Of a DNA stretch of 37,759 bases, positions 1 to 37,759 are shown one piece after another (within the stretch, counting starts at the first letter, position 1; each line of letters begins with the position of its first letter). A model generated the notes under the pieces. That model was not told the origin of the DNA and did not search any database. It saw nothing but the letters and a program-made list of their open reading frames with translations. Origin of the DNA: Candidatus Iainarchaeum sp. (lineage in GTDB: Archaea; Iainarchaeota; Iainarchaeia; Iainarchaeales; JAFGBZ01); contig JBDRGO010000043.1 in assembly GCA_043817715.1 (NCBI GenBank), forward strand, positions 1-37,759, given 5' to 3'. The position numbers and the translations under genes were made by a program.

Positions 1-45
1 TTAAAAAAATTATTAAATAAGAAAACTTAATTCTGAGGGAAAAAA

Positions 46-426
46 ATGATTGCAGCAAATGAAAAATTCAAATCAGACGAAACCAGAAAGAATCTAAGAG
101 TGGTTTTTGAGGAAGGGGAAAGCATTTTGCCAGGAATTCAAAATGCAATGAATCAGCATAAATTAAAGGAAGCCGAAATAAAGGAAGGAAGCGGAAAAAT
201 AAAGAAAGCAAAAATAGGCTATATTGACAACAACAAAAAACAGGAAAAAGTTTTTGAAGACTTTGAACCATTAAGAATGAACGGAACAATGAAATTAAGC
301 TTCGGGGATTTATACGGGGAAGTATACCTGAGTTTTATTCAAAACAAGGAACCGGTTAAAGGCCAAATGCTTTCAGGGATTGCAGATGATGATTTGGAAA
401 TAATAATGGAAGTCCAAAAGAAATGA
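46..426 (+). CDS. PPC/DUF296-like small protein (putative DNA-binding fold)
   Basis: 126-aa ORF with a GAGGG SD-like motif a few nt upstream. The layout LRVVFEEGESILPGI...GSGKIKKAKIGY...MNGTM...GEVYLSF...GQML resembles the PPC domain. Assigned by eye only. Confidence 0.45.
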   Translation: MIAANEKFKSDETRKNLRVVFEEGESILPGIQNAMNQHKLKEAEIKEGSGKIKKAKIGYIDNNKKQEKVFEDFEPLRMNGTMKLSFGDLYGEVYLSFIQNKEPVKGQMLSGIADDDLEIIMEVQKK

Positions 427-536
427 TTACTAAATCAGAACTGCTTTATAAAAAATAAAATTACTTCGAATTTCAGGGTTTTTGCCTTGCCTGAACCAGC
501 AACAATTATATTTAATTAACGCACTAAGTTTTAGGT

Positions 537-1280
537 ATGCAGAAAAAACCAGTTGTTGCTTTGGCTCAAATAAAGTACTTTGAAAAAGGCTGGAACAACC
601 TTGAAAAAATAAAGGAATATATTAGAAAAGCAAAGAAGGCAAAAGCGGACATTATATGTTTTCCTGAAAGCTGCGTGCATAAAACAAAATTTCTTACAAT
701 AAACCATGAGCTCCTGAAGCAGATAAGGAATGAATGCAGGAAAAACAGCATATGGTGCATTATAACAGAGCACATTAATGTGAAGAAAAAAGACTATAAT
801 GCCGCAGTGCTTATTGACAGGAAAGGAAAAATAAAGGGATTATATAAAAAAATAAATTTATACGGCGATGAAATCGAAGCAGGAAAAAAAACAATGGTTT
901 TTGAAACTGATTTTGCAAAAATAGGGATTGCAATCTGCTGGGACCTTGCATTTCCGGAAGTTTTCAGGAAAATGCGGAAAAAAGGCGCTGAAATAATTTT
1001 CTGCCCTTCAAAATGGTGGTATGAAATCAACGCCCATGAGAAGGCGCATAAAAAAAAGGAAATCAAAATCATTCAGTCATTAATGCTTGCAAGGGCATTT
1101 GAAAGCAGAATGTATGTTGCGGTATGCAATCCGGTAATGAATTCAAAATTCCAGGTATCATATTCAGGAATCGCTTCCCCGCACAGAATATTAAAGGAAT
1201 TAATCGGAAAAGAAGGAATAATTACCCAAAAAATTGACTTGAAGGAAATGAGGCGCTTAAGAAGGATTTACGGAAGCTGA
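537..1280 (+). CDS. carbon-nitrogen hydrolase (nitrilase superfamily)
   Basis: 247 aa. The Glu-Lys-Cys triad contexts are present: DIICFPE, KKINLYG, GIAICWDLAFPE. Confidence 0.8.
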   Translation: MQKKPVVALAQIKYFEKGWNNLEKIKEYIRKAKKAKADIICFPESCVHKTKFLTINHELLKQIRNECRKNSIWCIITEHINVKKKDYNAAVLIDRKGKIKGLYKKINLYGDEIEAGKKTMVFETDFAKIGIAICWDLAFPEVFRKMRKKGAEIIFCPSKWWYEINAHEKAHKKKEIKIIQSLMLARAFESRMYVAVCNPVMNSKFQVSYSGIASPHRILKELIGKEGIITQKIDLKEMRRLRRIYGS

Positions 1281-1290
1281 ATTTTTAAGG

Positions 1291-1316
1291 AAAAAGTTTA
1301 CAAAAACTTTTTTCAG
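1291..1316 (+). terminator. hairpin plus T-run downstream of the nitrilase gene
   Basis: AAAAAGTTT-ACAA-AAACTTTTT (9-bp stem) runs into TTTTTT, 11 nt after the stop codon. Confidence 0.4.
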
Positions 1317-1374
1317 GAAAACAAAATAAAAATTTACGGAAGCTGATTTCAGGAAACCGAAAGAATTTACAAAA

Positions 1375-2226
1375 TTATTTTTTTGCTGTTTTTTTCAGAA
1401 AATCAATTGCTTCCCCAATAACCCTTTTCTTGTCCGACACAATAAAACCGAAAGTCGGCACTGCATTTATTTCCAAAACACGCCATTCCCCGTCTTTTTT
1501 AACCAAATCAGTTCCGCAAATGCTTATTCCTGAAAAAGCATTGATTTTTTTGATTATTTTTTTCAGAGAATCATCAGGCTCAAACCGTGAATGCCTTGAA
1601 GCCCATGCGCCGATTGCCTTCCATGAATTGCTTTTCTTTTTAACGCACTGCACTATTTTTCCCCCCATTGTAAGCACCCTGTAGGAAGGAGACTTGATGA
1701 ATTCCTGCGCAATCACCGGCTTTGCCTCGCTTTCCTTTTCAAGGAAAGAATTAAGAATTTCCTTTGCCTGCTCTTCGTTTTCCGCCTTTGCAACAAATTC
1801 CCCCTGGCAGCCTTCAACCCGTTTCAATACAGCAGGCCATTTTCCGAACTTCCTTAATTCATGCATTGCGGCACTGATGTTTTCCGACAAAAGAATTGTT
1901 TCAGGAACAGGGATATTATGCTTTTCTGCATTCAAATAAAACATCCATTTGTCCTCGGAATAATAAAATGTTTTGGATGGCTCAATGACTTTTGTCCCAA
2001 AGGACTCAATTGTTTTAGCCAGCTCCACGCCAAATCCCTCTGCAACGCTGTTGAATACAACACTGCATTTCTCTGCATCTTCCATTAATTTTTCCCTGCC
2101 AAGATCCTTTTCAAGATTGAATAAAACAACTTCAATGTTTTTTTCCTTTGCAAGATTGAGGAATATTTTCTCATCCTCCCCTAAAACAGTGCTGCTCAAA
2201 ATATACCCTAAAACAGTTTTTGCCAT
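1375..2226 (-). CDS. ATP-grasp ligase, RimK-like family
   Basis: 283 aa. Its length and the C-terminal motifs GISICGTDLVK...WRVLEINAVP are typical of RimK/LysX-type ATP-grasp enzymes. Confidence 0.65.
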   Translation of the reverse strand: MAKTVLGYILSSTVLGEDEKIFLNLAKEKNIEVVLFNLEKDLGREKLMEDAEKCSVVFNSVAEGFGVELAKTIESFGTKVIEPSKTFYYSEDKWMFYLNAEKHNIPVPETILLSENISAAMHELRKFGKWPAVLKRVEGCQGEFVAKAENEEQAKEILNSFLEKESEAKPVIAQEFIKSPSYRVLTMGGKIVQCVKKKSNSWKAIGAWASRHSRFEPDDSLKKIIKKINAFSGISICGTDLVKKDGEWRVLEINAVPTFGFIVSDKKRVIGEAIDFLKKTAKK

Positions 2227-2334
2227 GAAAATAAAAACGAATTACAAGTATTTATTGGTTTCTTCAGGGAAAAGAATTAAAGCAGTAACAAGGCATAATT
2301 AATCGGACAATGATGTCATTAAAAACAGCGAATG

Positions 2335-2745
2335 CTATAGGTAATAATCCTGAATTAGTTCCTTTATTGAAACAACTTTTACTTTTGGCTGGTTTTTGAG
2401 TTTTTTGTAGTTTGACCATAAAGGAATATTTTTTGATAAAGCCAATGCAAAAAATTCAACATCGTTTTCATCAGGACAAACTTGTTCCGCTTTTGAAATA
2501 AATTTTTTAAATTCAACAAAAGAAACAAAAATAATTCTTGAAGAAACCAAAGACAACGCCAATTCAAATTCACTTTTATTTAAACCTGATTTTTTAAGAA
2601 TTTCTTTTTCATGTTTTTTAATTTCAGCCAATAAAAATTCAGGAGCAAAAAAAAGAAATTTATCAGAAAACAGAAGTTCCCTTGTTTTTCCATCAAATGA
2701 AATAATAGCAGAAATAATTATGTTTGAATCAACAACAAACTGCAT
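2335..2745 (-). CDS. PIN-domain nuclease (VapC-like toxin)
   Basis: 136 aa. The N-terminus MQFVVDSNIIISAI carries the PIN acidic residue, with DENDVEFFALA further in. It starts 5 nt after the upstream small-gene stop. Confidence 0.65.
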   Translation of the reverse strand: MQFVVDSNIIISAIISFDGKTRELLFSDKFLFFAPEFLLAEIKKHEKEILKKSGLNKSEFELALSLVSSRIIFVSFVEFKKFISKAEQVCPDENDVEFFALALSKNIPLWSNYKKLKNQPKVKVVSIKELIQDYYL

Positions 2746-2749
2746 TAAT

Positions 2750-2977
2750 TCACCTATTTTTAGAATACTCTTTATGCAGTGATTTATTAATTTTTCTCCC
2801 TATTTCAAGAGCATCTTTTTCAGTTAACTTTGATTTGTTTGCAATTGCATTAAGTATTTTCAATTGGCTAGCCTTCTCTCTAATTGCTTCCCTCGCAACC
2901 TCAGACCAGTTAACAAACTTGGATTTATTCATTTCATCCTTTAATTCAATTGGAACAGACAAAGTAATAGTCGGCAT
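2750..2977 (-). CDS. small antitoxin-like protein (RHH/VapB-like)
   Basis: 75 aa. It begins MPTITLSVPIELKDEM...WSEVAREAIREK, a beta-strand followed by helices. It is tightly coupled upstream of the PIN gene. Confidence 0.5.
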   Translation of the reverse strand: MPTITLSVPIELKDEMNKSKFVNWSEVAREAIREKASQLKILNAIANKSKLTEKDALEIGRKINKSLHKEYSKNR

Positions 2978-3095
2978 AAAAAAACCTCCAAATATTTAAT
3001 TTATTTAATATATTTAATACACATAAATAAATATAAACCTTTTTATAACCTTGCAGGGCATTGATTTTTATTTAATTAATACCTATAATATTTCA

Positions 3096-3161
3096 GGGCA
3101 ATGATGAAGTTAACACCTGATGACGCTTTATGCGAATGATTACACACTCAACGCTGAGTCC
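3096..3161 (+). ncRNA. candidate C/D-box sRNA
   Basis: C box ATGATGA at 3101-3107, CTGA at 3117-3120, C'-like ATGATTA at 3136-3142. An 11-nt spacer precedes D box CTGA at 3154-3157. Flanking GGGC (3096-3099) can pair with GUCC (3158-3161). The element is intergenic. Confidence 0.3.
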
Positions 3162-3371
3162 GAATATTTTTTTAGAAAAAAAGGATTTGCAGCCCAAAAA
3201 AAAGGAATTCGCTATCGCGAATTCAAATAAAAAAAATTATAAAAAGCGAACAAAGTGAGCACAATGCATGCAAAGCATGCATTCATGTGCAGCCTTAATT
3301 AAGGCTAACTCAACACTGAGTCCGATTAAAAAAACAAATTATTTTATTCCTGTTGCTTTATTGGCTATTTA

Positions 3372-3938
3372 ATGAAGTCAAATTATTCTCTTATCGTGTT
3401 TGGAGTTCCTGCCTTGTTTTTCCTTTTGGTTTTATTTAACTTGTTTTTCCTGAAGCTGGATCTTTTTTTCAGTTTTGTAACCGTCTTTATTGTTTTATTC
3501 GCAGTTATTTTATGTTATGTCCTAGTTTTTAACAAAAAACACCTCATTGAAAAAAAAGGTTATTTTTTGAAATACAACTATGATTCATTGATAAAAGTAC
3601 ATAGCAATATTGTCATTAAAATAAAAGAAAAAAAGGAATTTGAAAAATACTTAATTCAAATTCTTTCAATTTTTAAGGAATACTTTCAAACAGAAAACTT
3701 TGTTGTTGAATGGATCCATTATTATGAAAACAAACATGAACACAAAGAAAAAAAAGTAAAATTCACTCAGCTTCTTGAATTCTGTAAACAATTTGAAGAA
3801 AAAGATACTGCTCTGGAAACAATAAGCGCTAAAAACGAAAATGGATATAGTGCACTTACTTACAACAGAAACACAAGAACCATCGAAGTAACAAGCAACA
3901 ACAGATTCATTCATTACCTGGTTGATAAATTGAAATGA
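3372..3938 (+). CDS. hypothetical membrane protein (two N-terminal TM helices)
   Basis: 188-aa ORF with a hydrophobic N-terminus. No recognisable family. Confidence 0.45.
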   Translation: MKSNYSLIVFGVPALFFLLVLFNLFFLKLDLFFSFVTVFIVLFAVILCYVLVFNKKHLIEKKGYFLKYNYDSLIKVHSNIVIKIKEKKEFEKYLIQILSIFKEYFQTENFVVEWIHYYENKHEHKEKKVKFTQLLEFCKQFEEKDTALETISAKNENGYSALTYNRNTRTIEVTSNNRFIHYLVDKLK

Positions 3939-3980
3939 AACTCTATTCAAATATATTTATATCACAATATTAGTTTTAGT

Positions 3981-4385
3981 ATGAAAATGAGAAATAAAAT
4001 TTTTGCCATTGGACTCTTATTGGTATTCTTATTCATAGTCATTTATATAGGTTTAACATATCACTTTGCCCTTGTGTCAATGAATTATTATGACCGACCA
4101 GTAATAAAAATTGTGAATCTAAATGAAGAAGACATCACAGATTTACGCATTGAAGTTCGTAATAATTCCATATACATAGAAAAGATTCCAAAAGGCGAAT
4201 CAAGAACAGTAGAATTAGTCAATCCTTTTGGAGAAGATAGTATCAAATTAGTTTATATCTTTAAAGGAGAAATGCTAGAAAGAAATGTAGGATATATTGA
4301 ATCAATAGGAGGGTATAAAGTCAAAATAACAATTGATTCCAATGGACTAATTGATTTCAATAGTGGGCTCGGGCACTGGCCTTAA
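3981..4385 (+). CDS. hypothetical membrane-anchored protein
   Basis: 134-aa ORF with a single N-terminal TM/signal anchor. Confidence 0.45.
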   Translation: MKMRNKIFAIGLLLVFLFIVIYIGLTYHFALVSMNYYDRPVIKIVNLNEEDITDLRIEVRNNSIYIEKIPKGESRTVELVNPFGEDSIKLVYIFKGEMLERNVGYIESIGGYKVKITIDSNGLIDFNSGLGHWP

Positions 4386-4616
4386 CTAGCTTTTTTTACT
4401 TGTTTAAGTTTGAATTATAAGGGAAATACTTTAATTAGTGACTATGGCTCAAAGCCATTTCAATATAATTATTTATATGTTTTCTGATTTAGTATATTGG
4501 TTTTTATGAATGAAGAAGTAAAACTTGTAAACAAAGGTATTGAATTAGAAATGCAAGATATAAAAGAAGGAAAAGTAAAAAAATTAGATGAATTAATTGA
4601 ATTAAAATTGAAATAA

Positions 4617-6827
4617 TCAATCAATCTTACTTGCTTTTAATAAAATTGAATTGCTTACAACTGAAACTGAACTAAAAGCCATTGCCGCCCCTGCAATCAT
4701 TGGCGAAAGCATTAAGCCAAAAGAATAATAAAATACTCCCGCAGCAATTGGAACTCCTAACACATTGTAAACTAGTGCCCAAAATAAGTTTTGTTTTATT
4801 TTACTCATTGTTTTCTGCCCCAAATTAATTGCTTTAACAACATCCAATGGATTTGATTTCATTAAAACAATGTTTCCTGCTTCCATTGCAATATCTGATC
4901 CCTGCGCCATTGCAATGCCAATATTTGCCTGGGCAAGCGCAGGGGAATCATTAATTCCGTCCCCCACCATTGCAATAGTTTTTCCTTGTTCCTGCAGTTT
5001 TTTAACATAACTTGCTTTATCTTTAGGCAATACTTCAGCAAACACATTAGTAATTCCAAGCATTCCAGCAATTGCATTAGCAGTGCGTTTATTGTCACCA
5101 GTAATCATCCAAACTTCAATTCCTTTTTTCTTTAATTTCTGAACTGCTTCAATGCTGTTTTCTTTAATTGTATCAGCAACAGCAATTAAACCCAAAATTT
5201 TTTTTCCTGAAAATAAAACCATCACTGTTTTTCCTTCTGATTCTAATTTAGAAATTTGTTTTTCATTTTCAAAATTATTTTTTTCTTTTACATTGCTTAA
5301 ATCAGTTTTTTCTTTTGCGTAATTAGTGCTTCCTAAAAAGAATTCTTTTCCTGAAATTATTCCCTTGATTCCTTTTCCTGGAATTGCATTAAATGAGGTT
5401 ACTTTTGAAAAAGAAATTTTTTCTTCTTTTGCTTTTGAAACAATTGCTTCAGCCAAAGGATGCTCGGAATTTTTTTCCAGTGAAGCAGAAACTGATAATA
5501 ATTCTTTTTCTGATGAATTTAATGCAATTAAATCAGTTACTTTTGGTTTTCCTTGAGTTAATGTTCCTGTTTTATCAAATACAACTGCATTGATTTTATG
5601 GCTTAATTCAAGTGCTTCAGCATTTTTAATTAAGATTCCGTTTTCTGCGCCTTTTCCTGTTCCAACCATTATTGCAGTAGGGGTTGCCAAACCTAAAGCG
5701 CAAGGACAGGCAATAACTAAAACTGAAACACCTGCAATTAATGCAAATGAAAGCCCTTCAGAAAAAACAAAAAACCATGCAATAAAAGTAATTAATGAAA
5801 TAACAATAATTATTGGAACAAAAACCGAGCTGATTTTGTCGGCAAACCTTTGAATTTCTGCTTTTGATCCTTGAGCTTCTTCAACTAATTTAATTATTTG
5901 TGCAAGCACTGTTTGTGAACCGATTTTTGTTGCTTTGAATTTAATTAATCCATGTTTATTAATTGTTCCTGAAAAAACAGCGTCATTAATTTGTTTTTCA
6001 GTTGGAATACTTTCCCCAGTTAACATGCTTTCATCAATTGAAGTTGAACCAAAAATAATTACTCCATCAACAGGGATTTTTTCCCCTGGTTTAACAATAA
6101 TTATATCTCCTAGAGCTAAATCTTTTGCATCAATTAAAATTTCTTTTCCATTTCTTTCAATTAATGCCTTTTTTGGGCTTAAATCCATTAATTTCCTTAT
6201 TGCTTCACTTGCCTTTCCTTTGGCAATTGCCTCCAAATATTTTCCTAATAAAACTAAAGTAATCAGCATTGCAGCTGTTTCAAAATACTGTTCTGAAACA
6301 AAGCCAAGCAATGCAAAAACGCTGTAAAAATATGCGGCGCTTGTCCCGACAGCAATTAAAGTATCCATTGAAGCAGTTTTGTTTTTTAATGAACTCCATG
6401 CTCCTTTGTAAAAGTTTTTTCCTGCAATGAACTGCACAGGAGTTGCCAACAAAAACAAAACCCATATTCTAAAAGGCAAATCCATTAAAAACATTCCAAT
6501 AATAAAAATAGGAATTGAAAGAATAGCACTAAATAAAAGAGTTTTTTTTAAATCAGAAATTTCTTTTTTCCTTAAATTTTTTTCTCTTTCTAAATCAACT
6601 CCAATTCTTGCTTTATATCCCATTCCTGAAATTAATTCAATTATTTTTTCTAAAGAAATTTTAGATTCATCAAATTCAACAAATGCTTTTCCTGCAGCAA
6701 AATTTGCATTACCTTTTTTGATTCCTTCTGTTTTACTTAACTTATTATTAATTAAAGCAGAGCATGAAGCACAATGCATTCCTTCAACAATTAATTCTTC
6801 TTTTTTCATAAAAATCAACTCATTCAA
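4617..6827 (-). CDS. copA: copper-translocating P1B-type ATPase
   Basis: 736 aa. N-terminal HMA motif GMHCASC, TGES, CPC (ACPCALGLATP), DKTGTLT, GDGINDSPAL. Confidence 0.95.
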   Translation of the reverse strand: MNELIFMKKEELIVEGMHCASCSALINNKLSKTEGIKKGNANFAAGKAFVEFDESKISLEKIIELISGMGYKARIGVDLEREKNLRKKEISDLKKTLLFSAILSIPIFIIGMFLMDLPFRIWVLFLLATPVQFIAGKNFYKGAWSSLKNKTASMDTLIAVGTSAAYFYSVFALLGFVSEQYFETAAMLITLVLLGKYLEAIAKGKASEAIRKLMDLSPKKALIERNGKEILIDAKDLALGDIIIVKPGEKIPVDGVIIFGSTSIDESMLTGESIPTEKQINDAVFSGTINKHGLIKFKATKIGSQTVLAQIIKLVEEAQGSKAEIQRFADKISSVFVPIIIVISLITFIAWFFVFSEGLSFALIAGVSVLVIACPCALGLATPTAIMVGTGKGAENGILIKNAEALELSHKINAVVFDKTGTLTQGKPKVTDLIALNSSEKELLSVSASLEKNSEHPLAEAIVSKAKEEKISFSKVTSFNAIPGKGIKGIISGKEFFLGSTNYAKEKTDLSNVKEKNNFENEKQISKLESEGKTVMVLFSGKKILGLIAVADTIKENSIEAVQKLKKKGIEVWMITGDNKRTANAIAGMLGITNVFAEVLPKDKASYVKKLQEQGKTIAMVGDGINDSPALAQANIGIAMAQGSDIAMEAGNIVLMKSNPLDVVKAINLGQKTMSKIKQNLFWALVYNVLGVPIAAGVFYYSFGLMLSPMIAGAAMAFSSVSVVSNSILLKASKID

Positions 6828-6868
6828 TAAATTATTAATATACTTATAATTTACTTGTTTTTAAAAGT

Positions 6869-8380
6869 TCAACTTGCACTGCAACTTGAACCTCCACCAC
6901 AACCACAACCACCTTCAGGTTTAGGGGCATTTGCAATTTGACTATTTACTTCCGCTTGTGTTTTTTCATCTAAAACCACTTTTCCTTCATTATTTAATGC
7001 AATGTCATCTCTTACAACAAATGTTCCCTGAATCATTCCCATCCAACAACTCCATTGAATTACCCCATTTTCAATTGGAGTAAATTCTATTGTTTGAATT
7101 CCTGGCTTTATGTCAAATTCCAAACCATAAGCAGGAACAATTATAGCGTTATTGCAGCCATTAATTTGTTTTCCATTAATCGCCCACTTTACAGGAATTC
7201 CTTTTTTCAATACAAAACTATTCGGACTCCAGCCAGAACCAATTACATCCATTTCAATTGTTTGAAATTCCACTAATTCTCCTTGAACTATTTCTGAGGT
7301 TATAACTGGGCTACTACTTTTCTCTTGGTTAGTGTTAGAAGCAAACACAGTTGTAACAGAATCAAATGAAACCGCGCTGCCAGTTAATGCTAATCCATTA
7401 TTAATCATCAATAAACCCATTACAAATACAATTACTGCAGAAAACCTTACAACATTATTTTGAAATCCATGACTCATAAATGAAGCAAATACTCCAAAAC
7501 CAAGCATTGGAATTAATGTTCCAATAGCAAAAGAAAACAAAAGTAATGCACCAGAAAAAAAGCTTCCAGTTGTTGCAGCAATAACATACATTGCCTGAAG
7601 TGGTCCACAAGCAATAAACAAACCATTCATTAATCCAACTGTAAACGGATTACTTCCTGATTTTAAAGGACCTATTTTAAATTTATCAAACCAACTTTGA
7701 GGCAAACTAAGTTTTCTTAAAATAGGAAAAATATTAAGTAGTTTTAATGCAAATAGAATTAAAAATAATCCTGCAATTATTGCTACTCCTGCTCTTAACT
7801 CAGGAGTGAAAACAAAAAAGCTTCCAATTACTCCAAAAATTCCTCCAATCAAAGAATAAGAAATAATTTTTCCAAATGCATATTTTCCATGAAGCAATAA
7901 ATTCAAAGAAACAGGATTTTGTTTCCGTGCTTTAGCAGTATAACTTAATACAAAACCACCACACATTCCAATACAATGAAATCCAGTAAGAAGTCCAACA
8001 ATAAAAATAAGAACAATGCTTGTCTGCGCATCTAACTGCGGAATACTAATATCAATCCCTATTAAAGAAGACACAAACAAATAAGCAAGTAATAAAAATG
8101 CTATTGAAAACAAACCAAAAATAACATATCTGAATTCTTTTTTTGAATCAGATTCTTTAGATTCAACATTATATCCTGCTTCTTTAATTACAGAAATCAC
8201 TTTCTGTCTTGAAGCCTTTTCAGAATTAAATAAAACTTTTACCTTACTATCTGAATAAGATGCCTTAACTGATTCAACACCATGTATTTTTGAAACATTT
8301 TTTTCAATAATTTTTTCACAGCTTTCACAAACCATGTTATTGACAGTAAGTGAAATTTTTTCAGAAGTCAATTTCATCAT
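6869..8380 (-). CDS. HMA domain - polytopic DsbD_2/TauE-like membrane domain - cupredoxin-like domain fusion
   Basis: 503 aa. N-terminal MVCESC HMA fold; a TM core with GFHCIGMCGG; a C-terminal beta domain with NGCNNAI...WSCWMGM; a Cys/Gly tail GGCGCGGGSSCS. Confidence 0.7.
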   Translation of the reverse strand: MMKLTSEKISLTVNNMVCESCEKIIEKNVSKIHGVESVKASYSDSKVKVLFNSEKASRQKVISVIKEAGYNVESKESDSKKEFRYVIFGLFSIAFLLLAYLFVSSLIGIDISIPQLDAQTSIVLIFIVGLLTGFHCIGMCGGFVLSYTAKARKQNPVSLNLLLHGKYAFGKIISYSLIGGIFGVIGSFFVFTPELRAGVAIIAGLFLILFALKLLNIFPILRKLSLPQSWFDKFKIGPLKSGSNPFTVGLMNGLFIACGPLQAMYVIAATTGSFFSGALLLFSFAIGTLIPMLGFGVFASFMSHGFQNNVVRFSAVIVFVMGLLMINNGLALTGSAVSFDSVTTVFASNTNQEKSSSPVITSEIVQGELVEFQTIEMDVIGSGWSPNSFVLKKGIPVKWAINGKQINGCNNAIIVPAYGLEFDIKPGIQTIEFTPIENGVIQWSCWMGMIQGTFVVRDDIALNNEGKVVLDEKTQAEVNSQIANAPKPEGGCGCGGGSSCSAS

Positions 8381-8600
8381 CCCTTGATTTATTGTCTTTT
8401 ACAGTATAACCTGTTTTCTCTATTTTTTCTATTATTTCATTAATACTTAAAATTTTTTCATCAAAAACAACTTCAATTATTTCTTTTTTAAAATCACCTG
8501 AAACACTTAAAATCCCTTTTAATTCCTCTAAATCCATTTTAATTAATGAAACACAACTATTGCAATGCATTCCTTTTACTTTCAGTTCAATTTCCTGCAT
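8361..8600 (-). CDS. copZ: HMA-domain copper chaperone
   Basis: 79 aa with GMHCNSC. AGTGAT SD-like motif upstream. Overlaps the next gene by 20 nt. Confidence 0.85.
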   Translation of the reverse strand: MQEIELKVKGMHCNSCVSLIKMDLEELKGILSVSGDFKKEIIEVVFDEKILSINEIIEKIEKTGYTVKDNKSRDDEIDF

Positions 8601-8623
8601 AAAATCACTGACTTAAAAGCAGC

Positions 8624-8701
8624 TGAAACCATTAATAGCAATTAGTGAAACCATGGATTTTTGCGCCAGCACAGGCTTTTGCTTAAAAAGAATTGGTTTC
8701 A
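8624..8701. promoter_or_regulatory. three copies of TGAAACCA in the copZ/regulator divergent intergenic region
   Basis: TGAAACCAT at 8624-8632 and 8646-8654 (direct, 22 bp apart). TGGTTTCA, the inverted copy, at 8694-8701. Confidence 0.4.
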
Positions 8702-8713
8702 AAAGATACTGAT

Positions 8714-9229
8714 ATGGAACTGAAAATTGATTTATCCAACAAAAGAACCATTGCAGGAATAATTGTTTTAGTATGCATTCTGGCAATGGTTTTTTACCTT
8801 CCGAGTATTTTAGAGCAGTCAAATCCTGATGTATGCACTATTGACGGAGTATGCCAGCATGAGGAAAGGCTTAATTTTCTTACCCAACTAATTCCTGTAT
8901 TCATTTTCGGCGGAATAATTATAGGCGCTGTTGTTTTCTTTTTCATGACTTCAAAGCTTGAAAATAAGCAGAAAGAAATGGAAAAAACAGTGAATGCATT
9001 AATCCAGTTTCTGAATAAGGATGAAAAAAGAGTTGTGGAAAAAATCCTTGAATCAAACGGAAAAATAATGCAGTCAGAAATTTCAAGAATTGAAGGAATC
9101 GGAAAATTAAAAAGCCACAGGATTCTGCAAAGGCTTTCGGACAGGAAAGTAATTGAAATTGAAAGGCACGGCAAAACAAATATAGTGAAATTAAGCAAAA
9201 ACATTCAGGAAGCGCTTCTGAACAAGTGA
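8714..9229 (+). CDS. membrane-anchored winged-helix transcriptional regulator
   Basis: Two TM helices flank a CTIDGVCQHEE loop. The C-terminal wHTH reads MQSEISRIEGIGKLKSHRILQRLSDRKVIEIERHGKTN. First ATG is at 8714; the track ORF starts at a TTG at 8693. Confidence 0.6.
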   Translation: MELKIDLSNKRTIAGIIVLVCILAMVFYLPSILEQSNPDVCTIDGVCQHEERLNFLTQLIPVFIFGGIIIGAVVFFFMTSKLENKQKEMEKTVNALIQFLNKDEKRVVEKILESNGKIMQSEISRIEGIGKLKSHRILQRLSDRKVIEIERHGKTNIVKLSKNIQEALLNK

Positions 9230-10515
9230 TTGAATTGATTTTAGTAATCCATTACAGCGAAATCGCTACAAAAGGAAAAAACAGGAATTTGTTTGAAAAC
9301 CAGTTAATGGATAATATAAGGAATTCCATGGGAAAAAATGTAAAAGTGTTTAAAAGATATGGAAAAATTTTATGTGAATCAGGTGAAGAAAGAAAAGGAA
9401 AAACAGAAAATGAATTGAAAAACAGAAAAAAAGAAAAAACTGAATTAAATGAAAAAACAAAAAAAAAAGAATTAAAAAAAGAAAATACAAAATTAACTGA
9501 ATTAAATGATGAAAAGCAAAAAAAAGAATTGGCTGAAATTTTAAAATTAATTCCAGGAATAGCCAATTTTTCTTTTGCAATGGAAGCAAAACTTGAAATA
9601 AAAGACATTGAAAAGAAATGCATTGAAATTTTGAAAGGAAAGGAATTCAATTCATTTAAAGTAAATGCTTCAAGGTCAAACAAAAACTTCAAATTAAATT
9701 CAATGGAATTAAACCAGAAATTGGGGGAGCACATAATAAATAAATTAAATAAAAAAGTTGACCTGCATTCCCCTGAATTAACTGTTTTTATTGAAGTCGG
9801 AGAAAAGGAGGCATTTGTTTACTGCGAGAAATTCTGCGGAGTAGGCGGACTGCCTGTGGGCAGTTCAGGAAAAGTAATTTCTTCCCTGTCAGGAGGAATT
9901 GATTCCCCTGTTGCATCATTCATGATGATGAAGCGAGGGTGCAAAGTTGTTTTTGCCCATGTATTCAACAAATCAATTGAAGGAAAAGCAGTGCTTTCAA
10001 AAATTGAGTCATTGGTGAAGGAACTGAATAAAATCCAATTGAATTCAAAATTATATGTAATTAAATTTGAGGAAATCCAGAAAGAACTAATTGCAAACAT
10101 TCCATCAAAATACAGAATGATTGCATATAGAAGGGCAATGATGAAATTAATGAATTTGATTGCGGAAAAGGAAAAAGCTAAGGCAGTTGTTACCGGCGAC
10201 AATGTCGGGCAGGTTGCATCCCAAACAATTGAAAACATTCAATGCATTTATGAAGCAAGCAAACTGCCTGTTTTGGCCCCATTAATCGGGTTCAATAAAG
10301 AGGAAATCATTGAATTATCTAAAAAAATCAAAACTTACGGGCATTCAATCCTGCCTTACCCTGACTGCTGTTCATTCATGATTGCAAAGCACCCTGAAAC
10401 AAAAGGCAGATTAATTGATTTGAAAAAATTAGAAGAAGGAATTCCTGAACTAAATGAATTGATTGAAAAAGCAGTAAAGGATGCGGAAATAAAAATAATT
10501 AATGAAACCTACTGA
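9226..10515 (+). CDS. thiI: tRNA 4-thiouridine synthase ThiI-like (THUMP + PP-loop)
   Basis: 429 aa with the PP-loop SGGIDSPVA and GDNVGQVASQT. GTG start overlaps the upstream stop. Contains a K/E-rich insert. Confidence 0.8.
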   Translation: MIELILVIHYSEIATKGKNRNLFENQLMDNIRNSMGKNVKVFKRYGKILCESGEERKGKTENELKNRKKEKTELNEKTKKKELKKENTKLTELNDEKQKKELAEILKLIPGIANFSFAMEAKLEIKDIEKKCIEILKGKEFNSFKVNASRSNKNFKLNSMELNQKLGEHIINKLNKKVDLHSPELTVFIEVGEKEAFVYCEKFCGVGGLPVGSSGKVISSLSGGIDSPVASFMMMKRGCKVVFAHVFNKSIEGKAVLSKIESLVKELNKIQLNSKLYVIKFEEIQKELIANIPSKYRMIAYRRAMMKLMNLIAEKEKAKAVVTGDNVGQVASQTIENIQCIYEASKLPVLAPLIGFNKEEIIELSKKIKTYGHSILPYPDCCSFMIAKHPETKGRLIDLKKLEEGIPELNELIEKAVKDAEIKIINETY

Positions 10516-10587
10516 AAAGCAAATTAAAAAGCGGAAATAAAAATAATTAAATAATCCAGAAACAGTATATCTTCAGGTGATTTTTTT

Positions 10588-10989
10588 ATGGATTTTGGAA
10601 AATTTGTTATTTCAGGAATTCTTGCAGGAATTGTTTTATTCATTGCAATGATGGTTTTTGGTTTCATTGTTCAGGCAGTAATGCCATATAATGCCATGGA
10701 ATTTGGGGGAATGCGTTCAGTTGATGACCCGTTAATGTGGCTGTTCTTTGTTTCGCCCTGGATTACAGGCTTTGCAATGGCATTGGTTTATCCGATGATT
10801 AAACTGGACGGTTCAGCAGCAAAAAAAGGAATAAGATTCGGCTTAATGGTCTGGGTTCTGTCAATAATTCCAAGCGCATTCATTGTTTTCACCAGCATGA
10901 ATTACCCTTTGGGTTTTACACTGGACCAGGTATTCGGAAATTTTTTCGGATTGGTTGCAGCAGGAATAATTATTGCAAAAATGATGTAA
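10588..10989 (+). CDS. hypothetical polytopic membrane protein
   Basis: 133 aa with four hydrophobic segments. AGGTGAT SD lies 7 nt upstream. Confidence 0.5.
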   Translation: MDFGKFVISGILAGIVLFIAMMVFGFIVQAVMPYNAMEFGGMRSVDDPLMWLFFVSPWITGFAMALVYPMIKLDGSAAKKGIRFGLMVWVLSIIPSAFIVFTSMNYPLGFTLDQVFGNFFGLVAAGIIIAKMM

Positions 10990-11029
10990 ATTGCGATGCA
11001 GAATAAGATTACTGCAAGGAGGAAAAAAA

Positions 11030-11086
11030 ATGGCTTGTGGAAGATGCAAACAAAAAAAAACAGCTAAAAAGAAAAAAGGAAAATAA
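11030..11086 (+). CDS. candidate 18-aa basic peptide MACGRCKQKKTAKKKKGK
   Basis: AAGGAGG at 11016-11022, 7 nt before the ATG. Otherwise this is an A-rich short ORF. Confidence 0.3.
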   Translation: MACGRCKQKKTAKKKKGK

Positions 11087-11125
11087 ATTTTTTCTTTTAA
11101 TTTTTTTAATTCATTTTAATTTTTT

Positions 11126-11290
11126 TATTTAATTTTAATTTGCTTTATTTAATTTCTTTTTGATTTTATTTAATTTTAATTTACTTTTATTTAATTTCTT
11201 TTAAATTTTTTATTTAATTCCTTTCTGGTTTTTTATTTAATTTTATTTAATTCCACGTTATTTTTTAATTCCTTTTAATTTTTTATTTAC
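11126..11290. repeat. phased array of TATTTAATT 9-mers (iteron-like)
   Basis: Copies start at 11126, 11146, 11167, 11188, 11211, 11234 and 11244. Alternate units are near identical, giving a 41-42 bp higher-order repeat. It lies in a 255-bp non-coding tract. Confidence 0.8.
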
Positions 11291-11341
11291 TTTCTTTGCT
11301 TTTGCTTTTTTTTAATCTGATTTTTTTATATTTTTCCGGAT

Positions 11342-12076
11342 TTAATCAGATTCAATTCTCGGCGCCAGAAAATAAGTGATTTTTGCCTTTCCAATTTCAT
11401 AATCCAGTTTAATCGGCGCATTGGATTTCATGCTTAAAACCAATTCTGTTCCCGCGCCCTTCAGCATATCAGTCAAATAATCCAATGGAAACATTGCTCT
11501 TGAATCTGCCTTTACCTTGAATTCCTGCATTTCTTTTTTGTCGGTTATGTTTTCAAGTTTTCCTTTGGATGAATTTGCCTTTACGCTCATCTGTGTTTCA
11601 TTGACTTCAATCAGAACATGGGTTGCAATTAACTGTGCGTCCTTTAATGCATCCCCTAAAACCCTTGAATTTAATTTAAGCACTGCATCAAAATCAATTT
11701 TCGGGGAAGGGATTTCGCCTGCAGAAACATCAATTAATGGAATTGAAAAGCTTCTGGTGGAACCGCCTTTAAATGTTATTTTCAAAGAGCTTTCCCCTTC
11801 AGGCAAATCAATTACCAAAGCATCATCTGATTTTGTCCTGCTCATTACCTGCGAAAAATAATCTAGGTCAAGCCCTAACCGGGTTTCTTTTTTTAAATCA
11901 AATTTTTTGAACCCTTCTTTGGGAAAAACAAAGTCAACCATTGAAATCTGGCTTGGGTCTGTTGCCTTCAGTTCCAAGCCCTTGTCATTTACAATTAATT
12001 CCGCTTCATCAATTAAAACGCTTATTGCATCAATGCATTTCTTGAAATCGCCTGCATTTTCCAGTTCAAGCCTCAT
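11342..12076 (-). CDS. pcn: DNA polymerase sliding clamp PCNA
   Basis: 244 aa. The archaeal PCNA pattern is seen along the whole length (AISVLIDEA...GLELKATDPSQISMV...FPLDYL...). SD-like GTGATTTTAAATG upstream. Confidence 0.9.
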   Translation of the reverse strand: MRLELENAGDFKKCIDAISVLIDEAELIVNDKGLELKATDPSQISMVDFVFPKEGFKKFDLKKETRLGLDLDYFSQVMSRTKSDDALVIDLPEGESSLKITFKGGSTRSFSIPLIDVSAGEIPSPKIDFDAVLKLNSRVLGDALKDAQLIATHVLIEVNETQMSVKANSSKGKLENITDKKEMQEFKVKADSRAMFPLDYLTDMLKGAGTELVLSMKSNAPIKLDYEIGKAKITYFLAPRIESD

Positions 12077-12082
12077 TTAAAA

Positions 12083-12400
12083 TCACTTTAATCTTTCTTG
12101 CTTTTCCAGTTCAATTATTTCATTCAGAATTTCAAGCTCTTTTTCGGAAACAACTTCAATATTCTTCACATTAAAGAATTCATCGTTATTATTATAAATC
12201 ATCTCCCCGATTGCCCTCACAAATTCATTTGCCCTGGCTTTGGACAAAGCCTTTTTTTCAATGAACACCAGCCTGATTTTTTCATTTGAAATAAGTTCAA
12301 GTTCCGCAACCGCCTCCGAGGAATTGAATGAAATTATTTTTCCATACAAAGCAGAAAGCTTTTTTTCAGGTAGTCCCTTCAAAGAAAAAAATTCATTCAT
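12083..12400 (-). CDS. hypothetical small protein, co-transcribed with PCNA
   Basis: 105-aa ORF that stops 7 nt before the PCNA start. Same SD type (AGTGATTTAAATG). Confidence 0.5.
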   Translation of the reverse strand: MNEFFSLKGLPEKKLSALYGKIISFNSSEAVAELELISNEKIRLVFIEKKALSKARANEFVRAIGEMIYNNNDEFFNVKNIEVVSEKELEILNEIIELEKQERLK

Positions 12401-12410
12401 TTAAATCACT

Positions 12411-13166
12411 TCAGGGAAAAATGCATTCCTGCCCTTTAGGACAGCCTGACAATAACAACAGCATATCATCAACAAGCAGAAGCTTAACATAGCCTATTAA
12501 TGGAATCATAAAAACCGCTTTTCCGTTCAGCTGTCCCTGCTGCAGCGGATATAATTCAATGCAGGGCTTTGCAGGAATTCCATTAATTACTTCCCCGCAG
12601 TCCTCGTCAACATTAGTATTAGTAATTTTATTGTCCCCTTTGGTTAAATAATAAGTCCCGTCCTGAACCTTTAATTTTGCAATTGCCCTGTGAATTATCG
12701 GCTTTCTTTTCAGAAATGAATTATAAACAATTATATCGCCTTCAGTATTCAGTTCAATTCTCTGGCCGTCAAAAAATTCAATTGCTTTTGTCTGCTTTGA
12801 AGAATCATTTTCATACCCCAATGATTTTGCAATTTCAGAATAAGAAACCCCTTTCAATGAACTTAAATTAAGTTCAACTTCCTGTGCATTAATTCCTTCA
12901 GGCCCAGCATTAACAATGAAAAGAACATCCCCTCTATGAAGAGAAGGCTCCATTGAACCGGAAACAACAACAACAATCGGGCTTACTGTCCCGAACAAAA
13001 AGCCCAGCAACTGGTATGCAATAAATGCAAAAACAAAGGCAGAAATTAAGTAAACAATCCAGTTAATTGTTTCGTTTTTTTTCGGATTAATTGCAGGCAA
13101 AACAAATTCATCCACATAAGTAAATGGATCCAGCCATCTGAGTTTTTTCCTTATTTTTTCAAACAT
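12411..13166 (-). CDS. signal peptidase I, archaeal/ER type (S26B)
   Basis: N-terminal TM segment, catalytic SGSMEPSLHRGD, and IIHRAIA. Confidence 0.85.
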   Translation of the reverse strand: MFEKIRKKLRWLDPFTYVDEFVLPAINPKKNETINWIVYLISAFVFAFIAYQLLGFLFGTVSPIVVVVSGSMEPSLHRGDVLFIVNAGPEGINAQEVELNLSSLKGVSYSEIAKSLGYENDSSKQTKAIEFFDGQRIELNTEGDIIVYNSFLKRKPIIHRAIAKLKVQDGTYYLTKGDNKITNTNVDEDCGEVINGIPAKPCIELYPLQQGQLNGKAVFMIPLIGYVKLLLVDDMLLLLSGCPKGQECIFP

Positions 13167-13221
13167 TTAAAAAACACCAAGTTTTTTAAAATTAAATTGC
13201 TTGCAATTTAAATCACGGCAA

Positions 13222-13497
13222 TCAAAGGGCTTTTTTTAATTTTGCAGTGAATTCATCCAGTTCATCCTGGATTTCCTTTACTGCTGAACTCAGCGCCTTT
13301 ACAGGATCCTTTCCGCCTGCCATGCGCAGAACAAAAACAGAATCAGTATCCAAAGGATGGTTTAATTTATATGAAACAAATTCCACGTCCTTGCCTTCAA
13401 CAAGCTTTGCTTTCAGCAGATTGGGAACCGTATGCCTTTCCCCGATTAATTTGAATTCAATCAAAGATTTTTCCTTCGAAATTATTTCTATTTTCAT
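13222..13497 (-). CDS. rpoL: DNA-directed RNA polymerase subunit L (Rpo11)
   Basis: 91 aa with FKLIGERHTVPNLLK...SYKLNHPL. Confidence 0.85.
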   Translation of the reverse strand: MKIEIISKEKSLIEFKLIGERHTVPNLLKAKLVEGKDVEFVSYKLNHPLDTDSVFVLRMAGGKDPVKALSSAVKEIQDELDEFTAKLKKAL

Positions 13498-13526
13498 TTA
13501 ATGACCTCTTTTTATTTTACAATAAT

Positions 13527-14081
13527 TTATTTTACAATATAATCATTTGAAATTTTTCTTTTTTCAATGTTTCCGCATTCAACGCATTTAAGCGTTTTTT
13601 CCTCAAGCTTTAACGGCGAACGGCATTTAATGCAGTACGCCTTGACAACGCCAAGAAATGGCTCTTTAATTGACAAGTCAATTCCCTGCCTGCTTACCTC
13701 AACCACTTTTGCCTTAACATAATCCCCTAATCTTGCAACATCCTTCAATGAATCAACAAATGAATTGCTTACCTCAAAAATAAACAATGCTGCAGAACCC
13801 TGGACTGAAATTTTTTTTCCGTCTTTTTCTGCCTGAAACAAATGCAGAATAAGCATTTTTTCCTTTGCCATCATTACCCTGCCGAAAACAATCGCGCCCT
13901 TGTTTAATGAAATTTTTGAATTATTCCTTGAAACAATCACTTTTTTCTCTTTTAAATCAACCTGCTTTTCGCCTACAAGAAAGCTGTTAATGTTTCCTTT
14001 TTCATCAACAAAAACATTTTCATCAGGAAGGAATTCCTCTTCAGTGCATAAAAAAGAGCCTGGAAAAACTATTTCACCCAA
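13527..14081 (-). CDS. csl4: exosome complex RNA-binding subunit Csl4
   Basis: 184 aa. An S1-like central domain plus a C-terminal zinc ribbon CIKCRSP...CVECG. Confidence 0.8.
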   Translation of the reverse strand: MGEIVFPGSFLCTEEEFLPDENVFVDEKGNINSFLVGEKQVDLKEKKVIVSRNNSKISLNKGAIVFGRVMMAKEKMLILHLFQAEKDGKKISVQGSAALFIFEVSNSFVDSLKDVARLGDYVKAKVVEVSRQGIDLSIKEPFLGVVKAYCIKCRSPLKLEEKTLKCVECGNIEKRKISNDYIVK

Positions 14082-14193
14082 AATTAATTCACCTAAAAAA
14101 AAGAGTTTACTGCAATTCTCTTTTCAACTTATATACTTAAAACTTAAGGAAATATATTTAAACCATGTTGACGCTTTCTTAAAGGGGAGTAAA

Positions 14194-15084
14194 ATGGTTC
14201 TGGAAGCAATATTTGACTCAATAACAGTCAAAAGGCACCCGTGGTTTGTTTTCTTTACTGCATTAATTGCTTCAAGCATAGCAATATGGCTTTCATATTA
14301 CACTTTTCCTGAAACCTCAAGCATTCTGGCCCTGGCATTTATTACCATTGCTTTTGTGCCGTTAATCCATTCAATGTTTGTTGAAGAAGAAGAAAAAGAA
14401 ATCCATATGAAAGGAAGCAGTTTTGGTTTTTTATTCAGGCACAAAAGCCTTATTTCAGTTTATGCATGGATTTTTTTGGGAATAATGTTTTCATATGTTT
14501 TCTGGTTTGCCGTACTGCCTGCAGCACAGCCTGATTACTGCATTTCAGGAAATTCAATTGAATGCATGCTTCCGACAAAAGACAAGGTTTTCATGGAGCA
14601 AAGCAAAACAATGACTGCAATAAGCGGAAAGGCAGTTTTGCATGGAAAAGCCGTGGGAGTCAATGAATGCAAAAACCCTGAAACAAAAAACATGTGGGCA
14701 TGCACTGAACTGATTTTCATGAACAATTCACTGGTAATGGGACTCGCAATTTTATTTTCATTTATATGGGGTGCAGGGGCAATATTTTTAATCGGATGGA
14801 ATGCATCAGTAATCGGTTCATTCATTGGATTTGAAGCAATATCCAGCCACAGCACCGCGGTCGCAAGATTTTTGAGCTATCTTCCGCATGGAACATTTGA
14901 AGTAATGGGTTATTTCATCGGGGCAATTGCAGGGGGAATAATTTCAATTGCAATAACAAAAAAGAAATACGGAAAACACGAATTCTCATTAATTGCAAGA
15001 GATGCATTAACATTAATTGTGATAGCTTATTGGGTTTTATTAATCGGAGCGGTTGTTGAAGCATGGCTGTTGGTGATGAGTTAA
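14194..15084 (+). CDS. SpoIIM/DUF95-family integral membrane protein
   Basis: ATG at 14194 is preceded by GGGGAG. GAGAIFLIGWNASVIGSFIG and a polytopic profile fit the family. The upstream 98 codons of the track ORF are antisense to csl4. Confidence 0.55.
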   Translation: MVLEAIFDSITVKRHPWFVFFTALIASSIAIWLSYYTFPETSSILALAFITIAFVPLIHSMFVEEEEKEIHMKGSSFGFLFRHKSLISVYAWIFLGIMFSYVFWFAVLPAAQPDYCISGNSIECMLPTKDKVFMEQSKTMTAISGKAVLHGKAVGVNECKNPETKNMWACTELIFMNNSLVMGLAILFSFIWGAGAIFLIGWNASVIGSFIGFEAISSHSTAVARFLSYLPHGTFEVMGYFIGAIAGGIISIAITKKKYGKHEFSLIARDALTLIVIAYWVLLIGAVVEAWLLVMS

Positions 15085-15138
15085 TTTTTTACTGAAAATA
15101 AAAGAAACAAAAATAAAATTTTTTAATTGCTTATTACC

Positions 15139-16086
15139 TCACTTTTTCTTTAATTTCTTTCCAGTAAGTTTTTCAATTAACGGCGCATATTTTTCAAATG
15201 CTGAATCTAATTCGGTTTGAGAAATTGCTGTTTTTCCCCCGCCAACAAGCGATGCAAGGTTGGTTAATTCCATTGGGAAAATGAATTTGGTTGAAGGGGA
15301 ATCCCCTAATTTTTTCAATGCTTCAATGTAATAGTATGCAACTGCCTTGTCACTTAAGTGTTCTGCAGCTTCTTTTACTGCATTAATTTCTGCTTTTGTT
15401 GCTTCAGCTAAATGCAATCTGGCAGTCATTCTGGATAAAGCTGCTTTTTCTTCATGCATTGCAGTTAAAACTGCTTCAGGAATATCCAAGTCTTTTATTT
15501 CTGCTGCTTCAATTGCAATACCCCAGTTTTTGGAAACTTTTTCCAAAGCAGTAATCAATTTATTGTTCAATTCATCGATGTTTGAAATTGCCTCGCTTAA
15601 AGTCATTGAACCAATAATGTTTCTTACTGTTGCAATAACATATAATTCTGTTGCAGAAACATAATTTTCAACTTCAACAACTGAATTAATTACTGCGTCC
15701 TTGTCTTTTTTCACTTTCAAATAAATTACTGCATCAACCCTTAATTCAATATTGTCTTTTGTTACTACGTCCTGCTTTGCCACATCAATTGTCTTGACCC
15801 TTAAATCAACTTTAGTAAAATCCTCAATCATAGGAATAAGAAAAGCCCATCCTGGGCCTCCGACTCTTCTGACTTTTCCAAAACGAAAAATCACCGCCCT
15901 TTCATAATCCTTTAAAAAAATAATGAACGGAAACTTAATTATTACTGCAAGAACAATTAAAATCAGCAGAACCCAAACCCAGTTTTCAGTTAACTGGTCC
16001 CTGAACAAAACCAGCAATAAAATAAATGCAATCAAAATAAGCAGTATAATCAGAAAAATTCCTTTTTTTGTCTGGCTTTTACTCAC
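15139..16086 (-). CDS. SPFH/band-7 (stomatin/prohibitin-like) membrane protein
   Basis: 315 aa. N-terminal TM segments, then YERAVIFRFGK...GPGWAFLIP, followed by a coiled-coil tail. Confidence 0.85.
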   Translation of the reverse strand: MSKSQTKKGIFLIILLILIAFILLLVLFRDQLTENWVWVLLILIVLAVIIKFPFIIFLKDYERAVIFRFGKVRRVGGPGWAFLIPMIEDFTKVDLRVKTIDVAKQDVVTKDNIELRVDAVIYLKVKKDKDAVINSVVEVENYVSATELYVIATVRNIIGSMTLSEAISNIDELNNKLITALEKVSKNWGIAIEAAEIKDLDIPEAVLTAMHEEKAALSRMTARLHLAEATKAEINAVKEAAEHLSDKAVAYYYIEALKKLGDSPSTKFIFPMELTNLASLVGGGKTAISQTELDSAFEKYAPLIEKLTGKKLKKK

Positions 16087-16205
16087 TTTAAATCACTTAT
16101 AATAATAACTAATATTAATAAATACTTAAATGATTATATTTAAATATTCGGTTAAAGCAAATTGAACCAAAAACAGGGATTAATCCCTAAAATTAAGGTT
16201 TTAAA

Positions 16206-17447
16206 ATGAAGGAAAAAAATGTATTGGTTCTGGCAATTGACAGGGACAATGATTTAGGGCATAAAACAGGCATTGCCGGACCGGTAATAGGAAGAAAAGA
16301 AAACTTAAAGGCAGCTGCAAAGCTGGCGTTATCTGACCCTTCAGAAAGCGATGCAAACTGCATGTTCGGCGCAGTAAAGAAATTCGAGGAACTGAAAACC
16401 GAATTCTCCAATGTAGAAATTGCAACATTAACAGGCCATTCCAAGGAAGGATTTGAATCAGACAAAAAAATCAATGAACAACTGGATGCAGTAATGGAAA
16501 AATTCCATGCAGAAGCATTTGTTCTGGTTACTGACGGAGGAGAAGATGACCAAACAATCCCGATTCTTCAGTCAAGAGCGCCGATTATTTCAAAGGAATT
16601 AATTATTGTCAAGCAGGCAAAAGAAGTTGAATCAATTTATTTCACAATAATAAATGCATTAAAGGAGCCAAGCATTAAAAGAATTGTTTTCCTGATTCCG
16701 GGAATAATTGTTTTATTGTATGGAGTATTGTTTTTTCTTGGCTCGGAAAAATTATTTCTGCAAATCATCAGTTTAGTTATAGGAATTTATTTAATTCTGA
16801 AAGGAACAGGGCTTGAAGAAATAATTGCGGAAGGAATTTCAACAATAACCAATTCAATTTCACTGCAAAGAGTAAGCTTTCCTTTTTACTTAATTACAAT
16901 TATTCTGCTGATTTTAGGAATTTATTCTTCCTGGTTTGCCTATTCAACAGGTGAAGGGACAATTTTAATGAAAGCCACAGAAATCATTAAGCAGATTCTT
17001 TTGTTCGGGGCATTAAGTGCTTTAAGCTTTGTGCTGGGCGTAAGCGTTGATTCAATTCATTTAAAGAAAGCATTTTATTTAAGGAATTATTTTTTAAGCG
17101 CAACAGCAATTGTGATTTTATGGTTTATTCTGGATTCAGCCAGGGCAGTCCTTGTAGGGGAACCGCAGGCATCACTTGAATGGCTTGTAATTAATATCAT
17201 AATTTCATTTGCTTTGGCATTAATTGCATACAGGATTTCAGGAATCCTTGATTTAAGGAAAAAAATCACCAGATTATTAATCGGACTGCCTGTTTACTCA
17301 AAAAAAGGGGAATGGCTTGGAAGGGTGACTGAAACACATAAAGAAAATAATTCAATTAAATTCAATGACACAAAATCAAAAAAAGAAATTACTTTAGAAA
17401 AAGGAAAATTCATGCTGAAAGGCGGAAGAGTATTATTAGTGGGCTAA
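16206..17447 (+). CDS. DUF373-like archaeal membrane protein
   Basis: The soluble N-domain reads [13 protein letters not shown]...[10 protein letters not shown] polytopic core follows. The C-terminal about 60 aa look PRC-barrel-like. Confidence 0.55.
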
Positions 17448-18925
17448 GCTTTCACAGCGAGTTTTTTCTTTAACTGATTGGGAACATTTACATCAACAAT
17501 TGATTTTAATTTTGCAAGCAATTTTCTGGAATCAGATGATTTGACAAAAGCATTTTCCAGAACTTCACTTAAAGTGCTTACAGGAATTAACTTGATTTTT
17601 TCGATTTTTTCTTTCGGCAAAATTACGTCCCCGAAATTGGATTTAGGAATAATCACTTCCTTAAATCCTGCCTTAATTGCAGCATTCACTTTTGCAGTAA
17701 CCCCTCCAACAGGCAATACTTCTCCTCTCACACTTAATGAACCAGTCATTGCAATTGATTGTTTCACAGGAATCCCTTCCAATGCACTAATTACTGCAGT
17801 AACAACTGAAACACTTGCTGAATCCCCTTCAACTCCGCTGTATGCCTGCAAAAATTGTATATGAAGATCATGTGTTGAAATGTCTTTTCCTGAAAGCTTT
17901 TTAATAATGGCTGAAACATTCTGCACTGCTTCTTTTGCAATTTCCCCTAATTTTCCTGTTGCAATAATTTTTCCTTCAGCCGATGATTGTGCAGGTGCAA
18001 CTTCTGCTTCAATAGGCATAATTAATCCTGCATCTCCGTCTCCTGAAACAGCCAAGCCATTAACCCTACCAATTGCATTTCCTTCAAATAAAAAAACTTC
18101 ATATTCTTTTCTTTCAGTTAAATACTGATCAACCATCTGCTGTTCAAGGGTTTTAGCCGACATTTTTGCCTGAAATACATCATCTGCCTCAACTAATTGC
18201 TTTCCTTTTTCCCTTGCAACATCCCCTGCAGCCCTTATTAATCCGCCAAGGTCCCTTAATTTTAAAGTTAATTTGTTTTTTTTACCTGCCCTTCTTTTTG
18301 CCTCAAAAATTATTTCCTGAACTGCTTCAAAAGAAAAATCAGGAATTTTTGTGTCTTTTTTCACTTCCTGCGCAACAAACTGCACTAATTTATTTCTGTT
18401 TTCAACTGAATCCTCCATTTCAAGATTCATATATAATTCATAACCATAACCCCTGATTCTGCTTCTTAATGCAGGATGCACTTTATCCAAATCCTGGTAA
18501 TTTCCCGCAGCAACCAAAACAAAATCACATGGAACTGCATCAGTTCTAGTCATTGCACCGCTTGACATTTCGCTTTGCCCGGTAATTGAATATTTTTTTT
18601 CCTGCATTGCAGTCAATAATTCCTGCTGTGATTTAGGAGTTAAAGTAGCAATTTCATCAATAAATAAAACCCCGCCATTAGAACGATGAATATAACCAGG
18701 CTCAACACGCAAATGAGGAGGAGTTCCTAAACCGCCTGAATTTGAAACCAAAACATCTTCAACAAACAAATTCCCTGTTTCAGTTGTGACGTTATATACG
18801 TGACCTTTGAATGGTTTGGATTCCTTTGAAGAAATTTTTGCATTTTTTGTTTTTAGTTCTTGCATACAACAATTTTCTTCAAAAACCATTAAATATTTAG
18901 CGTTGGAACAGAATTCACTCTGCAA
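17444..18925 (-). CDS. lonB: LonB protease C-terminal fragment: C-terminal intein half (18740-18925) plus C-extein (17447-18739)
   Basis: [22 protein letters not shown]|[15 protein letters not shown]... is followed by the rest of the AAA+ module and the Lon protease domain ([23 protein letters not shown]). The track start is a TTG with a stop 2 codons upstream. ATGs occur at codons 13 and 21. Confidence 0.85.
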
Positions 18926-19024
18926 TAACTAAATTTATTGAGAATAAGATTAAACGGAAAAAGAGATAGAAATAAACTACAAGAAAAGTTAATGCAATAA
19001 ACAAAAGTATTTTTATTTTTGCAC

Positions 19025-20092
19025 TCAATTTCTTTCACCTTTTAATTCATCCAAACATTTCTTTATTTCTCCATCAAATTTTTGTTTTTTTTCAACACAG
19101 TATTTTAATGGAAAAAGTTTGTGGAATTTTTGGACATTCTTACTGTTGCCTCTGAAAAAAATTCTGTAACCTAAACTCTTTTTTCTATCTTTTCGTCTGC
19201 TGTTTTTATAATTCTGAACTCCAATAAAACCAGTGCATTGAATTCCGAGTTTTTCCATATGATTCATTATCCCTGTTAAAAATTCTTTATGAGAAAATTC
19301 TAATTTATTATGTTTTGATAAACTAAATGAAAAATTCTTGAAATGACTTTTTCCATATTTTGTTGAAACAAACCTAGGAATAGAAACTTCAGCAGCAAAT
19401 AACCCATCAAAAAAAGCCAAAATAAGTTTTTTGCTAAGTGATTCAAATTTTTTAGGAAAAGAATAAAGAACAATTACTTTATCTCCAACTGGAACTCCTA
19501 AAACAACAAAAAACCTAATTACTGCTCGGTCACAAGTTCTTATACAAAAAGCATGACCATATTCACCAACATGAATTAAACTCAGTTTATCTTTAATAAA
19601 AGGAAAAACTTTTACAAAATCATTTTCCCATAAATCAATGTTTTCTTTGACTGAAGAAATAAAAGATAAAGTATTTAAATTTCTGTCAACACACCCATCA
19701 CCATAAATCATTCCAAGCATTCTAAAAACATCTTCAGCATGTTTATGATTTGAAGTAAAAGGCAATAATTCATATTTCTTCAATTTCTCAACTGTTTTCA
19801 AAGCTAAAGGAACTGCTTTTTTTTCTCCTTTAGTATGCCGCCATCTTGTTCTGCCTTGTGGAACACCCAATATTTTAGCACATCTTTTATAACCAAAAGA
19901 AGGATTTTCCTTCATTAATTTCAAGTATTCAGCGTATTTTTTGCATGAGAATTGCTCATCCTTTGAATAAGTATCAATTATATCCTGCTCAGAAACCAAA
20001 ATCATTGTATCTTTATGAAATTGGGTTTTTTGGTTTTTAAAGGATTTGGAAGAGTAGACTTCCGGTGCCAATTTTAAATAATTATTTTTCAT
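19025..20092 (-). CDS. free-standing LAGLIDADG homing endonuclease (double motif) with an N-terminal HTH-like region
   Basis: 355 aa. Motifs LGMIYGDG and LAFFDGLFAAE lie about 100 aa apart. GGAGGTG SD lies 6 nt before the ATG. An in-frame stop sits 20 codons upstream. Confidence 0.8.
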   Translation of the reverse strand: MKNNYLKLAPEVYSSKSFKNQKTQFHKDTMILVSEQDIIDTYSKDEQFSCKKYAEYLKLMKENPSFGYKRCAKILGVPQGRTRWRHTKGEKKAVPLALKTVEKLKKYELLPFTSNHKHAEDVFRMLGMIYGDGCVDRNLNTLSFISSVKENIDLWENDFVKVFPFIKDKLSLIHVGEYGHAFCIRTCDRAVIRFFVVLGVPVGDKVIVLYSFPKKFESLSKKLILAFFDGLFAAEVSIPRFVSTKYGKSHFKNFSFSLSKHNKLEFSHKEFLTGIMNHMEKLGIQCTGFIGVQNYKNSRRKDRKKSLGYRIFFRGNSKNVQKFHKLFPLKYCVEKKQKFDGEIKKCLDELKGERN

Positions 20093-20211
20093 TCCGAACC
20101 ACCTCCAAAAAGAATGAATTTTTTCATGGAACGGTTCAGAATTTTGGCAGTATTAAATCCTTTCGGAGTAAAACGGAGAAAGGTTTAAACTGACAAAATT
20201 CAAGTGTAATT

Positions 20212-20261
20212 ATTTCAATTTCGAAGAAATTGAAATATTTAAAGAACTCAAGTTCTTTAAA
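20212..20261. repeat. two adjacent perfect palindromes in the IntN-endonuclease spacer
   Basis: ATTTCAATTTC-GAA-GAAATTGAAAT at 20212-20236. TTTAAAGAACT-CA-AGTTCTTTAAA at 20238-20261. Confidence 0.9.
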
Positions 20262-20297
20262 TGAAAAAATTCTAAATTGGAGGGGGTGAGGAAAAAA

Positions 20298-21305
20298 TTA
20301 TTTATCTAAAAGAATCAAGTTATCGCTTTCGGAAACATCTTTTGCTTCTTTTTTATTTGGATTGCCAATAACTTTATGCTCAGGCGTAACCGCAATTTCT
20401 TTTCCATTAACATTTAAATGAATCAAGTCTCCATCAAATGGACGTCTATTCAAAGAAAGAATTCTTGAAAGAACTGGTTTATCTTCTTTATAACCAATAG
20501 TATAAATTTTTTCTTCATCTGGAAGCAGTATTGCTTCATAGCCTTTTTCGTTTCTGATAACTTCTTTTCCGTACTTTTCATACATTTCACTCCAAAGCTG
20601 CGGAAAAGGTTTTTTCTCAAATTCAAGTTCATTTTGACCTTCTTTTTGTAAATAAAGCTCTGAGAAGCCAAAACTTTGTAACGGATCATGTCTAACGTCC
20701 CCGAGTAATGCTCCTGCTCTTGCTCCTGTTGCTTCAATGAATGAAGCCATTTTTTTTTCTGAATTATCAATTAATAATTTTGGGGTAGGGTTTCCTGATT
20801 TCATTTTCATTTGGCTTCCTAAAGCAAATGCAATAAATAAAAAACCACCTAAAATCAAAGTTGCTGCATAAACTACATCAGGAATTAAATTCAAATAACT
20901 CCATAAAATAAATGAAATTAAAAAAAAACCTAATGAAAGAATCATTGAAAGTAATCTTGCATTGTCTTCTAATGCTTTTGAATCCAAATTTGCTTTTTCC
21001 ATTATTTTTTTTCCTTCCCCTGCTTTAACTGTAACAATTTTTGGATTATTTGAATCTTTTTCATTCGGATAAACCAATACATCAACCAGCTTGGATACAG
21101 GCATTATTTCAGCCATTGCTGCCGCAAGCATTGATTTCCCTGTGCCTGGAATTCCGACCAATAAAACATTTCTTTTTTGCGCAGCTGCTTTCTTAATTAT
21201 TTCAACTGATTTTTCCTGCCCGATTACCTGCCCAACCATTTTCTTCGGGACAGAAATTTCTTTAGTTGAAGTGAACTTCAATTCAACTGGTTTTTCTTCT
21301 TCCAT
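20298..21305 (-). CDS. lonB: LonB protease N-terminal fragment: N-extein (20676-21305) plus N-terminal intein half (20301-20675)
   Basis: Walker A GIPGTGKS, two TM helices, and GDVRHDPLQ. Then S-FGFSELYL (block A-like) and IAVTPEHKV (block B TxxH), with a stop after 125 intein residues. Confidence 0.85.
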   Translation of the reverse strand: MEEEKPVELKFTSTKEISVPKKMVGQVIGQEKSVEIIKKAAAQKRNVLLVGIPGTGKSMLAAAMAEIMPVSKLVDVLVYPNEKDSNNPKIVTVKAGEGKKIMEKANLDSKALEDNARLLSMILSLGFFLISFILWSYLNLIPDVVYAATLILGGFLFIAFALGSQMKMKSGNPTPKLLIDNSEKKMASFIEATGARAGALLGDVRHDPLQSFGFSELYLQKEGQNELEFEKKPFPQLWSEMYEKYGKEVIRNEKGYEAILLPDEEKIYTIGYKEDKPVLSRILSLNRRPFDGDLIHLNVNGKEIAVTPEHKVIGNPNKKEAKDVSESDNLILLDK

Positions 21306-21361
21306 AATAATAATTATACTATAAATGAATAATTAAAAAGCTTTGTTGGGAGTAATTAATC

Positions 21362-22267
21362 ATGAAACTTACTTTTTTAGGAACAAGCGGCTCAACCCCT
21401 ACAAAGGATCGGGGCCTTACAAGCGTTGCTTTATCATTTGACGGAAAAGTATTTTTGTTTGACTGCCCTGAAGGAACGCAAAGACAGATGATGAAGGCAA
21501 AAGTTTCTTATATGAAAATAAAATATGTTTTCATTTCGCATTTTCATGCAGACCATTTCCTTGGCTTGCCTGGATTAATTGCTACAATGGCAATCCATGG
21601 AAGGACAGAGGACCTGATTGTTTTCGGCCCTGAAGGAATTGAAAAAAAAATAAGGGACTTGATTAAGGTAAGCGGATTTGCATTGACTTTTGAGGTAAAA
21701 GGAAAAGAATTAAGGCAGGGCATTATTTTAAAGGAAGAAAAATTTTCAGTCACTTCATTCAGGTTAAAGCATGAAATCAGCTCTTTTGGTTTTGCTTTCA
21801 AGGAAAAAGACAAGGAAGGGGAATTTGTAAGGAAAAAAGCAGAAGAGTTGGGAATTCCGGTAGGGCCATTGTATTCAAAGCTTGCTGAAGGAAAAAAAAT
21901 AAAATTACAGGGAAAAACCTTTTCTCCTGAAATGGTAATGGATTATTCAAAGGCAAAAAAAGGAAGAAAAATTTCAGTTGTATTTGATACAAGCCCACTT
22001 AATTCAATTTTGAAATTTGTTTCCGATAGCGATATCCTGATTCATGAATCGGCTTTTTTGGAAGAGCATAAGGAAAGGGCAAAAGAAACATTTCATTCAA
22101 CTGCAAAAGAAGTTGGAAAATTAGCATTAAAGGCAAAAGCAAAGGGACTGTATCTGATTCATTTCAGCCCGAGGGTAAAAGAAGTGAAGAAATTCGAAAA
22201 TGAGGCATGCATGGAATTTCCTAATGCAAAAATTGCAATTGATTTGGATGAATTGGAAGTGAAATAA
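21362..22267 (+). CDS. rnz: ribonuclease Z (tRNA 3' endonuclease)
   Basis: 301 aa with LTFLGTSGSTPT...FDCPEGTQRQ...HFHADH. Confidence 0.85.
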   Translation: MKLTFLGTSGSTPTKDRGLTSVALSFDGKVFLFDCPEGTQRQMMKAKVSYMKIKYVFISHFHADHFLGLPGLIATMAIHGRTEDLIVFGPEGIEKKIRDLIKVSGFALTFEVKGKELRQGIILKEEKFSVTSFRLKHEISSFGFAFKEKDKEGEFVRKKAEELGIPVGPLYSKLAEGKKIKLQGKTFSPEMVMDYSKAKKGRKISVVFDTSPLNSILKFVSDSDILIHESAFLEEHKERAKETFHSTAKEVGKLALKAKAKGLYLIHFSPRVKEVKKFENEACMEFPNAKIAIDLDELEVK

Positions 22268-22960
22268 ATGCAAACACTTCTTCTGGCCGCAGGGAAAGGA
22301 ACTCGAATGCTTCCATTAACTAAATCAATTCCTAAATGCTTAATTGAATTAAATGGAAAGCCTTTGATTGAATGGATTTTATTGGAATTAAAGAAAGCAA
22401 ATGTAATGGAATGCTTTATTGTTGTTTCATATAAAAAAGAAAAAGTGAAAGAATTCCTTGGAAATGAATTTAAAGGAATTAAAATCAATTATATTTTACA
22501 GCCAAAACCATTAGGCACAGGGGATGCAGTGAAAAAAGCAAAAGGAAAAATGAAAAAGCATTTTTTGTGTTTGAATGCAGATACTTTATTTAAAGCAGGA
22601 TTAATTAGAAGAATTTTAAGGCAGAATTTGGCCGATGCATTAATTGTTGCAAGGGAAGAAAAGCATCCGGAAAATTTCGGAGTATTGAAAACAGAAAAAA
22701 ACAAGGTTTTGGAAATAATTGAAAAACCAAAGAATCCTGAAAGCAATTTAGTTAATGCAGGAATTTATTTATTTTCAGAAAAAATATTTGATGCTCTTTC
22801 AAAAGTAAAGAAATCCAAAAGAGGAGAAATTGAATTAATTGCAGGAATAAATAAGCTGATTTCACAGGGAAATAAAACTGAATTCATTGAAAGCACTTCA
22901 ATAATTTATGATATTGGCTCAATAGAGGATTTAAGGAAAGCGGAAAAAGAACTTAGATGA
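22268..22960 (+). CDS. sugar-phosphate nucleotidyltransferase
   Basis: 230 aa with LLAAGKGTRMLPLT and GTGDA. The ATG directly follows the rnz stop. Confidence 0.75.
   Translation: MQTLLLAAGKGTRMLPLTKSIPKCLIELNGKPLIEWILLELKKANVMECFIVVSYKKEKVKEFLGNEFKGIKINYILQPKPLGTGDAVKKAKGKMKKHFLCLNADTLFKAGLIRRILRQNLADALIVAREEKHPENFGVLKTEKNKVLEIIEKPKNPESNLVNAGIYLFSEKIFDALSKVKKSKRGEIELIAGINKLISQGNKTEFIESTSIIYDIGSIEDLRKAEKELR
22903..22951. repeat. 49-bp direct repeat, copy 1 (inside the 3' end of the nucleotidyltransferase gene)
   Basis: Identical to 23013-23061. Confidence 0.95.
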
Positions 22961-23012
22961 AAAAAGGCGAACAAAGTGAGCAGGTTTTTGCCAACTTTTT
23001 ACTAAAAAGTTG

Positions 23013-23061
23013 AATTTATGATATTGGCTCAATAGAGGATTTAAGGAAAGCGGAAAAAGAA
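23013..23061. repeat. 49-bp direct repeat, copy 2 (orphan gene 3' end, followed by TTG AAA TAA)
   Basis: Identical to 22903-22951. Confidence 0.95.
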
Positions 23062-23088
23062 TTGAAATAAAAAACACTGAAAAAATTA

Positions 23089-23781
23089 TCACAAATTAAA
23101 TCCTTTTCCGGGCTTCAGTATTATTGGCTTTGTTTTTACATTGCTTTTATTAATTCTTAATGCAAAATCTTTTGCATCTGCTTTAATATGTTCAAATGTA
23201 TTGTAATGCATCGGAATCACCATTTTTGGCTTCATGGATTTTGTTGCCCTTACTGCATCAATTAAGTCCATTGAATTGTTTCCTCCGATAGGAAACAAAG
23301 CAACATCAGGGGATTTTTCAATGAACTTGTCAATTAACTGTGTGTCACCGGCATGAAATATGCTTGTTCCGTCCTTTTCCAGCAGATAACCAACAGGATA
23401 AAACGCATTGGGATGATGAACCGAAGTAATGGTTACATCAACGCCCTTTAAATTAAATTTGCTTCCGTTCGTAATCGGCTTCAAATAATTCGGGGCAATT
23501 TTCAATTCGTTTAAAACAGAATGATGCCCCACAACAATGCAGTTGTTTTTCCGCGTTATTTCTTCAATTGCTTTCTTGTCAAAATGATGCAGGTGCTCAT
23601 GGGTGATAAATATTGCATCAACACCATCCAGTTTATCAACCGAAACAGTTGGGTTAAGCAAAGGAACATATTTTGATGAATAATTGTAAACCAGAGGATC
23701 AATTAAGAATTTGACCCTTCCAAAAGAAACCTGGAAAAAAGAATGACCGAAAAATTTTATTTTTGGTTTTTTTGCTTCCAT
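23089..23781 (-). CDS. MBL-fold metal-dependent hydrolase (UPF0173-like)
   Basis: KIKFFGHSFF, THEHLHHFD, HAGDT. ATG at 23781; the track ORF extends to a GTG at 23820. Confidence 0.75.
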   Translation of the reverse strand: MEAKKPKIKFFGHSFFQVSFGRVKFLIDPLVYNYSSKYVPLLNPTVSVDKLDGVDAIFITHEHLHHFDKKAIEEITRKNNCIVVGHHSVLNELKIAPNYLKPITNGSKFNLKGVDVTITSVHHPNAFYPVGYLLEKDGTSIFHAGDTQLIDKFIEKSPDVALFPIGGNNSMDLIDAVRATKSMKPKMVIPMHYNTFEHIKADAKDFALRINKSNVKTKPIILKPGKGFNL

Positions 23782-23891
23782 CTGATAAAAATAGGTCCAA
23801 ATCGCTTTAAAAATCTTCACTAAAAAAAAATCAATAACTTTTTATTAAGAAAGAACAAAAATAGATTATAAACTCGTGCGGAAGATAAATT

Positions 23892-24698
23892 ATGAATTCA
23901 CCTGAAAAAAAAATGCTTGTTTTTGCAGTTATTATTTTTTTAGCAGTTAATGCCGGCGCAACAAAGCTTGCGAAAAATGAAATAAATGTTTCAATTGACA
24001 AGCAGGGATATACAACAATAACAGAAAATTATTTCATTTTATTTGAATATGCAGGGGATGAAAACCGGTTTCAGGAGCTGCTGCAGAAAAATTCCTCAAG
24101 CCTAAGCTCATGGAGGGCTGATTACAGTTTTCTTTACCCGAAATTTGAAAGTAGCCAGCTAATAATTGACCCAAGCACGGTTTCAATCCAATGGGATGAA
24201 AAAAACAATTCATTTGTCCTGAATTATTCCCTGAAAAAACCGCTTCCAAGGCTGATAAAAGAACAGCCGAGATCTGAAGAATGGGAAATTCCGGATTATG
24301 CATTCATAAATTTTTTGAACAGCGGGCTGATTGAAATACCTGAAAATAATTCAATTGTTTTTTCCCTGCCAAGCAATGCATTGGTGGATATCCAGAAAAT
24401 AAATCCATTGGCAATAATTCAGGGAAACAAAATAACATTAACAGGAATGAGAGCAAATTCACTGGGGCTTGTTTACAGCGTCCAAAAGCAGATTGTACCT
24501 ACAGTAGGCACCGACTTCCTTGAAAAAATTTTATCCGACCCGGCAACAATCCTTTCAATAATGATTGCTTTAGTTCTTGTGATGGGCCTTGCCTACTGGA
24601 AAAGAAAATCAATTGAATCACGCATTGAGAATTTCATTGTAAATAATTCAGAAATCCACGGAAAAGAAGCAGAAGAATTAGAGATAGAGTTTGAATAA
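23892..24698 (+). CDS. hypothetical surface protein (N-terminal signal, C-terminal TM anchor)
   Basis: 268-aa ORF with hydrophobic termini. No recognisable family. Confidence 0.5.
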   Translation: MNSPEKKMLVFAVIIFLAVNAGATKLAKNEINVSIDKQGYTTITENYFILFEYAGDENRFQELLQKNSSSLSSWRADYSFLYPKFESSQLIIDPSTVSIQWDEKNNSFVLNYSLKKPLPRLIKEQPRSEEWEIPDYAFINFLNSGLIEIPENNSIVFSLPSNALVDIQKINPLAIIQGNKITLTGMRANSLGLVYSVQKQIVPTVGTDFLEKILSDPATILSIMIALVLVMGLAYWKRKSIESRIENFIVNNSEIHGKEAEELEIEFE

Positions 24699-24699
24699 A

Positions 24700-25188
24700 T
24701 CAGTTTTTAAATTTCAGTTTTACCGCAATTTTTCCGCCACATACATCGCATTCCCGCATGCCTGATTCAAAAGAAAACTTTTTTCTGCACTGAATGCACT
24801 GCTTTTCAAAAACAGCCTCTTTTTGGATTCCTTCCATCAAAACAGGCTGAAATTTTATTTTATTATGCGACAAAAAATTCTGCAAAGAATAATCATCAGT
24901 TAAAACCTTGAAGGATTTTTTTTCTTTTTTTAATTCCAGCGCCAAAGCACATAATTCCCTGTCCGCATTCGACAAACGCGGGCTTAAAGAGGATGCATTG
25001 ACTTTGTCAAGGAATTCCTGCTTCGGCTCAATTATTTTCAGCTTTTCCTCATTTACCGCATTTTCAGCAAGAATTTTTGTGCTTAAATCCAGAAACTCGC
25101 CTAAAACAGAGGGAACAGTAATAAACTGCTTTCCTTTCTCAAAGCCAAGGCCGTTAATCAGATAAGCGGCATCAATCACAAAAAGCAT
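24700..25188 (-). CDS. nob1: Nob1-like endonuclease (PIN domain + zinc ribbon)
   Basis: MLFVIDAAYL PIN N-terminus and a C-terminal CIQCRKKF...CDVCGG ribbon. Confidence 0.7.
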   Translation of the reverse strand: MLFVIDAAYLINGLGFEKGKQFITVPSVLGEFLDLSTKILAENAVNEEKLKIIEPKQEFLDKVNASSLSPRLSNADRELCALALELKKEKKSFKVLTDDYSLQNFLSHNKIKFQPVLMEGIQKEAVFEKQCIQCRKKFSFESGMRECDVCGGKIAVKLKFKN

Positions 25189-25284
25189 ATTATCCCTTAT
25201 ACTTATTTATCCATTATACTTATTATTAAAAACAATTATTACTTTAATTAAAAAACCAGATAAGGCAAAAAAGAGGCACAAAGA

Positions 25285-26748
25285 ATGGAATTAAACCAAA
25301 AAGTTTCGGCCTTAAGCGAAATTGAAAGAAAAACGCTTAAAGCAGTGGATGAAGGAAAAAAAACAATTGAAGAAATTGCAAAAAGCACTTCACTGAATTC
25401 TGATTCAGTCAGAAGGGCAACAGCATGGCTTGAAGAAAAAAAATTAATTGAATCAAAAGAGGAAAAAAAAACAAGAATTTGCTTAACTGAAAAAGGGTTT
25501 CAAGCGCTGAAAAAAGGATTGCCTGAAGAGCAGTTAATGAATTCAATGAAAGAAAAAATTTCCTTGAATGAATTACAGAAAAAAACCGGGCTTGGAAAAG
25601 AAATCAATGCAGCAATGGGCACAGCAAAAAGAAATGCATGGATTTCAATAACAAAAGAAGAAAATGGATTAATGATTGAAAGCACCGGTTTATTTGAAGA
25701 AACAAAAGACAAAGTCGGACTGAAAAAAGAATTAAAAAAAATAAATGAAACTGCATTGAATTCAGAAGAAAAAGAAAAAATAATTCCTGAAGAAAAAGAA
25801 CTGCTTTCAAGGGGATTGATTGAAAAAAAAACTGAATCAATAAAGGAATTTTACTTAAGTGAAGAAGGAAAAAACGCAATTTCCTTGAAAGAATTTTCTT
25901 CAGCAAGAATATTTAATATCTATGATCCAACACCTGCAATTTTCATCGGAAAAAAACAGCCATACATTCAGTTTTTGAATTCAGTTCGGGCAAAATTAGT
26001 TGAAATGGGTTTTCAGGAAATGGAATCACCATTAATTGTTCCTGAATTTTATAATTTTGATGTTTTATTTCAACCACAAAACCATCCTGCAAGGACATGG
26101 ACTGATACTTATCAATTAATTAATCCAAAAAAAGGAAAACTTCCCGATAAAAAGAAAGTAAAGGCAATTAAGGACGCGCATGAAACAGGCGGAGTAAGCA
26201 TGTCATCTGGATGGGGCTATACCTGGCTGGAAGAAATTGCCGAAAAATTAATGCCAGCAGCCCATGGCACGGCGCACAGCGCAAGAAAACTGGTTGAAGG
26301 CCCTGAAATTCCTGCAAAATATTTTGCCATAGCAAGATGCTTCCGCCCTGATGTTTTGGATGCAACGCATTTAATTGAATTCAACCAGACAGACGGATTT
26401 ATTGTTGGAGAAAAATTAAATTTTCGCCATTTGCTTTCAACATTAAAACAATTTGCAATAGAAATTGCAGGAGCAGAAGAAGTCAAATTCCTTCCTGATT
26501 ATTATCCGTTCACGGAGCCATCAGTTCAGATTTCAGCAAAACACCCGAAACTCGGATGGGTTGAATTGGGAGGAGCAGGAATGTTCAGGCCTGAAATGCT
26601 TGAAAATTTAGGAATTAAAGGACAGGCAATTGCATGGGGAATCGGAATTGACAGGCTGGCGATGTTCAAGCTTGGAATAAAGGACATCAGATATCTTTTC
26701 TCAAATGACTTAAATTGGTTAAGAAAAACTCCTTTGGTGATTGATTAA
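25285..26748 (+). CDS. pheS: phenylalanine--tRNA ligase alpha subunit (archaeal type)
   Basis: 487 aa with FQPQNHPARTWTDTY, FRPD and YYPFTEPS. Confidence 0.9.
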   Translation: MELNQKVSALSEIERKTLKAVDEGKKTIEEIAKSTSLNSDSVRRATAWLEEKKLIESKEEKKTRICLTEKGFQALKKGLPEEQLMNSMKEKISLNELQKKTGLGKEINAAMGTAKRNAWISITKEENGLMIESTGLFEETKDKVGLKKELKKINETALNSEEKEKIIPEEKELLSRGLIEKKTESIKEFYLSEEGKNAISLKEFSSARIFNIYDPTPAIFIGKKQPYIQFLNSVRAKLVEMGFQEMESPLIVPEFYNFDVLFQPQNHPARTWTDTYQLINPKKGKLPDKKKVKAIKDAHETGGVSMSSGWGYTWLEEIAEKLMPAAHGTAHSARKLVEGPEIPAKYFAIARCFRPDVLDATHLIEFNQTDGFIVGEKLNFRHLLSTLKQFAIEIAGAEEVKFLPDYYPFTEPSVQISAKHPKLGWVELGGAGMFRPEMLENLGIKGQAIAWGIGIDRLAMFKLGIKDIRYLFSNDLNWLRKTPLVID

Positions 26749-28403
26749 TGCCTACAATTGAAGCAAGTAAAAAAGATCTGGAAAAATTAATTGGAAAAAA
26801 ATTTTCAATGAATGAACTGAAACAAGCATTGCTTTATGTCAAAGGAGAATTAGATGCAGTTGAAGGAGATGCATTAAAAATTGACATCAAGGACACAAAC
26901 AGGCCTGATTTATGGAGCGCGGAAGGGATTGCAAGAGAAATTAAAACAAGAATCGGGTTAAGGAAAGGAATTTTGAAATATAAAGTTAATAAATCAAAGT
27001 ATGAAATAACAATTGATAAAAACCTGGAAAAAATAAGGCCGTTTATTGCATGTGCAGTGATTAAAGATGTTAAATTAGATAATGAAATAATTCTTCAATT
27101 AATTCAAGTGCAGGAAAAAATGTCCCAAACATTCGGAAAAAAACGAGCACAAGAAGGCGCAGGATTATATGATTTTGACAAAATAAAAATGCCAATGAAA
27201 TACAAGGGATTCAAAGACAATGAAATTGAATTCATTCCATTGGACTGGAAAATTCCACTAAAGCCATCAGAAATACTTAAAGAGCATGAAAAAGGAAAAG
27301 CCTATGCGCATTTGCTGGAAGGAAAAGGGCTTTATCCGATAGTGATTGATTCAGCCAATGTTGTTGCTTCAATGCCCCCGATAATTAATTCAGAAGAAAC
27401 CGGAAAAATAACTGAAAAAACAAAAAACATTTTTTTGGAAGTAACCGGATTTAACTGGAAAAAAGCAAATACCCAATTGAATGTTTTATGCATGGCTCTG
27501 GCTGACAGGGGCGGAAAAATTTATTCAGTTAAAGTGAAAATGCCTGAAGGAAAAATTTACCCGAAAACATGCACAACCCCTGAATTCAAGGCAAAAAAAA
27601 TGAACTTTAATTTAGAATTAATTGAAAGAAACACCGGATTAAAATTAAAGAATTCAGAAATAATTTCTTTTCTGCAGAAAGCAGGAATGAATGCATCAAT
27701 CAATGGAAAAAAAATTGAAATAGAATACTGTGAATTCAGGCAGGACATATTTCATCCAGTTGATTTGATTGAAGATATTTTAATCAGCTACGGCTACAAC
27801 AATATTCCTTTGCAGAAAATTGAAATAAATGTGGAAGGAAAACACTTGAATGAAACGCTTTATTTGGACAAAGCAAGGGATGCCTGTGTCGGAATGGGAT
27901 TGCAGGAAATTCTGACATTTAATTTAACTTCAATTGAAAAGCAGAATGAATTAATCGGATTAAAGGAAGAGGATTTGGTGCAGATTGCCAATCCTGTTTC
28001 AAAAAACTGGGAAATCCTGCGCAAAAGAATTACTCCAGAACTGCTTGAATTTTTAAATAAAAACAAGAGATTTGAGTATCCGCAGAAAATATTTGAAATA
28101 GGGACTGCATTAAGGATTGATGAATCGCAGGAAAACAAAGTAAGGGAAACAAAAAATTTATGCATTATTCTGAGCGGAAAAGGATTTTCATTCAATGAAA
28201 TCAAATCAGCCTTGCAGGCAGTATGCGCAAACCTTGGAATTGAATTCAAATTAAATAAATCAATTTATCCTTTCCTCCACAAAGAAAAGCAGGCGGAAAT
28301 TTCAACCTCAAAAGGAAAAGGATTTTTAGGGGAAATAAATGAAAAAACTGTGAAAGCATTTGGATTGGAACAGGATACCGTTGTAATGGAAATGGATCTG
28401 TAA
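26748..28403 (+). CDS. pheT: phenylalanine--tRNA ligase beta subunit (archaeal type)
   Basis: 551 aa. ATGA overlap with pheS. MPTIEASKKDLEKLIGKKFS...NRPDLWSAEGIAREI. Confidence 0.9.
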   Translation: MPTIEASKKDLEKLIGKKFSMNELKQALLYVKGELDAVEGDALKIDIKDTNRPDLWSAEGIAREIKTRIGLRKGILKYKVNKSKYEITIDKNLEKIRPFIACAVIKDVKLDNEIILQLIQVQEKMSQTFGKKRAQEGAGLYDFDKIKMPMKYKGFKDNEIEFIPLDWKIPLKPSEILKEHEKGKAYAHLLEGKGLYPIVIDSANVVASMPPIINSEETGKITEKTKNIFLEVTGFNWKKANTQLNVLCMALADRGGKIYSVKVKMPEGKIYPKTCTTPEFKAKKMNFNLELIERNTGLKLKNSEIISFLQKAGMNASINGKKIEIEYCEFRQDIFHPVDLIEDILISYGYNNIPLQKIEINVEGKHLNETLYLDKARDACVGMGLQEILTFNLTSIEKQNELIGLKEEDLVQIANPVSKNWEILRKRITPELLEFLNKNKRFEYPQKIFEIGTALRIDESQENKVRETKNLCIILSGKGFSFNEIKSALQAVCANLGIEFKLNKSIYPFLHKEKQAEISTSKGKGFLGEINEKTVKAFGLEQDTVVMEMDL

Positions 28404-28438
28404 AGAAAATTAAAGTATAATGGAAATGAAAGCATAAA

Positions 28439-29875
28439 TCAGAATAATTTCATCTGCTTTGTTTTTGGCTCTGATTTAATTTTTTCTTCAGATTCTTTCT
28501 CTTCAGATTCCTCTTCTTGCGGTTTTTCTTTTTCAACCAGTTCCTCTGCAATTCTTTTTCCGCCGAAAGTTTTAATTACTCTTGAGCTTTTTTCAGCCAA
28601 TTGCTTTTTCCTTAATTCATTTGCCTCATCAAAAATTGATTTGACTTTTTTTGTTTCAGGCTTTGAATCCATTAAATAAGCGATTTCTTTTTCATTTAAG
28701 TCAAATTCTGAAGCAAAATTAACTGCTTTTTCCTTGTCTGCAAAAATTATTTTAATGAATTTCAAATCCTGTGAAATCACTTTTCGAGAGCTGGAATTCA
28801 TTTTTTCCCCAAATTTTTTTGCAATTGCTTTCTTGAAAGCCCTTTGGCTTGTGGAACGCGACAGCCTTGAAATCAATGAAGGAAACTGATAAGGTACAAA
28901 TGAATTATATTCATTTTTTTTGCTTAAAGCAACTCCCTCAGTTGCCAGATCCATTGTATATTTCAGCAGGGAATAATCCTGCGCAATGTAAATCCTTCCA
29001 TGAAAAATGTCTGCCCTGGACAAATAATTAAATGCCTCGGCACAATCTTCAGGAACAGTATACTGCCTTGGAATGTTTTCCTCAATCCATGCAAGCAATA
29101 AATCAAAATTCAAATCACTTGCAAACCTTGCCTCGCGGATTTTAGTGAAATCAGTTCCCTTGAAAATTTCCTTCATTACTGCAAAAATTTTCTGCTGGCG
29201 GTCCCTTTCCCCCAAGGAATTCACAACATCAAAATCAATTTTTTTTTCAAAAGAAAGCGACTGCAAATCCAGCAATGCACTGCGGAAATCCCCGTTGGAA
29301 TTTTTTGCCAGTTCTTTTACTGCCTCTTCCTCAAAAGCAATTCCTTCTTTTATGCATAATGCGTTTAATCTTGAAGCAATTGATAAATAATTGATTTTCT
29401 TGAATTCAAGTGTTTTTGAAGCCAAACGAATCCCCTGAAATTTTTTGTCCCCATAAATTTCATTTGCAGTTAAAACCATTGGATTCTGTGAATTTCCTAA
29501 AAGCGAGGCAATTGCCTGCGCTCCGCCTTTGTCATTTTTATGCAGTCCGTCAATTTCATCCAAAAGAATCAGCCTTTTTTTCCCTGAAAAAGAAGTATTT
29601 TGGCAGGCTGCTGCAACAATTTTTTCAATCACTTCTTTTGAGCGGAAATCACTTGCATTCAATTCAAATAAATCCCATTTCATTAATTTGGCAATTAAAT
29701 AAGCCAGAGTGGTTTTGCCGGTTCCTGTACTGCCCCATAAAAGCAAAGGGATTTGCGGTTTTCCCTGCTCCCATGCCAAAGCCCATGATTTTACCTGAGA
29801 AACAATGTCAGAATTTCCAACAAAATCCTCAAAGGATTTAGGAAAGTATTTTTCAGTCCATAACTGCTTAGGCAT
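28439..29875 (-). CDS. rfcL: replication factor C large subunit
   Basis: WTEKYFPKSFEDFVGN, Walker A GSTGTGKTT, LLDEIDG, and an acidic/lysine-rich tail. Confidence 0.9.
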   Translation of the reverse strand: MPKQLWTEKYFPKSFEDFVGNSDIVSQVKSWALAWEQGKPQIPLLLWGSTGTGKTTLAYLIAKLMKWDLFELNASDFRSKEVIEKIVAAACQNTSFSGKKRLILLDEIDGLHKNDKGGAQAIASLLGNSQNPMVLTANEIYGDKKFQGIRLASKTLEFKKINYLSIASRLNALCIKEGIAFEEEAVKELAKNSNGDFRSALLDLQSLSFEKKIDFDVVNSLGERDRQQKIFAVMKEIFKGTDFTKIREARFASDLNFDLLLAWIEENIPRQYTVPEDCAEAFNYLSRADIFHGRIYIAQDYSLLKYTMDLATEGVALSKKNEYNSFVPYQFPSLISRLSRSTSQRAFKKAIAKKFGEKMNSSSRKVISQDLKFIKIIFADKEKAVNFASEFDLNEKEIAYLMDSKPETKKVKSIFDEANELRKKQLAEKSSRVIKTFGGKRIAEELVEKEKPQEEESEEKESEEKIKSEPKTKQMKLF

Positions 29876-29909
29876 AAAGAATAAAAGAAATGAAGGAATT
29901 AAATAATAT
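29827..29909. repeat. 83-bp direct repeat, copy 1 (rfcL codons 1-16 plus the 5' end of the divergent small gene)
   Basis: 82/83 identical to 30355-30437. Confidence 0.95.
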
Positions 29910-30326
29910 GTGGAAAAAGCAATGCATGCAAAATGTAGGAAATGTGCTCAGGGACCTAAAAAAAATTCAAAAATATTTTGCCCGCAAGAATACCAAAAAA
30001 GAGAGAAAGAAGGCGAAGGATGTGAGCATTATTTATGTGACAAAGCAGAAGGGCTTTTTTTAGGCATTTTAAACAGAAAAAAACATGAAATGAAAAAAAT
30101 TAAAATTATCCTGTCTAACGGAAAACCCCCTATTGAAACTAATGCAATTACTGCCCCACATGAAAAAAAATGGGCTATAGTTAAAATCCAAACCCCTGAA
30201 GGGAAAATGCTGCATTTCGCAACTTATTCAGAAAAAAAGAAAACCTGGTTTCTTAACAGAATAACTCCACTTAATTGGAGTAAAGAAGCCAAAGAATATT
30301 TCCAGAAAAATTTCCCGGAATTCTGA
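29910..30326 (+). CDS. Cys-rich small protein, paralog A
   Basis: CxxC-x11-CP-x13-CxHYxC, then WAIVKI...FAT...LNR. The track start is a GTG, with an ATG at 29922. The conserved ATG at 29890 is out of frame. Confidence 0.55.
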   Translation: MEKAMHAKCRKCAQGPKKNSKIFCPQEYQKREKEGEGCEHYLCDKAEGLFLGILNRKKHEMKKIKIILSNGKPPIETNAITAPHEKKWAIVKIQTPEGKMLHFATYSEKKKTWFLNRITPLNWSKEAKEYFQKNFPEF

Positions 30327-30354
30327 ATAAATAGCTTTGAATTAAATTGAATAC

Positions 30355-30403
30355 CCTCAAAGGATTTAGGAAAGTATTTTTCAGTCCATAACTGCTTAGG
30401 CAT
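30355..30403 (-). pseudogene. orphan duplicate of the first 16 codons of rfcL
   Basis: The minus strand reads ATG CCT AAG CAG TTA TGG ACT GAA AAA TAC TTT CCT AAA TCC TTT GAG, identical to the start of rfcL, and then diverges. Confidence 0.7.
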
Positions 30404-30437
30404 AAAGAATAAAAGAAATGAAGGAATTAAATAGTAT
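30355..30437. repeat. 83-bp direct repeat, copy 2
   Basis: 82/83 identical to 29827-29909, with one mismatch at 29906/30434. Confidence 0.95.
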
Positions 30438-30828
30438 TATGGGAAAACCTAAAAATCATTGCACTAGCTGTTGGTATACTACAAAAAACAAACCCTGTCC
30501 AAAAAAACCAATTCCTGAAGATATGACCTACAGACCGCACACATACTGTAAACATTACATGTGCGAGGATGGAGAATTTCAAGCAGGTTATTACCTCGAA
30601 AATAATCCTAAAAAAGCTGAAAATATTTTATTAATAAATGAAAAACAAAAAGAAACAAAAGAAAAGGCAATAGTTTTTCCAGTAATAAAGAAAAAAAAAG
30701 CCGCAATAGTAAAAATTGAAGAAAAATTTTATTTTGCAACACCAATTGAAGAAAATAAGTATCACCTCAATAGAGAAGCAAAATTTAATGCAAGGCAACT
30801 TAGAATAATAGAGGAATGTTATTCTTAA
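30418..30828 (+). CDS. Cys-rich small protein, paralog B
   Basis: CxxC-x8-CP-x16-CxHYxC, then AAIVKI...FAT...LNR. The ATG lies inside repeat copy 2 and is in frame. Confidence 0.6.
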   Translation: MKELNSIMGKPKNHCTSCWYTTKNKPCPKKPIPEDMTYRPHTYCKHYMCEDGEFQAGYYLENNPKKAENILLINEKQKETKEKAIVFPVIKKKKAAIVKIEEKFYFATPIEENKYHLNREAKFNARQLRIIEECYS

Positions 30829-30882
30829 TTGAAGCCACCTAAATTTAAAACTCTTTCCTTAAAGAAATTAATTTGATTCAAA

Positions 30883-32076
30883 ATGCTCATAGGATTAGTT
30901 GGAAAGCCTTCTTCAGGGAAAAGTACTTTTTTTAATGCATGCACTTTAATGAATGTTCCAATGGCTTCTCATCCATTTACTACAATTAAACCAAATCACG
31001 GAATAGGATTTGTTAGGGTTGACTGTGTTGATAAAGAATTTGGAATTCAATGCACTCCACGAACAGGTTACTGTAAAAACGGAACAAGATTTGTTCCAGT
31101 TGAATTAATTGATGTTGCTGGATTAGTTCCAGGCGCAAGTGAAGGAAAAGGAATGGGAAACCAATTCTTAACTGATTTATCCCGAGCAGATTTATTAATT
31201 CATGTTGTAGACGCAAGCGGAAGTGCAAATGAAAAAGGAGAAATTGTTGAAGAAGGAACATATAATCCAATAAATGATGTGAAGTTTTTAGAAAAAGAAA
31301 TTGATGCATGGTTTTCAGGAATTGTTAAAAAAAATTTAGGAAAAAGCACAAGAATACCAACTGAATCAAAAACAAAATTAATTGAATTGATTTCACAGAA
31401 TTTAAGCGGAATAGGGGCAAAACAGGAAAACATTGAAAAAACAATTAATGAACTGAAATTAGGGGAAAAAAAATTAAACCAGTGGACTGAAGAAGATATT
31501 GAAGATTTTTCAAAAACTTTAAGAAGAAATTCTTTGCCGATAATTATTGCAGCAAACAAATGCGATAAAGGAAAGGCAAAAGAAAACATCGAGGAAATGA
31601 AAAAAGAATTCCCTGAAACACTGATTGTTCCATGCAGTGCAATTGCGGAGCTGGCATTAAAAAAAGCAGCAAAAGACGAAGCAATTGATTATTCTCCTGG
31701 AGCAAATGAATTCAAGGAATTAAAGGAATTAAATGAAGAGCAAAGAAAAGGACTGGATTATATTAAGGAAAATGTCCTGCAAAAATTCGGCTCAACAGGA
31801 GTGCAGGAATTGTTGGACAAAGCAGTATTTGAATTTCTTAATTATATTGCGGTTTTTCCCGGAGGGACAAAAGGATTCATTGACTCGCAGGGGCGCATTA
31901 TGCCTGACTGCCTGCTGCTAAAAAACCATTCAACTGCACTGGATTTCGCATTCAAGCTCCACACAGACATGGGCAAAGGATTCATTAAGGCAATAAATGT
32001 AAGGACAAGGCAGGCAGTAGGAAGAGAGCATGAATTAAAAAACAGGGACGTAATAGAAATAGTTTTTAAGGCGTGA
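30883..32076 (+). CDS. OBG-family GTPase with a C-terminal TGS-like domain (YchF/Ygr210-like)
   Basis: G1 [10 protein letters not shown]2 PFTT, G3 DVAGLV, G4 NKCD. Confidence 0.8.
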
Positions 32077-32105
32077 ACAACAGGATAAATTCAATTAAAT
32101 AAAAT

Positions 32106-33227
32106 TCACTTAATTTTCTCAATCAATTCCTTTGAAAAATTTAATTTAATTTTTTTTGTTTTTCCTTTGTTTCCCATTGAAATCATTTCAGCAGAAATCA
32201 GTTTTTTTGATTCTAATTTGGAAATTATTGTGCGCAAATGCCTTTCAGTTAATTTTTCTTTTTCTGAGTTATTGTAAATTTCATATGCTTCGCCTGAACT
32301 AAGCTCAGATTTTGATGCAACTGCATTCAGGACTTTTTTTTCAATTTCATCCAGATATTTGATTGATTTTGTTATGGAAGCAGAATCAACTTCAATGAAA
32401 GCATCCTTTAAATGGAGAAGCTGAATTACAGGTGAATTTGCCCTGTCGGCATTGCGCCCTGCCTTCAGCAATGATTCAATTGCAATTCTTGCATCCCCGT
32501 TTAATTTTGCCGCATGGCCGGCGGCAACATCAATTATTTCTTTCAAACAGGAATTCGGAAGAAATGCCTTTTCCGCCCTTTCCCATAAAATATCCTTTAA
32601 CTGCATCGGAGAATATTTATCAAATTGAATTGATTCCTCTGTCAAAGAGCTTTTGGTTCGCGGGTCAAGCTTTAATGTAAGTTCGCAGTTATTTGAAATT
32701 AAAATCAAACCGATTTTTTTTTCCTGATATTCAGTTACGCGCAGTAAATCATAAAGTATTTTTGACTCCTCTTTTGAATTAATTATTTGGTCTGCCTCAT
32801 CCAAAACAATCAAGGGAGTGAAATCAGTTTTTTTCAATTGCTCTAAAATAAGCCCATATAATTCATCAATGCTCATTCCCCTGCGCGGGGCAAACGCCCC
32901 CAAAAAATTGGCTAATTTAAATAAAATTCCCGCACGGGTTGAATATTCAAAACAATTCAGATAAAGATGCTTTGCCCTGCTGGTTTCCCCTTCAAGCTCG
33001 CGCAAAACATATTTCACTGAAGCAGTTTTGCCTATTCCTGTTCCTCCGCAAAGAAACACATTTAAGGGCTTTTTTCCCTCCATTAAAGGCTTAAATGCAT
33101 AAGCAAGCGAATTAATCTCTTTTTCCCTGTGAAACAAGGCATCAGGAACATATTCAGGGTAAAGCACTGACTCATTCATGAAAACAGTGCCTGAATCTTT
33201 CTTAAAAAGTGATTTTTTTTCGCGCAT
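32106..33227 (-). CDS. cdc6: Orc1/Cdc6 replication initiator
   Basis: 373 aa with Walker A GGTGIGKT, Walker B VLDEAD, and a C-terminal winged helix. Confidence 0.9.
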   Translation of the reverse strand: MREKKSLFKKDSGTVFMNESVLYPEYVPDALFHREKEINSLAYAFKPLMEGKKPLNVFLCGGTGIGKTASVKYVLRELEGETSRAKHLYLNCFEYSTRAGILFKLANFLGAFAPRRGMSIDELYGLILEQLKKTDFTPLIVLDEADQIINSKEESKILYDLLRVTEYQEKKIGLILISNNCELTLKLDPRTKSSLTEESIQFDKYSPMQLKDILWERAEKAFLPNSCLKEIIDVAAGHAAKLNGDARIAIESLLKAGRNADRANSPVIQLLHLKDAFIEVDSASITKSIKYLDEIEKKVLNAVASKSELSSGEAYEIYNNSEKEKLTERHLRTIISKLESKKLISAEMISMGNKGKTKKIKLNFSKELIEKIK

Positions 33228-33330
33228 CCAAAAAAAGGAATAAGCAAAACGCTAATTAATCTTTACCATAAAACCTAATGAATTGGAAACCAATAAAAAC
33301 CGTTAATCCACTATAATTATACAGTGAACA

Positions 33331-33588
33331 ATGATGGATTCCAAGACAGATTCATGGTTTGAGAAATTAATGAATTGGATTTCAACAAACTTAAAATTAT
33401 TTGCTGCAATGCTTTTCCTGATTTTTTCAGTCGGAATGATTTACGGGGTTTTTGTGCTACATTTTGTAAAAGAATTCCAGATGCTTTATTTTGCAGCCCC
33501 CCCGGTAATGGGAATAATTTCCTACTACAACAGGGATGTTGCGCTTATAATGCTTGTAATATTCATAGCTTTCTTTATAATTCTTTAA
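33331..33588 (+). CDS. small membrane protein (two or three TM segments)
   Basis: 85-aa hydrophobic ORF directly upstream of the ArsR-like gene. Confidence 0.45.
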   Translation: MMDSKTDSWFEKLMNWISTNLKLFAAMLFLIFSVGMIYGVFVLHFVKEFQMLYFAAPPVMGIISYYNRDVALIMLVIFIAFFIIL

Positions 33589-33598
33589 GTGAAAAAAA

Positions 33599-34321
33599 AT
33601 GGATGAAATGCAAATAGGCTCAATGGAAATAAAAGCGCTTTCATCCGAAACAAGGACTGAAATACTTAAACTTCTGAATGAAAGAAAATACACTTTAAGC
33701 GAATTATCAAAAAAGAAAGGAATTGCCGCATCAAGCATGAAACAGCAGCTGGAAATACTTGAAGAAAGCGAATTAATCCACGGAATAGATGAAGGAAGAA
33801 AATGGAAATATTATTCATTGACGCCGAAAGGAAAAAAATTAATTGAAAGCAGAAACAAGCCAATGCAGATAGCATTGATTTTCGGGGCAGGACTCCTGCT
33901 TATCGCATTTATAGGAATACTTATTTCATCAAATATGCTGCCTATTACAGGCATGCAAGAAGGGAACCAGTTAATGGGGCAAGGGCTTTCCGGAACTGAA
34001 TTAAGAACGGGAACTGCAATAGGAGACCAGCTTCCATTCTATGCAGAAGGAACTTCAGAAGAAGAATGGTGCATAACAGAAGCAAACTGGGAAATGAACG
34101 CAGAAACATCTGCATCAGCAGTTTCTGGCTCAATGACAATACTTGGAAAAGAACTCAAAGAAGGGCAGGAAATGTGCCATGCAGTTTATTCCAGTGAAAC
34201 CCCAGAAGTATTAACTGAAATCCATTATTACTTCAATAATGAAAAACCGCCAAAAATAATAATGGAAACATACAAAAACAATGAACTGCAATATACAAGC
34301 GAAATAAACCAAACCCAATAA
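33599..34321 (+). CDS. membrane-anchored ArsR-family wHTH regulator with an extracytoplasmic C-domain
   Basis: ALSSETRTEILKLLNERKYTLSELSKKKGIAASSMKQQLEILEESELI, then one TM segment (IALIFGAGLLLIAFIGILI), then a 120-aa acidic domain. Confidence 0.65.
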   Translation: MDEMQIGSMEIKALSSETRTEILKLLNERKYTLSELSKKKGIAASSMKQQLEILEESELIHGIDEGRKWKYYSLTPKGKKLIESRNKPMQIALIFGAGLLLIAFIGILISSNMLPITGMQEGNQLMGQGLSGTELRTGTAIGDQLPFYAEGTSEEEWCITEANWEMNAETSASAVSGSMTILGKELKEGQEMCHAVYSSETPEVLTEIHYYFNNEKPPKIIMETYKNNELQYTSEINQTQ

Positions 34322-34372
34322 ATATCGTCAATCAACGAAATATTTATTATTCTTTCTTTCCTTTATTTTTGC

Positions 34373-34870
34373 ATGCATAAAGGGTTTTTTTCACTTCTGC
34401 TGGTGCTTTTGTTTATTTTAATTGCAGTTTCTGTTTCAGATGCAAAAATTTCCCAGAACAAAACCTTTTCTGAAATGCTTTTTCTTTTCAGCGAATTAAG
34501 CAAAAAAAACCTTTTAAGAACCGAGGCAGAGCTTGCCTTTGATTCGGCAATTGAACAGGCGCTTGAGGAAAGCGTTTCAATGCATGACTTTAGCCCTGAA
34601 TCAATCAAGGAAAGAATTTATTCCAAATTGAATTATGAAATAAATGAGCTTAATAAAAGAAAGGAATTTTCCTGCAATGAATTTTCAAAAGAAAAATTCT
34701 TTCAGGATTCAATTGCATGGGCTGAATTTTTTGAAACAGCATACTTACTTGGATTCAGTTATTTCGGAAAAGAAATTTCCTGTTCAATAAATTCATTTGA
34801 TTCGGAAATAACTGCTTTGCTTCCAAAAGGATACACAAGCACAAAGGAGGGATTTTTTGCAGGGAACTGA
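34373..34870 (+). CDS. pilin-like protein (putative class III signal peptide)
   Basis: The N-terminus reads MHKG|FFSLLLVLLFILIAV. Confidence 0.45.
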   Translation: MHKGFFSLLLVLLFILIAVSVSDAKISQNKTFSEMLFLFSELSKKNLLRTEAELAFDSAIEQALEESVSMHDFSPESIKERIYSKLNYEINELNKRKEFSCNEFSKEKFFQDSIAWAEFFETAYLLGFSYFGKEISCSINSFDSEITALLPKGYTSTKEGFFAGN

Positions 34871-35198
34871 ATTCATTATGCTTCTTGCAGGATTCAGCGC
34901 GGCAATACTCCTGCTTTTTTCATTCAATTCAATGCTTTTGGATTCAGGAAATTATGCAATGAAATCAATTCAAGTGAAAAGCGAAAGCCAGGAATGCGCA
35001 TTTCTTGCAGATGAAATTTATGCAAATTCAGTGCAGAAAATTGAAAGGAAAATAAACTGCATTATTCTTGAAGGAAAAGCAACAAGCACAAATGAAGGGA
35101 TTTCAATGAATTCAGAACTGCTGAACAAAAAAACAAGAACCGCAGTCAAAAAAGGAAAGACATCCATTAAGGTGGAATCAGATGGGCATTACAGGTAA
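34857..35198 (+). CDS. pilin-like protein (putative class III signal peptide)
   Basis: TTG start 6 nt after GGAGG. The N-terminus reads QG|TEFIMLLAGFSAAILLLF. Confidence 0.45.
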   Translation: MQGTEFIMLLAGFSAAILLLFSFNSMLLDSGNYAMKSIQVKSESQECAFLADEIYANSVQKIERKINCIILEGKATSTNEGISMNSELLNKKTRTAVKKGKTSIKVESDGHYR

Positions 35199-35748
35199 GG
35201 GAAGCATTTATTCAATGGATTTTCTTTTTTCATTTTTAATCGGAATAATAATTATTTGGATAATTTTAAGCAGTTTTGGTTCAGGAGTGAATTCAGTTGT
35301 TTCAGCCCAAAAAGAATTCGATTTGAAAAGAAAGGCACTGCTTTTAAGCGAGGCAATAGTCAAGGCAAGAAATGAAGAAAAACCATTAATGGGCTCCGCT
35401 TACTTCAATCCATTAAAGCGCAGGGTTGAAAGCAATAAAATTGATTTAATGCTTTTTTCAGGAATTGGCCTGAATTCATTTGAAGATGAAGAAGCAGAAA
35501 TAAATGAACTGAAAATTTCTTTTTTGGATGGGAAAGAAATAAATGCGGCTGAAAGGAAAGGAAGCGAAAACGAAGAAAAGGAAAGTAATAAAGGAAAAGA
35601 AATTGAAGAAAAGGAAAAAAGAGAAAAGAAAGAAAGCGGAAGTGAAGGAAAAGAAAAGAAGAATTGCTTTGGAATTGAAAGGTTTGTTTTTTCAGATGAA
35701 TTAATTCCAAGAAAAGGGATTCTCCTAGTGGTGTTATGTGAAAAATAA
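35182..35748 (+). CDS. pilin-like protein with a K/E-rich insert
   Basis: The N-terminus reads MGITGKG|SIYSMDFLFSFLIGIIIIW. Overlaps both neighbouring genes. Confidence 0.5.
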   Translation: MGITGKGSIYSMDFLFSFLIGIIIIWIILSSFGSGVNSVVSAQKEFDLKRKALLLSEAIVKARNEEKPLMGSAYFNPLKRRVESNKIDLMLFSGIGLNSFEDEEAEINELKISFLDGKEINAAERKGSENEEKESNKGKEIEEKEKREKKESGSEGKEKKNCFGIERFVFSDELIPRKGILLVVLCEK

Positions 35749-36103
35749 AGGGCAGGTTTCAATTGAATGGATTGTTTCATTTCTTTTTGTTTTAATTATT
35801 GCATTGTCAATTCCCTCACAGGGAAAAGTTTCCTTTGAAAACGGAATTCTCGCGCAGAAAATGCATGACCTGCTCATTGTCTGGGCAGAAGAAAAACAAA
35901 ACTCACTGAATGAAATGCAGAAAGACTTTGAATTATTTTTCGGAAAAGGAAAGGCAGTAATTGAAGCTGAATCAAACGGAATAAAAGAAAAAATTGAGCT
36001 GAATCATGAAATGCAGGAAATGAAAGAAAAAATAATTGAAGAAATAATTTATTATGACAGCCGCAAAGCCAGGCAAAAAATCACATTAACTGTTTTTCAC
36101 TGA
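35738..36103 (+). CDS. class III signal peptide (type IV pilin-like) protein
   Basis: GTG start. MKNKG|QVSIEWIVSFLFVLIIAL is a canonical archaeal prepilin motif with Glu at +5. Confidence 0.6.
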   Translation: MKNKGQVSIEWIVSFLFVLIIALSIPSQGKVSFENGILAQKMHDLLIVWAEEKQNSLNEMQKDFELFFGKGKAVIEAESNGIKEKIELNHEMQEMKEKIIEEIIYYDSRKARQKITLTVFH

Positions 36104-36499
36104 AACATGATTCCTTTCATTGATTAAAAGCAGGTTAATTTCTTTTCCTGAAAAAGAAAAATCCATTACATCAATTCCTGGATTGAATTCAAATGATTTT
36201 GTTTTTTCCTTTCCATAAAGAATCAGCTCCACCTTGTTTTTGCTTGAAATTAAATCAAAATCATTTCCGGAAGAAAAACTCATTTCTTTTGCAGTTCCAG
36301 CGGAAAAAACAGAAACCTCTTTCAATGCAGTTTCAAATGAATCCATAAATTCCTCCGCGTTTTTTGCCTCAAGAAAAAAAACCCCTGCATTCACCAGATT
36401 TGTACCGGCAACAAAAAACACCGCGAGAAAACTTACTGCCGCAGCAAATACCAGCAGGTATTCCAATGATGCCTGCGCCTTCACATTAATCAATCTCAT
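36086..36499 (-). CDS. class III signal peptide (type IV pilin-like) protein
   Basis: From the ATG at 36499 it reads MRLINVKA|QASLEYLLVFAAAVSF. The longer track ORF overlaps the upstream pilin gene. Confidence 0.6.
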   Translation of the reverse strand: MRLINVKAQASLEYLLVFAAAVSFLAVFFVAGTNLVNAGVFFLEAKNAEEFMDSFETALKEVSVFSAGTAKEMSFSSGNDFDLISSKNKVELILYGKEKTKSFEFNPGIDVMDFSFSGKEINLLLINERNHVSVKNS

Positions 36500-36659
36500 T
36501 AATTTTCTTGAAAATATCCTCTGTTTTATCCGCAATAACTTTTGTTCCCTGCACGGAAGTTTTCTGCAATTGGGAAACAATAACCAAAACAATTGCAACA
36601 ATTGCTGCAAGGACAATAATTAATTCAACCGATATTTGGGCCTTCTGTTCTGAAATCAT
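36486..36659 (-). CDS. short class III signal peptide pilin (57 aa)
   Basis: From the ATG at 36659 it reads MISEQKA|QISVELIIVLAAIVAIV. Confidence 0.6.
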   Translation of the reverse strand: MISEQKAQISVELIIVLAAIVAIVLVIVSQLQKTSVQGTKVIADKTEDIFKKINEID

Positions 36660-36756
36660 ACAAAAAGAATACGGCAATAATAATTTAAATATTTCGTTGA
36701 TTGACGATATTTCTTTGTTGTGTGTTTTTTAAATTTTTTGCTTTAAAATTCATGCA

Positions 36757-37362
36757 ATGCATAAAAAAGAAATCAATGATTTGGTAATAAGCTGGATTAC
36801 AATAAGCCTGGCTTTTTCATGGGTTTTATCCAATTTCAATATTCTTGACTTAGTTACAGGCCAAAGCGGGGGATTTGCCTCATTTATTGAAATACTCCCA
36901 GTTTCTTTGATTGTTACTGCAACAGGATTTATTTTTCATGAACTGGCGCACAGGCAGATGGCTAAAAATTTCGGGGCGCATGCGGAATACAGGATGTGGC
37001 CTAACATGCTTTTGATTGCAGTGGCTGTTTCCTTGTTTTTCGGGGTTGTTTTTGCAGCCCCGGGAGCGGTTTATATTTATGGCCCCCATCTGGACAGAAA
37101 AAAAAACGGGTTGATTTCTTTGGCAGGGCCTGCAACAAATATTTTAATCTCAGTTATTTTTGCAGTGCTTTTAATTAATGTCGGCGGGGCATTAAGCCAA
37201 TTGTTTTTTCTCGGCGCATACATTAATTTATTTTTAGGATTGTTCAATCTTCTGCCAATGGGGCCATTGGACGGAAAAAAAATCTTTGTCTGGAATCCGT
37301 TAATCTGGGCGACGTTTTTTGTCCCCGCATTATTCATGTTTCTTTTCATCAGGCTGATTTAA
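36757..37362 (+). CDS. M50-family (site-2 protease-like) membrane metalloprotease
   Basis: HELAHR at the first motif, NLLPMGPLDG at the second, and a polytopic profile. Confidence 0.8.
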   Translation: MHKKEINDLVISWITISLAFSWVLSNFNILDLVTGQSGGFASFIEILPVSLIVTATGFIFHELAHRQMAKNFGAHAEYRMWPNMLLIAVAVSLFFGVVFAAPGAVYIYGPHLDRKKNGLISLAGPATNILISVIFAVLLINVGGALSQLFFLGAYINLFLGLFNLLPMGPLDGKKIFVWNPLIWATFFVPALFMFLFIRLI

Positions 37363-37627
37363 AGCAAAAAGCCCAAGCAAAAAAATTAAAACAAAAACTG
37401 ATTTCGTTTCCGGAAAAAAACTAAATGAAAAAAATTAGCATTTTCGGAAAAAATTAAATGAAAAAAAACGATTCACAAAAAGAAAAACAAAAAAAACCCA
37501 TAAAAAAAAACAATTCTTAAAAAAAAATAAATTTTTTTCAAAAAAGAAAAAAAAGAAACCTTTTTATATGATAAAAAATATAAAGTAAGTATAAATTTTT
37601 TTAATAAAATAAAAGGAGGTTAAGTTT

Positions 37628-37714
37628 ATGGCGGCAAAAAAGAAAAAGAAAGCAGTTAAGAAAACAGTTAAGAAAGTAGTTAAGAAAAAAACTGTTAAGA
37701 AAAAGAAGAAATAA
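37628..37714 (+). CDS. candidate 28-aa lysine-rich basic protein MAAKKKKKAVKKTVKKVVKKKTVKKKKK
   Basis: AAAGGAGGT at 37612-37620, 7 nt before the ATG. A terminator-like hairpin follows. Confidence 0.4.
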   Translation: MAAKKKKKAVKKTVKKVVKKKTVKKKKK

Positions 37715-37728
37715 ATCTTAAAAAAATT

Positions 37729-37759
37729 AAGGGCTTCATGCCCTTTTCTTTTTTTATTT
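37729..37759 (+). terminator. hairpin AAGGGC-TTCAT-GCCCTT followed by a T-run
   Basis: 6-bp GC-containing stem at 37729-37745, then TTTCTTTTTTTATTT. Confidence 0.55.

Follow-up and report, generated by a model that had tools for sequence, protein, structure and literature searches.

In the window, a 37,759-nt stretch of DNA from Candidatus Iainarchaeum sp., the gene for the membrane protease LonB is interrupted after codon 210 (between HDPLQ and SGGLGTP), very probably by a mobile split-intein cassette that carries an endonuclease gene and whose intein halves, IntN and IntC, would rejoin LonB by trans-splicing. The proposed cassette spans 1936 bp (20675-18740) and would consist of IntN with a stop codon, an endonuclease gene with its own Shine-Dalgarno sequence, and a promoter, ATG and IntC (Table 1). 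An essential protein of a tiny DPANN archaeon would then be split by a 1.9-kb selfish element, its two halves almost certainly being stitched together at the protein level.

Table 1. Features of the interrupted lonB locus, in window coordinates.
Feature	Position	Strand	Basis
N-fragment ORF, 335 aa: LonB N-extein, IntN and stop	20298..21305	(-)	
Candidate leaderless promoter of the N fragment: TATA-like TTTAA, at -32 from its ATG	21333..21337	(-)	
LonB N-extein of 210 aa ending ...GDVRHDPLQ; two transmembrane helices and Walker A (GIPGTGKS)	20676..21305	(-)	TIGR00764, 3k1j alignment
IntN, 125 aa; Ser1 (block A), TPEH (block B), cysteine-free	20301..20675	(-)	family alignment, IntN profile
Structured spacer, N-fragment stop to endonuclease ATG	20093..20297	(-)	RNA MFE
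Predicted anti-Shine-Dalgarno tract CCUCACCCCCUCCAA, directly after the N-fragment stop	20277..20291	(-)	MFE pairing with endonuclease SD
Shine-Dalgarno-like GGAGGTGG of the endonuclease ORF	20099..20106	(-)	
Free-standing LAGLIDADG homing-endonuclease ORF, 355 aa	19025..20092	(-)	NF038162, AF2, Foldseek
LAGLIDADG motif 1 (FRMLGMIYGDGC), invariant D132	19688..19723	(-)	alignment
LAGLIDADG motif 2 (LILAFFDGLFAAEVS), invariant E235	19379..19423	(-)	alignment
BRE/TATA-like box AAATATTTAAT, candidate leaderless promoter of the C fragment; its TTTAA lies at -28 relative to the IntC ATG	18888..18898	(-)	
IntC, 42 aa from conserved ATG; blocks F/G, terminal Asn, penultimate Ser	18740..18865	(-)	family alignment, fused profile
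LonB C-extein, 431 aa and stop; starts with +1 Ser	17444..18739	(-)	TIGR00764, 3k1j alignment

The three minus-strand ORFs reported in the first-pass annotation are all present, and their frames and stops confirm its statement that no single indel merges them. In the LonB equivalog model TIGR00764, the first ORF covers positions 2-196 (E 3e-57), the match running to the end of the N-extein, and the last one (17444-18925) covers positions 167-607 (E 2e-198), where the C-extein supplies Walker B (VLFIDEI), the lid domain and the Ser-Lys protease domain (GDSAS ... GGVTAK). The claim that LonB resumes exactly at the break, with exteins totalling 641 aa (210 + 431), is upheld: the joined exteins form one stretch over positions 2-607 of the 608 in TIGR00764 (863 bits) and align to T. 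onnurineus LonB (3k1j) with no gap across the junction. In this alignment, Walker A and Walker B flank the insertion point, which lies in a tightly conserved loop, and all LonB catalytic residues are kept. Within the single 38-kb window studied, the interrupted gene is the organism's syntenic lonB.

Profile comparisons indicate that IntN and IntC together correspond to complete mini-inteins. In particular, the IntN profile matched the KlbA intein 2jmz (E 1e-7), and the fused IntN+IntC profile matched KlbA (5.6e-14), NrdJ-1 (1.7e-10, through to the HN residues and the S that follows) and Pho RadA (1.6e-5). As judged from these matches, the two halves make up one full HINT domain, and the break lies in the loop where inteins canonically carry the endonuclease. 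When intein and LAGLIDADG profiles were run on the ORFs, family profiles and NF038162 gave matches, but the Pfam models scored under their gathering thresholds, and the assignments therefore rest on family profiles and predicted structure. AlphaFold, run on the fused halves as a single sequence, gave no usable model (pLDDT 37), so that the basis of the HINT fold is the profile matches only. Charge complementarity between IntN and IntC is weak family-wide.

The residues that would carry out splicing are conserved. Position 1 is Cys in 60 and Ser in 60 of 120 homologs, making Ser1, earlier called unusual, an ordinary choice here; TPEH is present in all 114 homologs not cut by a contig end, and the terminal Asn and +1 Ser were found in all loci examined. 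The penultimate Ser, likewise called unusual, does depart from the family consensus His, but the same SN ending is shared with the contiguous relatives P0232 and P0223. A penultimate His helps Asn cyclisation in many inteins, and splicing could be slower in the window as a result of this substitution.

The same split is found in more than 100 independent DPANN assemblies, representing 35 species-level genomes from the Iainarchaeia/Diapherotrites, Micrarchaeota and Nanoarchaeia. Each of the >100 homologous N fragments ends after IntN, with the N-fragment stop present in 35/35 species-level loci. In other genomes, the halves lie 1-4.5 kb apart with unrelated genes in between, some of which are encoded on the opposite strand; at locus L029, the C half was not found within 8 kb of the N half. 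Purifying selection on the exteins, IntN and the endonuclease is evident from three unsaturated locus pairs, whose dN/dS values are 0.03-0.10, 0.08-0.28 and 0.11-0.13, respectively.

Moreover, the locus is polymorphic among relatives. Contiguous, empty and identically split forms were all recovered, and the alleles at this site also include mini-intein, one-break and endonuclease-less forms. In the syntenic orthologs L040 and L041, lonB is uninterrupted and free of inteins (CATGAyCCnyTnCAA followed by AGCGGnGGnTTAGG), demonstrating that empty sites exist; the site is empty in 116 of the 120 closest extein homologs, and lonB is single-copy and intact at the syntenic position in related genomes. 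How similar two loci are in IntN does not track how similar they are in the exteins.

The middle ORF, whose conserved part starts at Met30 (position 20005), has the two LAGLIDADG motifs earlier ascribed to it, with acidic residues D132 and E235 that are invariant in 26 aligned sequences of 29-74% identity. It matches the NF038162 intein endonuclease region (E 3.5e-17), and its homologs are free-standing in 96/96 cases. The AF2 model is confident (pLDDT 87, pTM 0.84), with Foldseek matches to I-Tsp061I (E 3.7e-8), I-DmoI (TM up to 0.72) and also WhiA-type LAGLIDADG folds. The N-terminal region described as HTH-like is indeed a conserved helical domain of ~95 aa, but it has no Pfam or other profile match that would justify the HTH label. 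The endonuclease runs collinear with the module embedded in the contiguous intein P0232 and is probably the liberated module of a once-contiguous intein. It has been lost or has decayed in ~9/31 loci that keep the split halves; where retained, it most likely still cuts empty lonB alleles and makes the whole cassette home.

Each LonB half carries a TATA-like box, which is consistent with leaderless mRNAs. Among the proposed starts of the C fragment (TTG, or ATG at codon 13 or 21), the ATG at codon 21 (18865-18863) is almost certainly the one used, since an ATG is kept at the same distance in ~20 related loci. A TTTAA/TTTTA box lies at -27 to -32 of this ATG in 20/20 loci, a position usual in archaeal promoters for leaderless transcripts, and a leaderless promoter plausibly explains the missing ribosome-binding site, an absence correctly recorded before but not the oddity it had seemed. 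Aligned N-fragment starts from ~28 loci show a TTTAA/TTTTAA-like box, a putative promoter element, at roughly -30 in most of them. The endonuclease ORF has the GGAGGTG ribosome-binding site previously noted, 7 nt upstream of its ATG. The spacer before it is predicted to fold into a long-range stem enclosing three internal hairpins (-66.1 kcal/mol for positions 20085-20300, z = -9.2 versus shuffles). Equivalents of the anti-Shine-Dalgarno tract covary with the Shine-Dalgarno flank in L033, L011, L024, L007 and L010, with compensatory changes in 3/11 pairs across six hand-registered sequences. The folding calculations suggest that a long-range anti-SD:SD helix probably holds down translation of the endonuclease.

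According to the proposed mechanism, two polypeptides would be produced from separate promoters, probably as leaderless mRNAs: a membrane-anchored LonB(1-210)-IntN and a soluble IntC-LonB(211-641). IntN and IntC would associate into a complete HINT domain, and class-1 protein trans-splicing would begin with an N-O acyl shift at Ser1, followed by transesterification to the +1 Ser; the terminal Asn would then cyclise, and an O-N shift would complete a seamless 641-aa LonB with its AAA+ module restored, Walker A coming from one half and Walker B from the other. The endonuclease would cleave empty lonB alleles and the whole cassette would home, turning an intact lonB into a split one. The widespread split, the retained intein catalytic residues and purifying selection bear out the earlier reading of a fractured gene, in which two halves flank a free endonuclease.

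The alternative put forward with that reading, a decaying intein in a dead lonB whose ORFs are pseudogene remnants left by inactivating stops and frame changes, would account for three pieces that do not share one frame and are set apart by several stops, the window's penultimate Ser in place of His, and the decayed endonucleases of L022, L025, L032 and L034. It is strongly disfavoured and highly improbable: identical break points in >100 assemblies and 35 species, low dN/dS in unsaturated pairs (0.03-0.10 for exteins, ~0.1 for the endonuclease), full retention of intein and LonB catalytic residues, a conserved promoter-like box and ATG gained by IntC, and location at the syntenic position of the relatives' single lonB effectively exclude a pseudogene. 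An assembly or sequencing artefact, with assembler indels breaking a contiguous intein-bearing lonB, has a negligible probability. The window is a single metagenome-type contig, and no other contig with identical copies of its proteins was found; however, the absence of any single indel that yields one frame, the recurrence of the architecture in assemblies produced independently, by many projects and with many assemblers, and the conserved functional signals in the spacers (Shine-Dalgarno, TATA-like box and structured RNA) effectively exclude this error, and a related one-break form lies on L038, whose hifiasm-style contig name suggests a long-read assembly. Recoding, by which ribosomal frameshifting or bypassing would generate one cis-splicing precursor, draws on the one-break relatives, whose adjacent ORFs overlap by 4-20 nt; its probability is also vanishingly small, as the window ORFs are 205 and 159 nt apart with multiple stops, kilobases and opposite-strand genes separate the ORFs elsewhere, and each half has its own promoter-like box.

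Further, the intein halves could act as a dimerisation module that holds together a two-chain LonB, with splicing absent or conditional. Split enzymes can assemble via interaction domains derived from mobile elements, as in the phage NrdA case (PMC3045599), the window has no penultimate His, and a 167-residue HINT domain inserted into an AAA+ module might be tolerated. However, residues needed only for the chemistry are invariant or restricted to nucleophiles (Cys/Ser1, block B Thr and His, terminal Asn and +1 Ser), and the insertion separates Walker A from Walker B in a tightly conserved loop, which makes non-covalent reconstitution improbable. It is unlikely, if less so, that the LAGLIDADG protein of the middle ORF has been domesticated, for instance as a WhiA-like regulator or assembly factor, and has lost its nuclease activity, its conservation then reflecting a host role; this possibility is limited to the middle ORF and compatible with trans-splicing of the LonB halves. 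Purifying selection that matches the host gene's in strength (dN/dS ~0.11), a syntenic position kept across DPANN classes, the conserved N-terminal domain, the WhiA-type structural matches and apparently tight control of expression all favour it. However, WhiA and similar domesticated proteins are not known to keep the catalytic acidic residues, both of which are invariant here, and the abundance of empty target sites in close relatives, the discordant IntN and extein similarities and the dispensability of the gene also argue against domestication.

The split-intein lonB can be compared to several known systems. Dassa, London, Stoddard, Schueler-Furman & Pietrokovski 2009 (PMC2677866) described 26 'fractured gene' loci, mainly phage-like or metagenomic, all of DNA synthesis or repair enzymes, where the endonucleases belong to GIY-YIG or Vsr-like families that are absent from inteins and are thus invaders; LAGLIDADG enzymes as gene fracturers were a prediction only. 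As in those loci, the lonB break lies at the intein's endonuclease-insertion point and trans-splicing is presumed. In contrast, the present case concerns a membrane AAA+ protease in a cellular DPANN archaeon, and a LAGLIDADG endonuclease whose collinearity with the module of a contiguous same-site intein makes double fission of such an intein likelier than invasion. New relative to the 2009 loci would be the archaeal host, a gene outside DNA metabolism and an endonuclease derived from the intein itself.

As in cyanobacterial DnaE (Ssp/Npu) and Nanoarchaeum equitans PolB (Neq Pol), an essential protein is encoded as two separate pieces, the IntN measuring ~100-125 aa and the IntC ~30-45 aa, with the break at the place of the endonuclease domain; the fused profile matches the Neq IntC chain 5oxx weakly. 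At the DnaE and Neq Pol loci, which are not known to include an endonuclease gene, the halves occupy distant genomic sites and the split is fixed within each lineage, whereas the LonB halves are adjacent, the endonuclease is kept and the allele state is polymorphic. The window allele also differs in its Ser/Ser nucleophiles and in being cysteine-free. The predicted endonuclease fold resembles monomeric double-motif LAGLIDADG enzymes (Foldseek E 4e-8 to 1e-4, target-normalised TM ~0.6-0.7, at 11-16% identity to solved structures). It shares with I-DmoI, I-Tsp061I and the Tli VMA intein endonuclease domain two LAGLIDADG helices with a conserved acidic residue each, but has the extra N-terminal helical domain and is encoded between intein halves, in neither an intron nor an intein. 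Finally, the host protein is the same one as for the contiguous Euryarchaeota LonB inteins, 10 of which are listed by Novikova et al. 2016 (PMC4760082), and of the AR10-type intein (P0337). Those inteins are single ORFs that splice in cis with an embedded endonuclease, compared to three ORFs in the window; for P0337 and P0287, the two whose sites were compared, the insertion site is exactly the same, with a similar block F/G (...VYNMTTSTGTYLVNNVLTHN followed by S).

The window encodes LonB in two pieces with a third gene between them. All three minus-strand ORFs proposed in the first-pass annotation are confirmed, and its count for the exteins, the LonB parts flanking the intein, is reproduced (210 + 431 = 641 aa). 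The N fragment consists of LonB(1-210) and the N-terminal intein half (IntN), running past GDVRHDPLQ for 125 more residues (SFGFSELYL … TPEH … LILLDK) before its stop; the C fragment consists of the C-terminal intein half (IntC) and LonB(211-641). Joined in silico, the exteins form one stretch of the archaeal LonB equivalog model TIGR00764 (positions 2-607 of 608; score 862.6 bits, cut-off 516.6) and align to the intact Thermococcus onnurineus LonB (3k1j) without a gap at the junction, where the residues of 3k1j opposite the junction segment are GDVRHDPFQSGGLGTPAHE. The N half carries Walker A, the C half carries Walker B together with the Ser-Lys protease domain, and neither fragment has both Walker motifs; only the joined exteins bring together the Walker A/B motifs, TM helices and Ser-Lys dyad of the equivalog. 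The two fragments are halves of one gene at an intein break, the arrangement found in fractured genes. Around them, the C-fragment stop overlaps by 4 nt the end of a convergent DUF373 gene, and the packing of lonB and DUF373 is similarly tight in the syntenic loci L040 and L041. Scans of the window for tRNAs and Rfam families found none that could act as a direct taxonomic marker, and the taxonomy is read from the source names of its homologs.

Coordinates of features in the window and in related lonB loci of other genomes (L numbers)
Feature	Sequence	Position	Strand	Detail
N-fragment ORF, 335 aa	window	20298-21305	minus	TIGR00764 positions 2-196, E 3e-57, to …GDVRHDPLQ
Middle endonuclease ORF, 355 aa	window	19025-20092	minus	GGAGGTG 7 nt ahead of ATG
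C-fragment ORF	window	17444-18925	minus	LonB model positions 167-607, E 2e-198, after intein C-terminal blocks
Inserted element, 1936 bp	window	20675-18740		relative to empty-site lonB
Likely C-fragment ATG	window	18865		codon 21 of the listed ORF
IntC box	window	18898-18888		AAATATTTAAT
DUF373 gene	window	16206-17447	plus	overlap with C-fragment stop at 17444-17447
Folded spacer region	window	20085-20300		MFE -66.1 kcal/mol, z = -9.2 vs shuffles
Predicted anti-SD tract	window	20291-20279		CCUCACCCCCUCC
Endonuclease SD	window	20106-20099		GGAGGUGG
Spacer hairpin	window	~20258-20241	minus	AAAGAACUUGAGUUCUUU
Spacer hairpin	window	~20235-20213	minus	UUUCAAUUUCUUCGAAAUUGAAA
Second intein site, empty	window	~18529-18527		C-fragment Cys133
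Small ORF, starts	nine loci	L003 9162; L006 8615; L008 6937; L013 9440; L015 616; L016 672; L022 3665; L028 2926; L035 8573		44-56 aa
Recurrent gene, ~230 aa	four loci	L006 9837-10595; L012 4025-4708 and 5962-6663; L014 9594-10286; L035 9979-10677		duplicated in L012
Opposite-strand genes between halves	two loci	L008 8206-9339; L032 5400-6710
Lon-like gene	L029	4097-5572		492-aa open frame
LonB apparently in three pieces	four loci	L006 11029-14129; L018 9526-12592; L024 10617-13704; L034 9884-12984
Contiguous intein plus split halves	L004	6223-9195		HLRVE|C(G)LIHKA
Intein in Walker A loop	L036	2775-4994		GEPG|C…HN|TGKS

The intein and LAGLIDADG assignments of the first-pass annotation are borne out by profiles of the family itself and by NF038162, but the Pfam models stay below their cut-offs. 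The intein model PF14890 reaches 15.8 bits where its cut-off is 35.8, and the NCBIfam model TIGR01445 reaches 20.0 where its cut-off is 24.5; the intein family of the window is divergent. Because of these weak matches, family profiles were built. An IntN-only profile matches the M. jannaschii KlbA intein (2jmz) at E 1e-7 and the VMA, PolC, NrdJ-1 and PI-PkoII inteins at E 0.002 to 0.7. A fused profile across both halves (A4) matches KlbA (2jmz, 5.6e-14), NrdJ-1 (8ubs, 1.7e-10), Pho RadA (4e2u, 1.6e-5) and the Spl DnaX mini-intein, with the NrdJ-1 alignment reaching the terminal HN|S. Since the fused profile spans whole mini-inteins, IntN and IntC together amount to a complete HINT domain, interrupted at the loop that usually bears the endonuclease. 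It is these matches that support the HINT fold; a single-sequence AlphaFold model of the fused halves has a pLDDT of 37.

The residues at both splice junctions are strongly conserved. Among the best 120 homologs, intein position 1, a Ser in the window, is Cys in 60 and Ser in 60 and nothing else, and the intein part of the N fragment never exceeds 151 aa; the block B TxxH motif is TPEH in all 114 homologs not cut by a contig end. Blocks F/G of the window align to the C-termini of the NrdJ-1 and RadA inteins and end in Asn followed by SGG, with the terminal Asn and the +1 Ser (N|S) invariant in all loci. The penultimate residue is Ser in the window rather than the His found in most of the family; L004 and L024 have Cys at this position, L027 and L036 have Lys, and the contiguous relatives P0232 and P0223 again have Ser. 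A penultimate His is common in class-1 inteins, although not universal. The charge complementarity of the halves in the window is inconsistent across the family and is given no weight here. With no Cys in either half, Ser1 and Ser+1, and a canonical split site, the window allele is a fully cysteine-free natural split intein; passages of PMC13014065 describe such split inteins as sought-after ligation tools under oxidising conditions.

Each half also has its own promoter-like signal. Across loci, the IntC ATG lies 39-44 codons ahead of the junction, followed by conserved blocks F/G and |SGGLGTP, and this spacing makes the ATG at codon 21 the likely C-fragment start in the window, with an IntC of 42 aa. 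In 20 of 20 loci, the IntC ATG is preceded by a BRE/TATA-like box (…ctATTTAAt…) whose TTTAA or TTTTA falls at -27 to -32, and most N-fragment starts have a similar upstream box (TTTAA at -32 in the window), while the endonuclease ORF has a Shine-Dalgarno (SD)-like GGAGGTG(G) and no box at -30. A box at this distance is the geometry of archaeal promoters that give leaderless mRNAs. The lack of an obvious RBS for the C fragment, remarked on in the first-pass annotation, would be explained by a putative leaderless promoter. In other genomes, the halves are 1.3-4.6 kb apart with unrelated genes between them, including opposite-strand genes in L008 and L032; read-through, frameshifting and bypassing therefore provide no explanation for these loci, and two polypeptides are necessary. 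At L029 (Micrarchaeia), no C half was found within 8 kb downstream. There, a second, shorter Lon-like gene, ~44% identical to LonB parts, sits 1.4 kb upstream of the N fragment of the split lonB.

The middle ORF matches positions 217-453 of NF038162, which models the endonuclease region of intein-containing RtcB (E 3.5e-17), and scores 13.7 bits against the Pfam LAGLIDADG model PF14528, below its gathering score of 22.5. Each of its 96 relatives in the database stands alone as a protein of 243-393 aa, none inside a longer protein; 11 of the 96 are shorter than 319 aa, mostly from contigs of 0.9-2 kb. In an alignment of 26 endonucleases (29-74% identity), D132 and E235 are invariant, lying in LGMIYGD132G and FFDGLFAAE235V of the window (LGxxFGDGG and FLDGLLxSEVS in the family), and a helical N-terminal domain of ~95 aa is strongly conserved, for which a Pfam search found no match even at E <= 10, leaving the 'HTH-like' label of the first-pass annotation unproven. 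The family profile has no meaningful match among PDB sequences, and structure prediction was therefore used. The AlphaFold (AF2) model is confident (pLDDT 87.3, pTM 0.84) and resembles I-Tsp061I (2dch, Foldseek E 3.7e-8), I-DmoI (with a target-normalised TM of up to 0.72) and E-DreI, as well as the Tli VMA intein in its endonuclease domain. The model points to a monomeric, double-motif LAGLIDADG enzyme with a pseudo-dimeric alpha-beta-beta-alpha-beta-beta-alpha fold. The corresponding empty-site DNA in L040 and L041 (…CATGAyCCnyTnCAA|AGCGGnGGnTTAGG…) is a candidate cleavage target.

The split is widespread. More than 100 homologs of the N fragment, 261-428 aa long and mostly of 330-390 aa, are known at 48-66% identity with the IntN part also covered; the many assemblies that contain them bear the labels Ca. 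Diapherotrites, Iainarchaeum or Micrarchaeota. The C-terminal ends of these homologs all fall within a few residues of one another. Scanning one genome per species yields 35 loci, and the N ORF stops directly after IntN wherever the end of IntN is covered. Most locus pairs are saturated at synonymous sites, and in the three unsaturated pairs the exteins have a dN/dS of 0.03-0.10, IntN one of 0.08-0.28 and the endonuclease one of 0.11-0.13, indicating purifying selection on all three; IntC, measurable in one pair only, has a dN/dS of 0.30.

The comparison with related genomes suggested in the first-pass annotation recovers every allele that it named: the same split, an empty site and a contiguous intein. 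Among the 120 closest LonB homologs of the joined exteins, 116 have an uninterrupted HDPLQ|SGGLGTP (the best 82% identical), many of them labelled Ca. Diapherotrites. L040 and L041 share the gene order of the window (NTP-transferase and RNase Z, lonB, DUF373, Band_7, SpoIIM) and have a single lonB of 652-653 aa, which identifies the window locus as an orthologous lonB carrying a 1936-bp element. Other states were retrieved by an exhaustive HMMER search with IntN. P0232 (1159 aa, locus L039) has a contiguous full intein at the same site, on which the window ORFs are collinear (N fragment to 3-365, endonuclease to 334-672, C fragment to 701-1115); P0223 (837 aa) has a contiguous mini-intein with Ser1 and SN|S as in the window; and P0242 (locus L038, on a contig with a hifiasm-style name) is broken once: IntN and the endonuclease remain a single ORF, which the IntC ORF overlaps by ATGA. 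Further, P0337 (archaeon GW2011_AR10) and P0287 carry a different contiguous LAGLIDADG intein of ~425 aa (CILPDQLVSLPNGK … LTHN|S) at this site, so that at least two intein lineages compete for it.

The endonuclease gene is itself variable. In the 31 of 35 loci that reach past the N-fragment stop, it is present in 26, between the halves or, on truncated contigs, downstream of IntN; of these 26 copies, 21 are complete and undamaged, that of L011 runs off its contig, and four are frameshifted or reduced to remnants (L022, L032 and L034 among them). The other five loci give no endonuclease match: L025 retains an ORF-level remnant, and the gene is absent from L012, L027, L031 and L004, where the halves are adjacent. 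The N-exteins of L006 and L035 are 86% identical and their IntN sequences 45%. Pairwise distances of intein or endonuclease correlate weakly to moderately with those of the exteins (0.04-0.52), a hint of lateral exchange. Overall, empty, intact, decayed and lost alleles, together with discordant IntN sequences, are the signatures of a homing cycle of gain, spread, decay and loss, in which host need would keep the split halves in place. A single MAG (JAHJUD01) contains two contigs, L001 and L002, with N-exteins 99% identical, IntN 72% and endonucleases 84%, which may reflect either two co-binned strains with different cassettes or a recent cassette exchange. In several genomes, a recurrent gene of ~230 aa (MAGLFAHVWIAKLVLEKLSRKGFISSYENIDDYFFGAIAPDIRY…) separates the endonuclease from IntC-LonB.

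The explanation that best accounts for these data, and that we hold to be very probably correct, is that membrane-anchored LonB(1-210)-IntN and soluble IntC-LonB(211-641) would be joined by class-1 protein trans-splicing, while the endonuclease would keep the cassette mobile. Splicing, cleavage, leaderless transcription and RBS masking are the parts of this scheme that we infer. If lonB were instead a dead gene, its split position and intein residues would not be expected to be conserved; together with purifying selection, separate expression signals and polymorphic, homing-type alleles, these effectively exclude decay. Neither the N fragment nor the endonuclease of the window has an exact match on other contigs, and thus no independent assembly of this very allele was found; an assembly error is effectively excluded by the same split in more than 100 homologs and 35 species-level loci.

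A functional LonB might also be reconstituted from the two fragments non-covalently, without splicing, which is unlikely because residues needed for the chemistry alone are conserved. The middle protein could have been domesticated and no longer cleave, a possible but disfavoured reading given its invariant catalytic D and E, the abundance of empty sites and the repeated loss of its gene. A bolder proposal, which we regard as improbable, is an actively homing gene-splitting element that turns an intact essential lonB into two genes with separate transcription in one event, creating a post-translational LonB checkpoint and a partly co-opted, regulated endonuclease. If so, all stages (empty, contiguous, mini-intein, one-break, fractured, endonuclease-less) would be extant at one site, with up to three LonB pieces in some genomes; active LonB would arise solely from the encounter of a membrane-anchored N half with a soluble C half; and purifying selection on the endonuclease with a masked RBS would indicate a regulated, partly co-opted system.

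To our knowledge, natural split inteins in cells are few: those of cyanobacterial DnaE and Nanoarchaeum PolB, plus scattered examples from metagenomes or phages. Trans-splicing of the split LonB would add to them a large and diverse family, with more than 100 variants, in an essential protein of DPANN archaea outside DNA metabolism. The 26 fractured genes of Dassa et al. 2009 are mostly phage-like metagenomic sequences encoding DNA-metabolism enzymes, with GIY-YIG or Vsr-like endonucleases, and gene fracturing by LAGLIDADG or HNH enzymes was a prediction of its authors (PMC2677866). Like them, the window has split halves and, between them, a free-standing gene for an endonuclease; unlike them, it lies on an archaeal chromosome and combines the LonB protease with a LAGLIDADG enzyme, which appears to be the intein's own module set free. 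The LonB loci confirm the 2009 prediction for LAGLIDADG enzymes. Euryarchaeal LonB is a known host of contiguous inteins (PMC4760082), and literature searches, with subscription-only papers outside their scope, turned up nothing specific on a split or fractured LonB or on a DPANN split-intein family. One site displays the proposed path from empty through full intein, mini-intein, one break, and two breaks with a free endonuclease to endonuclease loss with the halves drifting apart, making the origin of split inteins and split genes, a long-standing question, directly testable both by comparison and by experiment. Moreover, split lonB loci are currently labelled 'ATP-binding protein', 'hypothetical protein' or 'sigma-54 interacting regulator', and metabolic reconstructions of DPANN archaea may consequently register LonB as absent or in fragments.

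The N-fragment stop is separated from the endonuclease ATG by a 205-nt spacer that is predicted to fold stably, with a closing stem that pairs an anti-SD tract with the endonuclease SD. The anti-SD tracts covary with SD-flanking bases in L033, L011, L024, L007 and L010 (for example GGAGGTGGC/GCCACCTCC, GGAGGCGAT/ATCGCCTC and GGAGGCGGT/ACCGCTTCC). In a hand-registered alignment of six sequences, pairing holds in 86% of cells and compensatory changes occur in 3 of 11 pairs, figures whose evidential value is lowered by the manual registration, adopted because MAFFT misaligned the window anti-SD; slid controls pair at 30-62% with zero compensatory changes. Masking of the endonuclease RBS by this predicted helix is suggestive only. 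RBS masking is known for phage homing endonucleases, as part of PMC2677866 relates. The spacer also contains two near-perfect hairpins, and a third (UUAAACCUUU…AAAGGAUUUAA) common to the window, L007, L010, L011, L024 and L033; these hairpins may serve as an N-fragment terminator, in endonuclease regulation, or both. In nine loci, a small conserved ORF with its own GGAGGTGG SD lies between IntN and the endonuclease, with the pattern M.F..E….P..EEI……L(T/D)(D/S)RELWILENF and an acidic tail, and usually overlaps the endonuclease start. It is absent from the window, where the corresponding SD-ATG continues in frame into the endonuclease.

LonB of this clade is an intein hot spot with at least four sites. 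In four genomes, LonB is apparently in three pieces, with a second intein, before …VP|, broken once at a site that is empty in the window. The middle ORF of these loci runs from IntC-a through 70 aa of extein and IntN-b to a LAGLIDADG domain, which shares 26-29% identity with the window endonuclease, N-terminal module included, and is followed by an extra C-terminal tail; the next ORF overlaps it by a few nt and begins with IntC-b (…GYVYNxKTxxGTYxANSIVVHN|C). This arrangement looks like an intermediate stage of gene fracturing. L004 combines a contiguous LAGLIDADG intein with endonuclease-less split halves 231 nt apart, and in L036, from a Nanoarchaeia MAG, a contiguous intein interrupts the Walker A loop, upstream of the split site shared with the window.

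Follow-up and report, generated by a model that had tools for sequence, protein, structure and literature searches.

A duplicated rfcL 5′ module with a predicted bidirectional promoter precedes two old paralogous genes for Cys-rich proteins in a Diapherotrites-like archaeon

The stretch of DNA analysed here (the window) comprises 37,759 nucleotides of contig JBDRGO010000043.1 from Candidatus Iainarchaeum sp. The host is a Diapherotrites-like DPANN archaeon with a small genome. On the minus strand, positions 28439-29875 encode the large subunit of replication factor C (rfcL), an ORF with matches to the Pfam families AAA, RFC lid and Rad17, whose best database relatives are replication factor C large subunits from Ca. 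Diapherotrites with 61-66% identity. To its right, on the plus strand, lie two genes for basic, Cys-rich orphan proteins, A (29922-30326) and B (30439-30828), followed by a gene for an Obg-like GTPase of the YGR210 type (30883-32076), assigned via Pfam and via its adjacency to rfcL in relatives. This GTPase gene is now displaced from rfcL by 1007 bp. Both Cys-rich ORFs, each of ~130 aa, are preceded by one copy of an 83-nt direct repeat, i.e. copy 1 (29827-29909) in front of A and copy 2 (30355-30437) in front of B.

As stated in an earlier note on this DNA, the two copies are identical at 82 of 83 positions with a spacing of 528 bp. The sole mismatch is an A at 29906 versus a G at 30434, and the 83 nt form the core of a longer direct repeat of 88 nt with 97% identity (29822-29909 and 30350-30437). 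In each copy, 49 nt belong to the rfcL coding sequence (minus strand; 16 codons plus 1 nt), and the other 34 nt, upstream of it, form a predicted bidirectional core-promoter spacer. On this strand copy 1 contains the true start of rfcL, whereas copy 2 carries an orphan fragment, rfcL′, again as described earlier. The orphan start opens a 59-codon ORF (30224-30403, minus strand), in which the 16 rfcL codons (MPKQLWTEKYFPKSFE) are followed by unrelated sequence; it carries its own predicted promoter copy and runs antisense to the 3′ end of A, and on its strand three terminator-like hairpins are found at 30320-30209, with 1.2 expected. In annotations this ORF is to be regarded as a fragment. The earlier wording that the repeat is embedded in the rfcL coding region is misleading, as the rfcL codons seem to have been carried along by the duplication. 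An Rfam search of the repeat yielded no match near any gathering score, and the folding energy of the two copies is not below that of shuffled sequences (z = +0.12 and +1.29).

Gene A encodes 134 aa from ATG 29922, or 138 aa from the alternative start GTG 29910, and gene B encodes 129 aa from Met8 (ATG 30439), the start we prefer, or 136 aa from ATG 30418; the database gene calls are 134 aa for A and 136 aa for B. The plus-strand ATG that is followed by MKELN, to which the earlier note had drawn attention, is present in both copies, at 29890 and 30418. It is in frame with B, whereas in front of A it opens an out-of-frame ORF of 57 codons without the Cys motifs (29890-30063, plus strand), which is probably not a gene. 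A second out-of-frame ATG, at position 29908 and straddling the repeat end, has to be added to the earlier description. The reading frame of A contains one stop as compared to 3-15 in the other frames, and the chance of 135 codons without a stop is 7.5e-6. The 3′ flank of A (30327-30354, GAATAAATAGCTTTGAATTAAATTGAATAC) may have arisen by decay of an earlier spacer copy, although the resemblance is at most suggestive, as its alignment score of 26 is reached by 30 of 5000 shuffles and by 288 of 5000 random genomic segments.

The locus is carried by one contig only, assembled from a metagenome, and assemblers with small k can be misled by a repeat of this length, so that the 528-bp tandem might be chimeric, joining variants of a single-gene locus from two strains. 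This is very unlikely. The junction between the 3′ flank of A and copy 2 (30354/30355) requires real reads, and it is crossed by a 185-nt Logan unitig from an independent run (X2) that covers 30240-30424, the junction's read support being this single public unitig of low depth. The unitig has two A>G differences and thus stems from a slightly different strain. Moreover, ordinary 150-nt reads span an 83-nt repeat, and an allele bubble would not yield an orphan rfcL fragment. A second unitig, of 214 nt from run X3, matches 30455-30668 in gene B exactly. No RNA runs containing this sequence turned up. The 528-bp duplication, for which the earlier note had suggested a check against reads, is thus very unlikely to be an assembly artefact.

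A and B are genuine paralogs of considerable age. That the two ORFs are related, as proposed earlier, holds beyond chance: their global BLOSUM62 score is 78 versus 23.4 ± 7.7 in 1000 shuffles (z = 7.1), the local alignment reaches z = 8.5, and in a phmmer search with A against all 341 ORFs of the window B is the top non-self match (E = 1.3e-4), the BLASTP match of the pair being weak when taken alone (E = 0.005). The proteins share ~33% of their residues, several indels separate the gene bodies, and the nucleotide identity at the first, second and third codon position is 0.50, 0.59 and 0.43, respectively, versus 0.31 at random. The 36 identical residues use the same codon in 22 cases, with 20.1 expected if synonymous sites were randomised, i.e. 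these sites are saturated. Saturated bodies next to a repeat with 1 mismatch in 83 positions mean that the 83-nt module is far younger than the bodies, and a near-identical head in front of diverged bodies requires a history with two ages. Among the explanations offered by the earlier note, gene conversion or re-copying and a cassette-like insertion stay, whereas fast recent diversification is excluded by the saturated synonymous sites.

Targeted (DGR-like) hypermutation, or very fast positive selection, after a recent duplication of the whole unit might account for the abrupt onset of divergence where the repeat ends and for a sole mismatch that pairs A with G. However, the randomised synonymous sites and the order of divergence by codon position (2 > 1 > 3) point to long purifying selection, and hypermutation does not sit well with several indels between the bodies. 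Randomised synonymous sites and coding-type divergence effectively refute this explanation. A DGR in the window was also rejected, as no reverse transcriptase is found among the larger window ORFs scanned, and as the repeat, with its single mismatch, comprises the (predicted) promoter and the rfcL 5′ end and not a variable coding region.

In the rfcL neighbourhoods of nine related lineages, rfcL and the Obg-like GTPase gene are directly divergent in five, with 42-86 nt between them: 42, 53 and 46 nt in the closest relatives (L010/L011, L013 and L014/L015, respectively), and 68 nt in L006 and 86 nt in L005, which are more distant. The closest relatives (rfcL 61-66% identical) keep the order PheRS-alpha, PheRS-beta, rfcL, GTPase, orc1/cdc6. 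Thus, A and B together are a lineage-specific 1-kb insertion into a bidirectional promoter. The same slot harbours unrelated genes in three other lineages, i.e. a gene for an NYN domain in L003, a glucosaminidase-like gene in L004 and a further one in L008, and the L003 insert is flanked by a 28-nt duplication of the spacer (24/28 identical, with an exact core of 16 nt). Between L012 and L014 the spacer is identical at 43 of 43 positions though their RfcL proteins are only 74% identical and the rfcL 5′ codons differ. Given such constraint, selection can account for conservation of the spacer, but not for the identity of all 49 coding nucleotides in the orphan fragment.

The presence of a promoter in the repeat, as suggested earlier, is in line with its sequence, since the 34-nt non-coding part has the layout of the closest relatives' spacers (42, 46 and 53 nt), which contain two AT-rich boxes each. 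One TATA-like box, AAAGAATAAAAG (29876-29887, plus strand), identified by inspection, adjoins the rfcL ATG; its counterpart in relatives faces the GTPase gene, and here it is the predicted element for A. The other one, GAATTAAATAAT on the plus and ATTATTTAATTC on the minus strand (29896-29907), is centred ~26 nt from the rfcL ATG and is the predicted rfcL element on the minus strand; L010, L013 and L014 have an TTAAATAA-like element at this position. Judged from this promoter geometry alone, translation would start just past the repeat, i.e. at ATG 30439 in B and at 29922 or 29910 in A, and not at the MKELN ATG: ATG 29922 is 46 nt and ATG 30439 35 nt away from the rfcL ATG, and the GTPase ATG of relatives is 42-53 nt away. 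If MKELN is untranslated, the frame conflict of copy A disappears. The predicted leaderless start in A coincides with the out-of-frame ATG 29908, and translation of A may thus be inefficient, or a recent frameshift may have occurred in A where the repeat ends.

The earlier note had instead placed the 5′ end of the gene family inside the repeat. On this reading, ATG 29890/30418 would be the real start, with MKELN(S/N)I as the conserved N-terminus of the family, a promoter inside the rfcL coding region and a frameshift at the 5′ end of A. In the B ORF, ATG 30418 indeed precedes all other ATGs and is the start chosen in the database gene call (136 aa), one extra base would make A read MKELNNIVEKAMHAKC, resembling MKELNSIMGKPKNHC of B, and further upstream rfcL contains a weak T-rich element, GTATTTTT (29846-29853). 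Nevertheless, we consider this 5′ end rather unlikely, as the ATG is located between both TATA-like boxes and only 14 nt from the rfcL ATG, a position at which none of the relatives with directly adjacent genes has an ATG, their starts being at 42-86 nt. Furthermore, the ATG is out of frame in A and lacks a preceding Shine-Dalgarno-like GGTGA, a feature of many genes in the window. In annotations the first ATG of B is hence to be treated with caution, for it is probably not the start.

The architecture that the earlier note ascribed to both proteins is real, i.e. CxxC, CxHYxC, AIVKI, FAT and LNR occur in A as well as in B. Both proteins are basic (pI 9.1-9.6) and contain 5-6 Cys residues, and CxxC and CxHYxC are 26 residues apart in each of them, both motifs being found at a DNA offset of 526. 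This Cys4 layout, in which CxxC and Cx4C are equally spaced in both proteins as candidate ligand pairs, makes zinc binding plausible. The N-terminal part would be a Cys4 knuckle pair (CxxC-26 residues-CxHYxC), followed by an alpha/beta domain of ~85 aa. AlphaFold models this C-terminal domain with the same helix-five strands-helix topology in B (pLDDT 80-87) and A (pLDDT about 61-79), an agreement that is not independent, as both models share one two-sequence alignment; in the N-terminal Cys region (residues 1-48 of B and 1-44 of A) the pLDDT is below 50. Small archaeal zinc-ribbon or zinc-knuckle proteins of the Cys4 type likewise combine two Cys pairs at conserved distance with a short, basic chain. 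In contrast to these, A and B match no zinc-finger profile (best Pfam match: zf-C3HC4_2, E = 2.2), their Cys region is modelled with low confidence, and the attached domain of ~85 aa has no significant structural neighbour.

The family, which the earlier note did not recognise, was not assigned by profile or structure searches either. No homologs were found among 1.84 billion protein cluster representatives, none of the four profile libraries searched gave a match, nothing significant turned up in NCBIfam, PHROGs or PDB sequences, and a structural search yielded no significant match. The earlier note had named missing homologs elsewhere as an argument against the pair, yet A and B support each other as genes, and the missing homologs mean little for a family whose two members barely detect each other (16.5 bits). 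Given the high pI of both proteins, our best guess is that A and B bind nucleic acids, the lack of any homolog, profile or structure match counting against such a functional guess. A toxin-antitoxin or defence pair was rejected, as A and B are paralogs of each other and PADLOC gave no match; RelE/HigB-like structures appear only among non-significant Foldseek matches (E at least 0.45).

No search yielded A/B homologs, the structures closest to the C-terminal domain, though not significantly so, are small uncharacterised phage proteins, start codon and frame of A are problematic at its predicted start site, and the slot tolerates arbitrary inserts in other lineages. On these grounds, A and/or B might be nonfunctional remnants of inserted, possibly viral, DNA, the repeat being a neutral by-product of local rearrangement. 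This is improbable. Decaying passengers are hard to reconcile with two ORFs that are open for ~130 codons (chance 7.5e-6), with divergence that follows the order 2 > 1 > 3, with Cys ligands and three motifs that are kept despite saturated synonymous sites, and with a confidently predicted C-terminal fold.

Thus, we favour, with a probability of roughly 60%, a history in which an old insertion and duplication in the promoter shared by rfcL and the GTPase gene was followed by later re-copying of the 83-nt module. In the ancestor, rfcL and the GTPase gene would have diverged from a short spacer with two crossed TATA-like boxes. A gene for a small, basic and probably zinc-binding protein would then have inserted between the spacer and the GTPase gene, taking over the promoter on the GTPase side, and would have been duplicated long ago, giving rise to A and B. 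Much later, the 83-nt module, i.e. 16 rfcL codons plus 1 nt and the complete 34-nt spacer, would have been re-copied to provide B with a near-perfect head. Each module may constitute a complete bidirectional archaeal core promoter, in which the box adjoining the rfcL ATG would fire rightwards and produce leaderless or near-leaderless mRNAs from about 29908 and 30436; with such mRNA starts, ATG 30439 would be the start codon of B and ATG 29922 or GTG 29910 that of A, and both genes might be co-regulated with rfcL. With an active promoter and a start codon on its rfcL side, module 2 may also drive antisense transcription into the 3′ end of A.

As to the route, we favour intragenomic re-copying, either by gene conversion between the tandem units that affected the 5′ module, or by a short secondary duplication directly in front of B. 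Homologous recombination is known to shape a Diapherotrites population (PMC5905446). The left repeat edge is a sharp junction, beyond which identity over 30 nt is 0.47 (~97th percentile) and local alignment is not significant. Gene conversion normally overwrites homologous sequence, and a sharp left edge without convincing older homology thus counts against it; once copy 2 is removed, the sequence before B is weakly spacer-like, which fits insertion of a new module better than conversion.

The sharp left edge and the spacer-like sequence upstream of B also suit a recent cassette-like insertion. Here, one paralog, in the simplest case A with its 28-nt 3′ flank (29910-30354), would have come from a related strain or another locus and have integrated at the promoter with an 83-nt target or homology duplication, so that the repeats would be the two sides of an integration and not a conversion tract. 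The direct repeats flank this 445-bp one-gene segment exactly, the slot has been used repeatedly in related lineages, with a duplicated spacer also flanking the L003 insert, and a repeat divergence of 1 in 83 lies in the range of strain-level variation among the reads, i.e. 2 in 185 and 4 in 178. Even so, such an insertion seems unlikely, albeit worth considering, as it needs a donor with an rfcL 5′ end that is 99% identical yet with a gene copy saturated in divergence, and no donor or further family member occurs in any database searched. Terminal inverted repeats are absent, the larger window ORFs scanned include no integrase, transposase or reverse transcriptase, and the single-gene allele is seen in no reads, whose coverage is too low for this to count as evidence.

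Mobile elements that integrate with att repeats resemble the locus in that direct repeats including a host-gene end, here of 83 nt around 29910-30354, flank an insert and leave the host gene intact. They differ in that the insert is a 445-bp single-gene segment without a recombinase and the target is the 5′ end of a protein gene with its promoter and not a tRNA gene. Target duplications made by transposases are far shorter than 83 nt. A transposon or integrative element was rejected, since no recombinase, transposase or integrase Pfam domain was detected among the larger window ORFs scanned and no inverted repeats bound 29910-30354.

We may also speculate, as a long shot, that in Diapherotrites-like archaea the bidirectional rfcL/GTPase promoter serves as a dedicated site of gene capture, at which a recombinase-independent or unknown site-specific process integrates incoming genes and thereby duplicates the module (28 nt in L003, 83 nt here). 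A and B would then be two captures from a fast-evolving, mobile zinc-knuckle family and not the result of an old duplication in place, and each newcomer would be born with a promoter tied to replication genes.

The old insertion and duplication with later re-copying can be compared with known systems. In Pyrococcus furiosus, archaeal bidirectional promoters with start sites ~49 bp apart were demonstrated in vitro (PMC6640164). The rfcL/GTPase spacer of the relatives shows the same arrangement, i.e. head-to-head genes ~45-50 bp apart, TATA/BRE elements in one short AT-rich spacer and a leaderless-type distance of ~26 nt from TATA to start, whereas here the module occurs twice together with 16 codons of the partner, the GTPase gene is displaced by 1 kb and the promoter is predicted from sequence. 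The ospE/ospF-related (erp) genes of Borrelia share a conserved 'upstream homology box' in front of diverged bodies (PMC7002432, citing Marconi et al. 1996). There, too, a near-identical promoter/5′ region heads strongly diverged paralogs, which implies that the upstream part was recombined or converted and that the paralogs are regulated together. However, erp genes encode surface lipoproteins on multiple prophage plasmids, whereas A and B are two chromosomal tandem copies with an archaeal promoter and the accompanying 5′ end of an essential gene, so that the analogy is one of pattern only and not of homology.

Taken together, the locus is a tidy case of promoter duplication and not a new kind of system. 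The sequence observations of the earlier note were all confirmed, and its interpretation is supported with respect to the promoter and the age contrast, doubtful as to MKELN as 5′ end and excluded as to fast diversification. The value of the locus is illustrative, not fundamental, and does not overturn current understanding; A and B add an orphan protein family with a confidently predicted, unmatched alpha/beta domain, and the slot beside replication genes is flagged as a recurrent insertion site in DPANN archaea. If our reading is right, the locus would illustrate in compact form how expression of a new gene can come about naturally in a streamlined archaeal genome: the newcomer arrives in a shared promoter and captures one of its sides, and later copies of the module keep each paralog and the displaced housekeeping gene expressed.

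A repeat search of the window reveals an 88-nt direct repeat with 97% identity (29822-29909 and 30350-30437), the core of which (29827-29909 vs 30355-30437, spacing 528) matches at 82 of 83 positions, the sole mismatch being A at 29906 vs G at 30434. Copy 1 contains the true start of rfcL, the gene for the large subunit of replication factor C (28439-29875, minus strand, 478 codons, AAA+ and RFC-lid domains), and copy 2 opens rfcL', an orphan ORF of 59 codons (30224-30403, minus strand) in which the same 16 rfcL codons (MPKQLWTEKYFPKSFE) are followed by unrelated sequence. On the plus strand each copy carries an ATG that opens the sequence MKELN (29890 and 30418, respectively) and is followed by a Cys-rich ORF, i.e. 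gene A (29910/29922-30326) after copy 1 and gene B (30418-30828) after copy 2. The repeat, the rfcL starts, the MKELN ATGs and the ORFs had all been described in an earlier note, correctly so on re-reading of the window. The 34 non-coding nt of the repeat hold a proximal AT-rich box (AAAGAATAAAAG, 29876-29887) and a distal box (GAATTAAATAAT, 29896-29907), and the repeat ends within three bases of the latter. In related lineages the spacer between rfcL and the divergent Obg-like GTPase gene (30883-32076, plus strand, in the window) has the same layout, with an AT-rich box immediately beside the rfcL ATG (AATAAAGCATAAAAAA in the locus termed L010), ~28 nt from the GTPase ATG, and a second, TTAAATAA-like box ~26 nt from the rfcL ATG. 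Based on this common layout we read the repeat as 16 rfcL codons (plus 1 nt) joined to a putative complete ancestral bidirectional core promoter. Bidirectional archaeal promoters are known, as is target duplication at insertion sites, and in Pyrococcus furiosus such promoters, with start sites ~49 bp apart, have been demonstrated in vitro (PMC6640164). RNA explanations for the repeat were rejected.

Counted from the first base of copy 2 up to, but excluding, the GTPase ATG (30355-30882), the second unit is exactly 528 nt long and so equals the repeat spacing, despite indels in the gene bodies (motif offsets 526, 526, 529 and 515) and unequal 3' flanks (28 vs 54 nt), which is probably a coincidence. 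Three terminator-like hairpins with T-runs (1.2 expected) lie on the minus strand at 30209-30320, just downstream of the rfcL' start and antisense to the 3' end of gene A, and could stop a transcript from the second promoter copy.

The best relatives of RfcL are 61-66% identical and carry the annotation Candidatus Diapherotrites, a lineage of the DPANN archaea. The gene order PheRS-alpha, PheRS-beta, rfcL, GTPase, orc1/cdc6, small membrane protein, HTH protein is kept in three of the four closest loci, the sequence of the fourth (L012) stopping just upstream of rfcL. In these three loci rfcL and the GTPase gene are directly head to head, with ATG-to-ATG spacers of 42 nt (L010), 53 nt (L013) and 46 nt (L014), and the spacers in more distant loci measure 68 nt (L006) and 86 nt (L005). 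As the interval spans 1007 nt in the window, A and B represent an insertion, specific to this lineage, into a divergent promoter that is otherwise compact and conserved; A/B-like ORFs are absent from nine rfcL loci from genome and metagenome collections. In three other lineages the interval likewise measures ~0.8-1.1 kb, and its gene differs from one lineage to the next, namely an NYN-domain gene (L003, 828 nt), a glucosaminidase-like gene (L004, 1071 nt) and an ORF without assignment (L008, 1042 nt). In the distantly related L003 (RfcL identity 50%), the NYN-domain gene is bracketed by a direct repeat comprising 28 nt of the promoter spacer (3163-3190 and 3929-3956, 24 of 28 positions identical, 16-nt exact core), one copy adjoining the GTPase ATG and the other the rfcL ATG. 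Counting the module in the window, duplication of the spacer around an insert has thus occurred at this slot at least twice independently. The locus is best filed as a promoter-module duplication at a recurrent insertion slot, in which the 5' end of an essential gene was taken along and which heads a pair of orphan paralogs.

The possibility that the 528-bp duplication is an assembly artefact was checked in public metagenomic data, and the region is partly present in three runs (one biofilm, two groundwater) at about 2-4x. A 185-nt unitig from one run (X2), covering 30240-30424, connects the 3' end of A with the first 70 nt of copy 2 by way of the novel junction 30354/30355, so the junction exists in the reads of an independent data set. 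Two A>G differences indicate that this unitig derives from a slightly different strain. In another run (X3) a 214-nt unitig matches gene B exactly. At the ~2-4x depth of the three runs, which is too low to judge copy number, there are no reads with at least 92% likeness over 29880-29945, the 5' end of A, and none that point to single-copy haplotypes.

The relationship of A and B, proposed in the earlier note from their common motifs, is borne out by alignment statistics. BLASTP finds just a weak match (E=0.005 over 44 residues), but the global alignment scores 78 vs 23.4 +/- 7.7 in 1000 shuffles (z=7.1), the local alignment reaches z=8.5, and with A as phmmer query B is the only significant non-self match among 341 window ORFs (E=1.3e-4, 16.5 bits). 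Between the two units CxxC and CxHYxC are each offset by 526 nt of DNA, and they are 26 residues apart in both proteins, which farther along also have AIVKI, FAT and LNR in common. A run of 135 stop-free codons has a chance probability of 7.5e-6 in this A-rich DNA, and the frames of A and B each contain their own stop only, as compared to 2-15 stops in the other five frames. Nucleotide identity at codon positions 1, 2 and 3 is 0.50, 0.59 and 0.43 (random expectation 0.31), a pattern that points to purifying selection at the protein level.

Head and bodies of the two units differ in age. Among the 36 aligned identical residues of A and B 22 use the same codon, and 20.1 would be expected with this genome's codon usage if synonymous sites were fully randomised; the synonymous sites are thus saturated and the paralogs old, although the 83-nt head differs by one base only. 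A second copying of the head must have taken place, long after the divergence of the bodies, and a recent duplication of the whole unit with subsequent rapid diversification or hypermutation, the fast diversification of the coding part considered in the earlier note, is excluded by the saturation. Part of this near-identity could be due to selection, which could keep a promoter copy constant. In the 43 nt that precede the rfcL ATG, L012 (116-158) and L014 (3958-4000) agree at 43 of 43 positions, although their RfcL proteins are only 74% identical and their first rfcL codons differ; the upstream spacer of rfcL is under unusually strong constraint. Selection cannot, however, account for the 49 identical coding nt of the orphan rfcL fragment, for which re-copying is required. 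In L012 no GTPase is encoded beyond these 43 nt, at the contig end, and this lineage may also be rearranged at this point. A conserved upstream box likewise heads diverged paralogs in the case of the Borrelia erp upstream homology box (PMC7002432).

The earlier note had offered gene conversion or cassette-like replacement as the source of the near-identical head, both of which are plausible here. Our preferred explanation is re-copying within the genome, which would have occurred by gene conversion between the tandem units or by a short secondary duplication in front of B. A Diapherotrites population is known to be shaped by homologous recombination (PMC5905446). The repeat breaks off sharply on its left side, which argues against simple gene conversion: at the same offset, the adjoining 30 nt reach 47% identity (about the 97th percentile of background), this value drops to 33% over 60 nt, and local alignment reveals no significant homology extending left into rfcL. 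After in silico deletion of copy 2, the sequence that then precedes B (GAATAAATAGCTTTGAATTAAATTGAATAC|TATGGGAAAA) can be aligned with the spacer ahead of A at a score reached by only 30 of 5000 shuffles, but by 288 of 5000 random genomic segments, which is suggestive of an older, decayed spacer copy beside which a fresh module was inserted. The 9-mer GAATTAAAT, common to the repeat and the 3' flank of A, occurs 12 times in the window and is not decisive. Neither a third, decayed module copy upstream of the GTPase gene nor homology between the ends of the 528-nt units is significant (218/2000, 532/2000 and 596/2000 shuffles). The main rival to intragenomic re-copying is that one paralog was inserted recently, in the manner of a cassette, with duplication of an 83-nt target. 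This rival fits the geometry of the repeat and has a precedent in L003, but requires a donor that is absent from every database.

The locus belongs to none of the families tested, being neither a diversity-generating retroelement, integrative element or transposon nor a toxin-antitoxin pair or known RNA. No reverse transcriptase, integrase or transposase is found among the larger window ORFs scanned, and the window is a stretch of ordinary archaeal chromosome with genes for PCNA, LonB, ThiI, RNase Z, PheRS, RFC, Orc1/Cdc6, a P-type ATPase and others.

The promoter layout also bears on the translation starts. In archaea the TATA centre usually lies ~26 nt from the transcription start, so a TATA centre near 29881 would yield plus-strand transcripts with 5' ends at about 29908 (copy 1) and about 30436 (copy 2). 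B would then start with ATG 30439 (Met8, MGKPKNHCTSC...), which is 35 nt away from the orphan rfcL ATG and would open a near-leaderless mRNA, and A with ATG 29922 or, alternatively, GTG 29910; ATG 29922 is 46 nt from the rfcL ATG, which corresponds to the GTPase start distance in relatives. The MKELN ATG, taken in the earlier note as the 5' coding end of the family, is only 14 nt from the rfcL ATG, lies between the two boxes, lacks the GGTGA-type ribosome-binding site of many window genes and has no counterpart in the spacers of relatives. We thus disfavour it as a start and consider MKELN rather likely to be untranslated, in which case the frame paradox of the earlier note disappears. An out-of-frame ATG in A (29908) coincides exactly with the predicted start site and lies across the end of the repeat, so translation of A may be inefficient, or A may have suffered recent damage at the repeat junction. 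A GGTGA-type Shine-Dalgarno motif precedes the start of many window genes by 7-12 nt (e.g. 2745, 10588, 12400, 26748 and 35182). Others (rfcL, 537, 3981, 34373) lack this motif and show a TATA-like box at about -25 to -33; the genome thus seems to mix leadered and leaderless genes.

The homologs that the earlier note had proposed to collect did not emerge. Only A and B themselves are recovered, both by two word-indexed searches among 5.8 billion protein clusters and by a full HMMER profile search among 1.84 billion representatives, in databases where equally diverged relatives would be invisible, as A and B recognise each other with just 16.5 bits. Pfam, PHROGs, PADLOC, NCBIfam and PDB sequences contain no significant match, and viral contigs yield no match, whether to the A/B protein profile or to 39 nt from the repeat. 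Two weak matches in the window, inside a nucleotidyl-transferase ORF (Pfam, 22268-22957) and the ORF 13530-14123, were dismissed as chance. AlphaFold models built on the two-sequence alignment show the Cys-rich first ~45 residues at low confidence and a confidently predicted C-terminal domain of a helix, five strands and a helix (pLDDT 80-87 in B, about 61-79 in A). In Foldseek searches neither model has a significant neighbour in the PDB (best E=0.45-0.5), nor has B among viral models (best E=0.07), and RelE/HigB-like toxins, the B3 domain and aRDF were rejected as structural relatives, being noise-level matches. Residues ~50-136 of B (30565-30825) align over 81 columns with A0A6J5LAE0, an uncharacterised 83-aa protein from an uncultured tailed phage. 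The target-normalised TM is 0.59, the rmsd 2.6 and the Foldseek probability 0.93, but with E=0.33 the alignment gives only a weak hint that the C-terminal domain of B may have a phage-like small-protein fold. Both proteins are basic (pI 9.6 and 9.1). From motif, charge and context only, we tentatively suggest that they might be small zinc-knuckle nucleic-acid-binding proteins expressed with replication genes, a possibility to which we give somewhat less than even odds.

Two further features of the window were noted. A LonB-like protease is apparently split on the minus strand (17444-21305) into an ORF with Lon_C, the LonB lid and a partial AAA domain (Pfam, 17444-18925) and an ORF with only the Walker-A/Mg-chelatase-like N-terminal part of AAA (Pfam, 20298-21305), with a 355-aa ORF without Pfam match in between (19025-20092). 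A 22-nt direct repeat (TAATGAATTGGA..CAA.AAA; 33276-33297 and 33368-33389, 18 of 22 positions identical, 0.11 expected by chance) adjoins orc1/cdc6 and overlaps the start of an 85-aa membrane-protein ORF (33331-33588) that is also conserved among relatives. An origin-recognition-box-like element is one possible reading of this repeat, a coincidence of coding sequence another.

Taken together, we judge the locus to be real and neat, if no surprise to the specialist, and informative both for annotation and for how new genes gain expression in streamlined archaea.
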